Shown in pieces: positions 1-64,000 of a DNA stretch of 64,000 nt (position 1 is its first letter; each line of letters begins with the position of its first letter). A program made the translations under genes and the position numbers. A model generated the notes under the pieces. That model did no database searches. It saw only the letters and a program-made list of their open reading frames with translations, and was not told where the DNA came from. The DNA is from Octopus vulgaris (Eukaryota): assembly GCA_951406725.2 (NCBI GenBank), contig OX597820.1, positions 62,186,001 through 62,250,000 on the forward strand, written 5' to 3'.

Positions 1-167
1 CTGTCTTCCCTTCTCTGGATCTTTCCTTCTCCTATGTTTCCGACGAAGAGCTCCGCTCGAAACGTTAAACCCTCCTTCTTCCCTTCTTTCCAGAGCGTCC
101 AATAATACTATATTTGTTCCACGTCCTCGCGTTGTTGTTTTTTTGTGTTTTCTTGTTTGGATTAACT
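1..167 (+). mobile_element. Short non-coding element with a minimal type I hammerhead-like motif (family A, copy 1), probably PLE pLTR/retrozyme-like
   Basis: GTTT-CCGACGA-A-GAGC-TCC-GCTC-GAA-ACGT-T-AAAC at 36-70. The downstream motif (GAGCGTC..TAATAC..CCACGTCCTCGCG) is shared with 18458-18690. The element ends at a (TA)n tract. Confidence 0.65.
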
Positions 168-201
168 ATATATATATACATAGATACATGCACACACACA
201 C

Positions 202-236
<35 letters not shown>

Positions 237-398
237 AGACGTTTTGGCATCCAGAAGACTCCAAAAGGAAGGTAAGGATATGTAAGTGCTACAGAAGTAC
301 TGCTGTTAAACATCCGGTTCAATTATAGTATGAGTCTTAGACGTGTCGTGTGTGAGCGTGTATATTTTAAAGATATATGTGTGTGTGTGTGGGGGGTA

Positions 399-613
399 TG
401 TGTGTTAAATAAAATAAGATGACGAAACCAAAGCAATGTCATATATCTAGGACATTTATAAGGGGAAAGGTGATCTTACAGTTGCTTCACAGCAATAAAT
501 GATATTATGGATATTATGTCCCTCAAACAGTTGTAAGACCATCTTTCTCTTTATAAATGTCCTAGACATATCAAACTGCCTTGGCCTTGTTACCTTATTT
601 TATTTAACACACA
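399..613. repeat. Fold-back element (about 90 bp imperfect inverted arms) between GT/CA microsatellites
   Basis: The left arm TGTGTTAAATAAAATAAG...CTAGGACATTTATAA...CTTACAGTTG is the reverse complement of the right arm CAGTTGTAAGACC...TTATAAATGTCCTAG...CTTATTTTATTTAACACA. Confidence 0.85.
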
Positions 614-1665
614 AGCACTCACACACAATATTTCTCTCTCTCTCTCTGTCTATATGTATATATATATATACATGCCTAAGTATGTACATTCATTTCATTC
701 ACAAAATTATCATGAGGTTAATTATATGTGTTTCCATCCAAGTGGAGGTCTGGTATTGTGCACCAAAATGGCGACACGATAAAATAATTAAGCATTTTAT
801 GCTCAATATGACGGCTATCAGAAAAATCGAAGAAATGTTTAAATTAATTGAAGTAACTTTTCTAAACTTATGCAGTTGGATTTAAGCAGACAGATATGTA
901 TCGTATAATTCTCTTCGCACACATAAAAATAAAAGAGATTAAATTGATGTGGTTTCTTGCCAGATGGTTACTTATCAGCAGTTATGTTCGTCGTGTCCTA
1001 TTACCAACGCAAAGAAATTATAGAAATTGCTATTTAAATCAAGCTGAAACCAAAACGTCGCTGTTTTAACCAGACTAATTCATATAACAGTCATTTCCTG
1101 GTGACGTGACTATATAAGTAAGCAATATTTATTTATGCGTTACAATATTTCTTAGTCAATTTTAAAATTTATTGGTGCTTTTCTACTAAACACTATACTG
1201 AACTTAACTTATTATTAAACCAGTTAAACATATCACTGAGGAAAGCAGAAAGAAGTGGGTTATATATCTAACAATATGTAGGCAACAAACTGGCAAATAT
1301 GGCAGATCTCTTTCCAGGGATTTGTTTTGCTTTATGCGAAGAAAATAGCTATATTTATATTAATATTGATATAAATTTCAGTACGAATGGAAATTTACTA
1401 TTTAAGTTTATTTTATAAATATGCATATATACACACATGTACACGCATATATACACACATGCATATGCATACATATATGCAACCACATACAATTATGTGC
1501 ATTTGTAAGCTTATATATATATATATATATAAAAGAACACACTTGAGGAAATGGAGTTTATCCATAAGACGTGCATATGTATATATACTTAGATACACAT
1601 ATCTTCAGACAATACATCTGAAACAAAACAGAAATGAAGTTAGTTTATGTGTGTATATATATATA

Positions 1666-2070
1666 CAGGAGTGGCTGTGTGGTAAGTAGTTTGCTAACCA
1701 ACCACATGGTTCCGGGTTCAGTCCCACTGCGTGGCATCTTGGGCAACTGTCTTCTGCTATAGCCCCGGGCCGACCAATGCCTTGTGAGTGGATTTGGTAG
1801 ACGGAAACTGAAAGAAGCCTGTCGTATATATGTATATATATATGTATGTGTGTGTGTGTTTGTGTGTCTGTGTTTGTCCCCCTAGCATTTCTTGACAACC
1901 GATGCTGGTGTGTTTACGTCCCCGTCACTTAGCGGTTCGGCAAAAGAGACCGATAGAATAAGTACTGGGCTTACAAAGAATAAGTCCCGGGGTCGATTTG
2001 CTCGACCAAAGGCGGTGCTCCAGCATGGCCGCAGTCAAATGACTGAAACAAGTAAAAGAGTAAAAAGAGT
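1666..2070 (+). mobile_element. tRNA-derived SINE, family 1 (CORE-like, internal TA/TG microsatellite), near full length
   Basis: A-box-like TGGCTGTGTGG, B-box-like GGTTCAGTCCC, CORE-like CTTGGGCAA, tail GACTGAAACAAGTAAAAGAG. More than 10 related copies or fragments lie in the window. Confidence 0.9.
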
Positions 2071-2291
2071 ATGTGTGTGTGTGTGTGTGTGTTGATACAT
2101 CCCAGGAGAAGCGAGATACAATTTACATACATGTTAACAAAATAATATATTGTACGTTGGCACAAACATGGTGACATCCATCGAAACACACATCTCACGA
2201 TACAAACTCACACACACAGAGGCACACACATATCTCTCTATCTCTCTCTATATACTCATATATATTTACATATATATGTATATGTATATCT

Positions 2292-2324
<33 letters not shown>

Positions 2325-2352
2325 TGTATATATATATATACATATATATATA

Positions 2353-2393
<41 letters not shown>

Positions 2394-2399
2394 ATACCG

Positions 2400-2985
2400 A
2401 AGATAATTAACCTCTCAACTAAACCTCTTTCAAGCACAAAGATAAACATCCTCTCAAAAAAGTTTAAAATTTATCCCACTCCACGCAGAACCAACCAAAA
2501 TAAAGTGAAGGGCAGTATAATAGAATTCGCAGAAATATTAACTAATTATAATACTGAAGAAGAAGACTCACTAGTCAAAAACAAAAGTGAACACATCCCC
2601 CACAAAGGAAGAGATAAAAATCTTGATTAATTCTGCAACCAAATTGAGATCTTTCCCAACCTTCACCATGCAGAAGCAGAAAATTACTTCAAACGTTAGC
2701 TCTACACAATGAAAGGAACTAACAGAACTTCAAAATAATGAAGAAACAACGATGAAGGAAGCAAATAAAGGAAGTGCGATAGTAGTAATGGACATGTTAT
2801 ACTATAAAAATCTAGTAATCTCCATACTGAATGAAAGCCGACATTACGAAAAAATCACAAACTACATCCCACTCCGAAAATAAGTCTATTTATGGACATC
2901 CTCCTGCAACCCTTCCTTAAACACATCAATAGGTATATCAGAGGTACTTAGACATGTTAAATCACCTTTCCCAAAAAGTCAAATG
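2400..2985 (+). pseudogene. Decayed Penelope-like element reverse transcriptase N-terminal fragment
   Basis: Translations IINLSTKPLS..ILSKKFKIYPTP, SLVKNKSEHIPHKGRDKNLD, MKEANKGSAIVVMD..Y and [21 protein letters not shown] match the PLE RT N-terminal motifs (NLS..L..GLKF.PTP; KxADKG.AVV.MD; SYIRDT). Contains stops and an internal deletion. Confidence 0.8.
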
Positions 2986-3001
2986 ACTAAATCAAAAAGA
3001 A

Positions 3002-3074
<73 letters not shown>

Positions 3075-3116
3075 GTCTGTCTATCTGTCTGTCTGCCTGT
3101 CTGTCTGTCTGTCTGC

Positions 3117-3156
<40 letters not shown>

Positions 3157-3575
3157 TTGTCTGCCTGTCTGCCTGTCTGTCTATCTATCTAGTCATACAT
3201 AACTAGGTACATACAACCGCATGCACACTGCTAACCTTAAATATTTAATCATTTCCATTTCGCAGTTCATACACTCGACGAAAAGAAAGAGTTGACGCGC
3301 TTGGTGGTATGGACATCCGGGTTTTACTTCCTAAGTCGACAAGTCACCGATTTTTGACCAATTAACAAATTTTTATGCCATTTTACACTTTTGGGGAAAC
3401 CACGCTGTCAGAACGTATTTAGGCAGGGAATGATATGATGTGTTTGTTAAGGATTAAGCTCCCTCAAGAACGCTGGGTGCCATCGAGGCTGAGTGGCAAA
3501 CAGAAGATAACGAGTAAATAGAATTATACACACATACGTTAACACTGATGCATACGCGCATCTGTATGTATGTAT

Positions 3576-3624
<49 letters not shown>

Positions 3625-3627
3625 CAT

Positions 3628-3702
<75 letters not shown>

Positions 3703-4439
3703 CATACATATATATATATACATGTATATACATGTATATACATGTATATATATATTGTGTTTTTATGTTTCTATATATGTATCATTTACGTATGTATGTA
3801 TCTATCTACATATCTCCCTATATATCTATCGATCGACTTCTCTATCTCTCTGTCTTCTGCTCACTCACTCTCTCTCTCTTTCTTTCTCTGTGAAATATGT
3901 GTATGTGTGTGTATATATGCATGTATATATGTGTGTATAGGTGTATATAGTGAGAGAGAATAGAAAGACAGGGAGTGAGGAAGAGATAGATATATAGATA
4001 TTCGTTTGTGCGTATTTGCATGTATCCATGTATTTATAATCCTTTCTAACGTAAAAAGACGGAAAGTTACGGGCGAAGGTGCAGATCCCAGTACTTCAGT
4101 TGTTCTTTATTATAACTACTGCTAAAAAGATGTAAGGTAAAGTTGTTCGCAGCCCTGAATTTAAAAAATGCATACATATATACACAGAAGCGTGAGAAGG
4201 GGATGCTTCTGTAGACGTTTTTATTACCATCTTCTACTACATAAGCCATATTAGTGTATGCCTGACGCAATATTCATTAGGTGATAACAGTTTCCTAAGA
4301 AAGTCTTCCTCGAACTATATTCTGTTTTAGAATACAAGAATATAATATTCCTGTCATTTTGACTAAACTGGAAACTTCAGTTAAAAAAGAACGTAGCCAA
4401 GGAACTAGTTGACCTATGTAATGTTATAGGTACGATTGA

Positions 4440-4790
4440 GCAGCTCTTCAACTTTTGTAAGCACGTACGACAACTATGCTATATAGATTTTTCAAAAGGT
4501 CTTCCATACAGTCTTGCATGAGATTCTATAAGACATAATGAAAATATTTTAAATAGGTCAGAATAGCAATGAAGCAAACAAATCTGAGATGGCATGGCTA
4601 CGTACCTTCATCAGTACAGTTGCCTGCAAAAACTGTTGTGAAAAAACCTTGGAATGAGAAGGAAAACCTGACGCTTCCAGAAATAAAGAGAGAGGGGCAT
4701 GTGAGCGAATGGAAAAACATAAGCAGAAACACAAAAGCAATAGATAGAGAAGGCCGTGTTGCACATTGTGCCACAGCAGCGTCTCTCAGA
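4440..4790 (+). pseudogene. Highly decayed RTE-like LINE fragment
   Basis: LCYIDF.K resembles the RT FIDFxKAFD motif, and KQTNLRWHGYV...AKTVV resembles the RTE C-terminal LRWYGHV...AKTI motif. Confidence 0.4.
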
Positions 4791-5357
4791 CTCAATTCGA
4801 CGTTGAAACAAGCAATTATATGTAAGAATCCGGATGCTTCTTATCAATACAAATATCACAGTTTAATCATGCACATAAACATCTGCGTGCTTATTAACGT
4901 ATTTTTGTTACATAACTGTTTCGTTCTATTAGCATAAGAGAGTATTTGTGTAGATTTAATTATATTTAATGATAATATGTACAGATATTTAAAGCTTAAT
5001 TGTACTGTGAGATGAGTCCTTAGATTGTAACCAGCATTAGATATAATAAGGACAATGTATGCAATACGCGTTTTGTGAATCAAACCTGCTATCAAATCCC
5101 GCATGCCTGTGTGTGTGGGAGTGTGTCTATACCTGCGTGTCTTCGCTTAACTCACTTTCTTAATCTCTTTGTTATTCTCTCCCCCCTCTCTCTCTCTCAA
5201 TATATATATACATATACATACATACAGATATATGCACATACACACACATATAAACGTTACGGGACGTGTACGTTTTTGCGTGCGCATATATATATACATA
5301 TATACATATATACATATATACACACACACATATACATATATATATATACATATATAC

Positions 5358-5423
<66 letters not shown>

Positions 5424-5710
5424 GTATATACATACACACATACATACATACACGTCTCGTAACATTTATATGTGTGTGGGTTAGTGTGTCTGTGTGTGTG
5501 GGTGTTTGTTTGTGTGTGTATGTGTATTTGTGTGTATGTGTGTGTTTGTGTGTGTGTGAGTGTGCATGTGTGTGTGTGTGTATCAGGCGGACATAAGCTG
5601 AACAGTAGTGATGCTTAAGGGATATGTGAATATGAGTGCATAATCATATTCATTTATGCAGAAGCCTGTAGGCATTTTCTTACACATTCGTGCTTAGAGT
5701 TTGCGTTCAT

Positions 5711-5888
5711 AGGCGCAGGCGTGGCTGTGTGGTAAGAAACTTATTTCGCAACCGCATGGCTCCGGGTCCAGTCCCACTGTGTCGCATCTCGGGCCGACCA
5801 AAGCCTTGTGAGTGGATTTGGTAGACGGAAACTAAAAGAAGTACGTCGTATATATATATGTGTGTGTATATATATATATAGGTCGGTG

Positions 5889-5922
<34 letters not shown>

Positions 5923-6138
5923 TGTGTGTGTATGTTTGTTCCCTAACTTCGCTTGACAACCGGTGTTGGTTTGTTTACGCCCCCGTAACTTAGCGGTTCG
6001 GCAAATGAGACCAACAGGATAAGTACTAGGCTTACAAAGATTAAGCCCTGAGGTCGAATTGTTCCACTAAAGGCGGTGCTCCAGCATGGCCCCAGTCAAA
6101 TGACTGAAATAAGTAAAAGAATAAAAAAATAAAAGAAT
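5711..6138 (+). mobile_element. SINE family 1, full length
   Basis: Collinear with 1666-2070 from the GGCGCAGG head to the AAAGAATAAA tail. Confidence 0.9.
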
Positions 6139-6299
6139 GTATCCATGAATACCATTATGAATATTTTTGAAGTTTTATCTATATATATGCCAATATACAT
6201 ACAGATATGAATGTATATGTGTATATATGTATATCTATTCTGTCTTTTACTTGCATAGGCGTGTGGGATTCGGCCATGCAGGGGCACCGCCTTTAACGT

Positions 6300-6435
6300 A
6301 TTAGTGGAAAAGATTCTTTTCTACTCTAGGCACAAGGCCCGAAATATTTTACTGGGAGTGGTCCAGTCGATTTGATCGACCCCAGTACGAAATAGTACTT
6401 CATTTATCGACCTCGAACGCACGAAAAACAAAGTC
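6300..6435 (-). mobile_element. SINE family 2 3' fragment
   Basis: Reverse complement of the GTCGATAAA..AAGTAC..CTGGGGTCGAT..AATCGAC block seen at 35648-35870. Confidence 0.65.
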
Positions 6436-7120
6436 TAGCACATTTGACTATTACAGAACCTCTAGCTTATGAGATAACAAGCGGTGGTGTTGATAAACAC
6501 AAATAAAATAAATAGAAAGACACACACTCATACGCACACACAGGTACCAACACACACACATACACCTACTCACACACACACACGCACACACACATACGCG
6601 CGCACGCGTATACATGCTGGGATTTCACCAAGTTTCTTTCTACGAAAGTTAGTCACAATGCATCTAGGATTTAGTACAAGGCATATGCCCAAAGTGCCGC
6701 GTTGTGTCACTGAACAACGGAGCTATGTGGTTCTAAAAAGAAATTCTTATATCTTTATTCGTGTAATGCCATTGTGAAATTGCTCTCTTAACCATTTCTC
6801 TAAAATTCCATGTTGATGCAATTTGTCCAAAATTGCATCATAATCTGTATGCCTCCAAGACGAACGATTTACAAAACAGTTTACCCATACATCTTCGAAG
6901 ATGTTAAACTGTTTTGGTGTATTTTTGATGCAGTCTGTAAAGTTTCGGTTTTTGTGCTGGCCTTTTAGCCTAGACTAATAGAGACAGATTATATATTGAC
7001 ATGATGTTATGGTGTTGCGACAGTAAATACTGAAAGAAAAAAAAAAGAAACAATACAAGAAGACTAATGTTTGACTAATATCAAATATTGTATTAGTTTA
7101 ACGTTTTACTGGACACGGAG

Positions 7121-7170
7121 TATCTGTGACAACGTTTCAAAATTTAGTCATTCATCAGAGTGTCTGTGTA
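7121..7170 (-). ncRNA. Degenerate hammerhead-like motif
   Basis: Minus strand reads CTGATGA-ATGACTAAATTTT-GAA-ACGT-TGTC. The core is intact but the stems are weak. Confidence 0.4.
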
Positions 7171-7831
7171 TGTGAGAGAGAGAGCGAGAGCGAGAGAGCG
7201 AGCGAGAGAAAGAGAGCGAGAGAGAGAGAGAATAAGTGAGCGTATCGGGAAATGAGAAGGAAGTGAAAGAGTAAAATAGATAGGTGAATGGTAGAAATAG
7301 TTGGGAATGTTCTACAGGGGGTAGAGTTAATAAGTGAAGGGGTAAGTGTGTAGATGCAAGCGTTAGATTATGACGGTTTTCTAATGGCCATAAGGAGGAG
7401 GAGCTGTTAGTGTGGTGTAGGTATGTGTATGCTATTAGTGTGGTGTAGGTATGTACATAGTGTAGAATCAGCCCAGCCGGCTCAGCTAAGGTGGCTCACT
7501 GTGTTGTTGTTTGTATGTAATATTCCAGTGGGTTGGGTTAAGGCAAGGAAGTGAGGAAGCGAGAACTTGTTCGTGTGGGAGGAGATCAACGTATTAAGGA
7601 AGTATATGGAGTAGCGATAGTAAGCTGAATGTTATTTACGAGTGTATAAGTATATAACAAATTCAGGTATGAATGGGGAATCTTTATAAATAAAGAATTT
7701 TGTGAAGCGAAGAAAATCAAAGAAATTTGGAAAAATACACAACAATAATAAAGGGTGGTGATGGTAAAAATAATGTAGTTTGGAGGCGAACAGAACATTC
7801 GGTACTAGAATATACATTTGATTTCACACAC

Positions 7832-7888
<57 letters not shown>

Positions 7889-8145
7889 CACATACACACA
7901 CATACACACACCCAGGCACGCACACACTCATACACATCCGTGCGCGCGAAAAATAAGCTACTCTTAGGCACCATTCGCATGAAAAATAAACAATAATTAC
8001 CATAGATTTCGGAATTATTACAAACATTTCTTACAAAATATGCATTTTATGATTTGTATAATTATGTTATTGATAAGTGGTTATCGATCTAATTAGTGGC
8101 TGTGAATGTATATTTATTTTGTGCAAGCTCTATATCTTCCCTTTA

Positions 8146-8370
8146 CATTGCTGTTGTTTGATCCCGATTTAGCTCAGATTGAGCAGGTGTATGATTGAAA
8201 TTATACCAGCGCTGAGTATCCTGCTCTTTGTTTTTCTTTCATTCTATATGCGAGGATGCCTTGAGAATCCATTATCTAATGTGTATATTTATTAGATGTA
8301 GAGTGTGATAAAGGAGATTTGACTGATATTTCTAGTAAATAGTGCAACTATTTCAATAAACCCTTTACAA
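8146..8370 (-). repeat. Old unclassified interspersed repeat (related copies near 19090-19310, 32150-32310, 44110, 44770-44930 and 54680-54790)
   Basis: Recurrent degenerate motifs GATCTGCTAGAAATAGCAGCCAAAT and TTTGATCATAG...GGGCTGACCTG...AACAAC. Confidence 0.4.
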
Positions 8371-8549
8371 GTGTCTTGTCAATATAGTCAATATTTTTGT
8401 TTCTTAATTTCACATAGGTCTCTAAATTTGTGAAATATGTTCACAGAAAAGTTATTTGTAATTTGGGGTCATCCAGATACTATGAAGTGACGATGAAATT
8501 ACATCAGATTGATATTTTATATTCTTAATAAATTTCCGCCAATCTGAGG

Positions 8550-8666
8550 AGAGGAGCTGGCGGAATGGTTGCCGTACCGGAAAAATTGCTTAGCAACATT
8601 TTTTCCGACTCTTCCTTCTGAGTTCAAATTCCGCGCTAGTTGATTTTGCTTTTCATTTTTCGGGGT
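8550..8666 (+). mobile_element. SINE family 2 5' fragment, abutting an antisense family 1 SINE
   Basis: GAGCTGGCGGAA..., TTCTGAGTTCAAATTCCGC, TTTGCTTTTCATTTTTCGGGG. Confidence 0.75.
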
Positions 8667-8891
8667 CTCTCTTTTACTTATTTCAGTCATTAGACTGCAG
8701 CCATGTTGGAGCACCGCCTTTAGTAAAGCAAATAGACCCCAGCACTTATTCTTTGTAAGCCTAGTACTTATTCTTTCGGTCTCTTTTGCCGAACCGCTAG
8801 GTTACGGGGACGAAAACACACCAGCATCGATTGTCAAGCGATGTTGGAGTGACAAAGACAGACACACAAAATATATAGACACAAGCACACA

Positions 8892-8957
<66 letters not shown>

Positions 8958-9163
8958 TACACATATATATATATACGACAGGCTTCTTTCAGTTTCTGTC
9001 AACCAAATCCACTCACAAAGCTTTGGTCGGCTCGAGGGTATAATAGAAGACACTTACCAATGGTGCCACGCAGTGGGACTGAACCTGGAACCATGGGGTT
9101 GGTAAGCAAGCTACTTTCCACACAGCTACTCCAGCGCCTACTTACCACACAGCCACTCTTGCG
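8667..9163 (-). mobile_element. SINE family 1, full length, with a duplicated head
   Basis: Reverse complement of the 1666-2070 layout. The CCACACAGC.ACTC head unit occurs twice (9110-9163). Confidence 0.9.
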
Positions 9164-10176
9164 ATAAAATAAATATCCTTTGAACACCGGGATCGACTCC
9201 ATTAATATAGTTCCTTCCCGAAATAGCTGACCCGGTACAAAATTTGAAACCGATATATACAAGAGCTACATTTTATTTAAGATTTGAAGAAGAAATGCAT
9301 TTTGTTTCATTGATCAGGAACGTGAAATATTTTCTTTTTATTACGTTGTTGAAAATTCACATTATTTGTTTTCTCCTCTGTACGAATCATATCATCTACG
9401 AGTCTATTGTTACTTGCTACTGTACAGTAGCTTCTCCTAATTTTGCTATTGAGGAATAAGACCGGGATCTTTTGATGGAACTGATGTATGATTAGACCGT
9501 TAAGGTTCTGATAAAACGCGAGCCATTTCATTTTCAAACAAATTGTGCATACTATGCAACAGTATGTAAGTTTTGCGGGTGGTTGTGTGTGATGTGAGAA
9601 AAAAGGCACGGGATTCTATTTTCAGCAGGTTGACCGACTATGTAGATGGTTCTACGTTTGTTTCGTAGCCGCCCAATTCTAGATTTCTACTTGCGTACTT
9701 AGTTACCTGTCCTCCTTGTAAACCTTGGGGTAACATAACGGCTAGAAAGATTAAAGAGTCACAGATAAACATAGCAATGGATTAGAATACACTTTTTAAT
9801 CAAATAAAGCTTCACCAATATTGAAAGAGAGCTTATCTTGCAGCTTACCAGAACATGGCAGTAAGACCAATGAGATCAGACATTAATAACCAGCAGTGAC
9901 AATTTGGTTTGTCGTGTAATAATCTATAAGTCTGATCCAGTGACCTCGTGCAATATAGTGTACTAACGTCTAGGTCAACATAAAACTACCAGTTGGACAC
10001 AACACACACATGTGCACGCGCGTGCTCACACACACGCAGGTACGTCTGCATGTATGTATGTATATATATATATATATACATATATGTTTGTATATATAGA
10101 GAGAGGGAGGGAGGGGGAGAGATATAGATGGACGAATATGTATATGATTACACAGACATATATCAATATATATATA

Positions 10177-10216
<40 letters not shown>

Positions 10217-10343
10217 AAATATTAAGACAAAGAAAATTCTTTAACACATCTTTAATGAATCGTTATGAGCGTGCGTGCGAGCGTGTGTTCGCGTCTGTGT
10301 TTGTGTGTGTGTGTGTGCGTGCGTGCGTTCGTTAGTGTATATA

Positions 10344-10376
<33 letters not shown>

Positions 10377-10661
10377 CGTGTGTGTATGTGTGTGTGCGTG
10401 TATGTGCGTGTGTATCAGTTAGTAGCTAGGACACGATATTTCGTTTTGCAAAAATATTATACTACCGAGAACAGCAAAGATTTACACTTCAATATTTTGT
10501 CTTCTGTTTGTGCTACGAATGCGATATTCTCATTGTTTAAGTTTGTCTGTATAAGTTTCTGTAGAATTCAGAGTCACCACTGTAAGTTACGACGTTGCGT
10601 ACACGAATCCATCTCGGCAAACAATGCGACCGAAGACAGAAAAAAATGTAAATTTATGTGT

Positions 10662-10703
10662 GTATATGCATATTTCGAAAGTTACTGTTCTTTCATCAAT
10701 ACT
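10662..10703 (-). ncRNA. Degenerate type I hammerhead-like motif
   Basis: Minus strand reads GTA-TTGAT-GAAAG-AACAGTAA-CTTTC-GAA-AT-ATGC-AT-A-TAC. All three stems can form, but the core has C3U and lacks one GA. Confidence 0.45.
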
Positions 10704-10945
10704 ACATCTAACCCGTCAAATATCTACGAACGGATTGCTTAAATATCCACTACGTTTAGTGATGCAACACTTGGTTTAATCAACTTACATATTAAGCACA
10801 TTTCTGACAGCTCATAAATAAATATTTATTTCCTAGTAAAGACACAGAATTTTGCTTTGCAACCATAATATATTGTCAAGTATATAAATGGGATACAAGT
10901 CAATATTTCTCTGTTAGCACAGCGATATTCTCGTTTTTAAGCTTA

Positions 10946-11028
<83 letters not shown>

Positions 11029-11050
11029 TTTTCTATATATTTACTTCTAA

Positions 11051-11447
11051 TCTTTATATATAAAAGAGAGGTTGTGTGTCTGTCTCCTACGATTTAGATT
11101 CCTAACTACTCCCACATTTTGCGGTGCAGTTTAACCAAAACCGGGTATCTTATAGTCGTGATTCATATCGATCCCTTCTGGGTATTAGCGCGCGTCTACG
11201 ATAAATCTACGATTTAAAAAAAAATTACCATCATTTTTTCCCCATTTTAATGCATTCTTTTCGCTATTATATAAGGGAAGTAACTCTCTAAAAATGTCTA
11301 CGATGAGTCAACGATTTTTAATAAAATTTACCATAATTTTATTCCATTTTTAATGCATTTTTTGCTAATTTTTGGCTATAACTCTCTAAAAATACTTATA
11401 TAGTTATTTCCCTTACAAACCCGAGCAACGCCGGGCGATACTACTCG
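11051..11447 (+). mobile_element. Non-autonomous Helitron-like element
   Basis: A|TC start (TCTTTATATATAAAAG), subterminal hairpin CCCGAGCAACGCCGGG and a CTCG|T end (CTAG variant). Internal partial duplication. Confidence 0.75.
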
Positions 11448-11688
11448 TATAGAATGAAACTCTTTAAAAAAAAATTTCACCAAAGTAGCAGCATATCAAG
11501 ATACGTTTAAAGGTGAAAAATTATAAACAATTTATAAACAAGAGCAAAAGAAAAAGATTTCTATACCAATATGCTGAGGATAGACTTCAAATCGTCAATC
11601 ATCACATTACAATATAAATTCACCATGAATACACGTCGTGCTAAAATCGAGGAAGGCAAGCTAACAGAATTTTTTTTAAAGTTCGTTA

Positions 11689-11747
11689 TCTCTATATGGA
11701 ATCAATTTCGGGATTAATGCTACGGAATTTTCCCTCTTCAGTAGAGA
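11689..11747 (-). ncRNA. Type I hammerhead ribozyme (family B), best-conserved copy
   Basis: Minus strand reads TCTCTA-CTGAAGA-GGGA-(17 nt)-TCCC-GAA-ATTG-ATT-CCAT-A^-TAGAGA. Stem I has 6 bp, stem II 4 bp and stem III 3 of 4 bp. The core is canonical with an AUA cleavage triplet. Confidence 0.8.
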
Positions 11748-11960
11748 ATAGGATAAGAAATAAATGAAATACTTACAAGCACCCATGCAAAAAAGCAGAA
11801 GCAAGAATCATGAGTACACATAAGTACTCCAGTTATATTTAAATGTAAAATTGTTTGGCAAGCCTATATATGTAGAAGGTTGAAAAGGAACACAGGAATT
11901 AATATATATGGAAATAAAAGTCAAGGTAGAAAATGCTAAAATAATTTTATAAAAACATAT

Positions 11961-12000
11961 CACTACCGGTTTCAGTCATTGAGAATTTCTTCTACTGTAA
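11961..12000 (-). ncRNA. Degenerate hammerhead-like motif
   Basis: Minus strand reads CAG-TAGAAGA-A-ATTC-TCAAT-GACT-GAA-ACCGGT-A-GTG, with a palindromic ACCGGT in place of stem III and a mutated core. Confidence 0.35.
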
Positions 12001-12151
12001 GTATGGAAAACAATTAACTTTCGGAAAAATTAAAAGAAAAGTTTTTTAAAAGAATATTTGCATAGTATTCAAATACAAGGGGCATTTTCCTTATTTCTGC
12101 CTGTCTCTATCTCTCTTGTTTACTCTTCTGGGTTCGATGACCTCGAGCCCC

Positions 12152-12223
<72 letters not shown>

Positions 12224-12385
12224 ATGTGTGTGTGTGTGTGTGTGTGTATGCACAGAGGTCATGTGTTTTGCCAGATTGTGGGCCGGCTGCGATACTTTGG
12301 CGTAAAAGAATATATTCTCATCAATTCGCCTGGTGTTAAAACATCAGGAAATCATAGACGAGTTAGATAACTCGCATCAGCGGTA

Positions 12386-12419
<34 letters not shown>

Positions 12420-12965
12420 CCTAAGTTTATATTACTACAAATTATATAATTTACCTATTTCCTTAAATTCTAAAAGATCATTATAAGTTTAAATGATACC
12501 AGAGTCTATAGCCGTATCTTATTTCATAGCAATCTCTACTATCATGTATATTAAGCTTTTATAACTATTTAACCTAAATTATGCTTTGCGAAGGACCATC
12601 AAACGAATAATTCCTAGGTTGCTTCAACCACAGACATGGGAACAACCTAGAATAAAGCCGCATAGAACTCTTTAGCCTGGATGAATATATACTGCAACTG
12701 AAGCAACTTAATGCTCATAAGTGCTACATCAAGGGAAAGTAGGACACTTAAGCACCAAAAACGTGTTGGACTGAAATCTAACGTGAATGTAATGTGAATA
12801 ATACTCTGCTAAACAAGATGCGAAGATGGATAATCCTCTATTCATTTTTATGATGTTATACATACACACCCCACACACACGCTCACTCACACACATACAT
12901 ATATATAGATATGTAGATATATGTATATATATATGTATATATATGTATATATATATATGTATATA

Positions 12966-13006
<41 letters not shown>

Positions 13007-13026
13007 ATATATATATATATGTATAC

Positions 13027-13079
<53 letters not shown>

Positions 13080-13260
13080 CATACATACATATCTATCTGT
13101 ATATTTTAAATATGTACATATATAACATATAATCACATGCAAGTACACAAAAGTGCACTTTTATATATACTCACGCACCCTCATATATACGCACACACAT
13201 ATATAATTATTCTATTGAATTTTAGATTTACAATCGTCTAAGTGCTTGTAAATTATTAAT

Positions 13261-13303
13261 TAGATCGGTTTCTGCAATGAATTTCACTTATATTCTTCAG
13301 CTG
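13261..13303 (-). ncRNA. Degenerate hammerhead-like motif
   Basis: Minus strand reads CTGAAGA-(21 nt)-GAAACCGATC. The core is intact and the stems are eroded. Confidence 0.4.
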
Positions 13304-13526
13304 TATTGCAGAACTTTCATAAACGTTGGAATCTATTTACAGTGTGCTACCAGTAATTTTTGTACATTTATTCCTGGCAATAATAGCAAAATCTGCAAAA
13401 GTAAGGGTGTAATTTTGTTTCTTTTAATCCTGCTTTATAATTGATTTTTTGTTATATGCATGTATGTGTGCGCATGTATATATGCGTCTGTGTGTATTTG
13501 TGCGTATGTATATCTGTATATATATG

Positions 13527-13590
<64 letters not shown>

Positions 13591-13864
13591 TGTGTATATA
13601 TAATATAAATTATATATATATGCATGTATACATACATATATGTACATACATATATATATATACATATGCATATGTAGGTACAGAACGTCATAAAATGTAA
13701 ACAACATGAAATACGAAAACAGGGAATACGAACATTTGGGGGGAACAACGAACGAAACAAATTGAAAACAAGACAAGTAACCTAAAGAACGACCCTTCAT
13801 CATCTGTAGTATATGTTTGAACGCCACGCATCCATATCCAAGTAACTTAATCTATCTATCTATC

Positions 13865-13895
<31 letters not shown>

Positions 13896-13916
13896 ATATA
13901 TGTATATATACATATG

Positions 13917-13948
<32 letters not shown>

Positions 13949-13972
13949 TGTATATGTATATATATGTATGTT

Positions 13973-14034
<62 letters not shown>

Positions 14035-14380
14035 TGTGTATGCTGCGTGCGTTCGTGTGTTTCTATGTGTGTGTGTGCGTACGGGTATATTTTCTGTAGG
14101 GTAGTGTCTTTTAAAGATAAACAGTCACTCACTCACCGGTACCAATGGCCACACACGCATTTATGTCGAGAGCGTCGGAGTATTTCTGCGTTTAAACGTA
14201 GCTGTATATTTATCTCTCATTCTCTTTGTATTTTTAATGTATTTCATCCCTGTGTTCAATGCATATCTATTTATACACTTAGGCATTGCGAGACCAAAAA
14301 CCCGATGTAGAACTCAATACACGTGTGTTTCAGAAAGTAGTGTTGGCTGAGTATAGAACGGTTATAAGAAAGAGATATAA

Positions 14381-14533
14381 CAAAAAAATAAATGATTATC
14401 TTATGGACTACAGTAGCTTACGGCTGTTTCTGACATAGTTGTCATTCAGGCATTCAACTATGGATCCGTTGCAACTTATAGCAGACACAACCGTAAGATT
14501 ATGAACTTCATTAGATAATCATTTATTCTTTGG
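14381..14533. repeat. Fold-back element (about 50 bp imperfect inverted arms)
   Basis: AATAAATGATTATCT...CTTACGGCTGTTTCTG pairs with CAGACACAACCGTAAG...AGATAATCATTTATT. Confidence 0.75.
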
Positions 14534-15347
14534 TCATTTATCATTCTGTGAAATTAGAGGCGTGTATATGTGTTGATGAATAAACGTATATATGTGTATA
14601 CTGTAAGATTATACGCATATATGTGTGTGTACATGTGTTTATATGATTGTGTGTGCTTGTACATACGTAGAGGTAGGTTTATATTTGCATGTATGTATCT
14701 AAGACATTGTATCTATTCGCCGTTATACTGTGGTGAAAGGAACATATATATATATATATATATATATAACCTTCGACAGAGTAACAGTTACATATACAAC
14801 TTGAAGACACATATCAGTACATAAACACACGGTTACAAGTACATACACATATACACACATGCAGACTTGTCTACTCACATACGTAACTACTCACATACAT
14901 ACATACATACATACATACATACATACATACATACATACATACATACATACATACATACATACATACAAAAATACATACATACATTCATAATTACATACAT
15001 ATATACATATCGTGAACTAAATGTTACTTTCTTAGATGCAGCACGAACTTTTGTCTGTGAACAGGTCGCGGTTTCAAAGCGACGAAAATATTTTAATGCA
15101 AATTAAACTTAAATACTGAAGTGAAACTAACGGCTCTTGTGCGTTCTTAAACATCTTCCACGCTGCAATTGAGTATGTATGTATATATATATATATATAT
15201 ATATACACACGCGCACACACACAAATAGAGGTTACAAACCTTATTCAGGGATAGCAAAATCTTATGAAAGTACTGGTTATTTACCTATACAAAGAATGTT
15301 GAACATTACAGTTAATACTGAACTGCAAGGTAACTATAGAAACATTG

Positions 15348-15392
<45 letters not shown>

Positions 15393-15444
15393 TTATAATA
15401 AGATAAGAATATAAAGAGATAATTAATGTAGTTACAAGCTGAAA

Positions 15445-15675
15445 ATGCATTGTGAGTGGAGTTTGGAGATGGAAACTGAATGAAGCCCTTCGTATATATG
15501 TGTGTGTACGTATGTGTGAGTGTGTATGTGCGTAACTTAGGGGTTCGGTAAAAGCGATCGATAAATAAGTACTACGCTGAAGATATAAGTACTGGGGTTG
15601 ACTCGTTCGACTAAAATTCTTGAACGCGGCACCCTAGCCCCGCTGCAGTCAAAAGATTGAAACAAGTATAAGATC
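15445..15675 (+). mobile_element. SINE family 1, decayed partial copy
   Basis: TGTGAGTGGA.TTTGG..GATGGAAACTGA, AACTTAGGGGTTCGG, GCAGTCAAA.GATTGAAACAAGTA. Confidence 0.75.
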
Positions 15676-16084
15676 TATAATACATACGCATACACACACG
15701 CACGCACACACACACATATAAATATACATCCATGCATACATATATGCATATATGTGTGTGTGTGTTTGTGCGTTCGCATTATTTGTAATTCACTGAAATT
15801 TTAACGATAAAACTTTATAAATGAAATAGAATATTTATATAACTTACCAGTTTTATATTATACGGCTATCCATGAATTTGTAATTAATGATTTTATCATT
15901 TCATGATGGCATATGTTTTGTGTGATGTTCTTATAATTCATAATTTTAATAAGCAGATATTAGCAATAGCAGAGAAAGTAATAAATTATTCTTATTAACA
16001 GTAACAGGGAATTAATATGTGGAATATCCATTTTCTCCAATTAATAATTGCAATAAATATAAATGTATATTTATTAAACGTGCG

Positions 16085-17850
16085 CATTTGAGCGTGGTCG
16101 ATATTTTTCAATGCATGTAGCTACATCTATCCGTTGCTGTTAAAATCTTCCTTCACCATATTGATTTAGATGAATATTATTTATTTCAGTTGATGATTCC
16201 GTGCACATGTATCTATACATTCATTAAGACATATTTGTCTGTAAATGGAAAATCATATTTGCTCTCTATATCGTGTCACGCCTTTTCTTAAATTCGTTCC
16301 TTTGAGCCTGCATATTTCCTATCATATCTTAAACGAGTAATTACATACATTAATTTTGTAGACGTACAGGTAAAATCGTTTCCTTGAAATGGAATCCTTT
16401 TTCAAAGTGGAATTCTGAAATATGGACAAAATTAGATTATTCCAAAGATTTTTTCAAAGCATTTGCTCTGTTAATTCTGTAGTTGTTCAATATAATTTAG
16501 GATCAGTTGATATTATCTTTCTTGATTCTGACTATCCACCACTGTTTATAACTGGATTTTTATTTGTAGAATTTGATTCATTGTGGTAACGTTTTACAGC
16601 AGGTAATATTATAGGCTTCATTGTTTTTAGGATTGTTGGTAGCGACATATATTAACACTTTCAATTCAAATGCATTGTTTAGTTTTACTTGTGTTTGTAC
16701 CCTGACATCAATTGCAACCCATCATCTTTTAAGAATGGGGAGATATGAATCTGGACGAGTATATCATTAAGTTTCTGGAGTAGTTTATTACGATACTTAT
16801 ATTACATACATCTGTGCATATCCTCTTGGGAAACTAAAGGGTATATTTGTTCAAGTATGATTGTCATCGATTATATATTGAATCGGGTCTGTAATATATA
16901 AGTCTATAATATCTGTCTCCTGCTGAATTTCATAATAAAATAACTAAAATTAGTAAGGTCTCTTAAGTGTGTTCCTTTGACAGTCAAATGCCAATATTAA
17001 TAATTTTTATAAACCCATTCCAATTTAATCATCGAGAAACCATTTCCAGTTCTCTTTTGTATACAGGTAGGAAAGATTTCCGTATGTTCTTGATTTACTG
17101 TGCTTTCCTAATATCTATAACTTAATTTACGTTGACTAGGGTTACTTTGGTCCGCATTATATTTCCGCGTTTTGTATGTAATAATTTACATCAAATGTAA
17201 AATTGATATTTTTGAGGATAAATTTTAATACTTTAATAATCGATTCATTTCTATACATTCTAGAAATATTTATACATATTTGTCCAACAAGAGTATGATT
17301 GATTCTATTTCTTAATCGTGAGTGATATTTGTAAGCCAATCTAATACATCAAAATAAGCAATGCGTCTTTTTATTCACGAATAGTTTTGGGGAGATGTTT
17401 CAACGCACTTTGATCATCTACTAATGTACATTTTGAAATCGTTTCAATAAAATGCATGAAAACAATATTAAGGCGGTGGTCGTGACCACCTATTATTAGA
17501 CTTAATTTTAAATTTAGTGATAAAACATAGACGCATATACTTGTGAACTTAGCATGTAACGTCATTTTGTATCTGTGAAATTCTGGTAAATCATAGGGAA
17601 GACAGATTATACTAAAAATTTCTTCTGAAATTTGATTGATCATTCTTTTTCGGTGTAAATGTAACAGATCTGCATGATTTTTTATTTCTCCCAGTTGATT
17701 GCTGTTTTTAGATATTTTGTAGTTTATATTGCCTTCAATCATTAAGAAGACAATATTTTTATGGAAATTCAGAATCCGCCAAACATGTAGCTTCCTTCCA
17801 TTTCCCAGCGTCTGAAACTGGCAATTCGTTTTCATTATTTCAGTTCAATT
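16085..17850 (-). pseudogene. Decayed Penelope-like element (RT plus GIY-YIG endonuclease)
   Basis: Minus-strand fragments occur in the expected order: LKFILKNINFTFDVNYYIQ (RT), NWKWFLDD (YxDD), HT*TNIPFS, DFTCTSTKLMYVIT...KYAG (FTCxSxNLIYxI..YIG of GIY-YIG), YRQICL.E.IDTC, CIEKYRP..N. Many stops and frameshifts. Confidence 0.75.
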
Positions 17851-18062
17851 ATATATGTCAATCAGTAGCCCTGGTGTTTGACTTAAGCCCTTTGGTTATG
17901 TGTGACATTACATGGAAAATGTCATTTTGATCACAAAATTAAGTGTTTTATTTCCACCGTTTTATGAAAAATAGCTGCAAATATAAAAATGCTTGTCCAT
18001 ATTCATACATACATGAACACTTATATACATACATATGTGGGTGTGTGCTTGTGTGTGAGTAC

Positions 18063-18104
<42 letters not shown>

Positions 18105-18393
18105 GTGTGTGGTGTTCATTTATCTTTTCACCTGTGCTACATGAATACCTTATATAATTTTTACCTATACGTTTTTTCCAAGATGGCCACTTGATATGAT
18201 CGTTATACTAAACAATAGTCTTAACCTTTTTATATATAAAAATATATATTCGCTTCGTGTTATCATATTCACTGCAGTGGTATTTTGACCATATAACACA
18301 TGGTGTAAGACGAACAAATGAATTACTTTGGTATATACGTGCACATATATGTACGTATACGTGCGTATATGTAAGTATTCGTATTTTTCAAAT

Positions 18394-18456
<63 letters not shown>

Positions 18457-18457
18457 C

Positions 18458-18690
18458 ATTTTCTAAATGAAACCACATCTTTGGCGATTTTTCTTCCGTC
18501 TTCTTTTTCTCTTCGACTTCCCTCTGTCTTCTTTTTCTGAAGAAGAGCTTTGCTCGAAACATAAAACCACCTTTCTCTGCTTCTCTGAGCGTCTGCTAAT
18601 ACTTTGCATTTACCACGTCCTCGCGTGGCTGTTTGCTCTTCTTGTGTTTGTTCTCGTTTTCTTTTTTTTTTTTTGGTGGGTGGGATTTAC
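18458..18690 (+). mobile_element. Family A hammerhead-bearing element, copy 2, flanked by (TA)n on both sides
   Basis: TTT-CTGAAGA-A-GAGC-TTT-GCTC-GAA-ACAT-A-AAA at 18534-18566. The tail is homologous to 1-167. Confidence 0.7.
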
Positions 18691-18735
18691 TATATATGTA
18701 TATATATTTGTAATTATGTACTAATTTTGGCGTAT

Positions 18736-18791
18736 TTCTACTGATGAAGGCAAAGTATTTTCTTACTAAGCCTGAAATCGCCGATGTAGAG
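18736..18791 (+). ncRNA. Type I hammerhead (family B), cleavage site mutated (AUG)
   Basis: TTCTA-CTGATGA-AGGC-(18 nt)-GCCT-GAA-ATC-GCC-GAT-G-TAGAG. All three stems pair. It is followed by TTAAC, like the 11689 copy (ATAAC). Confidence 0.75.
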
Positions 18792-19319
18792 TTAACCATT
18801 CAGTTTATGCTAATTTGTTTGTTCATTTATCTCTTCACCTTTGCTATATGAATACAGGATGTGGTTCTAGAGTCAGTTGTCACTGCTATTTCTGGCATGG
18901 TGGTGCCTCTTCGATATCCTTAATTATAATTATATATGTATATGTTCATACATACATGTATATATGTGTGTGCGTATGTATGTATATATAATGAACATTA
19001 TATACGATAACTCTTTTGTGCAAATAATTACAAAGCTTTCCGGTAGAGAGGTTTAGTTGAGTAAATGTATGCAAATGTATTCTAGCTCACTAGGAGCGCC
19101 ACTGAGTGGCCTTTTGATCTGCTAGACAGAACAACCAAATATTTCTGAAACCTTTCTTACACAATTAAATACTCTACATTGGATAATAAGAATTTGGGCA
19201 CACCATAATAATAAAAAAAGACGTATGTTTCATAGAATGTATTTGATAATAGGCCTGCCACGTAAGAGCTAACGTATAAGAACCCACGCTACAACAACAA
19301 CACCAATGCAATCTTATCT

Positions 19320-19520
19320 TTCATCTTTTATATTTTTCAGTCTTTGCGATTACGGTCATGCTGTAGAACCGCCTTGAAGGATCTTCGTCGATGGAATCTA
19401 CTGCTGTACTTATTTTTTTTAAAGCCAGGTACTTTTTCTATCGGGGTCTTTTGCTAAATTATTTTATAACGGGGACGTAAGCAGGCCGACACCTGTTGTC
19501 ATGTGGAGTACAAGCACATG
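19320..19520 (-). mobile_element. SINE family 1 3' fragment, decayed
   Basis: TTTCAGTC...GGTCATGCTG...CCGCCTT and TCTATCGG..TCTTTTGC...ACGGGGACGTAA. Confidence 0.65.
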
Positions 19521-19733
19521 CACACAAATGCATATACGTACATATATATATGTATATATGTATGTATGTATGTAGGTAGGTATATATACAAGCATCTATG
19601 TATCTATCTATATGTATATATATATATATATTATATGTAATATATAATATATATAGACATTTATATATATATATACACACTTGGAAATGGATGCCTCGCG
19701 TTTAATTAAATAATAAATGATAAATATTATATG

Positions 19734-19777
<44 letters not shown>

Positions 19778-20329
19778 TATATGCATGCATATATGGATAC
19801 AGGACGTCACCGACTATGCAAATAACATGCAATATGTAAACACACGAGGGAAAAACGTGTGAAATACATAAACAGCGAGAATAAATGGAGAACAGTACGA
19901 GTTAACATAGAGAAAGGTCTCTCATCAGTTAGGATTTATGGGAGGTCAAAGATGGGAACAAAAAAATGATAGTGGTGAAATACAAGGAAATCGAACTAAA
20001 ACAAGCATGGAGTGTCTTTAGACTAGAACGAGAGGAAAATAGTGCACGCTGGGAGAATCATTTTTTTGAAGAGAGAAAAGATAGAAGAGAAAGAGAAAAT
20101 CACATCTGTTCGTTTAAATGCCAGTGCAGGAAAAGAACTGATGAAGGGTCCTGAAGAACACGTTATATCCTTAATTGTTTTTTACATTAAGAAAGACAGA
20201 TAAGAGAATTAGTTTTACCAAACCTTATAAATAATATTATCCCCACGAATGCAAAAAAATACAAGGATTTATGTAACTAAAATCTCTTTGTAGGACACAT
20301 AATGTAATGAGTCAGAGAGGCCTAATAGT

Positions 20330-20485
20330 GCAAGAGATTTTGTGATTCTGGGAATCGTTCTCACCACCTTATAGGATGAAATGTTGCTCTCGTTGGAATT
20401 TGAACTCAGAACACAAAACAATGAGACAAATACCGCAAGATATTTTTACCAGACGCTCCAACGATTCTGTTAATCCAACGCCATA
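20330..20485 (-). mobile_element. SINE family 2, decayed
   Basis: GGAATTTGAACTCAGAAC...AAATACCGCAAG...AACGATTCTG. Confidence 0.6.
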
Positions 20486-23099
20486 TCTATAATGAATAGT
20501 TGGTATCTAGAGAATGGAAATATCGAAGACAACTTGATAGAGTAATATAACTTGATAGAATAATATAATGGTTCAGAATAATAATGGGGAAAATAACAAA
20601 TTACGTTTAGAGGTAAGTATTTCTAAATGTGTAAGCTTCTGTAATTACGTATATGATGAATTGCCCATGAATATAAGAATTATGAAAAGAAAATAAAGTA
20701 TATCTTTCGGATACATTTTCCCCAGCTACACAAGAGCGATAAGGAAGTGTATAGAACTATTGATAAATTACATATTTTTCGTATACAAACGTTTATATTT
20801 TCCGCAATTTATTTTCATTACTGTGATTAATTCATATTCTATATTACGAGCCTCTATTGTGTTGATGATAATCCGTTTCTCTCTTGCTTGGCAGTAACTT
20901 ATAAATTTCTTTGGAAACATTAACTATAATGTTGATGTAAATCCTTATATACAAAGTCAGTTTCAATTATTCAACGTTATTTAAATATTCCTAGCGGATG
21001 TTATACAAATTAAAACCGTATTATTCGGTGGCCAGGATAAAACAGGATACCTACTTAGATTTTCATTCATAAATATATGAAAACTACGAAACTCCACATT
21101 GAACAGAAACAATAAAGGCACACTAGACAAAATGGATGACAATCAAAACAATTCTCAAAACTTTACTGCTCATTTTGTACGAAGGATCGAAAAGGCTTAA
21201 ATGGACACAATATGGTTAAATTTTGATACCGCGTTCATATTTTACAGCTTCTTTGAGACGCATACAACAGTATCTCTTTTCTTTTCTTCTCTTCGATTCT
21301 TTTCTGTGATTCATTTTCAATTTTCAAAAGAAGAGTTTCTCGATCATCTTCGATTTTCATCTGGTTCGCAATCCCATAGGCAAGTAGCGTGATATTACTG
21401 AGTAAGGGGGCTCCCTATTAGATGTCAGTTTCATTGTTTCAGCATGGATGACTCTAATGCTCTCCACCAGTTGCGACAATGAGATAATTGGATCTTAGCT
21501 CCTGACACTAGCAAGTAGTAATTTTATGAACGACTCATTCCATGTGTGTCACAAGGACTAGCAACATATAATTTGTTCAAACTGTTGTTTTCATTCTCTT
21601 AGCCTTTCTTTATAGAAAACATTAAATGATTTTCATTGTCGCAAGAGTACAATTGGGTTATCTGCTTTGAATACTGGGTTTTTGATTGACTACTTTTTGG
21701 TGCCCTCAATAGAAGACAATTCTGGTATTATGTTGTGGCCATAAGAAATTGTATGTTCATGGTGACCCCCATTTAAAAACATATCACCGAAAGTTACGCC
21801 TTCACTGAACATCTGCTGATTAGTGGCACGAAAGGGACCATTAGCCAAACATTTCATCACCACCTATGGCTGCGATCCTTATGTTCAATTTTGTCAAGTA
21901 TGGCGGGAACATCGTATGAGCAATTGTATCACTTACCATTTTGGCATCTACTTCCCTACAACCACAATTTAAAAAATGATATGTAAACTATGATATGCAT
22001 TCCCTCTCTCAATAACTGAGATTTCACTTATAGATTATGACTGAATTGTTCCAGCTATTGTTGGGTGGAACAAAACAAAATGCTTCTGTGGTCATGGCAT
22101 AAAACAGTTAGTTTACCTTCCAACTAACGCGCGTATGTATGAACGATTGTTAGATTGGTGTCTGTATTGTGGGTAAACGCTATACACATCTAACTAGAAA
22201 GGTGCTTATAAGAGAAATAGGCAGATTATAGACTTCCTCTCGAGGACCCTGCAAATCGGTGCCACCAAAAAGCAATTTTTCAACGTGGACCTTAGTATTA
22301 AAAAGAGCAAAATCAGATGTGCCAATGAAAAAAAACAAAAACAAGAGACACAACAACACCAGCATTAACAGAAACAACAACACCAAACAACAGCAACCGC
22401 CCCACTCAATCCCAACACAAAAACTCAATACGTAGATTCTCCTCACTTCAGACTACTTGGACGTTCTGTGACTAGGGTAACGAAAGAGAAAAGAAAAAAA
22501 ATTTCTACTAAAAAGAGAAAGTAAAAATGGAAAAAACAGTTCTTCTTTCAGAGAAAGCTGGACAATTTGAAGTGAAGAAACTTGAAGAAAGCACAATAAC
22601 TGTAACAACTCTACAACCATTGCCAATTGCAAAAATCACACTGCAAAAACCACAAAAAAGCAACCCAATTCATATATCAAACCACAATAAAAATAATACT
22701 CACAAAGTAACAATAAAGTACACGGTCATAGACACAAACAACAGAGAATAAATTAGACATAAACATCAACTCAAAGCATTATACAAAATTAATTCATCAT
22801 ACCAGCAAATGACATAGAAATCTGAAAACGCAAGACACAATAAACTTAAACAAAAATATCCCAATGGAATGGCAGAATTCCGAGGATTTGTAAACACAAT
22901 TTAGTCTCAGTTAGAAATGGACTGAGATGTTATCTCTTGAATGTTTAGCCGGAATGTCAAACATCTGCATCGTCTCTGACATCTTGGAGGTTCTGCTCAG
23001 CGCTGGATTGACCATTTTATGAAATAAGCACGTGCTTTAGGTATCAAGGAAAGGGGATACCGCAGAAATAGTAAACAGTTTACGGCACGAAAGAAATCA

Positions 23100-23282
23100 G
23101 TTTGAACTTTCTACAATAATATTCGGGATGTCTTATCTCTCTTAAGGGCAGAAGTAAATATATTATGTAAAATTAATTTTGAGGATCTGATCAAAGATTT
23201 CGCAATTATAAAAAGAAGAAAAGTTTAAATAAAGTGGACGTATACGTACATAAACATTATTTTCTATCTTGCTGTCATTTTT

Positions 23283-23313
<31 letters not shown>

Positions 23314-23542
23314 ATTTTTATCTAGTTTCAGCTCACAAGCTGTGGCCATGCTGGGACACCACCATTTGGTGTTGCTACATGATTTTACTTCACGAATGCT
23401 TTTTAGCAATTGCCATTTTTGCCTCATTTTGAAAAAAAAAAATTAGATGATTTATTATTGGTTAAATTTTAAATTATATATACGCGGGGGCACCAAACTC
23501 TTTTAAGTTCTTAAATTCTCTTTAGGATTTAATCCGGCCCTG
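23100..23542 (+). mobile_element. hAT DNA transposon right end (transposase C-terminus plus TIR)
   Basis: 23127-23228 translates as DVLSLLRAEVNILCKINFEDLIKDFAIIKRRKV*, the typical hAT dimerisation-domain end (LSIE...D.II..FA..K.R). The TIR-like end TTAATCCGGCCCTG (= CAGGGCCGGATTAA) is at 23529-23542. Confidence 0.7.
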
Positions 23543-23839
23543 CGTGTGCTCTTCTGCTTTGTATGAATGGGCTGGGTTTCATTTTTCTAACGCTCAATTT
23601 GCTGAGAACAGTTGCTGCATGGAGGACAGAGCATCTGGCAGTAACAGATGATTTATAGGCAAGCGCAGGTGCTATATCTCCAGCGATTCCTTGAATCCAT
23701 CAAGGAATCGCTGGAGGCTTCAGGTGTGGCCGACATGTGTTTGACATTTGAAATAATGTCAAACGCACACACCTGCGTTCTACTGAAGTGAGACAGAAAC
23801 ACAACAATGAAGTATGTTTGAAATTCTGGAATGTACACT

Positions 23840-24188
23840 ATAGTAGTAGTAGTAGTAGTAGAAGAAGAAGAAAAATAAGGAGAAAACGAAGAAAAAGAGG
23901 TAGTAGTAGTTGTAGTAGCTATAGCAACAGTGACAGCGGTAGTAGTAGTAGTAGTAGCAGTAGTAGCAGTGACAGCGGTAGTATTAGTAGTAACAGTAGT
24001 AGTAGAGGAAGAAAAGAAAGAAGGAGAAAATGAAGAAAAGAGGTAGTAGTAGCTGTAGTAGGTGTAGCAGCAGGGACAGCGGTAGTAGTAGTAGTAGTAG
24101 TAGAAGTAGTAGTAGCAGTAGTAGCAGCGATAGTAGTAGTTGTAGTTGTTGTAGTAGAAATAACGGTAATAATAGTAGTAGTGGTATC

Positions 24189-24240
<52 letters not shown>

Positions 24241-24345
24241 ACAAGTTAAAGAATAAATAAAGGAAATTGAAGAAAAAGAACCAAAACAAGTGAAGAAGAA
24301 GTAGAGGAATAGGAGGACGAGGAGGAGGAGGAGGAGGAGGACGAG
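23840..24345. repeat. Compound (AGT)n/(AGA)n/(AGG)n trinucleotide low-complexity tract with an internal duplication
   Basis: Direct reading. The unit GAAAAAGAGGTAGTAGTAG.TGTAGTAG...GACAGCGGTAG occurs twice. Confidence 0.9.
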
Positions 24346-25228
24346 GGGAATATATGGTATGTGGAGAAGATCGCTTACGTCAGCAGAAGGTTTACACATT
24401 TGTAGATTAGTGGTATAACAGACCAAATACAAGATTGCTATGTATTCTATTCTAATCTGTAAGCATGAAAGACGATGAAAAGATTAAGATAGTCTTATAA
24501 CTCATAATAGTTATCCATCTCACACGTAGTGGAACGTAAAAGTGCAGTTCTGAAAGAGAATTGTTTGAAACAACATAGCAATGATTACAAGTTATATATA
24601 TTTATATATATATGTATTTGATGGTACATTAAATATAACTCAGTAACCAATTGAAGTTTGCACCAAAAGCTGAAATTAAATCTCGGAAAAACCTGCATTG
24701 CACAACAGAGAGAAAATAGGATTCTTTTATATCACACAATGCAATAAGTAAAATAAGTATGAGAAAATACGCAATACTACTGTTTTCAAAATATTTACGA
24801 AGTGGAGAAAATAGAAAAATAACGCATTCAAATGAATAAATGTGTTACAAAAAAGCAATATAAACGTATGAATATTAATACACAAAATACTGAGATGAAT
24901 AGGAAAAACAAAATAAGAGTATTAATACTTTAGTTGTAGCTGTAAGTAACTGGAAACTCGTAAGGAAGAAAAAAACAAACAAGATAATTGCAGAATTGAG
25001 TGTGTGTGCTTGCGTACGTGTACACAAAGTAATATATATACGTATACGTATGTGTGTGCGCGCTAGCGTATGTGCCTATGTATATACATATATACCGTCA
25101 TGCATATTTCATACGCACAGGCGTATACATATATATTTATATACACATACGTATATACATACATATATGCATTTGCATATATATGTGTTTACATATATAT
25201 ATATGTGTGTATACATACATATATACAT

Positions 25229-25279
<51 letters not shown>

Positions 25280-25355
25280 TACCCTTAAGGCAATGCCGTG
25301 TGGTTATATTTACAATGGACTCTAAGAGGAAGACGACTTTTTCAAACATAATAAA

Positions 25356-25417
<62 letters not shown>

Positions 25418-26444
25418 CGTTCATACATGATGCATACATACATACATACATACATACATACATACATACATACATACATACATACATACACACGCATACA
25501 TGAATACATACATATATATGTATATATATAAAGACATCAGCGAAGTGAATAAAGCAATAGCTTACAGAAAAATGATATACATTAATGTGTAAGTACAAAA
25601 CACGTATTGGAAAAAATATGTTTTGTGGATGGTTAAGTGAAGAAATTAGATGTGGACAGCAGAAGAAATTTGGATATATGAAACAGAACGAGGAAAATTT
25701 ACATTACCAAAGAACAGCACGAAACAATATGCTATTTTACAATACAAATAGCGTATTATAATGATATGATATACGTATATATATATATATACAGCGCATA
25801 TATATGCGTATATATTTTTATGTATACATGTATATATTTATATATTTATGTATTTATACATCGCGTAAATGTGCGTATATATTTATATGATTTTGATTTT
25901 GATTTTTCCAGTTTCAGCTAATGAGCTGTGGCCATGCTGGGGCACCGCCATTTAATATGTATACATGTATATATTAATATGTATACAGGTTTATATTTAT
26001 ATATTTATGTATTTATACATATCTATGTGTGTATGTACATTATAAACAATTCGAGTGAGCCCCCTCCAGCTGTTGTCTCAACATTCTTCAAGGAAAGGGA
26101 TACTCTGATGTAAAAACCTTTCCACTTCACGTGATTACTCGTCATTCGCCTTCCACTACATACTCATCACCACAGACTCAAAAAGTGTCACTCATGTTGA
26201 CGTTTTGTCTCCTTGCTCATTTTCATCTAGCATCTACTTACCGAAAGCCCTATAGAAATGGAAGAGTGATGTGTGTGTGTCGACCTAATCAAATGGAAGT
26301 GTTACGGTTACAAAGGAACGCGTATGAACTGTCCATCTGAGAGGTCATGGAAGGAAAGGCGAAAGAGCCGTTTAAAAGGAGGAAGTACAAGAAAACTACA
26401 ATTATTTGTGAAGATGAAGTAACCACCTTCTCTGCTCTATCAAA

Positions 26445-26820
<376 letters not shown>

Positions 26821-26830
26821 TCGTACTATC

Positions 26831-28855
26831 CATCATCATCCTTCATCCAGCCTATGGTTGGTCAGAACTCCATTGACAATCCCTTTCCACACTACACAGT
26901 TCTGCATTGCTGTGTTCAAATCTCTGATATTCAGTCCTGAGTCCCGAGATATAGTATCTGGAAATGTCAGTTTCCTGGAGGAAACACTTACTGAGGGATG
27001 CCATAGTAGCAGGGATGAGATGACCTCTTTCTCTGCTCGATAACAGTGCCCAGCAAATTGTAGCCGTTTCTGCTTTAGCTTGAGGGATATTAGTATCAGA
27101 TTTCCATAGATGTTACTAAGTGTTGGGTGTCATCTCCAACTGATGTTCTGGAGAGCCGATAAGGTCCAGGTCTCTTCTCCATAGAGAAGGGTCGGCTCAA
27201 TCGGTGGTCTAAATATTATAACTTTTAATGTGGGTGGAAGGTTTGAGTTACAGACCTTATCAAGTCTGTTACATGCATCTGAAGCAAGAGATTTGCGGAT
27301 GCGAAAGTACTTTTGGGAGTCTACTATGTATGATCCAACATATTTGAAGTCGTCAACGATTTTGATTGATATATTATTGAGCGATTTAAATTCAGTTAAC
27401 TTGGAAGAGGTGGTGATAAACTCTGTCCTACTCTCGTTGCAGTATAAGCCGACCTGGGTTTGTTGTTTTCTCCAGTGGTTGTAACAAAGATTCTGCATCT
27501 TTAATACAATGGAATATCAACGTAAGATTGTCAGCAAAGTCAAGATCAGTTAAATATTGTGCACAATGCCGACTACTCTGGTGGGGTTTCAAAAAGAGCC
27601 CCTTTTCCTCCATACCGTCTCGGGAAATACGTAGAACATAGTCGAGAACAACGATGGATATGAAAGGAGCGAGCGTGTCACCCTGAAGAACACCTGCTTC
27701 AACTTCAAAGAAATCAGTCTCTCTACCAAGAGATATAACTGTGGCAATGGTGTTTGTGTACAGCGCTTTGATAGCATAAACAATCCTAGGAGGAATACCA
27801 TAGAGTGCAAGGATTTTAAACATAACATCTCTGCTGTTGGAATCAAATGCTTTGCGAAAGTCGACAAAACAGACTGGGACACACTTGTTAAACTTTTTAA
27901 TTTCTTCCAGCATGCGACGGAGAGCATTTGAGCAGCTGTTGCCCGGCCCCTCCTAAACCAATTCTGATTCTTACGAAGAAATGGATCAAGCATAGGTACA
28001 ATAAAACTAAGCAGAATTTTGTTATAAACGTTTGCTGCAATAGGGATCAGAGTAATTCCTCTATAATTTGGTGTACTTGTTAGATAACCTGTTTTGGGGG
28101 ACAAGGACAATTCCATCCTTCAACCAAGCTGATGGAGGCAAATGATGTGCATATGTGTCGTTGCAGAAACCTAGTATGGTTTCATGAAATATTGGATGTT
28201 TCTATAGTAATGTTGGTATGTTATCGAGTTCTGGAGGTTTATTGTTAGTAAAACTACTGAGAACTACTTTGAGCTCATCCAATGTGAAAAGGCCCGTGAT
28301 GATGTCTAATACATTAAATATTTAGTGTAGAGGAAGTGGAAGACCGTTAGTTTGCGGTGATTCTCCAAGAAGTTTCTGAAAGTAGGCAAACCAGTTGGCC
28401 TTGCGCTTCTCATAGGAACCACCTTCAAGCCTGATGGAGGGCTTAAATTTTCTTTCAGTTAGTGTTATTAATTTCCATATTGCAGCATGTTGCTTTGCAG
28501 TATGCAAGTTTGCAATTTTGTTAATCTCATCTAGAATGTAATCTGTTTCTACATTGGCATATGCCTCATCTTGTGTTCCTTGAGCTTTGGAAGCATCTTT
28601 GAAGTTATGTTTAGTGGGCCTCTGTTCATATTTAAGTTTCGATCTTTCTAGATGCTTCCTTGCTTCTCTCACACGGACATCTGCATGAATTGATCTGTGC
28701 TTTATTCTTTCTTTCTTGCGTAGTTTTGAAAGGGAAATTTCATCTGTGGCTTTTACGAGGTTATTATATTGTATTTCAATGTCGTCAGTGTGCTCTGAGA
28801 GCATTTCAAACCGCCGGTTTTCAACATCGGCAAAATGGCGTGCTATGTCTTTATC
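26831..28855 (-). mobile_element. 5'-truncated, frameshifted RTE-clade LINE (reverse transcriptase)
   Basis: NYRGITL, NQNWFRRGR, FVDFRKAFDS, GVLQGDTLAPF, DLDFADNL, FKYVGSYI, LLYGEETWTL. The (ATG)n tail is at 26831. Confidence 0.92.
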
Positions 28856-28860
28856 TACTG

Positions 28861-28893
<33 letters not shown>

Positions 28894-29127
28894 TTACTAC
28901 TGCCACCGCCACGACGACGACGACCACCACCACCACCACAACTACAACTACTACTACTACTACTACTGCCGTCACTACCACCAGTACCACCAACACTACT
29001 ACTGCTACTACTACTGCCGCTGCCGGCACCACCACCAACAACACTTCTACTACTACTACTAATACTGCTGCTGCTGCTGCTGCCACCACCGCCGCCGCCA
29101 ACACCATCACCACTACCACCACCATTA
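28856..29127. repeat. (CTA/CCA/CTG)n microsatellite
   Basis: Direct reading. It is the other half of the tract interrupted by the LINE. Confidence 0.9.
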
Positions 29128-29780
29128 CGAATGTTAATCACTGTTTCAGTCTTTCTTCCCCGGAGGACTGCAGTTCTCTTAAAGAAACGAAATGTGGAGC
29201 AACGAGTCTACCGCCTTAGTCTTCCTCGGTAGGAGTTGCCAATGATAACAGAGAAACGATTTAAATGCTGTGGCTTTATAATGGAACTGTTAACGCTGCT
29301 GATTGGTATGAATTCGTTTACTTATGTCGACTAATTTTATTTAGTCTAAAATGTTTAGTCTATAAAACTTTAGTAACAGCTGAGGCTAATACGCGGTGTT
29401 ACATAGGTTTATGTGCTATAAACTTCAAAAGATGATTATATAACCATGCTACCGCATTCAAATTTATGGAAACAATAAACTGTACTTCTTTGGAGTTTAA
29501 AAGACAAGAATCCTAAATATGTTATTCAATGATCAATTATTGCAAGTGCTTTATAATGGAGGTAATCTTAAATGTGGCTTTGGCTTGGAGAGATATTCCA
29601 CACCCTTACCTACAAATATGATCTATTAAACTGCAGCAATGAATTTGCGATACAATGTTTATATTGATATAGAAAAATTTCCAAATATTTTCCTGATATG
29701 TAGTATTAGGACTAATTCATTAAAATAAAGGGCAGACTTACATAACCCTTCTCTAATATTCCCCACTCGTGCACAGCAAT

Positions 29781-29832
<52 letters not shown>

Positions 29833-29906
29833 CGTGTATGATGTTCATCCCTGCAATCTTACTGTTCTTTAAACTATGTGTATGTGCATATACGTGTACG
29901 TTTTGA

Positions 29907-29965
<59 letters not shown>

Positions 29966-30032
29966 TTATCTAGCTAGCTAGCTAGTTATGTGTAAATACA
30001 CACCCACCCACACACACACATATATATATATA

Positions 30033-31040
30033 CTAGCATTAAATACCCGAGGTTACCGGGTCATAGTGCTAGTGCATGTATATATGTATATATATATATG
30101 TGTACATATTACATGTACATTTATATATATATACATCTACACATAAAATACAAAATACAAAGTTATATCTTGATATCGCTAGTGATAACAATACTCAAAA
30201 TATATAACAGACTGTATATATTGTATCTTGTCCTCCCTCTTGTATAGAAGTGTGGCTCCAACCCAGCCTACCTCTACTTCTGGTGGGGGAGGGGCATTTT
30301 AAATTTTTTTCCGGGACGTCCTACGTCCCACATATAGTGGTTGAAATAAAATATTTCCACTTTGCAAGTTCGAGTCGAGTACTCCCTTGCACGCTCCTTT
30401 GACTCGAACCTTGCTTCTATTGTGGCGAATTTACCGCCTCTGATTAGATATCTTTCATAGTCGCACCAAGACACTTTTCGAAGGTGCTTTCCTCCATGTG
30501 TTCAAATCTTTTTTCTCTACATTGTATACTTTATAGACAATAGTCTTTTCTTTAATTTAATTTTTTATTATCCATCTGGACTATTCCATTTCTGCACGCT
30601 AATTTTATTTTTAATTTATTCCGATTCATGTGAAATCACTTATTGAAGTTCAAGTCATTGATGCAATTTTATACCAATTGCTATTTTTACTTTTATTATG
30701 TTACGATTATATTATACTTTAGCTTGATTTTAATTATTACTTACTACATATAATTCAATTGTTATTATTATTTTATTGTTAAAGTGAAAGTATCTGACAT
30801 AAAATAGAGAAACGTTTTTGTTTCAATTTTAACACGTAATACTGAAATAGTGGAGAAGATATGATATTGCTATGGGCTCGCTCTAGGCAAGAAGTTGAAC
30901 ATTTTTTTGCCCATGAAACTACATAGACCCTGAGTAAGGCATGTGTAAAATTTGAATGAAATCGGTTGTGTAGTTCTCAAGTTTTAGGGAAACGCAGACA
31001 AACAGACAGACACACATTCTCAGTTTTATATATATAAAGA
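30033..31040 (-). mobile_element. Non-autonomous Helitron-like element, copy 1
   Basis: Minus strand has A|TC...subterminal hairpin...CTAG|T ends. It is closely similar to the reverse complement of 50471-51644. Confidence 0.85.
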
Positions 31041-31370
31041 TATATATATATGTACGCTTTCATAGATATATACATATATATTTATATGCATGTATATAGG
31101 CGCAGGCATGGCTGTGTGGTAAGATGCCTGAAAACAAATAAAGGAATAAAAGAAAGAATATATATATATACATGCTTATATATATGCCTATATCCATATA
31201 TGTCTATATACCTATATATATGGATATATACTTATATATGCAAATATATATGTATATATATATATATGTACATATAAATATTTGTATATATGCATATATA
31301 TATATCTATCTATATATAAGTATATGTGCATATAAATACTTGTATATATGTTTATATATACATACATTCA

Positions 31371-31423
<53 letters not shown>

Positions 31424-31611
31424 TTATACATATATACATATGTAGGTATACATATATGCATTTATATAAATATATATATATATATATACCTATATATATA
31501 TGTATACTCGTGTGTTATATATATATATATATATGTATTTTATATATGTATATATACGAAATATATATATATACATATGCATTCGTGTATATGCGTGTTG
31601 TGTGTTGTCTG

Positions 31612-31654
<43 letters not shown>

Positions 31655-32747
31655 CGCGTTTCTGTGTGTAGAGAGCCGTCTTTTACATTATAGAGAATAG
31701 GTATGTATGAGTTGATATTTAAAAACAAATAAATCTCATTTTGTCTGACTATAGTTCAGTAAATGTTAGAGTCCTACACTCTTAAATCATTGAAATGTGT
31801 TTAGTATTACTGACAACTTGACCCGAAGATTATTGCAAAGAACCCCGAGGGATAGTATTAGCTTTCATATCAAACATTAATATCAGATATATATAGTAGT
31901 TTATAAATTATTGGAGAGGGACGTATTTTAACCATTGCACTGTCACCCTGCTTATTGTGTAACATCGTCCATTTTGACTCCCAAGCATTTCACGTGTATC
32001 CTTATCTTTGCACACTTCAAGGATTGAGAGATGCAACATATAAACCTATGGTAAATCGTTGAAAGATACAAACATAGAAAAATAACAGGTTTCTCCTTGA
32101 ATAAGACTGCCATTTTGAAATAAACCTTTAAGAAAAAGAAAAGTCAAATTTTCCTCAAATCGTACCCTTTGGTTTTAAGGAAAATGAAATTGTAGACAAG
32201 ATGCTATGGAAAGCTTAGATATTATTACACAAGATATTCACGGCTACGATGGCTTTACTCCTAGTTCCGATGTATCAGGGCCGACGTGGGGTTAAAGATC
32301 AGCTTACCAGTATAACAGTAATAGAGGAAATAAGGATTGGACGAAAAGGAAGATACGACCTAGTATATGGATTTTCTAAAAATGACTACCGAATATGCCT
32401 CAAATGAAATTTCTATGCTTTAACTCTCTACAAAGTATATTTTCAGTTGGATGTAGTGTACCTGAAAATATTTCAAAAGAAACCAGGAAACCACTCCAGC
32501 CCCATTGATTATAGGTTTCTGAATACAAAGCAGAAATGGGCCAGTTATTGCTGTTAAATAACAAACTTTAACTGTGTATTTGGTAACAACAAACTTACCA
32601 AATACACAAATGAAATAAATAAATACTAAAGTTATTTCATTACTTACTCTCTTCCGGACAAAGTTGTGACAGTCATGGCTGAAAGGACTTTGATCATAAA
32701 TCTGTTAAGTGAAGGTTAAGCCTGAACAATAACAACAACAGCAGCAG

Positions 32748-32929
32748 TGGAGGCGCAATGGCCCAGTGGTTATAGCAGTGGACTCGCGGTCGTAAGAATG
32801 CGGTTTCGATTCCCCGACAGGGCAATGTGAATGTTTATTGAGCAAAACCACCTAAGCTCCGGAGGGGGCGGGCTGAACCCCGCTGTACTCTTTCACCATA
32901 ATATTCTCTCACTCTTACTTCCTACTTCT
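32748..32929 (+). mobile_element. tRNA-derived SINE, family 3
   Basis: A box TGGCCCAGTGG and B box GGTTTCGATTCCC, followed by a non-tRNA body. Confidence 0.75.
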
Positions 32930-33240
32930 ATCACAAAGCAGAGGAACCATGGTGCAACCCACTATGGTGTGGTAAACTTTCAGACCATAGTCTAGATTGC
33001 GAATCCTCTGTACCCCAGGATGATTCAGGCTCTCCACCCGTTAAAAACCACCGTTTACAGAATGAGGATATCAACGTAGCTTTCGTGCCCGTGCAACCGC
33101 CAGTCTATCGCGTGTGGTGGGTGGATCTTCAAGATGCCAAACGCATTCTTAGTAGCATAGAGTAGGCTCGAATTAGAGATTATTCTTTGTGGCTAATGGC
33201 GTGAGTCCTGATTGGAAGAAAAAGAAGAAGAAGAAGAAGA
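32930..33240 (+). mobile_element. Short GC-richer retroposon-like insert with a (GAA)n tail
   Basis: Two hairpins near the 5' end (CTATGGT/ACCATAG and GAATC/GATTC), ending in GAAGAAAAAGAAGAAGAAG. Confidence 0.4.
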
Positions 33241-34152
33241 CAACACAGGAACAATAGCAACAATAATGACAACAACATAAACAAAGCAAAATAAAAACAA
33301 TAAGCGCAAGACAACACATCAGATAGCTGTGTAGAGGGGACGTGGCAGAATACGTACTCCATATTTATTTTTTTGTTTTTTGTCGTTTCGAGGAATATGA
33401 ATAGCAAAGTCATCTTTAGTGAGATTTGAACCTACAATATATACAGACAGGCATTCAAAAAAACAAAAACAAAAAAAAAATCAACGAAATATTTTAGATA
33501 GCTTTCTATCGATTCCGCCATTTAATATCGAGTTAATGTTTATTATATAAATGGTTTCTAGCATAGGTTCAAAGCGATGCATTTCAGAGAAAGGTGTTTG
33601 TATATACTATAGTCCATTATATCGGCTCTTAGTGCTTGACCGTAACAACAAAAAGAGAGGAATATGATGATGATGATAATGATGATCATGATGATCATGG
33701 TAATGACATGGGCGGTAGCAGGGGAGGAGATGGAGAATTGCTATGTTGGGAATGTCAGGAAGAGTCAACGTTGAAGCGTTACCTAGCTTAACTACGGAAT
33801 TATATAATCAAATATCATTACTTAACACGGCCACCTTGCTCTATGGTGTATTATCAAAGTAAAACTGTATGACACATCATCTGTGTATGTGTGTGTCAGT
33901 GTGGAGAGAGAGAGAGAGAGAGAGAAAAAGAGAAAGTGACAGAGAGAGAGCGAGAGAAAGCGAAAGAGAGTGAGGTAAAAGAGGGAAGGAGAGAAAGAGA
34001 GAGGGAAGAGAGAGAGAGAGAGAGCGGAAGAGAGTAAGTTTTATATAAATGTATGTGTTGATGTGTACGTTTGTATATATATATATATATATATATATAT
34101 TCACACATACACACATACACGCATATATACACACACGGAGATATGCTTATAT

Positions 34153-34187
<35 letters not shown>

Positions 34188-34867
34188 TATATATATGCCT
34201 ATATGCATATATGCTCGTGTTAATATATACGTGCTTATCTATATTTGTCCATGTGTGTGGGTGCGTGTCCACACATACGCACATACACACACAAACTCAA
34301 GCACGCAGACTTTGACATTCATCACAAAACGATACCCAGACTCTCAGTGAAACCAATCAAATAACTACATCTATAAAAGTATACTTAATTCTATTATACC
34401 ATCATAAGTATATACGCACACACCTACAGTCATACAAAGTGCAAACGTAAACTCGATTATACACTTTCAATTCAACCTATCTCATAACAAAGACGATACA
34501 GATTCACCTCCTATTATATAGTTTAGTATTATCCACACGCATAGGAATTTGTTTCGTATACATACATTCAGAGTCTATACTTACTAATACTACTAAACGT
34601 AGTATCTGGTAGATCCGCAAGCGATGGTTGTGTGGTTAGACTCCCTTGTTATCTTCTTTTACAGTGACAGATATAACCCTGTGGTTAGAAGATTTGTTTC
34701 GAAAACATACAGTTCAACAACGCGCGATAAAATGCATGTTTTCGTATATACAATGACGTAGGCATTCAAAGTTGTTACATAAAGCTTACTATACACACAC
34801 GAGCATACTCTTACTATCTCACCCGCTCCCTTTCACACATACATGCATACATACATACATACATATA

Positions 34868-35005
34868 TGTGTTCGTTTCTGTGGAAGAGCGCAGGCTCGA
34901 AACATTAAAGACATTTTCACTTCCTGAGCATTAAACTAATACATCTGTTTGTTGTCTACACCAAGTGTGTTCGTCTTTTGTTTGTTTTTTTGTGAATTCT
35001 CCCTA
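34868..35005 (+). mobile_element. Family A-related hammerhead-like element, copy 3
   Basis: TTT-CTGTGGA-A-GAGC-GCAG-GCTC-GAA-ACAT-T-AAAG, then CTGAGC..CTAATAC. It lies between CA/TA tracts and has a variant core (A6U). Confidence 0.55.
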
Positions 35006-35647
35006 AACATACACACACACACTCACACACATATATATATATATATATACATATATAAATTATACATACATATATATATGTATGTGTGTACATATATATA
35101 TATAACATAAATACTTACATACATACATACATATATGTGTGTGTGTGTGTGAGTCTGTGTGTATGTGTTTGTATGTGTGTGTGCGTGTGTGTGAGTGCGT
35201 GCGTGTTTATGTGTGTGTGATCACCCCTCCAAGGTAGTACCCCAGCATGGCCACAGTCACACGACTGAAACAAGTAAAAATAGTAAAAAACATTACTAAG
35301 ATACTTATGTTAGTGTCTTAGTGACGTATTGATTCAGTTGGTCGCTTATAGTCTGCTGAGATGCGTTCACGTTTAGCAGAAATTAGCCTCGCCAGTGGTT
35401 ACAATTTGCTAATGAAAAAATGTAATCTTCTATCTGTAGAACGCACGCCAAAATGTCGAGATCTATTTTACGAAAAGAATAGCGTCCTCAACACCTAAAA
35501 ATTTAGTAACCTATGATACTATTTATAATTGCGCACATATAGAAAATAACTGGTTCCATTGTTAACATGAGCCGAAGTAAGCGATAACTAGCAACCGTTC
35601 AAAACAAATCAGAAACGAGAAATGAGGCAATAAGATTATTTGCTCTA

Positions 35648-36170
35648 AGGCGGCGAGCTGGCAGAAACGTTAGCACGCAGGGCGAAATGCCAGGCGGTAT
35701 TTCGTCTGCCGTTACGTTCTGAGTTCAAATTCCGCCGAGGTCGACTTTGCCTTTCATCCTTTCGGTGTCGATAAATTAAGTACCAGTTACGCACTGGGGT
35801 CGATATAATCGACTTCATCCGTTTGTTTGTCCTTGTTTGTCCCTTCTGTGTTTGTCCCTTGTGGGTAGTATTCTGCCGAGGTCGACTTTGCCTTTCATCC
35901 TTACGGGGTCGATAATTTAAGTACCAGTTTCGTACTGTGGTCGATCTAATCGACTGACCCCTTTCCCAAAATTTTTGGGCTTTGTACCTAGAGTAGAAAA
36001 GATATGTTAGTACACCAGACGAAATGCTTAGCAGTATTTCGTCTGTCTTCATGTTCTGAGTTCAAATTGCGGTGAGGTCGACTTTGCCTTTCATCTTTTC
36101 GGGGTTGATAAATTAAATACCAGTTGCATACTGGGGTCGATCTAATCGACTGGCTCCCACCCCAACATTT
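35648..36170 (+). mobile_element. SINE family 2 (tRNA head plus Meta/MESC-like central domain): one near-full copy followed by two partial copies
   Basis: GGCGGCGAGCTGGCAGAAACGTTAGC..., GAGTTCAAATTCC, and GACTTTGCCTTTCATC..GGGGTCGATAAATTAAGTACCAG three times. Confidence 0.88.
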
Positions 36171-36399
36171 CAAAACAAGTACTTTTCTTGAACATCTAAA
36201 GATGTAAACAGGAAAAACGGCCAGTCTGTAAATTCAGTTCTCCATTAACTATATACATTAAATATATTTTATTGACCTAGGAAATTTACCGCTCATCTTT
36301 CTGATATTTACCGTTCATCCTTCTGAAATTTACCGCTCATCTTAACGCTTGTTCCTGAGCTGCGCATATGAGTGCTTCTATCTCTATCTCCAGGTCACT

Positions 36400-36780
36400 C
36401 CTCCTCATCCATAGCCACCGGTTTTCTGTATCTGTCTTGCAAACTGACCGTCCCTTTTCTTTTCCTTCCATGCTTTTTTCTGTTTTTTTGTTCATTTTTT
36501 GTTTATAATGTTCCTTTAGTTACACAATTTTCAGTGTTAATGACGCCAGCTTTCTTCGTGTATTTCAACAGTGGCTCCTCAGCGTTTTTTATATACCAAG
36601 TTGGCTGTTTTCTTCTGCTGCGATACAGTCCTGGCAACTGATCAAATATATCTTACCCTTTCTTCTGGACAAGTACAGTCTATTGGTGTCACCCTTAGGG
36701 TACTGCCACCAATGTTCTGGTCTTGGTATCCATTTTGTTCACTTCTCTCTTTTGCCATTTTATAATTCCCGCTCCATACC
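36400..36780 (-). pseudogene. R4/Dong-clade non-LTR retrotransposon RT C-terminal fragment
   Basis: Minus strand reads YGAGIIKW..EVNKMDTKTR...PKGDTNRLYLSRRKG...CIAAEENS..WYIKNAEEPLL. Confidence 0.7.
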
Positions 36781-36781
36781 T

Positions 36782-37002
36782 ATTTCTTTACTACCCACAA
36801 GGGGCTAAACACAGAGGGGACAAACAAGGACAGACATAGGTATTAAGTCGATTACATCGACCCCAGTGCGTAACTGGTACTTAATTTATCGACCCCGAAA
36901 GGATGAAAGGCAAAGTCGACCTCGGCGGAATTTGAACTCACAACGTAACGCAGACGAAATACCGCTAAGCATTTCGCCCGGCGTGCTAACGTTTCTGCCA
37001 GC
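36782..37002 (-). mobile_element. SINE family 2, near full length
   Basis: Reverse complement of 35648-35870. Confidence 0.9.
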
Positions 37003-37095
37003 TCACGTATTAACTGCTTGGATTTTATTCCATCCTGTCAATTTTGAGCGCAACTTTAACTTCTGTCTTCGACTCCATCCTCCGTTGCTTTTTCC

Positions 37096-37135
<40 letters not shown>

Positions 37136-37137
37136 TA

Positions 37138-37350
37138 CTCTTTTACTTGATTCAGTCATTTGATTGTGGCCATGCTGGAGCACCGCCTTTAGTCGAGCAC
37201 ATCGACGCCAGGACTTATTCTTTGTAAGCCTAGTACTTATTCTATCGGTCTCTTTTGCCGAACCGCTAAGTTACGGGGACATATACACACCAGCATCGGT
37301 TGTCAAGAGACGTTGGGGGGGGACAAACACAGACACACAAACATATACAT

Positions 37351-37385
<35 letters not shown>

Positions 37386-37390
37386 TACAT

Positions 37391-37438
<48 letters not shown>

Positions 37439-37462
37439 GACGGGCTTCTTTCAGTTTCCGTC
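37138..37462 (-). mobile_element. SINE family 1, 3' two-thirds
   Basis: Reverse complement of 37750-38030. Confidence 0.88.
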
Positions 37463-37508
<46 letters not shown>

Positions 37509-37657
37509 GTTTTTATAGCGTGCTTTCACTTCACTACCGAGCGCAGCTCTGTGTGCCTTGGGTATGTGCTGTGATTTGTTGTGATGCTCTGATGGTCACT
37601 GTATTGAAAGTGTTTTGTGTAGGATGTAGTGCAATTTTCTGTATGTTATTTGTATTA
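37463..37657 (-). mobile_element. R4/Dong-like 3' end with a (TAA)n tail
   Basis: Minus strand reads NIQKIAL...(H)IL.KTLSIQ*, then a 3'UTR, then (TAA)n at 37463-37508. Confidence 0.6.
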
Positions 37658-37692
37658 TCATCATCATCATCATCATTATCATCATCATTATA

Positions 37693-38030
37693 TGGGCAAG
37701 TGTCTTCTACTATAGCCTCGGGCCGACCAAAGCCTTACGAGAGGATTTGGTAGACGGAAACTGAAAGAATCCCGTCGTATATATGCATATGTATATATAT
37801 ATATGTGTGTGCGCGCGCGCGCGCGTATGTCTGTGTTTGTCCCCGCAACATCGCTTGACAACCGATGCTGGTGTGTTTACGTCCCCGTAACTTAGAGGTT
37901 CAGTAAAAGAGGCCGATAGAATAAGTACTAGGCTTACAAAGAATAAGTCCTGGAGTCGATTTCCTCGATTAAAGGCGGTGCTCCGGCATGGCCGCAGTCA
38001 AATGACTAAAACAAGTAAAAGAGTAAAGAG
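37693..38030 (+). mobile_element. SINE family 1, 5'-truncated
   Basis: Runs from GGGCAAGTGTCTTCTACTATAGCCTCGG to AAGTAAAAGAGTAAAGAG. Confidence 0.9.
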
Positions 38031-38925
38031 TGGCATTTCCTCTGGCTCGTTACGTACTGAGTTCAAATACTGCAGGAGTCAACTTTATCCTTCATCCTTT
38101 CAAACTCAATAATAGAAGTATTAGTTGGACAATGGGGTCGATGCAATCGACTAACCCCCTCCCACCAACATTTGAAGCCCTAAAACCTACATTAGATAGG
38201 ACAATTGTTATCATTTTTGTGGTTGTTGTTGCTGTAAATATTGTTGTTGTTATCGTTATTATTATTATTGATTGTTGACTGACATGGAACTGGCTTCAGA
38301 ATTTTGTACAGAATTGTAGCTAAAACCATATCATCTTATAGGTTCTGTCTTAGGTTTACTTTAACGCCAAGTTGAGAAGACAGATCTTCATAGAATCCGT
38401 TCGCCATATTGATAAATTTATTTCGCTGGCAGTCCAAGAGAGGAATTCTGGCTCCTTGTTGTTTCTGAAATTTGCTTGACCACGCACAACATGGAATATA
38501 GATGAGAAATGTTATATCATCAAGGGTTAAAGAGACATGGACGCTGACAGGTTTCGGATAAGTGCATGATCGTTTCGAGTGATCATTTGCAATTTAATAC
38601 TGCAAACAATCTGCAACGACCACTGCAAATGCAAATAGAGACAACTGCAAAAAACAAAAACAAAAACAAACATGCAAGATCGTCATTATCTATAATGGTC
38701 GTAACAGCAACTTTGAAACATAGCAACAGGAACACTAGAAAGAGCAGGAAAGTAGCAACGGCAGCTAGAGTAATGACAATATAGTCACAACAGCTACATT
38801 GCTAATCAAAATATAAAAAAAAATCAAAACAAAAAACAAAACAAAAGAGAATCGCTTTATAGGATAAGCGACGCAAGATGCAAAATAGAAGCACAATTGT
38901 GATCATTATTAGCACCAACAAATAA

Positions 38926-39350
38926 GGCTGCGTGATGGCAGAATCGTTTGTACGCCAGGTGAAATTCTTAGTCTTCATGTTCTGAGTTCAAATGCTGCCG
39001 GGGTCGACTTTGCCTTTCATCTTTTCTGGGTCAATAAATTAAGTACCATTTATGCACTGGGGTTGATGTAATCGAGTTATCCCGTCCCGCCAAATTCCAG
39101 GCCTTGTGCTTATTGCAGAAAGGATTATTAGCACCAACAAATAAAGTGGAGAGCTGGCAGAATTGTTAGCACGCCGAGCAAAATGTTTCGCTGTATTTTA
39201 TCCGTCTTTAAGGTCTGAGTTCAAATGCCGCCGAGGCCGATTTTGCCTTTCATCCATTCAGGGTCAATTAAATAAGTACCAGTTATACATTAGATAGATG
39301 TAATCAACAAGCCCCCACCACAACCCGGAAAAAAATCCAGGCCTTGTGTC
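38926..39350 (+). mobile_element. Two tandem SINE family 2 copies; the first is flanked by a 21-bp direct repeat
   Basis: ATTATTAGCACCAACAAATAA occurs at 38905-38925 and 39124-39144. Confidence 0.85.
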
Positions 39351-39522
39351 TATATCTCTGTGTAGCGGCTGCTTTTCACAGTTATTCTTCTGTGTCTTCA
39401 ATTTCTAAACATATATATATATATATATATGGTGTCCTGTATTCATATATGCGTGTATATGTACATGTAGAGGTAGGTAGTACATATATGTTTATATATA
39501 TGCATATGTTTTATTTTATTTA

Positions 39523-39566
<44 letters not shown>

Positions 39567-39573
39567 TAAAACA

Positions 39574-39621
<48 letters not shown>

Positions 39622-39845
39622 TGTTTTACTTGTTTCAATCATGTGACTACGGCCATGCTGGAGCACCGTCATAAAGGGTTTTAGTCGAAAACCGACCCCA
39701 GGGCTTATTATATCGATCCATTTAAGAACACCCCAGCATCGATTGACAAGCGATGGCGGGGGTACGAACACAGAGACTCACGCATACGCAACCACATACG
39801 TACACACACACACACACGCACACGCACACACATACACAAACACAA

Positions 39846-39881
<36 letters not shown>

Positions 39882-40020
39882 GTATATACGATGTGCTACT
39901 TTCAATTTCTGCCTACCAGATCTCATGAAAGTTATTTGGCCCGTCCAAGGCTATAGTAGAAGAGACTTGCCTAAGGTAACAAAAAGTGGCAGTGAATAGG
40001 GAGCCGTATCGTTGGGGGCT
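39622..40020 (-). mobile_element. SINE family 1, decayed
   Basis: TTTTACTTGTTTCAATCA...GGCCATGCTGGAGCACCG...GCTATAGTAGAAGAGACTTGCC. Confidence 0.8.
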
Positions 40021-40035
40021 GTGATAAACGCTTAT

Positions 40036-40104
40036 TACTTAGCCTTCGGTATTTGTATACTACTTCACCCCTTTTTTACAATTATCTTACTCGTATATAT
40101 TACT

Positions 40105-40142
<38 letters not shown>

Positions 40143-40199
40143 AGTAAGGGCATAATTGTAAAAAAAGGGGTGAAGTAGTATACAAATACCGAAGGCTAA

Positions 40200-40202
<3 letters not shown>
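40036..40202. repeat. Near-perfect palindrome centred on (TA)n
   Basis: The roughly 50-bp arm TACTTAGCCTTCGGTATTTGTATACTACTTCACCCCTTTTTTACAATTAT faces its reverse complement, differing by one T/A in the homopolymer. Confidence 0.95.
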
Positions 40203-40248
<46 letters not shown>

Positions 40249-40250
<2 letters not shown>

Positions 40251-41213
40251 TGGTGCGATGAGTAAAGTGTCACCATTTAATATTTTTAATTTCGCACATA
40301 TTGTTTGTTTTGTCACTGGGCACCGTCTGTGAGAAAAACATCATCATGACGCAATTCAGTTTGCCGGAAATTTGGAAACGACATGCTATACTGCTTGGCA
40401 TTCGCGCTGGAAGTTCCAATGCGAACATTTCAGAGTGTCAATCTGAGGGGAGTACAGAGGATTCCGAAACAGTTGGATGAGTCTAATGGTGATTATAAAG
40501 GTACAACAGCTCCGAACACTCGGAACACTCACTCTAATCATTCTGATAAGAAATGAACTCCTGAATTTGTTGGTGAGATCCAGGCCATGATTGACAACGA
40601 TCCCTCCAAGTCAATCATGTCCATCACCAGGGACATGGGAGTGTTTGAGATTCTTAACAGGCAGGTAGTGCGTGAAGACATTCGGTATTCCTCATACAAG
40701 ATGAAAAAGGGTCGATCTCTATCCCAAGGCATCAAGGACAAGGGGAGGACGGCGCTACGAAACTTTCGTACAAGCTCGTCCTCAAACTCAACACGGAGGC
40801 CTGAAACAATTGCCTGGCGGAGGTAGTGCTGCTCTAGGTCAAGAGGGTGACTGCTGGAAGACCCTATGTCGGGCAACAGGACTCTGCATCATGCCACACA
40901 AATAGGAGAACCCTGTCATGGTTGTCAGACAATTTCTACGGTCACATCACCCCTAACATCTGGCCACCTAACTCCCCAGACTGCAACTCCCTTGATTATT
41001 ATGTTTGGGGGCGCAGATGAGAGAGAGACCAACAAGACAACATGTAATACCAAAGATCAACAAGGATTATGGCAGCATTCACCAACAAGGAGATCGTCCA
41101 GAAGAGTTCCAGGGGATTGAAAAGTCGTCTGGTGGCCGGGGTTGGAGCCAATGTCGATTTTATTGAATAAATTTACTGTTTAGTATTTCAAGATATTTTA
41201 AAGTAATTTTGGT
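40249..41213 (+). mobile_element. Tc1/mariner superfamily, DD37D (maT-like) transposon relic, internally deleted
   Basis: HTH MIDNDPSKSI.SI.RDMGV..., and QQDSASCH...WPPNSPDCNSLDYYVWG with 37 residues between the second and third D. Starts after TA. Confidence 0.85.
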
Positions 41214-41231
41214 ATATATATATATATATAG

Positions 41232-41400
41232 GTGTAGGCGTGGCTGTGTTGCTTCCCAACCACATGGTTCTGGGTACAGTCCCACGACGTGACACCTTGG
41301 ACAGATATTTTCTACTAAAGCTTCAGGCCGACCAAAGCCTTGCGAGTTGATTTGTTAGATGGAAATTGAAAGAAGCCCGTCGTATACATACACACATACA
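41232..41400 (+). mobile_element. SINE family 1, 5' half
   Basis: GGCGTGGCTGTG...CCACATGGTTC...GGCCGACCAAAGCCTTG...GAAAGAAGCCCGTCGTA. Confidence 0.8.
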
Positions 41401-41411
41401 CACACACATAT

Positions 41412-41465
<54 letters not shown>

Positions 41466-41530
41466 CGTATTTCTATATATCTATGCATATGAGCATGCAT
41501 GTTAATTGAGAGACTGTCATGTCAACAAGG

Positions 41531-41609
<79 letters not shown>

Positions 41610-41970
41610 AAACCGTTGGCGTAATTTGAACTTAGAAAGTAAAGAACTGGAAGAAATGCCGCGGATCTCTTTTTTCTGGGCAATCTTACGAGTCTGTCAA
41701 GAGAATGAAACGGAAGAAAAACAAAGCAATGGGGTTTTCGACGGCAACGCGAGCGTACAACATTAATAAAAAGAAGAAACACAACAACAACAACAACATA
41801 ATTAGGAAAAAAAACATTTCTCTGTAATGTCGATACTTCCAGGCGAAAGAGTAAAATATTCCAGAACGTGGATTGAATACACATTATAATAATGTAGATG
41901 AAGGAAATCAAGGGAAAGTGAAAGTAGATTGACAAAGGTTAGTTCACACATATACGCACACACACACACA

Positions 41971-42027
<57 letters not shown>

Positions 42028-43346
42028 ATAGTATGTGAGCTTTGTACGTGGGCATATGTGAGATTGTGTGTCCATATGTGGTTGTGCGTACGCGTGTATG
42101 TGTGTATGTATGTGATTCTATGTATGTCTAAACACAGAAGGGACCTTCATCAGATTAGAGGAAGAATGTTTCAGCTATGCCACGAATGAGATCACATATT
42201 CGTTAATTTAGAGTGTAAATGCCTGAGTATTCCACAGATAAATCTTGATCGTACTTTCAAGAAGATTTCACCCGCCAGGTCCATTCTTTTTAAATTACAA
42301 GTACAATTCATCCGATGGTCTTCAACAGTTTCCATCTCGTTCATTTCTCTCACAAGTTTTGAACCGAACAAAAGACATAATAAATGATACTTGTCCAAAA
42401 TGCCAGGCATTGCGTTCGATCCGCATTTCATGAATTGGGAGCGTACTTATCCTGGGTCCCTATGTAGCAAGATCGGGAAAGAGGGAAATTTCTAGGAGCA
42501 ATTGACGCAGACGATGCTTTGAATAAATGTTACTCCAGTATACTTAACGCTATTGAGTAGTTTTTGCTTGCATTGCAAATCCCTGCAGAGTCCAACCATG
42601 ATCCTATATAAGTAACTGTGTGTGTGTGTGTGTGTGCGGGCGTATGACTATCTATTTTGTCTCTGTTATTCAATTACTGCTCATCGTTTTAAAAAACACT
42701 CATATTTAATTAAACACGATAGATAAATAGATAGATAGATTGCGAGAGAGAGAGAAAGAGACAGTAAGAGAAAGAGAGACAGACAGACAGACAAATAGAC
42801 AGGCAGACAAACAGACAGATAGACAGATAGATAGATATATAGATAGCAAGAGAGAGGGAGAGAGAGAGAGAGAGAGGCAGACAGACAGACATACAAACAG
42901 ATAAACTAATAGATAGATAGATAAACAGGCAAAAGGACAAATAGACGTATAAATAGACCGATAGACAGACAAACATGTATATATATATATATATATAGGT
43001 AGATAGAGAGAGAGAGACACACACACACACACACACACGCATATATAGCACATGCATATACACAATCACGAAAAATGACCCTGCTCAAAAATGGTTGTAC
43101 TGAAAAGAAAGCTGATACAGATATTTTACTACACACAGATGTACGCGCCACACACTCACGCCTCGCAATCATGTATGCATAATCCGACGATGCTTATAGA
43201 CCTACACACACGCGTGCACTAACATACATAAGAGATGTGCGAATTTGCTCATATTTTTCACTATTTTTCTGTGTTCCTTTGTTTCACACAAACAGTTACA
43301 CATCCATGCATACATACTCTATCTCTTTCTCACTCTTTGTTCTCTA

Positions 43347-43393
<47 letters not shown>

Positions 43394-46053
43394 CTCTCTC
43401 TCTCTCTCTGTATCTCTATGCTCTCTTTCATTCTTTCCTCTTTATCTCTTCTTAAACCCCTCCGTCCTTCACATACATATTCACTCTCACACAAATACAC
43501 GATGACATAGTTACACGCGCGTGTGCATGTGAGTGTTTGTGTGTGCGTGGTGCGCGCGTATGTGTATATATACACACACACACATATATATGCATGCGTG
43601 TGTGTGTGTGTGTGTGTGTGTTCGCATACATATGCATAGTTATACAGTCGCACACGCACAGTCACATACATATAGTCGAACACACATAAATATATATACA
43701 AACACTGCCGCATACTAAAACACATGAACACATCCTCATACATATACACATACACACGCTCATACATATGCACAGACAATGGACATCTATGCAAACGTAA
43801 ACGAAATACGCCGTGCATAAGAGATGTGTACAGAAGAAACAATGGGAGAAAATTGTCCCCGAAAATAGCACCAGAATAAATCAACTTAAACAGAAAACTA
43901 CATGAATAATTTAACAGCGCCGAGATAAAACATTCTACCTTAGAGGAAAACACAGTGTGTCATGTAAAGATAGCTTTCTAATTCCTAGCCATAGTTTCGT
44001 TGACTGTATAATTCTCATCAAAGAAATATATTTATCAGAGCCGAGATGAAACACTATATATTAGAGGAAATACGCCATTTGTACCTCAGAGAAAAGAGAA
44101 AGTTTCTGCGTAGTTAGTTTGATCTACTTGAAATAGCAGCCAAAATAATGTTCCAAATCATTTCATATTTTCTTAAATAAAGTACAAATTATATACTCTA
44201 TGTGTATTTGAGATTGCTTCTCTTGTTTTTTTTTTCGTATTTTTTTTTTCGTGTGTCTTCTTTATCGTTATGACAAGCAACGCTGTTCCTCAGATCTGAA
44301 GTGTCTCGAAATCTTTCCATTTGTGTACCCTTAACTCACTCTTCTCTCCATCTCTCGTCACCCTTGTTACGTGCACCCATTCCCAACCGTGTCCTAACTA
44401 CCGTAGAAATATGGTCTTTTGGAGTGGTTTTCTGGCTCGCGTTTCACGATTTGCCCTTCAACGATATAAATGGGAGAATTTAATGGCATCATGTGCAACG
44501 GTATTGACAGAACGGCAAAGGCCAGGAGCAATGTCTCTGGGCCGACCACAGGTTTGAGAGTGGATTTGGCTGATGAAAACAGAAAAGAAGCACGTCGTGT
44601 GTATATATATGTATATATGTGTGCATGTATCTACGTGTGTTTGTATGTGTCTGTGTGTGTCTGTGTGTGCATGATGTCATGAGGGAACGGGGTTAAATTG
44701 ATTTCTGGTTAAGTAACCACGACAAAAGTAGAGTATTTGTCGTTATACATAGATTTCTGCGAGCTCATTTGTCCCTACGAAAATCAGCAGTCAATTATCC
44801 TTAATATACACTCTATCATCTTGAAAACGACATCCCGCCACCATATCCAAAGAGAGGCGAACATATTTATGACTGGGTCACCATTAATATAAATGGACGT
44901 AGTTAGGGCTGACCTGAGACTAAATAACTACAAATAAATAAATAATTAATAAAATAACATATGTGATATTGTGAGCTATACATACATCATCAAGTAAATG
45001 ACAGGCTGGTCATAGATGGAACTCTTGTGATCATAGTTTTATTTATTAATAAATACTTTCTGATGTAAATAACAATTTGATATTTCTTATGAAGAAAGAT
45101 AATTCATGAACATAATTTCTCTGACATTATAATTCTCATTTTACGAGAGACAAGACCAAACATAAGTGTTAGAGAAAACATATCATCTTCCTTTAGGGCA
45201 GAACATAATATCTCACAAGGCAATGAGTTAGTGTCTATGTATTCACTTCACCTGCATCCAAATTATCCCAGTCAACACTATGACGTCTTTAGAGATAACA
45301 GATGACTATAAATAAAATAGTTTTTAATATACATGATCTAAAAGAAAGCGAGATTGTAAGAGCTGCATCGAATCTTTTGGGAGGTTGACCCACAAACAAA
45401 AGTAGTCGAATATTCAACTAAAGCGACATTATTTATCGCCATTGGAATAACATCGCGTATCTTAAAAATGTAAGGTCATTTTGGAGAATGCCGTTCTAGA
45501 TACTGTGTATCTGAGATAATAAGCAAAGTTAGCGCAGTCACATCTAGCCGAGGGTTGATCTGGCACTCAGCATCTGAAGCCAGTAAGTGAGAGCCTCTAT
45601 GCCATCGCATGCAAAATGTATATCACAGACAACTCAAAGGATTTTAGAAAAAGTAAAACCATTGCACAAAATAATTCTAAAGGCTTGTATACTAATTTAG
45701 ATGAAACAAAACGACAAAAATACGATGGCTATGAACGGACAAAATTTGATTGGCGGTTTGGCATTCAGTGGAAATGAGGCAAAACGACACCAACTGAATT
45801 TATAACAGTAAAATTCCTTATCAAAAATGAAGTTGTATTGTTTAATTGTATCAGTCATGGACCAAGGCCAAAGCGGGAAGACGCTTCCGCAAGTTATCAT
45901 CGATTACATCGAATTCATTTACATATTTCAGTCGGTTATTTATTCCAACGGTCTCTACGTTGTTGGTATGATTGTGTTCGCCTAGAATAGTGGCCTGCCA
46001 AGAGAGTTACGTCCCTTTATGAAATAAATACTAGTAGGAATTTACACCAATAT

Positions 46054-46071
46054 ATAATAATAATAATAATA

Positions 46072-46106
<35 letters not shown>

Positions 46107-46141
46107 TAGTAATAACAATAATAATAATAGTGATAATAGTA

Positions 46142-46195
<54 letters not shown>

Positions 46196-46197
46196 TT
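46054..46197. repeat. (TAA)n microsatellite
   Basis: Direct reading. Confidence 0.95.
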
Positions 46198-46450
46198 GAA
46201 AGTACTATATACAGTGCTCAGGTGCAACACAACCTGTCAAAAGTGCGTATAAAGCATATGCAGTAATGTACAAATGTCTGGAAGATGAACAGTGTATGAG
46301 TCAGGTACATGCTTGCACGTGTATGGAGGGGAGAAAATGTGTAAATGTATACAAACACTCACACACGCAGAGGACTGATAGATAGATAGATAGATACTGA
46401 AGGATAAGTAGCTAGCTAGTGATGAATACATAACTAGATATAGATTTAGA

Positions 46451-46516
<66 letters not shown>

Positions 46517-46755
46517 AAGAAAGAGAGAGATTGACTAAAAGACAGCAGGATAGACGTACACTTACACAGATAGACAGGCAAACAGACAGGTAGATAGACA
46601 GATAATTAAATAGAGGTAAAAAGAGAGAAAAGAAGAGAGATAAACATGGTAGACTCCCGTCTATATAATAACGGGCAGAGAGATAGACGCATATACATGC
46701 ACAGGCAGCACAGGCAGACAAAGAGACAGACTAACAAAGAGACAGGAGATAGAAT

Positions 46756-46817
<62 letters not shown>

Positions 46818-46834
46818 AATAGATATAGATAAAC

Positions 46835-46906
<72 letters not shown>

Positions 46907-47359
46907 GGATAGATCGATAGATAGATAGATAGATAAAGAAGTAGAGAGGGACGAGAAAAAGAGATAGATATGATGGGCTTCCGTCTGTATAATTACGATA
47001 TATCACATTTCACACATACATCAGTGAACTGAAGCTAGAAAACACTTTATTAAGATACTGTGCAATGAGATCGACCGTGAAGCCACATGGTTACTTCCTA
47101 GCTACACAGGCACATGGTACAATGTTCAGTAATGTAATTGTCATGAAAGTAACAATTAAGAACAGACAAAATATCCTATCTCAAAGGAGTCATTTCCTTC
47201 ATGTAAAGCTAGCTTCGAATTATCAATCAAGGTTTCCACATGAATCACTTTCATTAACTGATCAATTTAGCGCAACAGAATAGTGTGCGCGCGAGCAATA
47301 TGCTTGCAATATATGTCTATATACATATATGTGTGTGTGTATATATGCATGTGCATAAA

Positions 47360-47390
<31 letters not shown>

Positions 47391-47450
47391 TGTATGTATG
47401 TATGTATATATATATATATGTATATATATACATACATACATATATATATG

Positions 47451-47510
<60 letters not shown>

Positions 47511-47627
47511 ATATATATATATATATATTATATATGTATGTATACGTATATCTATATACATATATATATATATATAAATCTAAATATATATATATGTATA
47601 TGTGTATATATGTATAGATCTATATCT

Positions 47628-47659
<32 letters not shown>

Positions 47660-47672
47660 GTATAAATCTATA

Positions 47673-47717
<45 letters not shown>

Positions 47718-47806
47718 ATAGATCTATATCTACACACACATATATATATATATATATATATGTATGTATATATCTATATCTACATATATATGTATAGATC
47801 TATATC

Positions 47807-47837
<31 letters not shown>

Positions 47838-47884
47838 AGATCTATATCTACATATATATATATACATATGTATAGATCTATATC

Positions 47885-47919
<35 letters not shown>

Positions 47920-47981
47920 TAGTTGTTAGACTTTGTTGTTATTGTGTTGTCCTTTTTAATATGTAATGTATTTGTAATATT

Positions 47982-48012
<31 letters not shown>

Positions 48013-49469
48013 GGTGGGGAGTTCGGGTTGTGAACGTATGTGCGTGGTGCGTCTGTTAGAGGGTGTATATTTATGTATATGTAGCACACTGAAGGAGAGA
48101 AAGGAGAAAGAATGAGAGGGAGAGAGAGAGGAGAAGATACAGAATGAAAATACCCTCTGAAAATAGTCGCAAGATTAATTAGTGTGAAAGGTGCACTCAA
48201 ATACGACAATTAGGAGACGAAATCCCAAAGATACACATACAGCGCACAAGTGTATAAAAATACATATACACACACATGTATGTGTGTATGTGTGGGCTTG
48301 TGCGCGTATCTGCCTCCGTGTGAATATTTATGTATGCGTGTGCGTATGTAGACATATCTACGACAAAAGAATTATTGAATGGCGCTGCACATTAATATAA
48401 TGATGCATTAAAAGAAAACGAATTGAATGAAAAATGGCGACACATACAAAATCTGAAGAGACAGACCAACGAAAATAGAAAACGAAAATTATATGTCCAC
48501 CTCTCTTCAGTATAAATGTAACGTCTAACATAGAAACTTTCTTGTATTGGAAAGCAAACATTTTCCCAACAACAACAAATAAGAAACATTAGTAAAATAA
48601 TCAATGTAAAAATAAGTACTATGTTGTAAACATTGTCACCTCTGGTGATAGAAGTAATAGAAACGCTAATACTAGTGTGAATAAGCAAATCCTCATTTCC
48701 CAGTGTAACTGTAGCAATGATACCATGTATACTGAGCCAATGTAGTATATAGTTTTAACATGGGAAAACCAGAAAATACACATCGGACTCACTGAAAGCA
48801 CGTTCAAAGGAAGGAATATTCAATATATATGACAAGCAATGACTATGGCCTTCACGAACAGGTGATAATGATGCCGTAGCTATTCGTCTTGAAACTGTAA
48901 ATCAATAGCTCTGGGTAAGTGGGAATGAATCCTAATGGGCGAGGTTCTTAGACGGAGAGAATGGACATAATGATGACTATGACATCTGTTTTTTGGGGCG
49001 CAGCAAGGATGATCAAAAGAGGAGTTATGACTGATTAACCTCCATCAATCCAGCCCACGGTAGCAGAGTTAATATAGTAGTGGTAGACCAGAAAAACAGA
49101 ACGGGAACAACGCAAGTGTTTACCAGAGACTGAACTGTATCTGTGACTGTACTAATCAATCGAGTTCAAACTAAAGAATAAAAGAATCATCAATAACAAT
49201 AAATATTGGTATATTATGAAAATATAACCCCTTATGTTAACAGATAAAAACAATGTCAGCGTTGGCTTTCAGTAAAAAATCATAACATCCTTATGCAACC
49301 TATTGAGATATTGAAGCAGTGACAATTGTATTTGCGAAGCTGGTGTTGTCTATTCTATCATAGATATTGGAAAAATGTCTTGTTATTGCTTGGAATTTAC
49401 CACGTCTGGAAAATTTGTAATACGGTTAATACGCGGAAGTCTTTGGCACCTCTCTGTCTGTCTGACTAT

Positions 49470-49605
49470 CTGAGGTTGACTTTGCCTTTCATCCTTTCGG
49501 GGTCGATACATTAAGTACCAGTTACGCACTGGAGTCTTTGTAATTGACTTAATCCCTTTGTCTGTCCCCTCTATGTTTAGCCCCTTGTGGGCAATAAAGA
49601 AATAT
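49470..49605 (+). mobile_element. SINE family 2 3' half
   Basis: GACTTTGCCTTTCATCCTTTCGGGGTCGAT...GTTTAGCCCCTTGTGGGCAATAAAGAAATA. Confidence 0.85.
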
Positions 49606-49879
49606 ATCTGACTGTCTTTCCTTCTCCCCCTCTATCTCTTTTGATCTCTATCTATCTTTCCTATCTTTCTCTCCATCTATCTTTCTGTTCTGTCTGCCCT
49701 AACTCTCTGTCTCTTGATCGCAATCCCTCTTCCTACCTATCTATCTCTCTATCTAACTCTCCGTCTGCCTGTTTGTCTGCCTGCCTGCCTGCCCGCCTGT
49801 CCGTCCGTTCGTCTGTCTATCTGTCCCTCCGTCCGCTTGTCCGCCAGTTTCTCATTATGTATGTGCGCCTCATCTCTAA

Positions 49880-50115
49880 ATATGGCTTAGTGGTTAAGAC
49901 GTTTCACTCATGACCATGGGATTGTGGTTGCGATTCCTGGACCGGGCGATGTGTTTTCTACTTGAGTAAAACACTTCATTTCACGTTGTCCACTCAGCAG
50001 ACAAAAATGAGTAATCCTACAACGCACTGGTGTCCCATCCAAGGAAGGGATATATACACCATAGGATTCAGGAAAGCGTTCTTATTGAACCTATGACTCA
50101 GGAATGAGTAATGCT
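49880..50115 (+). mobile_element. tRNA-derived SINE (decayed, another family)
   Basis: A box TGGCTTAGTGG and B-box-like GGTTGCGATTCC, followed by CTTGAGTAAAACACTT...GTCCCATCCAAGG. Confidence 0.6.
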
Positions 50116-50470
50116 GAGACAGACCCGAAGAAATGTGTACACCACAAATCGAGAAAGCAAACTTAAGAGCATATGTATCCTTGATGTATACAAACACACA
50201 CACATACAAACGCGCGCGCGCACACAAATACACACACACACATACACAAACACACATGCACACGCGTATATCAGCGACTGACAGTCGTTTCAATAAGTAT
50301 ATACTGTAAGGTCGCCTGGCGTCTGTCTCTAGATAGGCTTATCAAAATATAAAAAAGCACTATGCAGTGTCTCATATTTTTGTTTGCCCACTCAGTTGTA
50401 TCTATCAATTTATCTTTGTGTTAGTGTGTTTGTGTGTGTGCGTGTGTGTGTGTGTGTATGTATACATACA

Positions 50471-51516
50471 TTTCTATATATATAAAACTGAGAATGTGTG
50501 TCTGTCTGTGTGTGTTTCCCTAAAACTTGAGAACTACATAACCAATTTCATTCAAATTTTACACATGCCTTACTTAGGGTTCGGGGAGTGTCATCAGCAA
50601 AAAAAGTTTTAACTTTTTGCCTAGGGCGAGCCCACAGCAATATCATATCTTCTCCACTACGATTCCCTAAAACTTGAGAACTACACAACCAATTTCAAAT
50701 TTTACACATGCCTTACTTAGGGTCTATGTAGTTTCATGGGCAAAAGAAATGTTCAACTTCTTGCCAAGAGCGAGCCCATAGCAATATCATATATTTTCCA
50801 CTATTTCAGTATTACGTGTTAAAAGTGAAACAAAAATATTTCTCTATCTTATTTCAGGTGCTTTCACTTTAACAATAAAAATAATAATAACACTTGAATT
50901 ATATGTAGTAAGTAATAATTAAAATCAAACTAAAATATAATATAATCGTAACATAACAAAAGTAAAAATAGCAATTAGTATAAAATTGAATAAGTGGTTT
51001 CACATGAATGGGAATAAATTAAAAATAAAATTAGCGTGCAGAAATGGAATAGTCCAGATTGATAATAAAAAATTAAATTAAAGAAAATACTATTGTCTAT
51101 AAAGTATACAATGTAGAGAAAAAAGATTTGAACATCTGGAGGAAAGCACCATCGAAAAGTGTCTTGGTGCGACTATGAAAGATATCTAACCAGAGGCGGT
51201 AAATTCGCCATAATAGAAGTAATGTTCGAGTCAACGGAGCGTGCAAGGGAGTACTCGACTCGAACTTGCAAAGTGGAAATATCTTATTGTACCTTTATAT
51301 CTGGGACGTAGGACGTCCCGGATAAAAATCAAAAATGCGCCCCCAGCAGTAGAGGTAGGCTGGATTGTAGCTACACTTCTGTACAAGAGGGAGGACAAGA
51401 TACAATTGATCGAAATTGCAAGAGACGAGCCTACAATTCCAGTCTGTTATATATTTTGAGTATTGTTATCACTAGCGATATCAAGATATAACTTTGTATT
51501 TTGTATTTTATGTGTA

Positions 51517-51560
<44 letters not shown>

Positions 51561-51643
51561 TGTACATGTAATATGTACACATATATATACACATATGTAC
51601 ATGCACTAGCACTATGACCCGGCAACGACGGGTCATAATGCTA

Positions 51644-51644
<1 letters not shown>
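50471..51644 (+). mobile_element. Non-autonomous Helitron-like element, copy 2, with an internal duplication of about 140 bp
   Basis: TC(TA)n AAAACTGAG start, terminal hairpin and CTAG|T end. 50517-50657 is repeated at 50664-50802. Confidence 0.85.
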
Positions 51645-51697
<53 letters not shown>

Positions 51698-52588
51698 CGT
51701 GGACAGGAACTGAAACAAAGCAATCGTATATATATGTATGTATATATGTAAGTGTATGTGTTTTGGTATTGGCAACATGAATGACAATAATCTGACAATG
51801 CCCACAGTCGACGCTATGGCATTAGTGTCACTATTACAAACGGTTGGGTTGGGTTCTGAAGGAGAGGAAAGAAAGAATTTTAATTATATATAATGAACTA
51901 TAGTGCGAAGGCAGCATAAAAACAACCCTTCCTTAGTTGTTTGTAGTTTTACCTAATCCGCATTGCAACAAGATGCGTCTTCGTCATAGCAATTGCTCCC
52001 CCAAAGCAAATTAAATAAAATTTGAGATATGTGGAACGTCAAACCTGCTAACAAAAACAGGACAGTGAAAAACATTCGGTAAGGGCTGTTTAACCCTAAC
52101 GAGGTGAAGTGGTGAACGCTGAAGAAAAAAAGCTTTTCAAGGGACAGACGAGAATGTGCCTTATAGTTATAAGCTGAACGAGAAGAAAAAGAATTACATT
52201 TAGAAATAGAGATCTATAATTATTGAGGACAGAATTTCAGTTAGAAATAGAGAACTATAAATATTGAATTATGCATAAAGTGGTGGCTTACATTCGGGGC
52301 TTCCAATTTCTCTGTAAAATATAAGATAATCGCAAAATCATCGCACATGTCACCATCGATTACAAACACCGGTGGAAGATAAAAGTTCCAGAGGAAATTC
52401 TTGTTCTTTCGCTCGTACAAGGATCGTATTATGTTTCGGCTTAAAATAAATTGTAGATACAAATATAATGTATAGAAATATATAAAAACCAGAATAGAAA
52501 ATAAACGTCTTAGTCATATAAAATGAGATAACATGAAATATCAAGGTGTTATATACTTGAAACCTACTAGAATATCGTAGATTATATA

Positions 52589-54115
52589 TATCAAGTCATC
52601 CAATCAGTTCTGTCCAATTTTTTTAGATTTGAATGAAATTTAATAGTATTTTCAAATGTCTAATTCAATTAAAAATTATTTTTATGCATTTGTGTACGTT
52701 TAAACTAATGCAATATTGTTTTACATAATAGAGGGTGTCCACAAAGTCTGCGTACATGGGAATTACTTTTAAAACACAACAATTTTATTTAATTATAATG
52801 TTAATAAATAATATTTTCAAAGTGATTTCCATCATCCAGAAAAAGAAATAAAGGGGAGAAAGGTCTGGTGAACGAGGGGACCATTCCATATGACCCCCTT
52901 CTTCTAATCCAGCGAAGAAAAGTGTCATTAAGTCAATCTCTAACAGTTGTGGCAAAATGGGTAGGGGCCCCATCCTGCTGAAACCAATTCGGAAGGGACT
53001 CGCCTGGGCGCTCAATTTGAGATATTAATTTTTCTTTCAATATTTTTACATAAGTCTCATCCGTTACATGCTCAATGAAGAAGGGTCCTAGAACATGAGC
53101 TTTCCACAAACCACACCACACCATCACCTTTTTGCTGCCTTGCTGTTTGGATGAATCCATCCAATGTGGATTACCTCGAGACCAGTATAGAAGATTCTAT
53201 CTGTTGACCTCACCATTTACATAAAACGTAGCTTTGTCACTGAACAACACAAAGTTTTTCGTAAAATTGATATTTTCATCCAATTTATCTGAAAACCATT
53301 CGCACCTCTACATTCGTCTATCATGGCCGTCTTCATTTAAGTGATGCAATATCTGTAGGTTGTATCGATGAAACTTTTCCTCAACCAGCATTTTGTGGAT
53401 GGTTCGTTTTGGAACACCTAACACCGTGGATATCCGACGAGGTGATTTCTTTGAGCTAGCAGAAACTTTAGCCATGACAGCCTCTTTCGTTTTATCTGAA
53501 GTCTTTGGTAGCCCGGAACGGGGTTTATCCAAAACACTGCCTGTTTCTTTAAATTTCTTGATCAATTTCCAGACGGCAGTAAAATAAATAGGTTGCTTAT
53601 AAGAGTGTCGAAGATTAAACTCTTCCGCAATAAGACCATCCCTCTCGTCCACTTAATACTAACTCGATCATCTGTAGAAAAAATAACAAATAAATTTAGA
53701 AAAGTAAGTATTTTTTTATTTAATTTAAACAAAAGTAAAAAAGGAAAATTATTATTTCTCATATTTATTTGTTCATGTTATGATTTTATTCCATGTAAAC
53801 CAAACTTCGTGGAAACCCTAAAACTGCTTTTGTTAAAACCCTTTCATCATGGAAATATGCAAAGAGCATTTAAGGCACATATAATTCTTTATGAGTACAA
53901 TAAAAGTAACACTGCAGCCGAAGTGACTCGAAACATACACTCAATTTATGGGAAATTGCTTGGATGAAAGAACTTGCAGGAGATCGTTTGCAAAATTGAA
54001 GATAAATATCGAACAGGGCGTCCAGTTGAGTTTGATGATAAGCTCCTTGAGGCATTACTTGAAGAAAATCCGTCATATTGAAGAATTGGCAATAAAGTTT
54101 ACTTCAAACCTATAA
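52589..54115 (+). mobile_element. Mariner (DD34D-type) 5' relic interrupted by a nested transposon
   Basis: TIR-like TATCAAGTCATCCAATCAGTTCTGTCC at 52589. The ORF from 53849 reads MEICKEHLRH..ILYEYNKSNTAAEVTRNIHSIYG...EDKYRTGRPVEFDDKLLEALLEENP (mariner HTH domains, frameshifted). Confidence 0.75.
52731..53820 (-). mobile_element. Tc1/mariner superfamily DD40/41D (rosa/VS-like) transposon relic with both TIRs
   Basis: TIRs GAGGGTGTCCACAAAGTCTGCGTACATGG and CCATGTAAACCAAACTTCGTGGAAACCCTA. Motifs KFKETGSVLDKPRSG, VFSDKATFYVNGEVNR, VMVWCGL, WFQQDGAPTH, WSPRSPDLSPL. Contains stops and frameshifts. Confidence 0.88.
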
Positions 54116-54314
54116 TAAAGTAGCGATTTGTTTGCTTTATTAATTATACTTGTGTATAACGAAATTATGAACAGCATTTTAATAAAAACACTGAAGCATT
54201 AAAATAATTTCCTAAACCCTAAAATAATATTTTCAAAGCTTTCAATCTGACAGTAACAAAAGCAAGAGAGCCTCACCTCACTTCCTGCAGTCTTAAAAAA
54301 TAAATGAACAACAT

Positions 54315-54442
54315 ATTCTACTCGGGGCACAAAGCCCGCAATTTTGGGGTATGGGGCCAGTCGATTAGATCGACCCCAGTATGCAAATAGTACTTGATAT
54401 ATCGACCTCGAAAGGATGAAAGGCAAAGTCGACCTCGGCGGG
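54315..54442 (-). mobile_element. SINE family 2 3' fragment
   Basis: AGTCGATTAGATCGACCCCAG...GGATGAAAGGCAAAGTCGACCTCGGCGG. Confidence 0.8.
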
Positions 54443-54486
54443 AAGGAAGAACATATTGACAGCAATGAAATGTCGGATATGTAAAA

Positions 54487-54692
54487 TAATGGCTGTCAGA
54501 TAAATTTGTTCGTATTTTATCTACTTGACACTCCTTCGTCATACGTCAGAAAAGAAATAAGATTTATTCAAATTTCAAAAACGATAAACAAAGCCCTCTG
54601 GTACAAACATCCTTTCATAAAAATTCAAATAAAATTAGCAGGCATTGAAATAAAGATGAGGAAAACGAACAAATTTATCTGACAACAGAACA
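54487..54692. mobile_element. MITE-like element with perfect 20-bp inverted repeats
   Basis: TGTCAGATAAATTTGTTCGT (54494-54513) and ACGAACAAATTTATCTGACA (54665-54684). Confidence 0.65.
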
Positions 54693-55227
54693 GTTGCGAT
54701 GGTCATAATTAGACTGTCTTTGATCGTATGTCTCTCCGACCATGGCTACATCGGCGATAAATAACAAAAACGATGACGATGGCAACAACAACTAAAACAA
54801 GACAACTGAAAACTCATTGAGGATTCCATAGACAAATCCATTAAAACTGAACACGATATTGTGAGGAACAAGGGGAAGTTCCAAAACTTTGTGAGAGGGC
54901 GATTTAATTTCCATTCTTACAATCAATCCTTCTGTGCTCTTTTGAGAGTTCCATAAATCGGAAAATATGGGCAGCATATTTAATATCAAGCAAGTTTTCT
55001 CGAAATTTCTTATGACAAATAATCTTCGGGAGAGTCATAAAATTGAATTTATCACTTTTGTACATTAACTCATGCAATCCGTTCGACTTGGTTACTTAAC
55101 TGGAAAGAGCGAGCATAAATAAATGTACTGGTACATCTAGAAACAGGAATTTCCTTTAACGACTTTCAACTCTCTAACTTACTCGGCAATTTTCTATCAG
55201 ACTATCTATTTTATCTCTCTGTCTCTC

Positions 55228-55285
<58 letters not shown>

Positions 55286-55298
55286 TATACACATATAT

Positions 55299-55365
<67 letters not shown>

Positions 55366-55375
55366 CATGCATATA

Positions 55376-55424
<49 letters not shown>

Positions 55425-55425
55425 G

Positions 55426-55482
<57 letters not shown>

Positions 55483-55708
55483 ATATGTGTGTGTGTATAG
55501 ATATACATACACATATGTGTATATACATGTAAGTACATATGTTTACATACGGACATTAAAAGCATACGTACATGCAAGAACGTGTGTATGTGTGGTGTGT
55601 AATTGTCTGTGTGCGTATTTGTGGCTTGTGTATGTGTATCTCTGAGTGTGCGTGTTTATGTGTGTACGTTTGTGCCTTATTTGTATGTGAATGTGTGCCT
55701 TTTATGTG

Positions 55709-55755
<47 letters not shown>

Positions 55756-56086
55756 TGTGTGTGTTTAAGCGTGTGCATGTGTGTTTATGTTTGTGTGTGT
55801 TTCTGCAATCGCTTCTCGCTTGTATTGAGAATTTCCTTACCCCAGAAGACATTTATTGAAGATTAGAATGTGGCTGGAACATGTTTGGTCCACGTTAACA
55901 TCATAAATCAGCCAATGAAGGAGGGTGGTGGAATGTCGGTAAACAGAAATAGTAGGTGAGTAACACCGAAAGAGGGCGACAGCTTGTTTGAGTCGGAAGC
56001 CACCTAGATAGGCAGATAGTTGGATAGCATAGAATAGCATGGCAAGGCATAGATATATAGGCAAATTGATAGAAAGACAGATAGGT

Positions 56087-56119
<33 letters not shown>

Positions 56120-56299
56120 TAACGGAGAGAAAGAGGGAGAAAGAGAAAGAGAGGGAGAGAGTTTATCAACACATACTGTTATCAGTTTGTGTCTAGTACT
56201 ATGTGAGTGTTTGTACTTGTGTGCCAATGCGTTCGTATACGCGCGTGTATGAGGTTGGAGAAGAGTGGAAGGGAAAAGACTGATAGATAAGTAGATAGA

Positions 56300-56345
<46 letters not shown>

Positions 56346-56351
56346 AATAGA

Positions 56352-56397
<46 letters not shown>

Positions 56398-56500
56398 AAG
56401 AGAGAGAGAGTGAGAAATAAATAGAAAGATTTGGTTTTCGATGAAAAGGAAAGAAAGAATGAATAACAGAGCAATTAAGTTACCAAAGGATGAGTAAATA

Positions 56501-56552
<52 letters not shown>

Positions 56553-57239
56553 GAGGAGGAGAATAGAGAAAGACGAAAAGGAGAGTGTGAATATGCAGAA
56601 AGAAGAAGAATATAAAGAGAGTGAAATGAAGAGATGAATAATGAAGTCGTAAAGTGAGGTGGGAAAACAACAGATATTGAGAATTTGAAAAATCAAGAAA
56701 CATACAGACAGAAACTGAGAGAGGAATAGTTAGAGAGATAGAGAGAGAGAGAGAGAATGAGAGAGAGAGAGAATGAGAGAGAGAGAGAATGAGAGAGGAA
56801 GAGAAAAACGAGGGTGAAAACGAAAGAGTGGAATTCATTGGTAAACCGAAAGATGTCATTTAGTTTACAATTTATATCGTTTGGGGAGTGATAAAGGAAG
56901 AGACAAAGATACAATGAGACGAAGATATAAAGTGATAAAGTAGGAGAGAGCTAGAGACGTGGCGAGAAAATTAAAGGCGGAGAGGCTGAGAGATTTTGGG
57001 CATATAGATTGACATTAATGGATATATGAAACTACATTTGGGATATTCATAATATCATTAAAAGTTCTCGATGTGTCAATGACAATTAATTAATCTCTCT
57101 ACAACATTCAACATGGCTGGCCAATGCCGTTCTCAGGTGGAATCGCCCATCGCTTTTACTCTCGAATTCCGAGCTCATTCAGGAAGACAATACAGCCGCT
57201 GAGAAAGCACTGAAATATGATGTTGGCGTTTGTCTGTCA

Positions 57240-57930
57240 ATGGCGGTAGTGATGTTTGTGGTATTGGTTGTGGTTGTGGTGGTGGTGGTGGTGAACGGGT
57301 GGGAAAAAGTGATCACGGTAGTTATGTTCCTGGTTAATAGCGGCGGTTATATTGTTAATGATAGGGAGCATAGTTATTAGTGAATATGGAAGTCGTGGCC
57401 GTGATGGTGGTGGTGGTGGTGGTGGTCATTGTGTGGGATGGTAGTGGTTGTGGTGATGGTAGAGGGAGTGGTGGAGAGGCCAGTGGTCGAGAGAGATGAG
57501 AGAGTAGGGGAAAGGTTAAAGTAGTAATGGTGAGGTTTATTTTGTTAATGATAGCAAGTACAGTTATTGGTGTTTATACAAATGGTTGTGATTGTTTGTT
57601 GGTGGTAGTGGTTGTGATGGTGCTGGTGTTGCGGTGATGGCGATGTTAATGATTACTGGGAGGAAGCATGGCAGTGGTGTTAATGAAGGATTTATTGGTT
57701 TCTATAATGGACAATAGCGGCGACAGGGGTGATGGGGGTTTAGTGGTTATCGCATTAGCGGTTGTTATTAACGTTTATGGTGATTGGGGTTGAGTTGTTT
57801 GCATATGTGAAGGATCTGTAGATGGTGGTGTTAGTGTTAGTTTTGGTAGCGGTTACTAGGTGGCGGGGCAGAGGATTCTACTAATTGGTTATTGATGATG
57901 ATGATGTTGTTGTTGATGATGATGATGATA

Positions 57931-57980
<50 letters not shown>

Positions 57981-58000
57981 GATGATGATAATGATGTTGT
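57240..58000. repeat. Degenerate (GGT)n/(GAT)n low-complexity region
   Basis: Direct reading. Confidence 0.85.
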
Positions 58001-58014
58001 TCATGGTAATTAAT

Positions 58015-58445
58015 CTTTTGTCTTTTAATTGTATCAGTCATTAGACTGAAGCTTTGTTTGGGAGAACGGCCTTGAAGAGATTTTTAGTCGAACGAATCGA
58101 CCCCCAGTGATTATTTTTTGCTAAGTCCGGTACTTATTATATCGAGATCTTTTGCCGAACCGCTAAGTTACAAGAACGTATAACACTCCAGCACCGGTTG
58201 TCAAGAGATAGCGGGGGACAAACACAAACGCAAAGATACACACACACACACCACACAAATACAAACACACACAAAAACACACACACGTATATATGACGGA
58301 CTTCTTCCAGTTTCTGTCTACCAAATCCACGCACAAGACTTTGGTCGGCCTGAGGTTGTAGTAGAAGACACTTACCCAAGGTGCCAGGCAGTGGGACCGA
58401 ACCTAGAAGCACGCGGTTGGGAAGCATTCTTCTTACCACTCAGTC
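58015..58445 (-). mobile_element. SINE family 1, near full length
   Basis: Reverse complement of the 1666-2070 layout. Confidence 0.85.
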
Positions 58446-58620
58446 TATGATGATTCTTATTAAAAAACAAAGATAACAAATTCTAAGGATATCTCCATGA
58501 TGTCGACGACAACGACGACGATTCGATGATAATGATGATGAATAACATTATCGTTGAATTCATCATCATTATCCTTATCAAGATAACTACACTTAGTTTG
58601 TTCAGTGTTGATGATACTTT

Positions 58621-59005
58621 TAGGCGCAGGAATGGCTGTGTGGTAAGTAGCCAGGCACAGGAGTGGCTATGTGGAAAGTAGCTAGACGCAGAAGTGGCTG
58701 TGTATTAAGTAGCTAGGCGAAGGAGTGGCTGTGTGGTAAGTAGATAGGCAAAAAGTGGCTGTGTGGAAAGTAGCTAGGCGCAGGAATTCTTGTGTGGTAA
58801 GTAGATAGGCGCAGGAGTAGCTGGGCGCAGGAGCGGCTATGTGGAAAGTAGCTGGATGCAGAAGTGGCTGTGTATTAAGTAGATAGGCGCAGGAGTGGCT
58901 GTGTGGTAAGTATATAGGCAAAAAGTGGCTGTGTGGAAAGTAGCTAAGCACAGGAATGGCTGTGTGGAAAGTAGCTAGGCACAGAAGTGGCTGTGTGGTA
59001 AGTAG
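58621..59005 (+). repeat. Tandem array of the 31-bp SINE family 1 head (12 full units plus 1 partial)
   Basis: Consensus TAGGCGCAGGAGTGGCTGTGTGGTAAGTAGC repeated head-to-tail with no spacers. Confidence 0.92.
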
Positions 59006-59876
59006 TTCGAAGACGCTTTGGAGGAGATCCTAGGTTACGATGAAAACCAGTTGAGATCAACCTGTTCAGGAGAGTTTTCGGGTCGGGATATCTGGAAAAT
59101 TACAGAAATCCCTGGCTTGGCAGTGCTTCCGTGCGGCGTTACCTGTTCCTGATAAACAGTCAAGGTACGGAAGTGCCGTCTCACCGACATGTCCGAAGTG
59201 CGGACAGGACAGGAAAACCGTCTTGCACGAATTTGTGGTATGTCCGGAATTGCCGGGACTGAGAGTTTTCACAGAACAACTGTTGTCATCAAGGGGAAGA
59301 GTACAGCTATCAGCTGAGTCTATTATCGAGATTGTACCGCCTCCTTCCCTTAACGGGAAAGGGAAGGCTTGCATTTTCTGCGTTGTAGCCATACTGAGAG
59401 AAACAGTATCGAAGACGCGTGTGAGAGGCATAGTGAAGGGTACCTTTCTATCCGGCCAGGGGTTGGTTAACTTTTTTAGTGATCACCTCAGGCTGGAGAA
59501 AAGGCATCTGTCACGAGATAGATTCATGAAAAGATGAAAGCCTGTGACAAGGAAGCTGGGAGCAATTGGCACCAGGTAAGTGGAATCCAAGAAAAGAAAG
59601 AGAAAGAGAAAGCAAGGGTTCTACCCTTGTGGTCGGATGCCTTTCCTTCATGGAAGTCATTGCAAATCGCAATGAGTAACATGTTATCATGTAATTGGTA
59701 ATTAGTACTTTGTAATTTGTAAATTGTAATTTGTAAATTGCAATTTGTGAATTGTAATTTGTAAATTGTAATTTGTAATTTTAAATTGTATCATAAATTT
59801 ATCATCATACATTTTTAAACGTCTGTCTTTGTTTTTCCCCTCTTTGTAATGTCTTCATGGCAAATAATATGAAATG
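59006..59876 (+). mobile_element. 5'-truncated L1/Tx1-like LINE 3' end (zf-RVT-like Cys/His domain plus 3'UTR)
   Basis: SLAWQCFRAALPVPDK...PTCPKCGQDRKTVLHEFVVCP (CxxC..H..C). AATAA/ATGAAATGAA tail. Putative TSD AAGTAG at 59000-59005 and 59877-59882. Confidence 0.75.
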
Positions 59877-60495
<619 letters not shown>

Positions 60496-61088
60496 ATGGT
60501 AGTGGTACAATAGTTGTATAGGCGGGGATTCTCTGGTGTCTGGAGTCGGTGGCGATAATATAGAGGAAGACGATAAAGATATGAACGTGTATATATATTT
60601 GTTTGACAGTGTGTCTATAAGGATTTGCCTCAGTAATGCTAATATGGAAGCCAGTTTCTAACCCCACTCTGTATATTTCTTAGATGTAGCCTTATAAAAA
60701 TAAATATTTTTATACCTGCACGCACACTCACATCCATCCATCCATACATATATATATATCATACAAATTTTTTCTTTTATTAACTTGCCCGTATTGACCG
60801 AACTTTCCTATTAATATATACGCTTGTATTTATTCTCCTCTGTTTCCTTCGCTTTCACTCTCAACTCCTATTCAACACCCTCTCATTCTCAGTTTCCTTT
60901 TATCCCCCTTTTAAATATAACTCACACTTGGCTCAGTACAATTTCATAATTCCAAAAATAACGCTCAAATTATTATTATAATCCTAAAATTTTTCCGTTT
61001 TCTGAAAGTTTTATTATGTCCAACATCCATAGTGATTTCTTTGTAGCCGTTCGTACTTGTATTCCTGTGTAATAAGTTAATTCTGTAT

Positions 61089-61570
61089 ATCTGTTATATA
61101 AAATCCGTTTTGTCTGTCTGTGTGTGTGTCTTCTAGGATCTCGGGCATCCTCCATCCAATTGCGCTCAAATTTGATATGTAGATACCGACGGTATCAGGG
61201 CGTGTATAAGTCTTGAAAAAAATTACAAATATCGATTCCAGGTGAGAATGCGATAGATGAAGCCGTTTTGTCCTGCTTTTCTTCCATCAACCTGTACATA
61301 AATGCACCTTCCATTTTTGTTGTTTTTTTGTACTGCTTAAAGGCACGTTTCTTTCCTGACAAGCATACTGTTTAAACAATATTTGTGTTCTCCCAGTCAA
61401 CAGCCTTATCATTACTGGTATTTAAACTCTTCGGTTGCATATTTGTGTGAATAAAATCGTTTTTCTTTGGAATAGAAAAAAATTTATTTCTTCTATTGCT
61501 GGTGTCTCATATTTAGGTTAAATCAGTGTTTCTCAAAGGGTAGGCCTATGGGACGGCCGGACAAGTTGTT
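61089..61570 (+). mobile_element. Helitron/DINE-like non-autonomous element
   Basis: A|TC..TATATAAAA start and a GTCTGTCTGTGTG microsatellite near the 5' end, as in the other Helitron-like copies. A GC hairpin GGCCTATGGGACGGCC lies near the end; the CTAG terminus is not clear. Confidence 0.45.
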
Positions 61571-61997
61571 TTGAGAAAATTTGGTTTAAATGTTTGACAA
61601 CTCAGCACCGTCCATTGGAGGGGTCGTTCTATATATTTATATACGCCAATTTGTAAACATATGCACTCACACAAAGTTTATCATCCAACACGTATAGGCA
61701 ACACATATATGTGTACATATAGAAACTACGTACTATGATCATGTATAATGCTATCAAACTGTTATTGCTACAAAAATTAGTTTATAACAACAGGTATAAA
61801 GATATTCTTATATTATTTGGTCACTGTTATCATTACTTTTCGAAAGACTCACTCGCAAACGGATCAGAAGAAGCGGTTATCTACGCATGCGTTTGTATGC
61901 GTGCTTGTGTACTTGTCTATTTATGTATCTGCGTGACTGTGTGTGTATCTTTGTGTGTCGGTGTGTATGTCTGTGTATCTGTGTATATATATATATT

Positions 61998-62041
<44 letters not shown>

Positions 62042-62137
62042 CACATGTTTGAAGGTGAACGCGTGTGTCTATATAAATATAAATAGGTTACATCTTGTAA
62101 GACTTCCTTTTTCGGTTAACATGTTTTTTTGATGAGC

Positions 62138-62223
62138 TTCTTCTGAAGAAATTGGTGCACTGTTGACCATTATTTATCCAGCCGGACATTTTGGAATGCA
62201 CCCGTCGAAACGTATGTTGAGGA
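62138..62223 (+). ncRNA. Type I hammerhead-like motif with a long stem II
   Basis: TTCTT-CTGAAGA-AATT-GGTGCA-(loop)-TGCACC-CGTC-GAA-AC-GTAT-GT-T^-GAGGA. Stem I pairs with wobbles and the base of stem II is mismatched. Confidence 0.5.
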
Positions 62224-62402
62224 CTTCATGATATAAATGGATTAAGAACATCTCGAGCGTTCGTCTGCTTCCTATATTTTAATACACACACATACACATA
62301 CACACACATACGCAACACAAACGCACAGACACACTCGTACATACACACGTACGCTCACACATACATAGTGTTTTGTTGGTGCTGAAAATTGACACGAAAC
62401 TT

Positions 62403-64000
62403 CATCATCATCATTGTTCGACCGTGGTCGAGACAATGGAATTTACTATGTTACACCAGACTTCACGGTCCATCATAGCATTACGGAGGTCCTGTTGCTG
62501 GATGTCTGTATCCCTGGAGATTACATCAGGGTAGGAGAGTGTGCGCCCTCTGGTATCGCGAGCAGATGGCTTTCAGAGGAGTAGTGTAGAAATTACCTCG
62601 TTTTCAGCTGTACAACAATGTCCAGCAAACTGGACTCTTCTACCTTTCACAAGAGATGATACAGGTGTTAATTTCCCATATTTGTACTTTGGTTGGATGA
62701 CGATTCCACGAGAGATTTTGAGCTCTCATAAGGAGACGAGTGTAAGTTCCATCCAACCGCCTCTCAAGCTTCTTTGATAATGTCCAGGTTTCTGAGCTAT
62801 ATTGTAGAATTGGTTCGAATGTGGCTTTGAAGATTTTAAGTTTGAAATCTCTACTTAGATTTGATGACGAGGTCATATGCATATCATTAAAGGCTGAGCA
62901 TGCCATGCCCTTTCTAGTGAGAAAATCTTTTTCAGATGATGATATGTAAGACCTAAGATAGTTGTAATCAGAGACCATATTTATGAGCGTATTGTTGAGA
63001 GTATGGATGATAAAATCACTGTTGGACAGGCACTTGTTTACATATTCAGTCTTGGACTTATTGAGGTAAAGACCTACACAATTTGAGGCTTTTTCAAGAG
63101 ATTGTAAAAGAGACTAGGCATTGGAGAGAGAATCACTGATAAGAGCGATGTCGTCAGCAAAGTCATTGTCTGTTAAGTGTTCAGCTGGGTGTCTGGAATT
63201 TCTTCTAGGTTTTATTTCAAAGCCCTTACCAGAAATGGTATCAACTGACATACATAGCACATAGTCAACGACAATGATGAAGAGAAATGGGGCGAGTGTG
63301 TCTCCCTGCAGTATTCCGGCTTTTATTGAGAAAGATAATGTTTCTCCATCAGGGGTTAAGATGGTTAAAGACGTATCTGTGTACAGGACCTTGATGGCAG
63401 AGACGGTTTTGTCTGGAATCCCATAGAGCATAAGGATTTAAAAAATCTTGTACTTATCTACAGAGTCGAACGCTTTAGAAAAGTCTACAAACACCATTGC
63501 AAGATCACGATTAAATGCTTTTGATTCTTCAATGAGTCTGCGTAGGCATAGTATTTGGCTCAACGTTGAGCGCCCATGTCTGAATCCATTTTGGTTCTTT
63601 CGGAGCAAAGGTTCAACAAAAGGGACGAGACGATTCAAAATCAGTTTGTTGTACAATTTTGCAGCAATTCACATTAGAGATATACCCCTGTAGTTAGTGA
63701 CGAGGGATAAATCGTCTTTTGGGGTTATTGGGATGATTTGAGATTGGTGCCAAATCTTTGGAGCTATAAAAGTGGAAAGTGTGTGATTACAAAGATTGAG
63801 CAAAAGTACGTGAAATTTATCATCCTTCCAAATTATAGCTGGGATGATGTCGGGACCAAATGCTTTCGAGGCTTTCAGTTGTTTAGTGGCTGTTGTTAGT
63901 TCAAATATGGTAAAAGAGGAGGTGTTGACGTCCAGCGTATCTGATATAGGCACACTTGGAAGGGATTTTGGCATTCTTTCCAAGAAGATTTTTAAAATGA
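62403..64000 (-). mobile_element. RTE-clade LINE (RT), frameshifted, continues beyond the window
   Basis: KAFGPDIIPA, NYRGISLM, NQNGFRHGRST, FVDFSKAFDS, GILQGDTLAPFLF, DFADDIAL, YSSETWTL. The (ATG)n tail is at 62403. Confidence 0.93.

What the first reader, a model, noticed from the sequence alone, without database searches (positions are those of the whole stretch)
11689..18791. Two hammerhead ribozymes with covarying stems (family B): structure kept while sequence changed
Seen: 11689-11747(-) and 18736-18791(+) share the canonical CUGANGA/GAAA core, a TCTA/TAGA stem I and similar flanks (TATT..TCTA ... TAGAG(A/T)TAAC). Stem II is GGGA/TCCC in one and AGGC/GCCT in the other, and stem III is ATtG/CCAT versus ATC/GAT, so the sequences differ but the pairing is the same. 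Established: type I HHRs occur in the pLTRs of Penelope-like elements and in non-autonomous retrozymes. Inference: the progenitor elements were under selection for self-cleavage. The 11689 copy (AUA site) may still be active, while the 18736 copy (AUG site) is probably inactive.
Basis: partly seen in the sequence, partly recalled or inferred. Interest (0 to 1): 0.75.

Follow-up and report, generated by a model that had tools for sequence, protein, structure and literature searches.

The report
Decayed copies of two hammerhead retrozymes
Both spots are real hammerhead-ribozyme motifs, each inside a worn-down copy of a roughly 500-base, protein-less repeat found hundreds to thousands of times in this animal genome; such repeats are a known kind of self-cutting RNA parasite (retrozymes), likely pasted in by Penelope-type jumping genes, and these two copies are probably dead.

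Summary
Both motifs are present as described and exceed chance (2 hits; 0 in 100 controls). Each lies in its own dispersed repeat family with an ORF-less, circularly permuted ~500-nt monomer. Copies end at two fixed points ~90 nt apart (family 1 mostly before TA runs), are 5'-truncated, often form back-to-back pairs and reach two units: non-LTR retrozymes with the Penelope insertion footprint. The two families share one extended hammerhead architecture: a model trained on family 1 finds the second motif at E 2.6e-6. Compensatory pairs separate subfamilies, and covariation seems to extend over the monomer, so selection on progenitor RNA structure is supported. Inserted copies decay at near-neutral rates. 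Corrections: the 11689 copy carries private changes that break its helix III palindrome and weaken stems I and II, so activity is doubtful. TCTA/TAGA is a minority form in family 2. The stem II closing pair is mismatched in many lineages. G17 slows but need not abolish cleavage. No autonomous partner, cleavage or RNA circle is shown. This scan already reported the same kind of element on other DNA of this genome. New member of a known kind.

The parts
11439..11865 (-). Family 1 retrozyme copy, 427 nt, 5'-truncated (monomer positions 378 to 501, then 1 to 305), one hammerhead, ends at the distal fixed end; about 90% identical to the family consensus
   Evidence: family:
11683..11753 (-). Type I hammerhead 1 with extended stems; core intact; predicted cut between 11695 and 11694 (AUA); private changes at 11698 (helix III palindrome), in distal stem II and in distal stem I
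18113..18161 (+). Short 5' piece of the family 2 copy (monomer positions about 80-128), followed by an internal deletion or template jump
18154..18387 (+). Family 2 copy, upstream part (monomer positions 217-447); contiguous with the next part in other loci (L042, L051, L058)
18460..18692 (+). Different ~220-nt repeat with a minimal hammerhead (core at 18537), inserted in the TA-rich tract of the family 2 copy
18695..18942 (+). Family 2 copy, downstream part (monomer positions 449-494, then 1-202), ends at the proximal fixed end in TA-rich DNA; about 89% identical to the family consensus
18728..18798 (+). Type I hammerhead 2 with extended stems; core intact except G17 (18786); family has C, A or U there in 30 of 33 copies

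Best explanation
The two motifs are type I hammerheads inside decayed single-ribozyme copies of two ORF-less ~500-nt repeat families that are likely distantly related and likely spread as non-LTR retrozymes copied by a Penelope-like reverse transcriptase. Shown in the sequence: circularly permuted monomers, arms up to two units long, two fixed 3' ends about 90 nt apart, variable 5' ends, back-to-back arm pairs, TA-run flanks in family 1, compensatory base pairs between subfamilies. Inferred: tandem master copies were transcribed, two adjacent hammerheads paired through their palindromic helix III and cut out a monomer, which was ligated to a circle. A Penelope-like protein then nicked AT-rich DNA and began cDNA at two internal sites, running through the ribozyme site. 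Selection acted on the RNA of the masters; inserted copies, including these two, then decayed neutrally and are probably inactive.
For: High copy number: 1363-2839 first-look candidates for family 1, 475-924 for family 2; 570 exact matches of a 29-nt ribozyme half. Monomers of 501 and 494 nt whose end joins their start in many independent loci. 29 of 85 family 1 arms exceed one unit, longest 992 nt; 59 of 85 end at the two fixed points, 48 of those 59 before a TA run. In a sample drawn with a query downstream of the cut, 10 of 12 back-to-back insertions pair one proximal with one distal end; family 2, 8 of 11. This matches the PLE tail and two-start rule (PMC11167929, parts 1-2 read). 25 of 30 arms run through the cleavage site. 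Compensatory pairs: stem I C-G 30 / U-A 25 with 3 mixed, stem II G-C 39 / A-U 11 with 8 mixed. The stem I U-A form fills a 23-copy clade of a tree built without the ribozyme. Model R1 from family 1 scores motif 2 at 36.7 bits, next window hit 14.9, and misses the minimal hammerhead and those in the sampled PLE loci. Circular monomer folds z -9.1 and -6.8 (25 shuffles); 20 of 96 predicted pairs change on both sides over 13 monomers, 19 of them outside the ribozyme. The active fold costs 1.0-4.8 kcal/mol as a dimer against 7.5-11.4 as monomers in family 1 lineages. Mutation rate in 30 copies: core 13/330, stems 48/838, rest 578/9492, not different (p 0.12, 0.76).
Against: No cleavage, circle or master locus shown; no array longer than about two units per arm was seen. 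No autonomous partner: none of 76 PLE loci carried either family as its terminal repeat where checked. Compensatory changes are few events inherited by many copies: by pair count alignment A1 does not beat shuffles (4 vs 4.6; 430 of 500) and family 2 alone beats no control. The first pair of stem II is unpaired in 33 of 51 cells of alignment A3 and A.A in 18 of 33 family 2 copies, so the structure was not strictly kept. Homology outside the ribozyme is weak: z 3.1-4.2, 1 of 32 profile hits at E<0.01 in one of four comparisons. One search has no shuffle control and A3 is fitted to the model. For family 2 the dimer fold still costs 5.1-11.8 kcal/mol. Raw RNA reads from a related species are sparse, on both strands, with no pile-up of ends. 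3 of 30 arms start within 5 nt of the cut.
Confidence: 0.8

Rival explanations
1. The repeats are non-autonomous PLE deletion derivatives (tandem pLTRs) copied from uncut linear multimeric RNA. The hammerhead is kept but cutting and circles are not needed for insertion.
For: In the one PLE tested in vitro, hammerhead mutants insert normally and uncut RNA is the main substrate (PMC11167929). Arms reach only about two units. Several lineages carry a mismatch at the base of stem II. 8 of 9 Xenopus retrozyme dimers did not cleave (bioRxiv 10.64898/2026.07.22.740005).
Against: The core stays intact and several stem pairs are compensated across lineages about 70% identical. The monomer folds far better than shuffles as a circle. 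No long tandem master was found to supply linear multimers.
Confidence: 0.13
2. The motifs are remnants of pLTRs of autonomous, ORF-bearing PLEs, as the first reader left open.
For: Type I hammerheads with a small palindromic helix III occur in pLTRs (PMC4209133). The genome holds thousands of PLE fragments. Family copies lie beside PLE ORFs in a few loci (L081, L082, L207).
Against: Both directions from the ribozyme lead back into the same ~500-nt unit, never into an ORF. In L207 the family 2 pair lies outside the PLE's own terminal repeat. Noncoding spacers of the sampled PLEs show no significant likeness beyond AT-rich noise.
Confidence: 0.05
3. The two families are unrelated, and the shared look reflects only the general hammerhead fold.
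For: Weak similarity outside the ribozyme; any two hammerheads differ in stem sequence.
Against: Same monomer length, same positions of the two fixed ends, same AA/AA loop and distal stems; intermediate copies score 41-55 bits on R1 while other hammerheads of the genome are not hit. This rival concerns ancestry only and can hold together with the retrozyme reading.
Confidence: 0.2

Closest known systems
Metazoan non-LTR retrozymes (Cervera and de la Pena 2020, PMC7229834; parts 2-4 of 6 read)
   Same: Type I hammerhead in an ORF-less, low-GC (30-33%), highly self-paired repeat unit; tandem units; PLEs in the same genome; axolotl HHR_Amex2 also has a mismatch at the base of stem II and works best as a dimer.
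   Different: Monomer ~500 nt against 170-400 nt there; dispersed one- or two-armed insertions of at most about two units rather than long arrays; circles and cleavage not shown here; the monomeric ribozyme here is predicted to be self-blocked, whereas most metazoan circles were predicted free to fold.
Vertebrate retrozymes as non-autonomous PLE derivatives (Li, Clavereau, Pollet 2026, bioRxiv 10.64898/2026.07.22.740005; parts 1-3 of 5 read, supplements closed)
   Same: Monomers and dimers dispersed over chromosomes; unit length within their 51-972 bp range; PLE co-occurrence.
   Different: They link Xenopus families to pLTRs by sequence; no matching pLTR was found here. No mollusc is among the taxa named in the parts read.
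EN+ Penelope-like elements (PMC8557442 passages; PMC11167929 parts 1-2 of 4; PMC4209133 parts 1-2 of 4)
   Same: 5' truncation, inverted 5'-truncated partner, optional tail between two reverse-transcription start sites, AT-rich targets, hammerhead with palindromic helix III.
   Different: No RT or GIY-YIG ORF; tail about 90 nt instead of 30-40 nt; ribozyme is extended, not minimal.

Membership tests
Type I hammerhead ribozyme | CUGANGA and GAAA core, NUH site, helices I-III in type I order | tested here: met
   Motif 1 fully; motif 2 except N17 = G, which is C, A or U in 30 of 33 family copies
Type I hammerhead ribozyme | Compensatory variation in helices | tested here: met
   Family 1 stems I and II, between families; few independent events; family 2 alone inconclusive
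Type I hammerhead ribozyme | Match to a curated Rfam hammerhead model | tested here: not met
   No hammerhead family at E up to 10
Type I hammerhead ribozyme | Site-specific self-cleavage | not testable with these tools
   Only folding estimates
Non-LTR retrozyme | Short ORF-less monomer with a type I hammerhead, in head-to-tail repeats | tested here: met
   501- and 494-nt monomers; two-ribozyme arms in L007, L072, L084-L086, L223, L226, L232. The two window copies hold one ribozyme each.
Non-LTR retrozyme | Highly self-paired monomer | tested here: met
   Circular fold z -9.1 and -6.8 for consensus monomers, -4.1 for one real young unit
Non-LTR retrozyme | Expressed as abundant linear and circular RNA | tested here: inconclusive
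   Sparse two-strand reads in a related species; contigs of runs only guessed to be RNA cover a young relative but not its flank
Non-LTR retrozyme | Target-site duplication when present | not tested
   Ends lie in TA runs or abut other insertions; no systematic search
Autonomous Penelope-like element | RT plus GIY-YIG ORF between pLTRs | tested here: not met
   No such ORF continuous with either family; none seen among window ORFs of 130 aa or more
PLE-mobilised element | Two fixed 3' ends (tail), 5' truncation, inverted partner arm, AT-rich targets | tested here: met

The most novel reading that the evidence does not exclude
These retrozymes carry a built-in off switch. In the monomer the catalytic strand (U4-N7) pairs with the 3' strand of helix III, and the variable core base N7 tracks its partner (A-U in family 1, U.G or U-A in family 2), so a released monomer or circle stays uncut. 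Only a tandem transcript frees the core, by forming the dimeric helix III. This would supply the missing mechanism that protects animal retrozyme circles, which PMC7229834 supposed is not self-pairing. The blocking helix is predicted in 16 of 23 folded motifs, and both window copies have lost it by private mutation. It may only be a by-product of a TGA-containing palindrome and of energy models that ignore tertiary contacts.
Probability: 0.2. Interest if true: 0.55.

Novelty: new member of a known kind. Interest (0 to 1): 0.3.

Why it matters
The two copies are fossils of a known class. Their families are still a useful series: about nine lineages (my count by eye) of one ribozyme-bearing RNA, from young (units 96-98% alike) to old (14% diverged), show which parts of a retrozyme are held by selection. 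Their ends support Penelope-type mobilisation, which the papers read propose but do not show for retrozymes. I found no paper on cephalopod retrozymes in the listings of two searches (terms hammerhead with Penelope and octopus, and hammerhead, cephalopod, retrozyme, octopus, squid); the library lacks most subscription journals.

Tried and rejected
Rfam scans: no hammerhead hit. Repeat finder on the window: swamped by microsatellites. Linking the families to PLE ORFs next to L042 and L024: the ORFs belong to other PLE families with other 3' regions. Partner hunt through two protein searches and 16 fetched loci: none found. Pfam gives only a sub-threshold RVT_1 match for one of 6 PLE pieces. First idea that TCTA/TAGA is unique to the window copy (1 exact match; 1 of 6) was dropped when 4 more U-A copies appeared; these came from a search with the window motif itself, so the p of 0.005 is biased. 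Sequencing-run search: no RNA holder listed. Raw reads of run X22 on the young relative: 0 laid, no test. Joints that 'go back' reflect the permuted unit also present in DNA, so they are not evidence of circles. A GTAAGT splice-donor-like word lies upstream of the ribozyme in both monomers; no spliced read was seen at low depth, left open. N7 covariation with the blocking helix rests on three lineages; 4 of 41 family 1 motifs break it. Family 2 end counts include microsatellite artefacts near monomer positions 380-470, which I disregarded; its TA-flank count (15 of 55) is unreliable because the end itself is TA-rich. Look-ups of earlier notes by sequence and nearby place found nothing.
Full report
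Observation. Both motifs are in the sequence as described. A descriptor scan finds exactly these two type I hammerheads with stems I and II of at least 4 bp, and none in 100 Markov controls. Rfam does not detect them. The window is microsatellite-rich animal DNA, G000:C7 of a 2.8-Gb assembly; 'octopus-like' is a label taken from earlier AI notes and was not checked. Among window ORFs of 130 aa or more I saw no PLE ORF, only LINE-like pieces judged by eye.

Host elements. Motif 1 lies in family 1 (1363 to 2839 first-look candidates), motif 2 in family 2 (475 to 924); only 40 candidates were scored per search. Following copies outward from the ribozyme leads back into the same unit in both directions. 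The monomers are 501 and 494 nt, 33% and 30% GC. The window's family 1 copy spans 11865-11439. The family 2 copy is in three pieces, 18113-18161, 18154-18387 and 18695-18942, split by a third repeat with a minimal hammerhead. Each copy holds one ribozyme. Copies differ from consensus by a median 7.9% (59 copies) and 14.2% (33 copies). Younger relatives of family 1, 486-494 nt, have tandem units 96-98% alike.

Insertion footprint. Of 85 family 1 arms, 33 end at monomer positions 200-239 and 26 at 300-319; 5' starts are scattered; 29 arms are longer than one unit, the longest 992 nt; 48 of 59 canonical ends have a TA run within 20 nt. In 30 loci drawn with a query wholly downstream of the cut, 10 of 12 back-to-back insertions pair one proximal with one distal end (one arm interrupted), 25 of 30 arms cross the cleavage site, 3 start within 5 nt of it and 2 start downstream. 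In the earlier, differently drawn set 7 of 19 pairs showed the full rule, 1 had two proximal ends and the rest had at least one end elsewhere; family 2 showed it in 8 of 11. Inverted 5'-truncated partners and a tail are PLE traits (PMC8557442, passages), and the tail is the stretch between two internal reverse-transcription starts (PMC11167929, parts 1-2 of 4). Read-through of the cut site means the template was uncut or religated; the data do not separate these.

Covariation. Family 1 has three compensated pairs: stem I C-G 29 / U-A 25, stem II G-C 34 / A-U 11, distal stem II C-G 38 / U-A 9 among 57 copies. Cell-based scores beat 500 of 500 shuffles, pair-based counts do not. The stem I change marks a clade of 23 copies in a tree built without the ribozyme, so these are a few events in masters. 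Family 2 alone beats no control (25 copies); its one candidate pair (C-G 19, U-A 5, mixed 5) is biased by the query. Between families the architecture is shared: proximal and distal stem I, 4-bp stem II, AA/AA loop, distal stem II, interrupted palindrome in helix III. A covariance model from family 1 alone finds motif 2 at E 2.6e-6. Over 58 chosen loci it finds family 2 copies and intermediates but not the hammerheads of the PLE loci included. Outside the ribozyme, similarity is collinear but weak (283 of 521 columns overall; z 3.1-4.2 outside; 1 of 32 profile hits in one of four tests). Over 13 family 1 monomers 20 of 96 predicted pairs change on both sides, 19 outside the ribozyme (no control). 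Against strict conservation, the pair that closes stem II is A.C, C.C or A.A in several lineages; axolotl HHR_Amex2 has a similar mismatch and cleaves (PMC7229834). Within 30 family 1a copies, core, stems and the rest mutate at 3.9%, 5.7% and 6.1%, not significantly different; 19 of 30 keep an intact core. So selection acted on progenitors, and inserted copies drift.

Are the two copies active? Predicted, not shown. For motif 1 the pairing probability of stems I and II falls from 0.95 and 0.93 (consensus) to 0.02 and 0.18 with 40-nt flanks, and the dimeric helix III from -6.7 to -1.1 kcal/mol. Reaching the active dimer costs 8.4 kcal/mol against 1.0-4.8 in family 1 lineages, and no tandem partner lies beside it. 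Motif 2 keeps stem II, has G17 and folds mainly into another hairpin. G17 lowers rates 8- to 100-fold in four extended hammerheads (PMC3884650, outline and Results part 1 of 2). These energy models ignore tertiary contacts.

Partner and expression. Two protein searches show thousands of PLE pieces of several families. Family 1 or 2 sequence occurs in 5 of 76 PLE loci; in the four examined (L139/L081, L169/L082, L204, L207) it is not the element's terminal repeat; L160 was not examined further. Raw RNA reads of a related species gave 160, 135 and 75 reads out of about 12 million each, on both strands, with no pile-up of ends. Contigs of three runs guessed to be RNA cover a young relative and not its flank; contigs cannot show level or strand.

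Mechanism. Most likely (0.8): non-LTR retrozymes whose tandem transcripts were cut by dimeric hammerheads, circularised and copied by a PLE protein from two internal starts into AT-rich nicks. Anatomy, ends and covariation are shown; cleavage, circles and partner are inferred from PMC7229834 (parts 2-4 of 6), PMC4209133 (parts 1-2 of 4) and bioRxiv 10.64898/2026.07.22.740005 (parts 1-3 of 5). Rivals: uncut linear templates (0.13), pLTR remnants of autonomous PLEs (0.05).

Novelty. A new member of a known kind. Earlier notes of this scan describe 360-, 492- and 590-nt retrozymes with two-armed insertions in the same genome; I had noted fixed ends and inverted pieces before reading them, took the paired-end rule from them as a lead and tested it. 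Whether their 492-nt family is the young branch of family 1 is untested (searches found no look-alike). The boldest open reading is a self-blocking helix between the catalytic strand and helix III, predicted in 16 of 23 folded motifs, which would keep monomers and circles uncut. I give it 0.2. Interest 0.3.

Noticed in passing
window 18460-18692 (+), core at 18537: Third hammerhead: minimal type (3-bp stem I, extra A before stem II, no real helix III) in a ~220-nt repeat with 3594 first-look candidates, tandem in L247; most relatives read CGUA after GAAA, the window copy CAUA. Inserted into the family 2 copy.
   Followed up: partly
L082 4490-4450 (-), L209, L210: A young PLE family (RT with C-terminal GIY-YIG, open frames to 1312 aa) has a hammerhead-like motif downstream of its ORF with CUGAUGC instead of CUGAUGA in the 4 copies seen; L144 has the canonical core.
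   Followed up: no
L221-L238: Younger 486-494-nt relatives of family 1 keep the 3' half of the ribozyme letter for letter but have A.C or C.C at the base of stem II, one lineage with an extra A.
   Followed up: partly
L199 4081-5332, L206, L214, L200, L208: Intact-looking 718-727-aa PLE ORFs with an RWK or RWR motif (Hydra-like by PMC8557442), one in a 3.4-kb tandem 99.5% alike; its spacer has a hammerhead core without clear stems.
   Followed up: no
window 11765-11771 (-) and about 18373-18379 (+): A splice-donor-like GTAAGT word upstream of the ribozyme in both monomers; Penelope has an intron ending at helix I (PMC4209133).
   Followed up: partly
window about 11440-11200 (-): Another repeat abuts the 3' end of the family 1 copy; it resembles a Helitron-type 5' end (label recalled, not tested) and has an internal ~100-bp repeat.
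   Followed up: no
window 40038-40200; 30345-30650 with 50983-51288: A long hairpin around a TA run (MITE-like), and a 306-nt inverted pair 95% alike 20 kb apart.
   Followed up: no
window 27428-29137 (-), 59055-59537 (+), 62640-63113 (-): Broken LINE-like reverse-transcriptase pieces, judged by eye from translations.
   Followed up: no
runs X22, X23: A related species carries family 1 relatives whose helix III appears as an uninterrupted palindrome, like some old copies in this genome: a possible ancestral state of both families.
   Followed up: no
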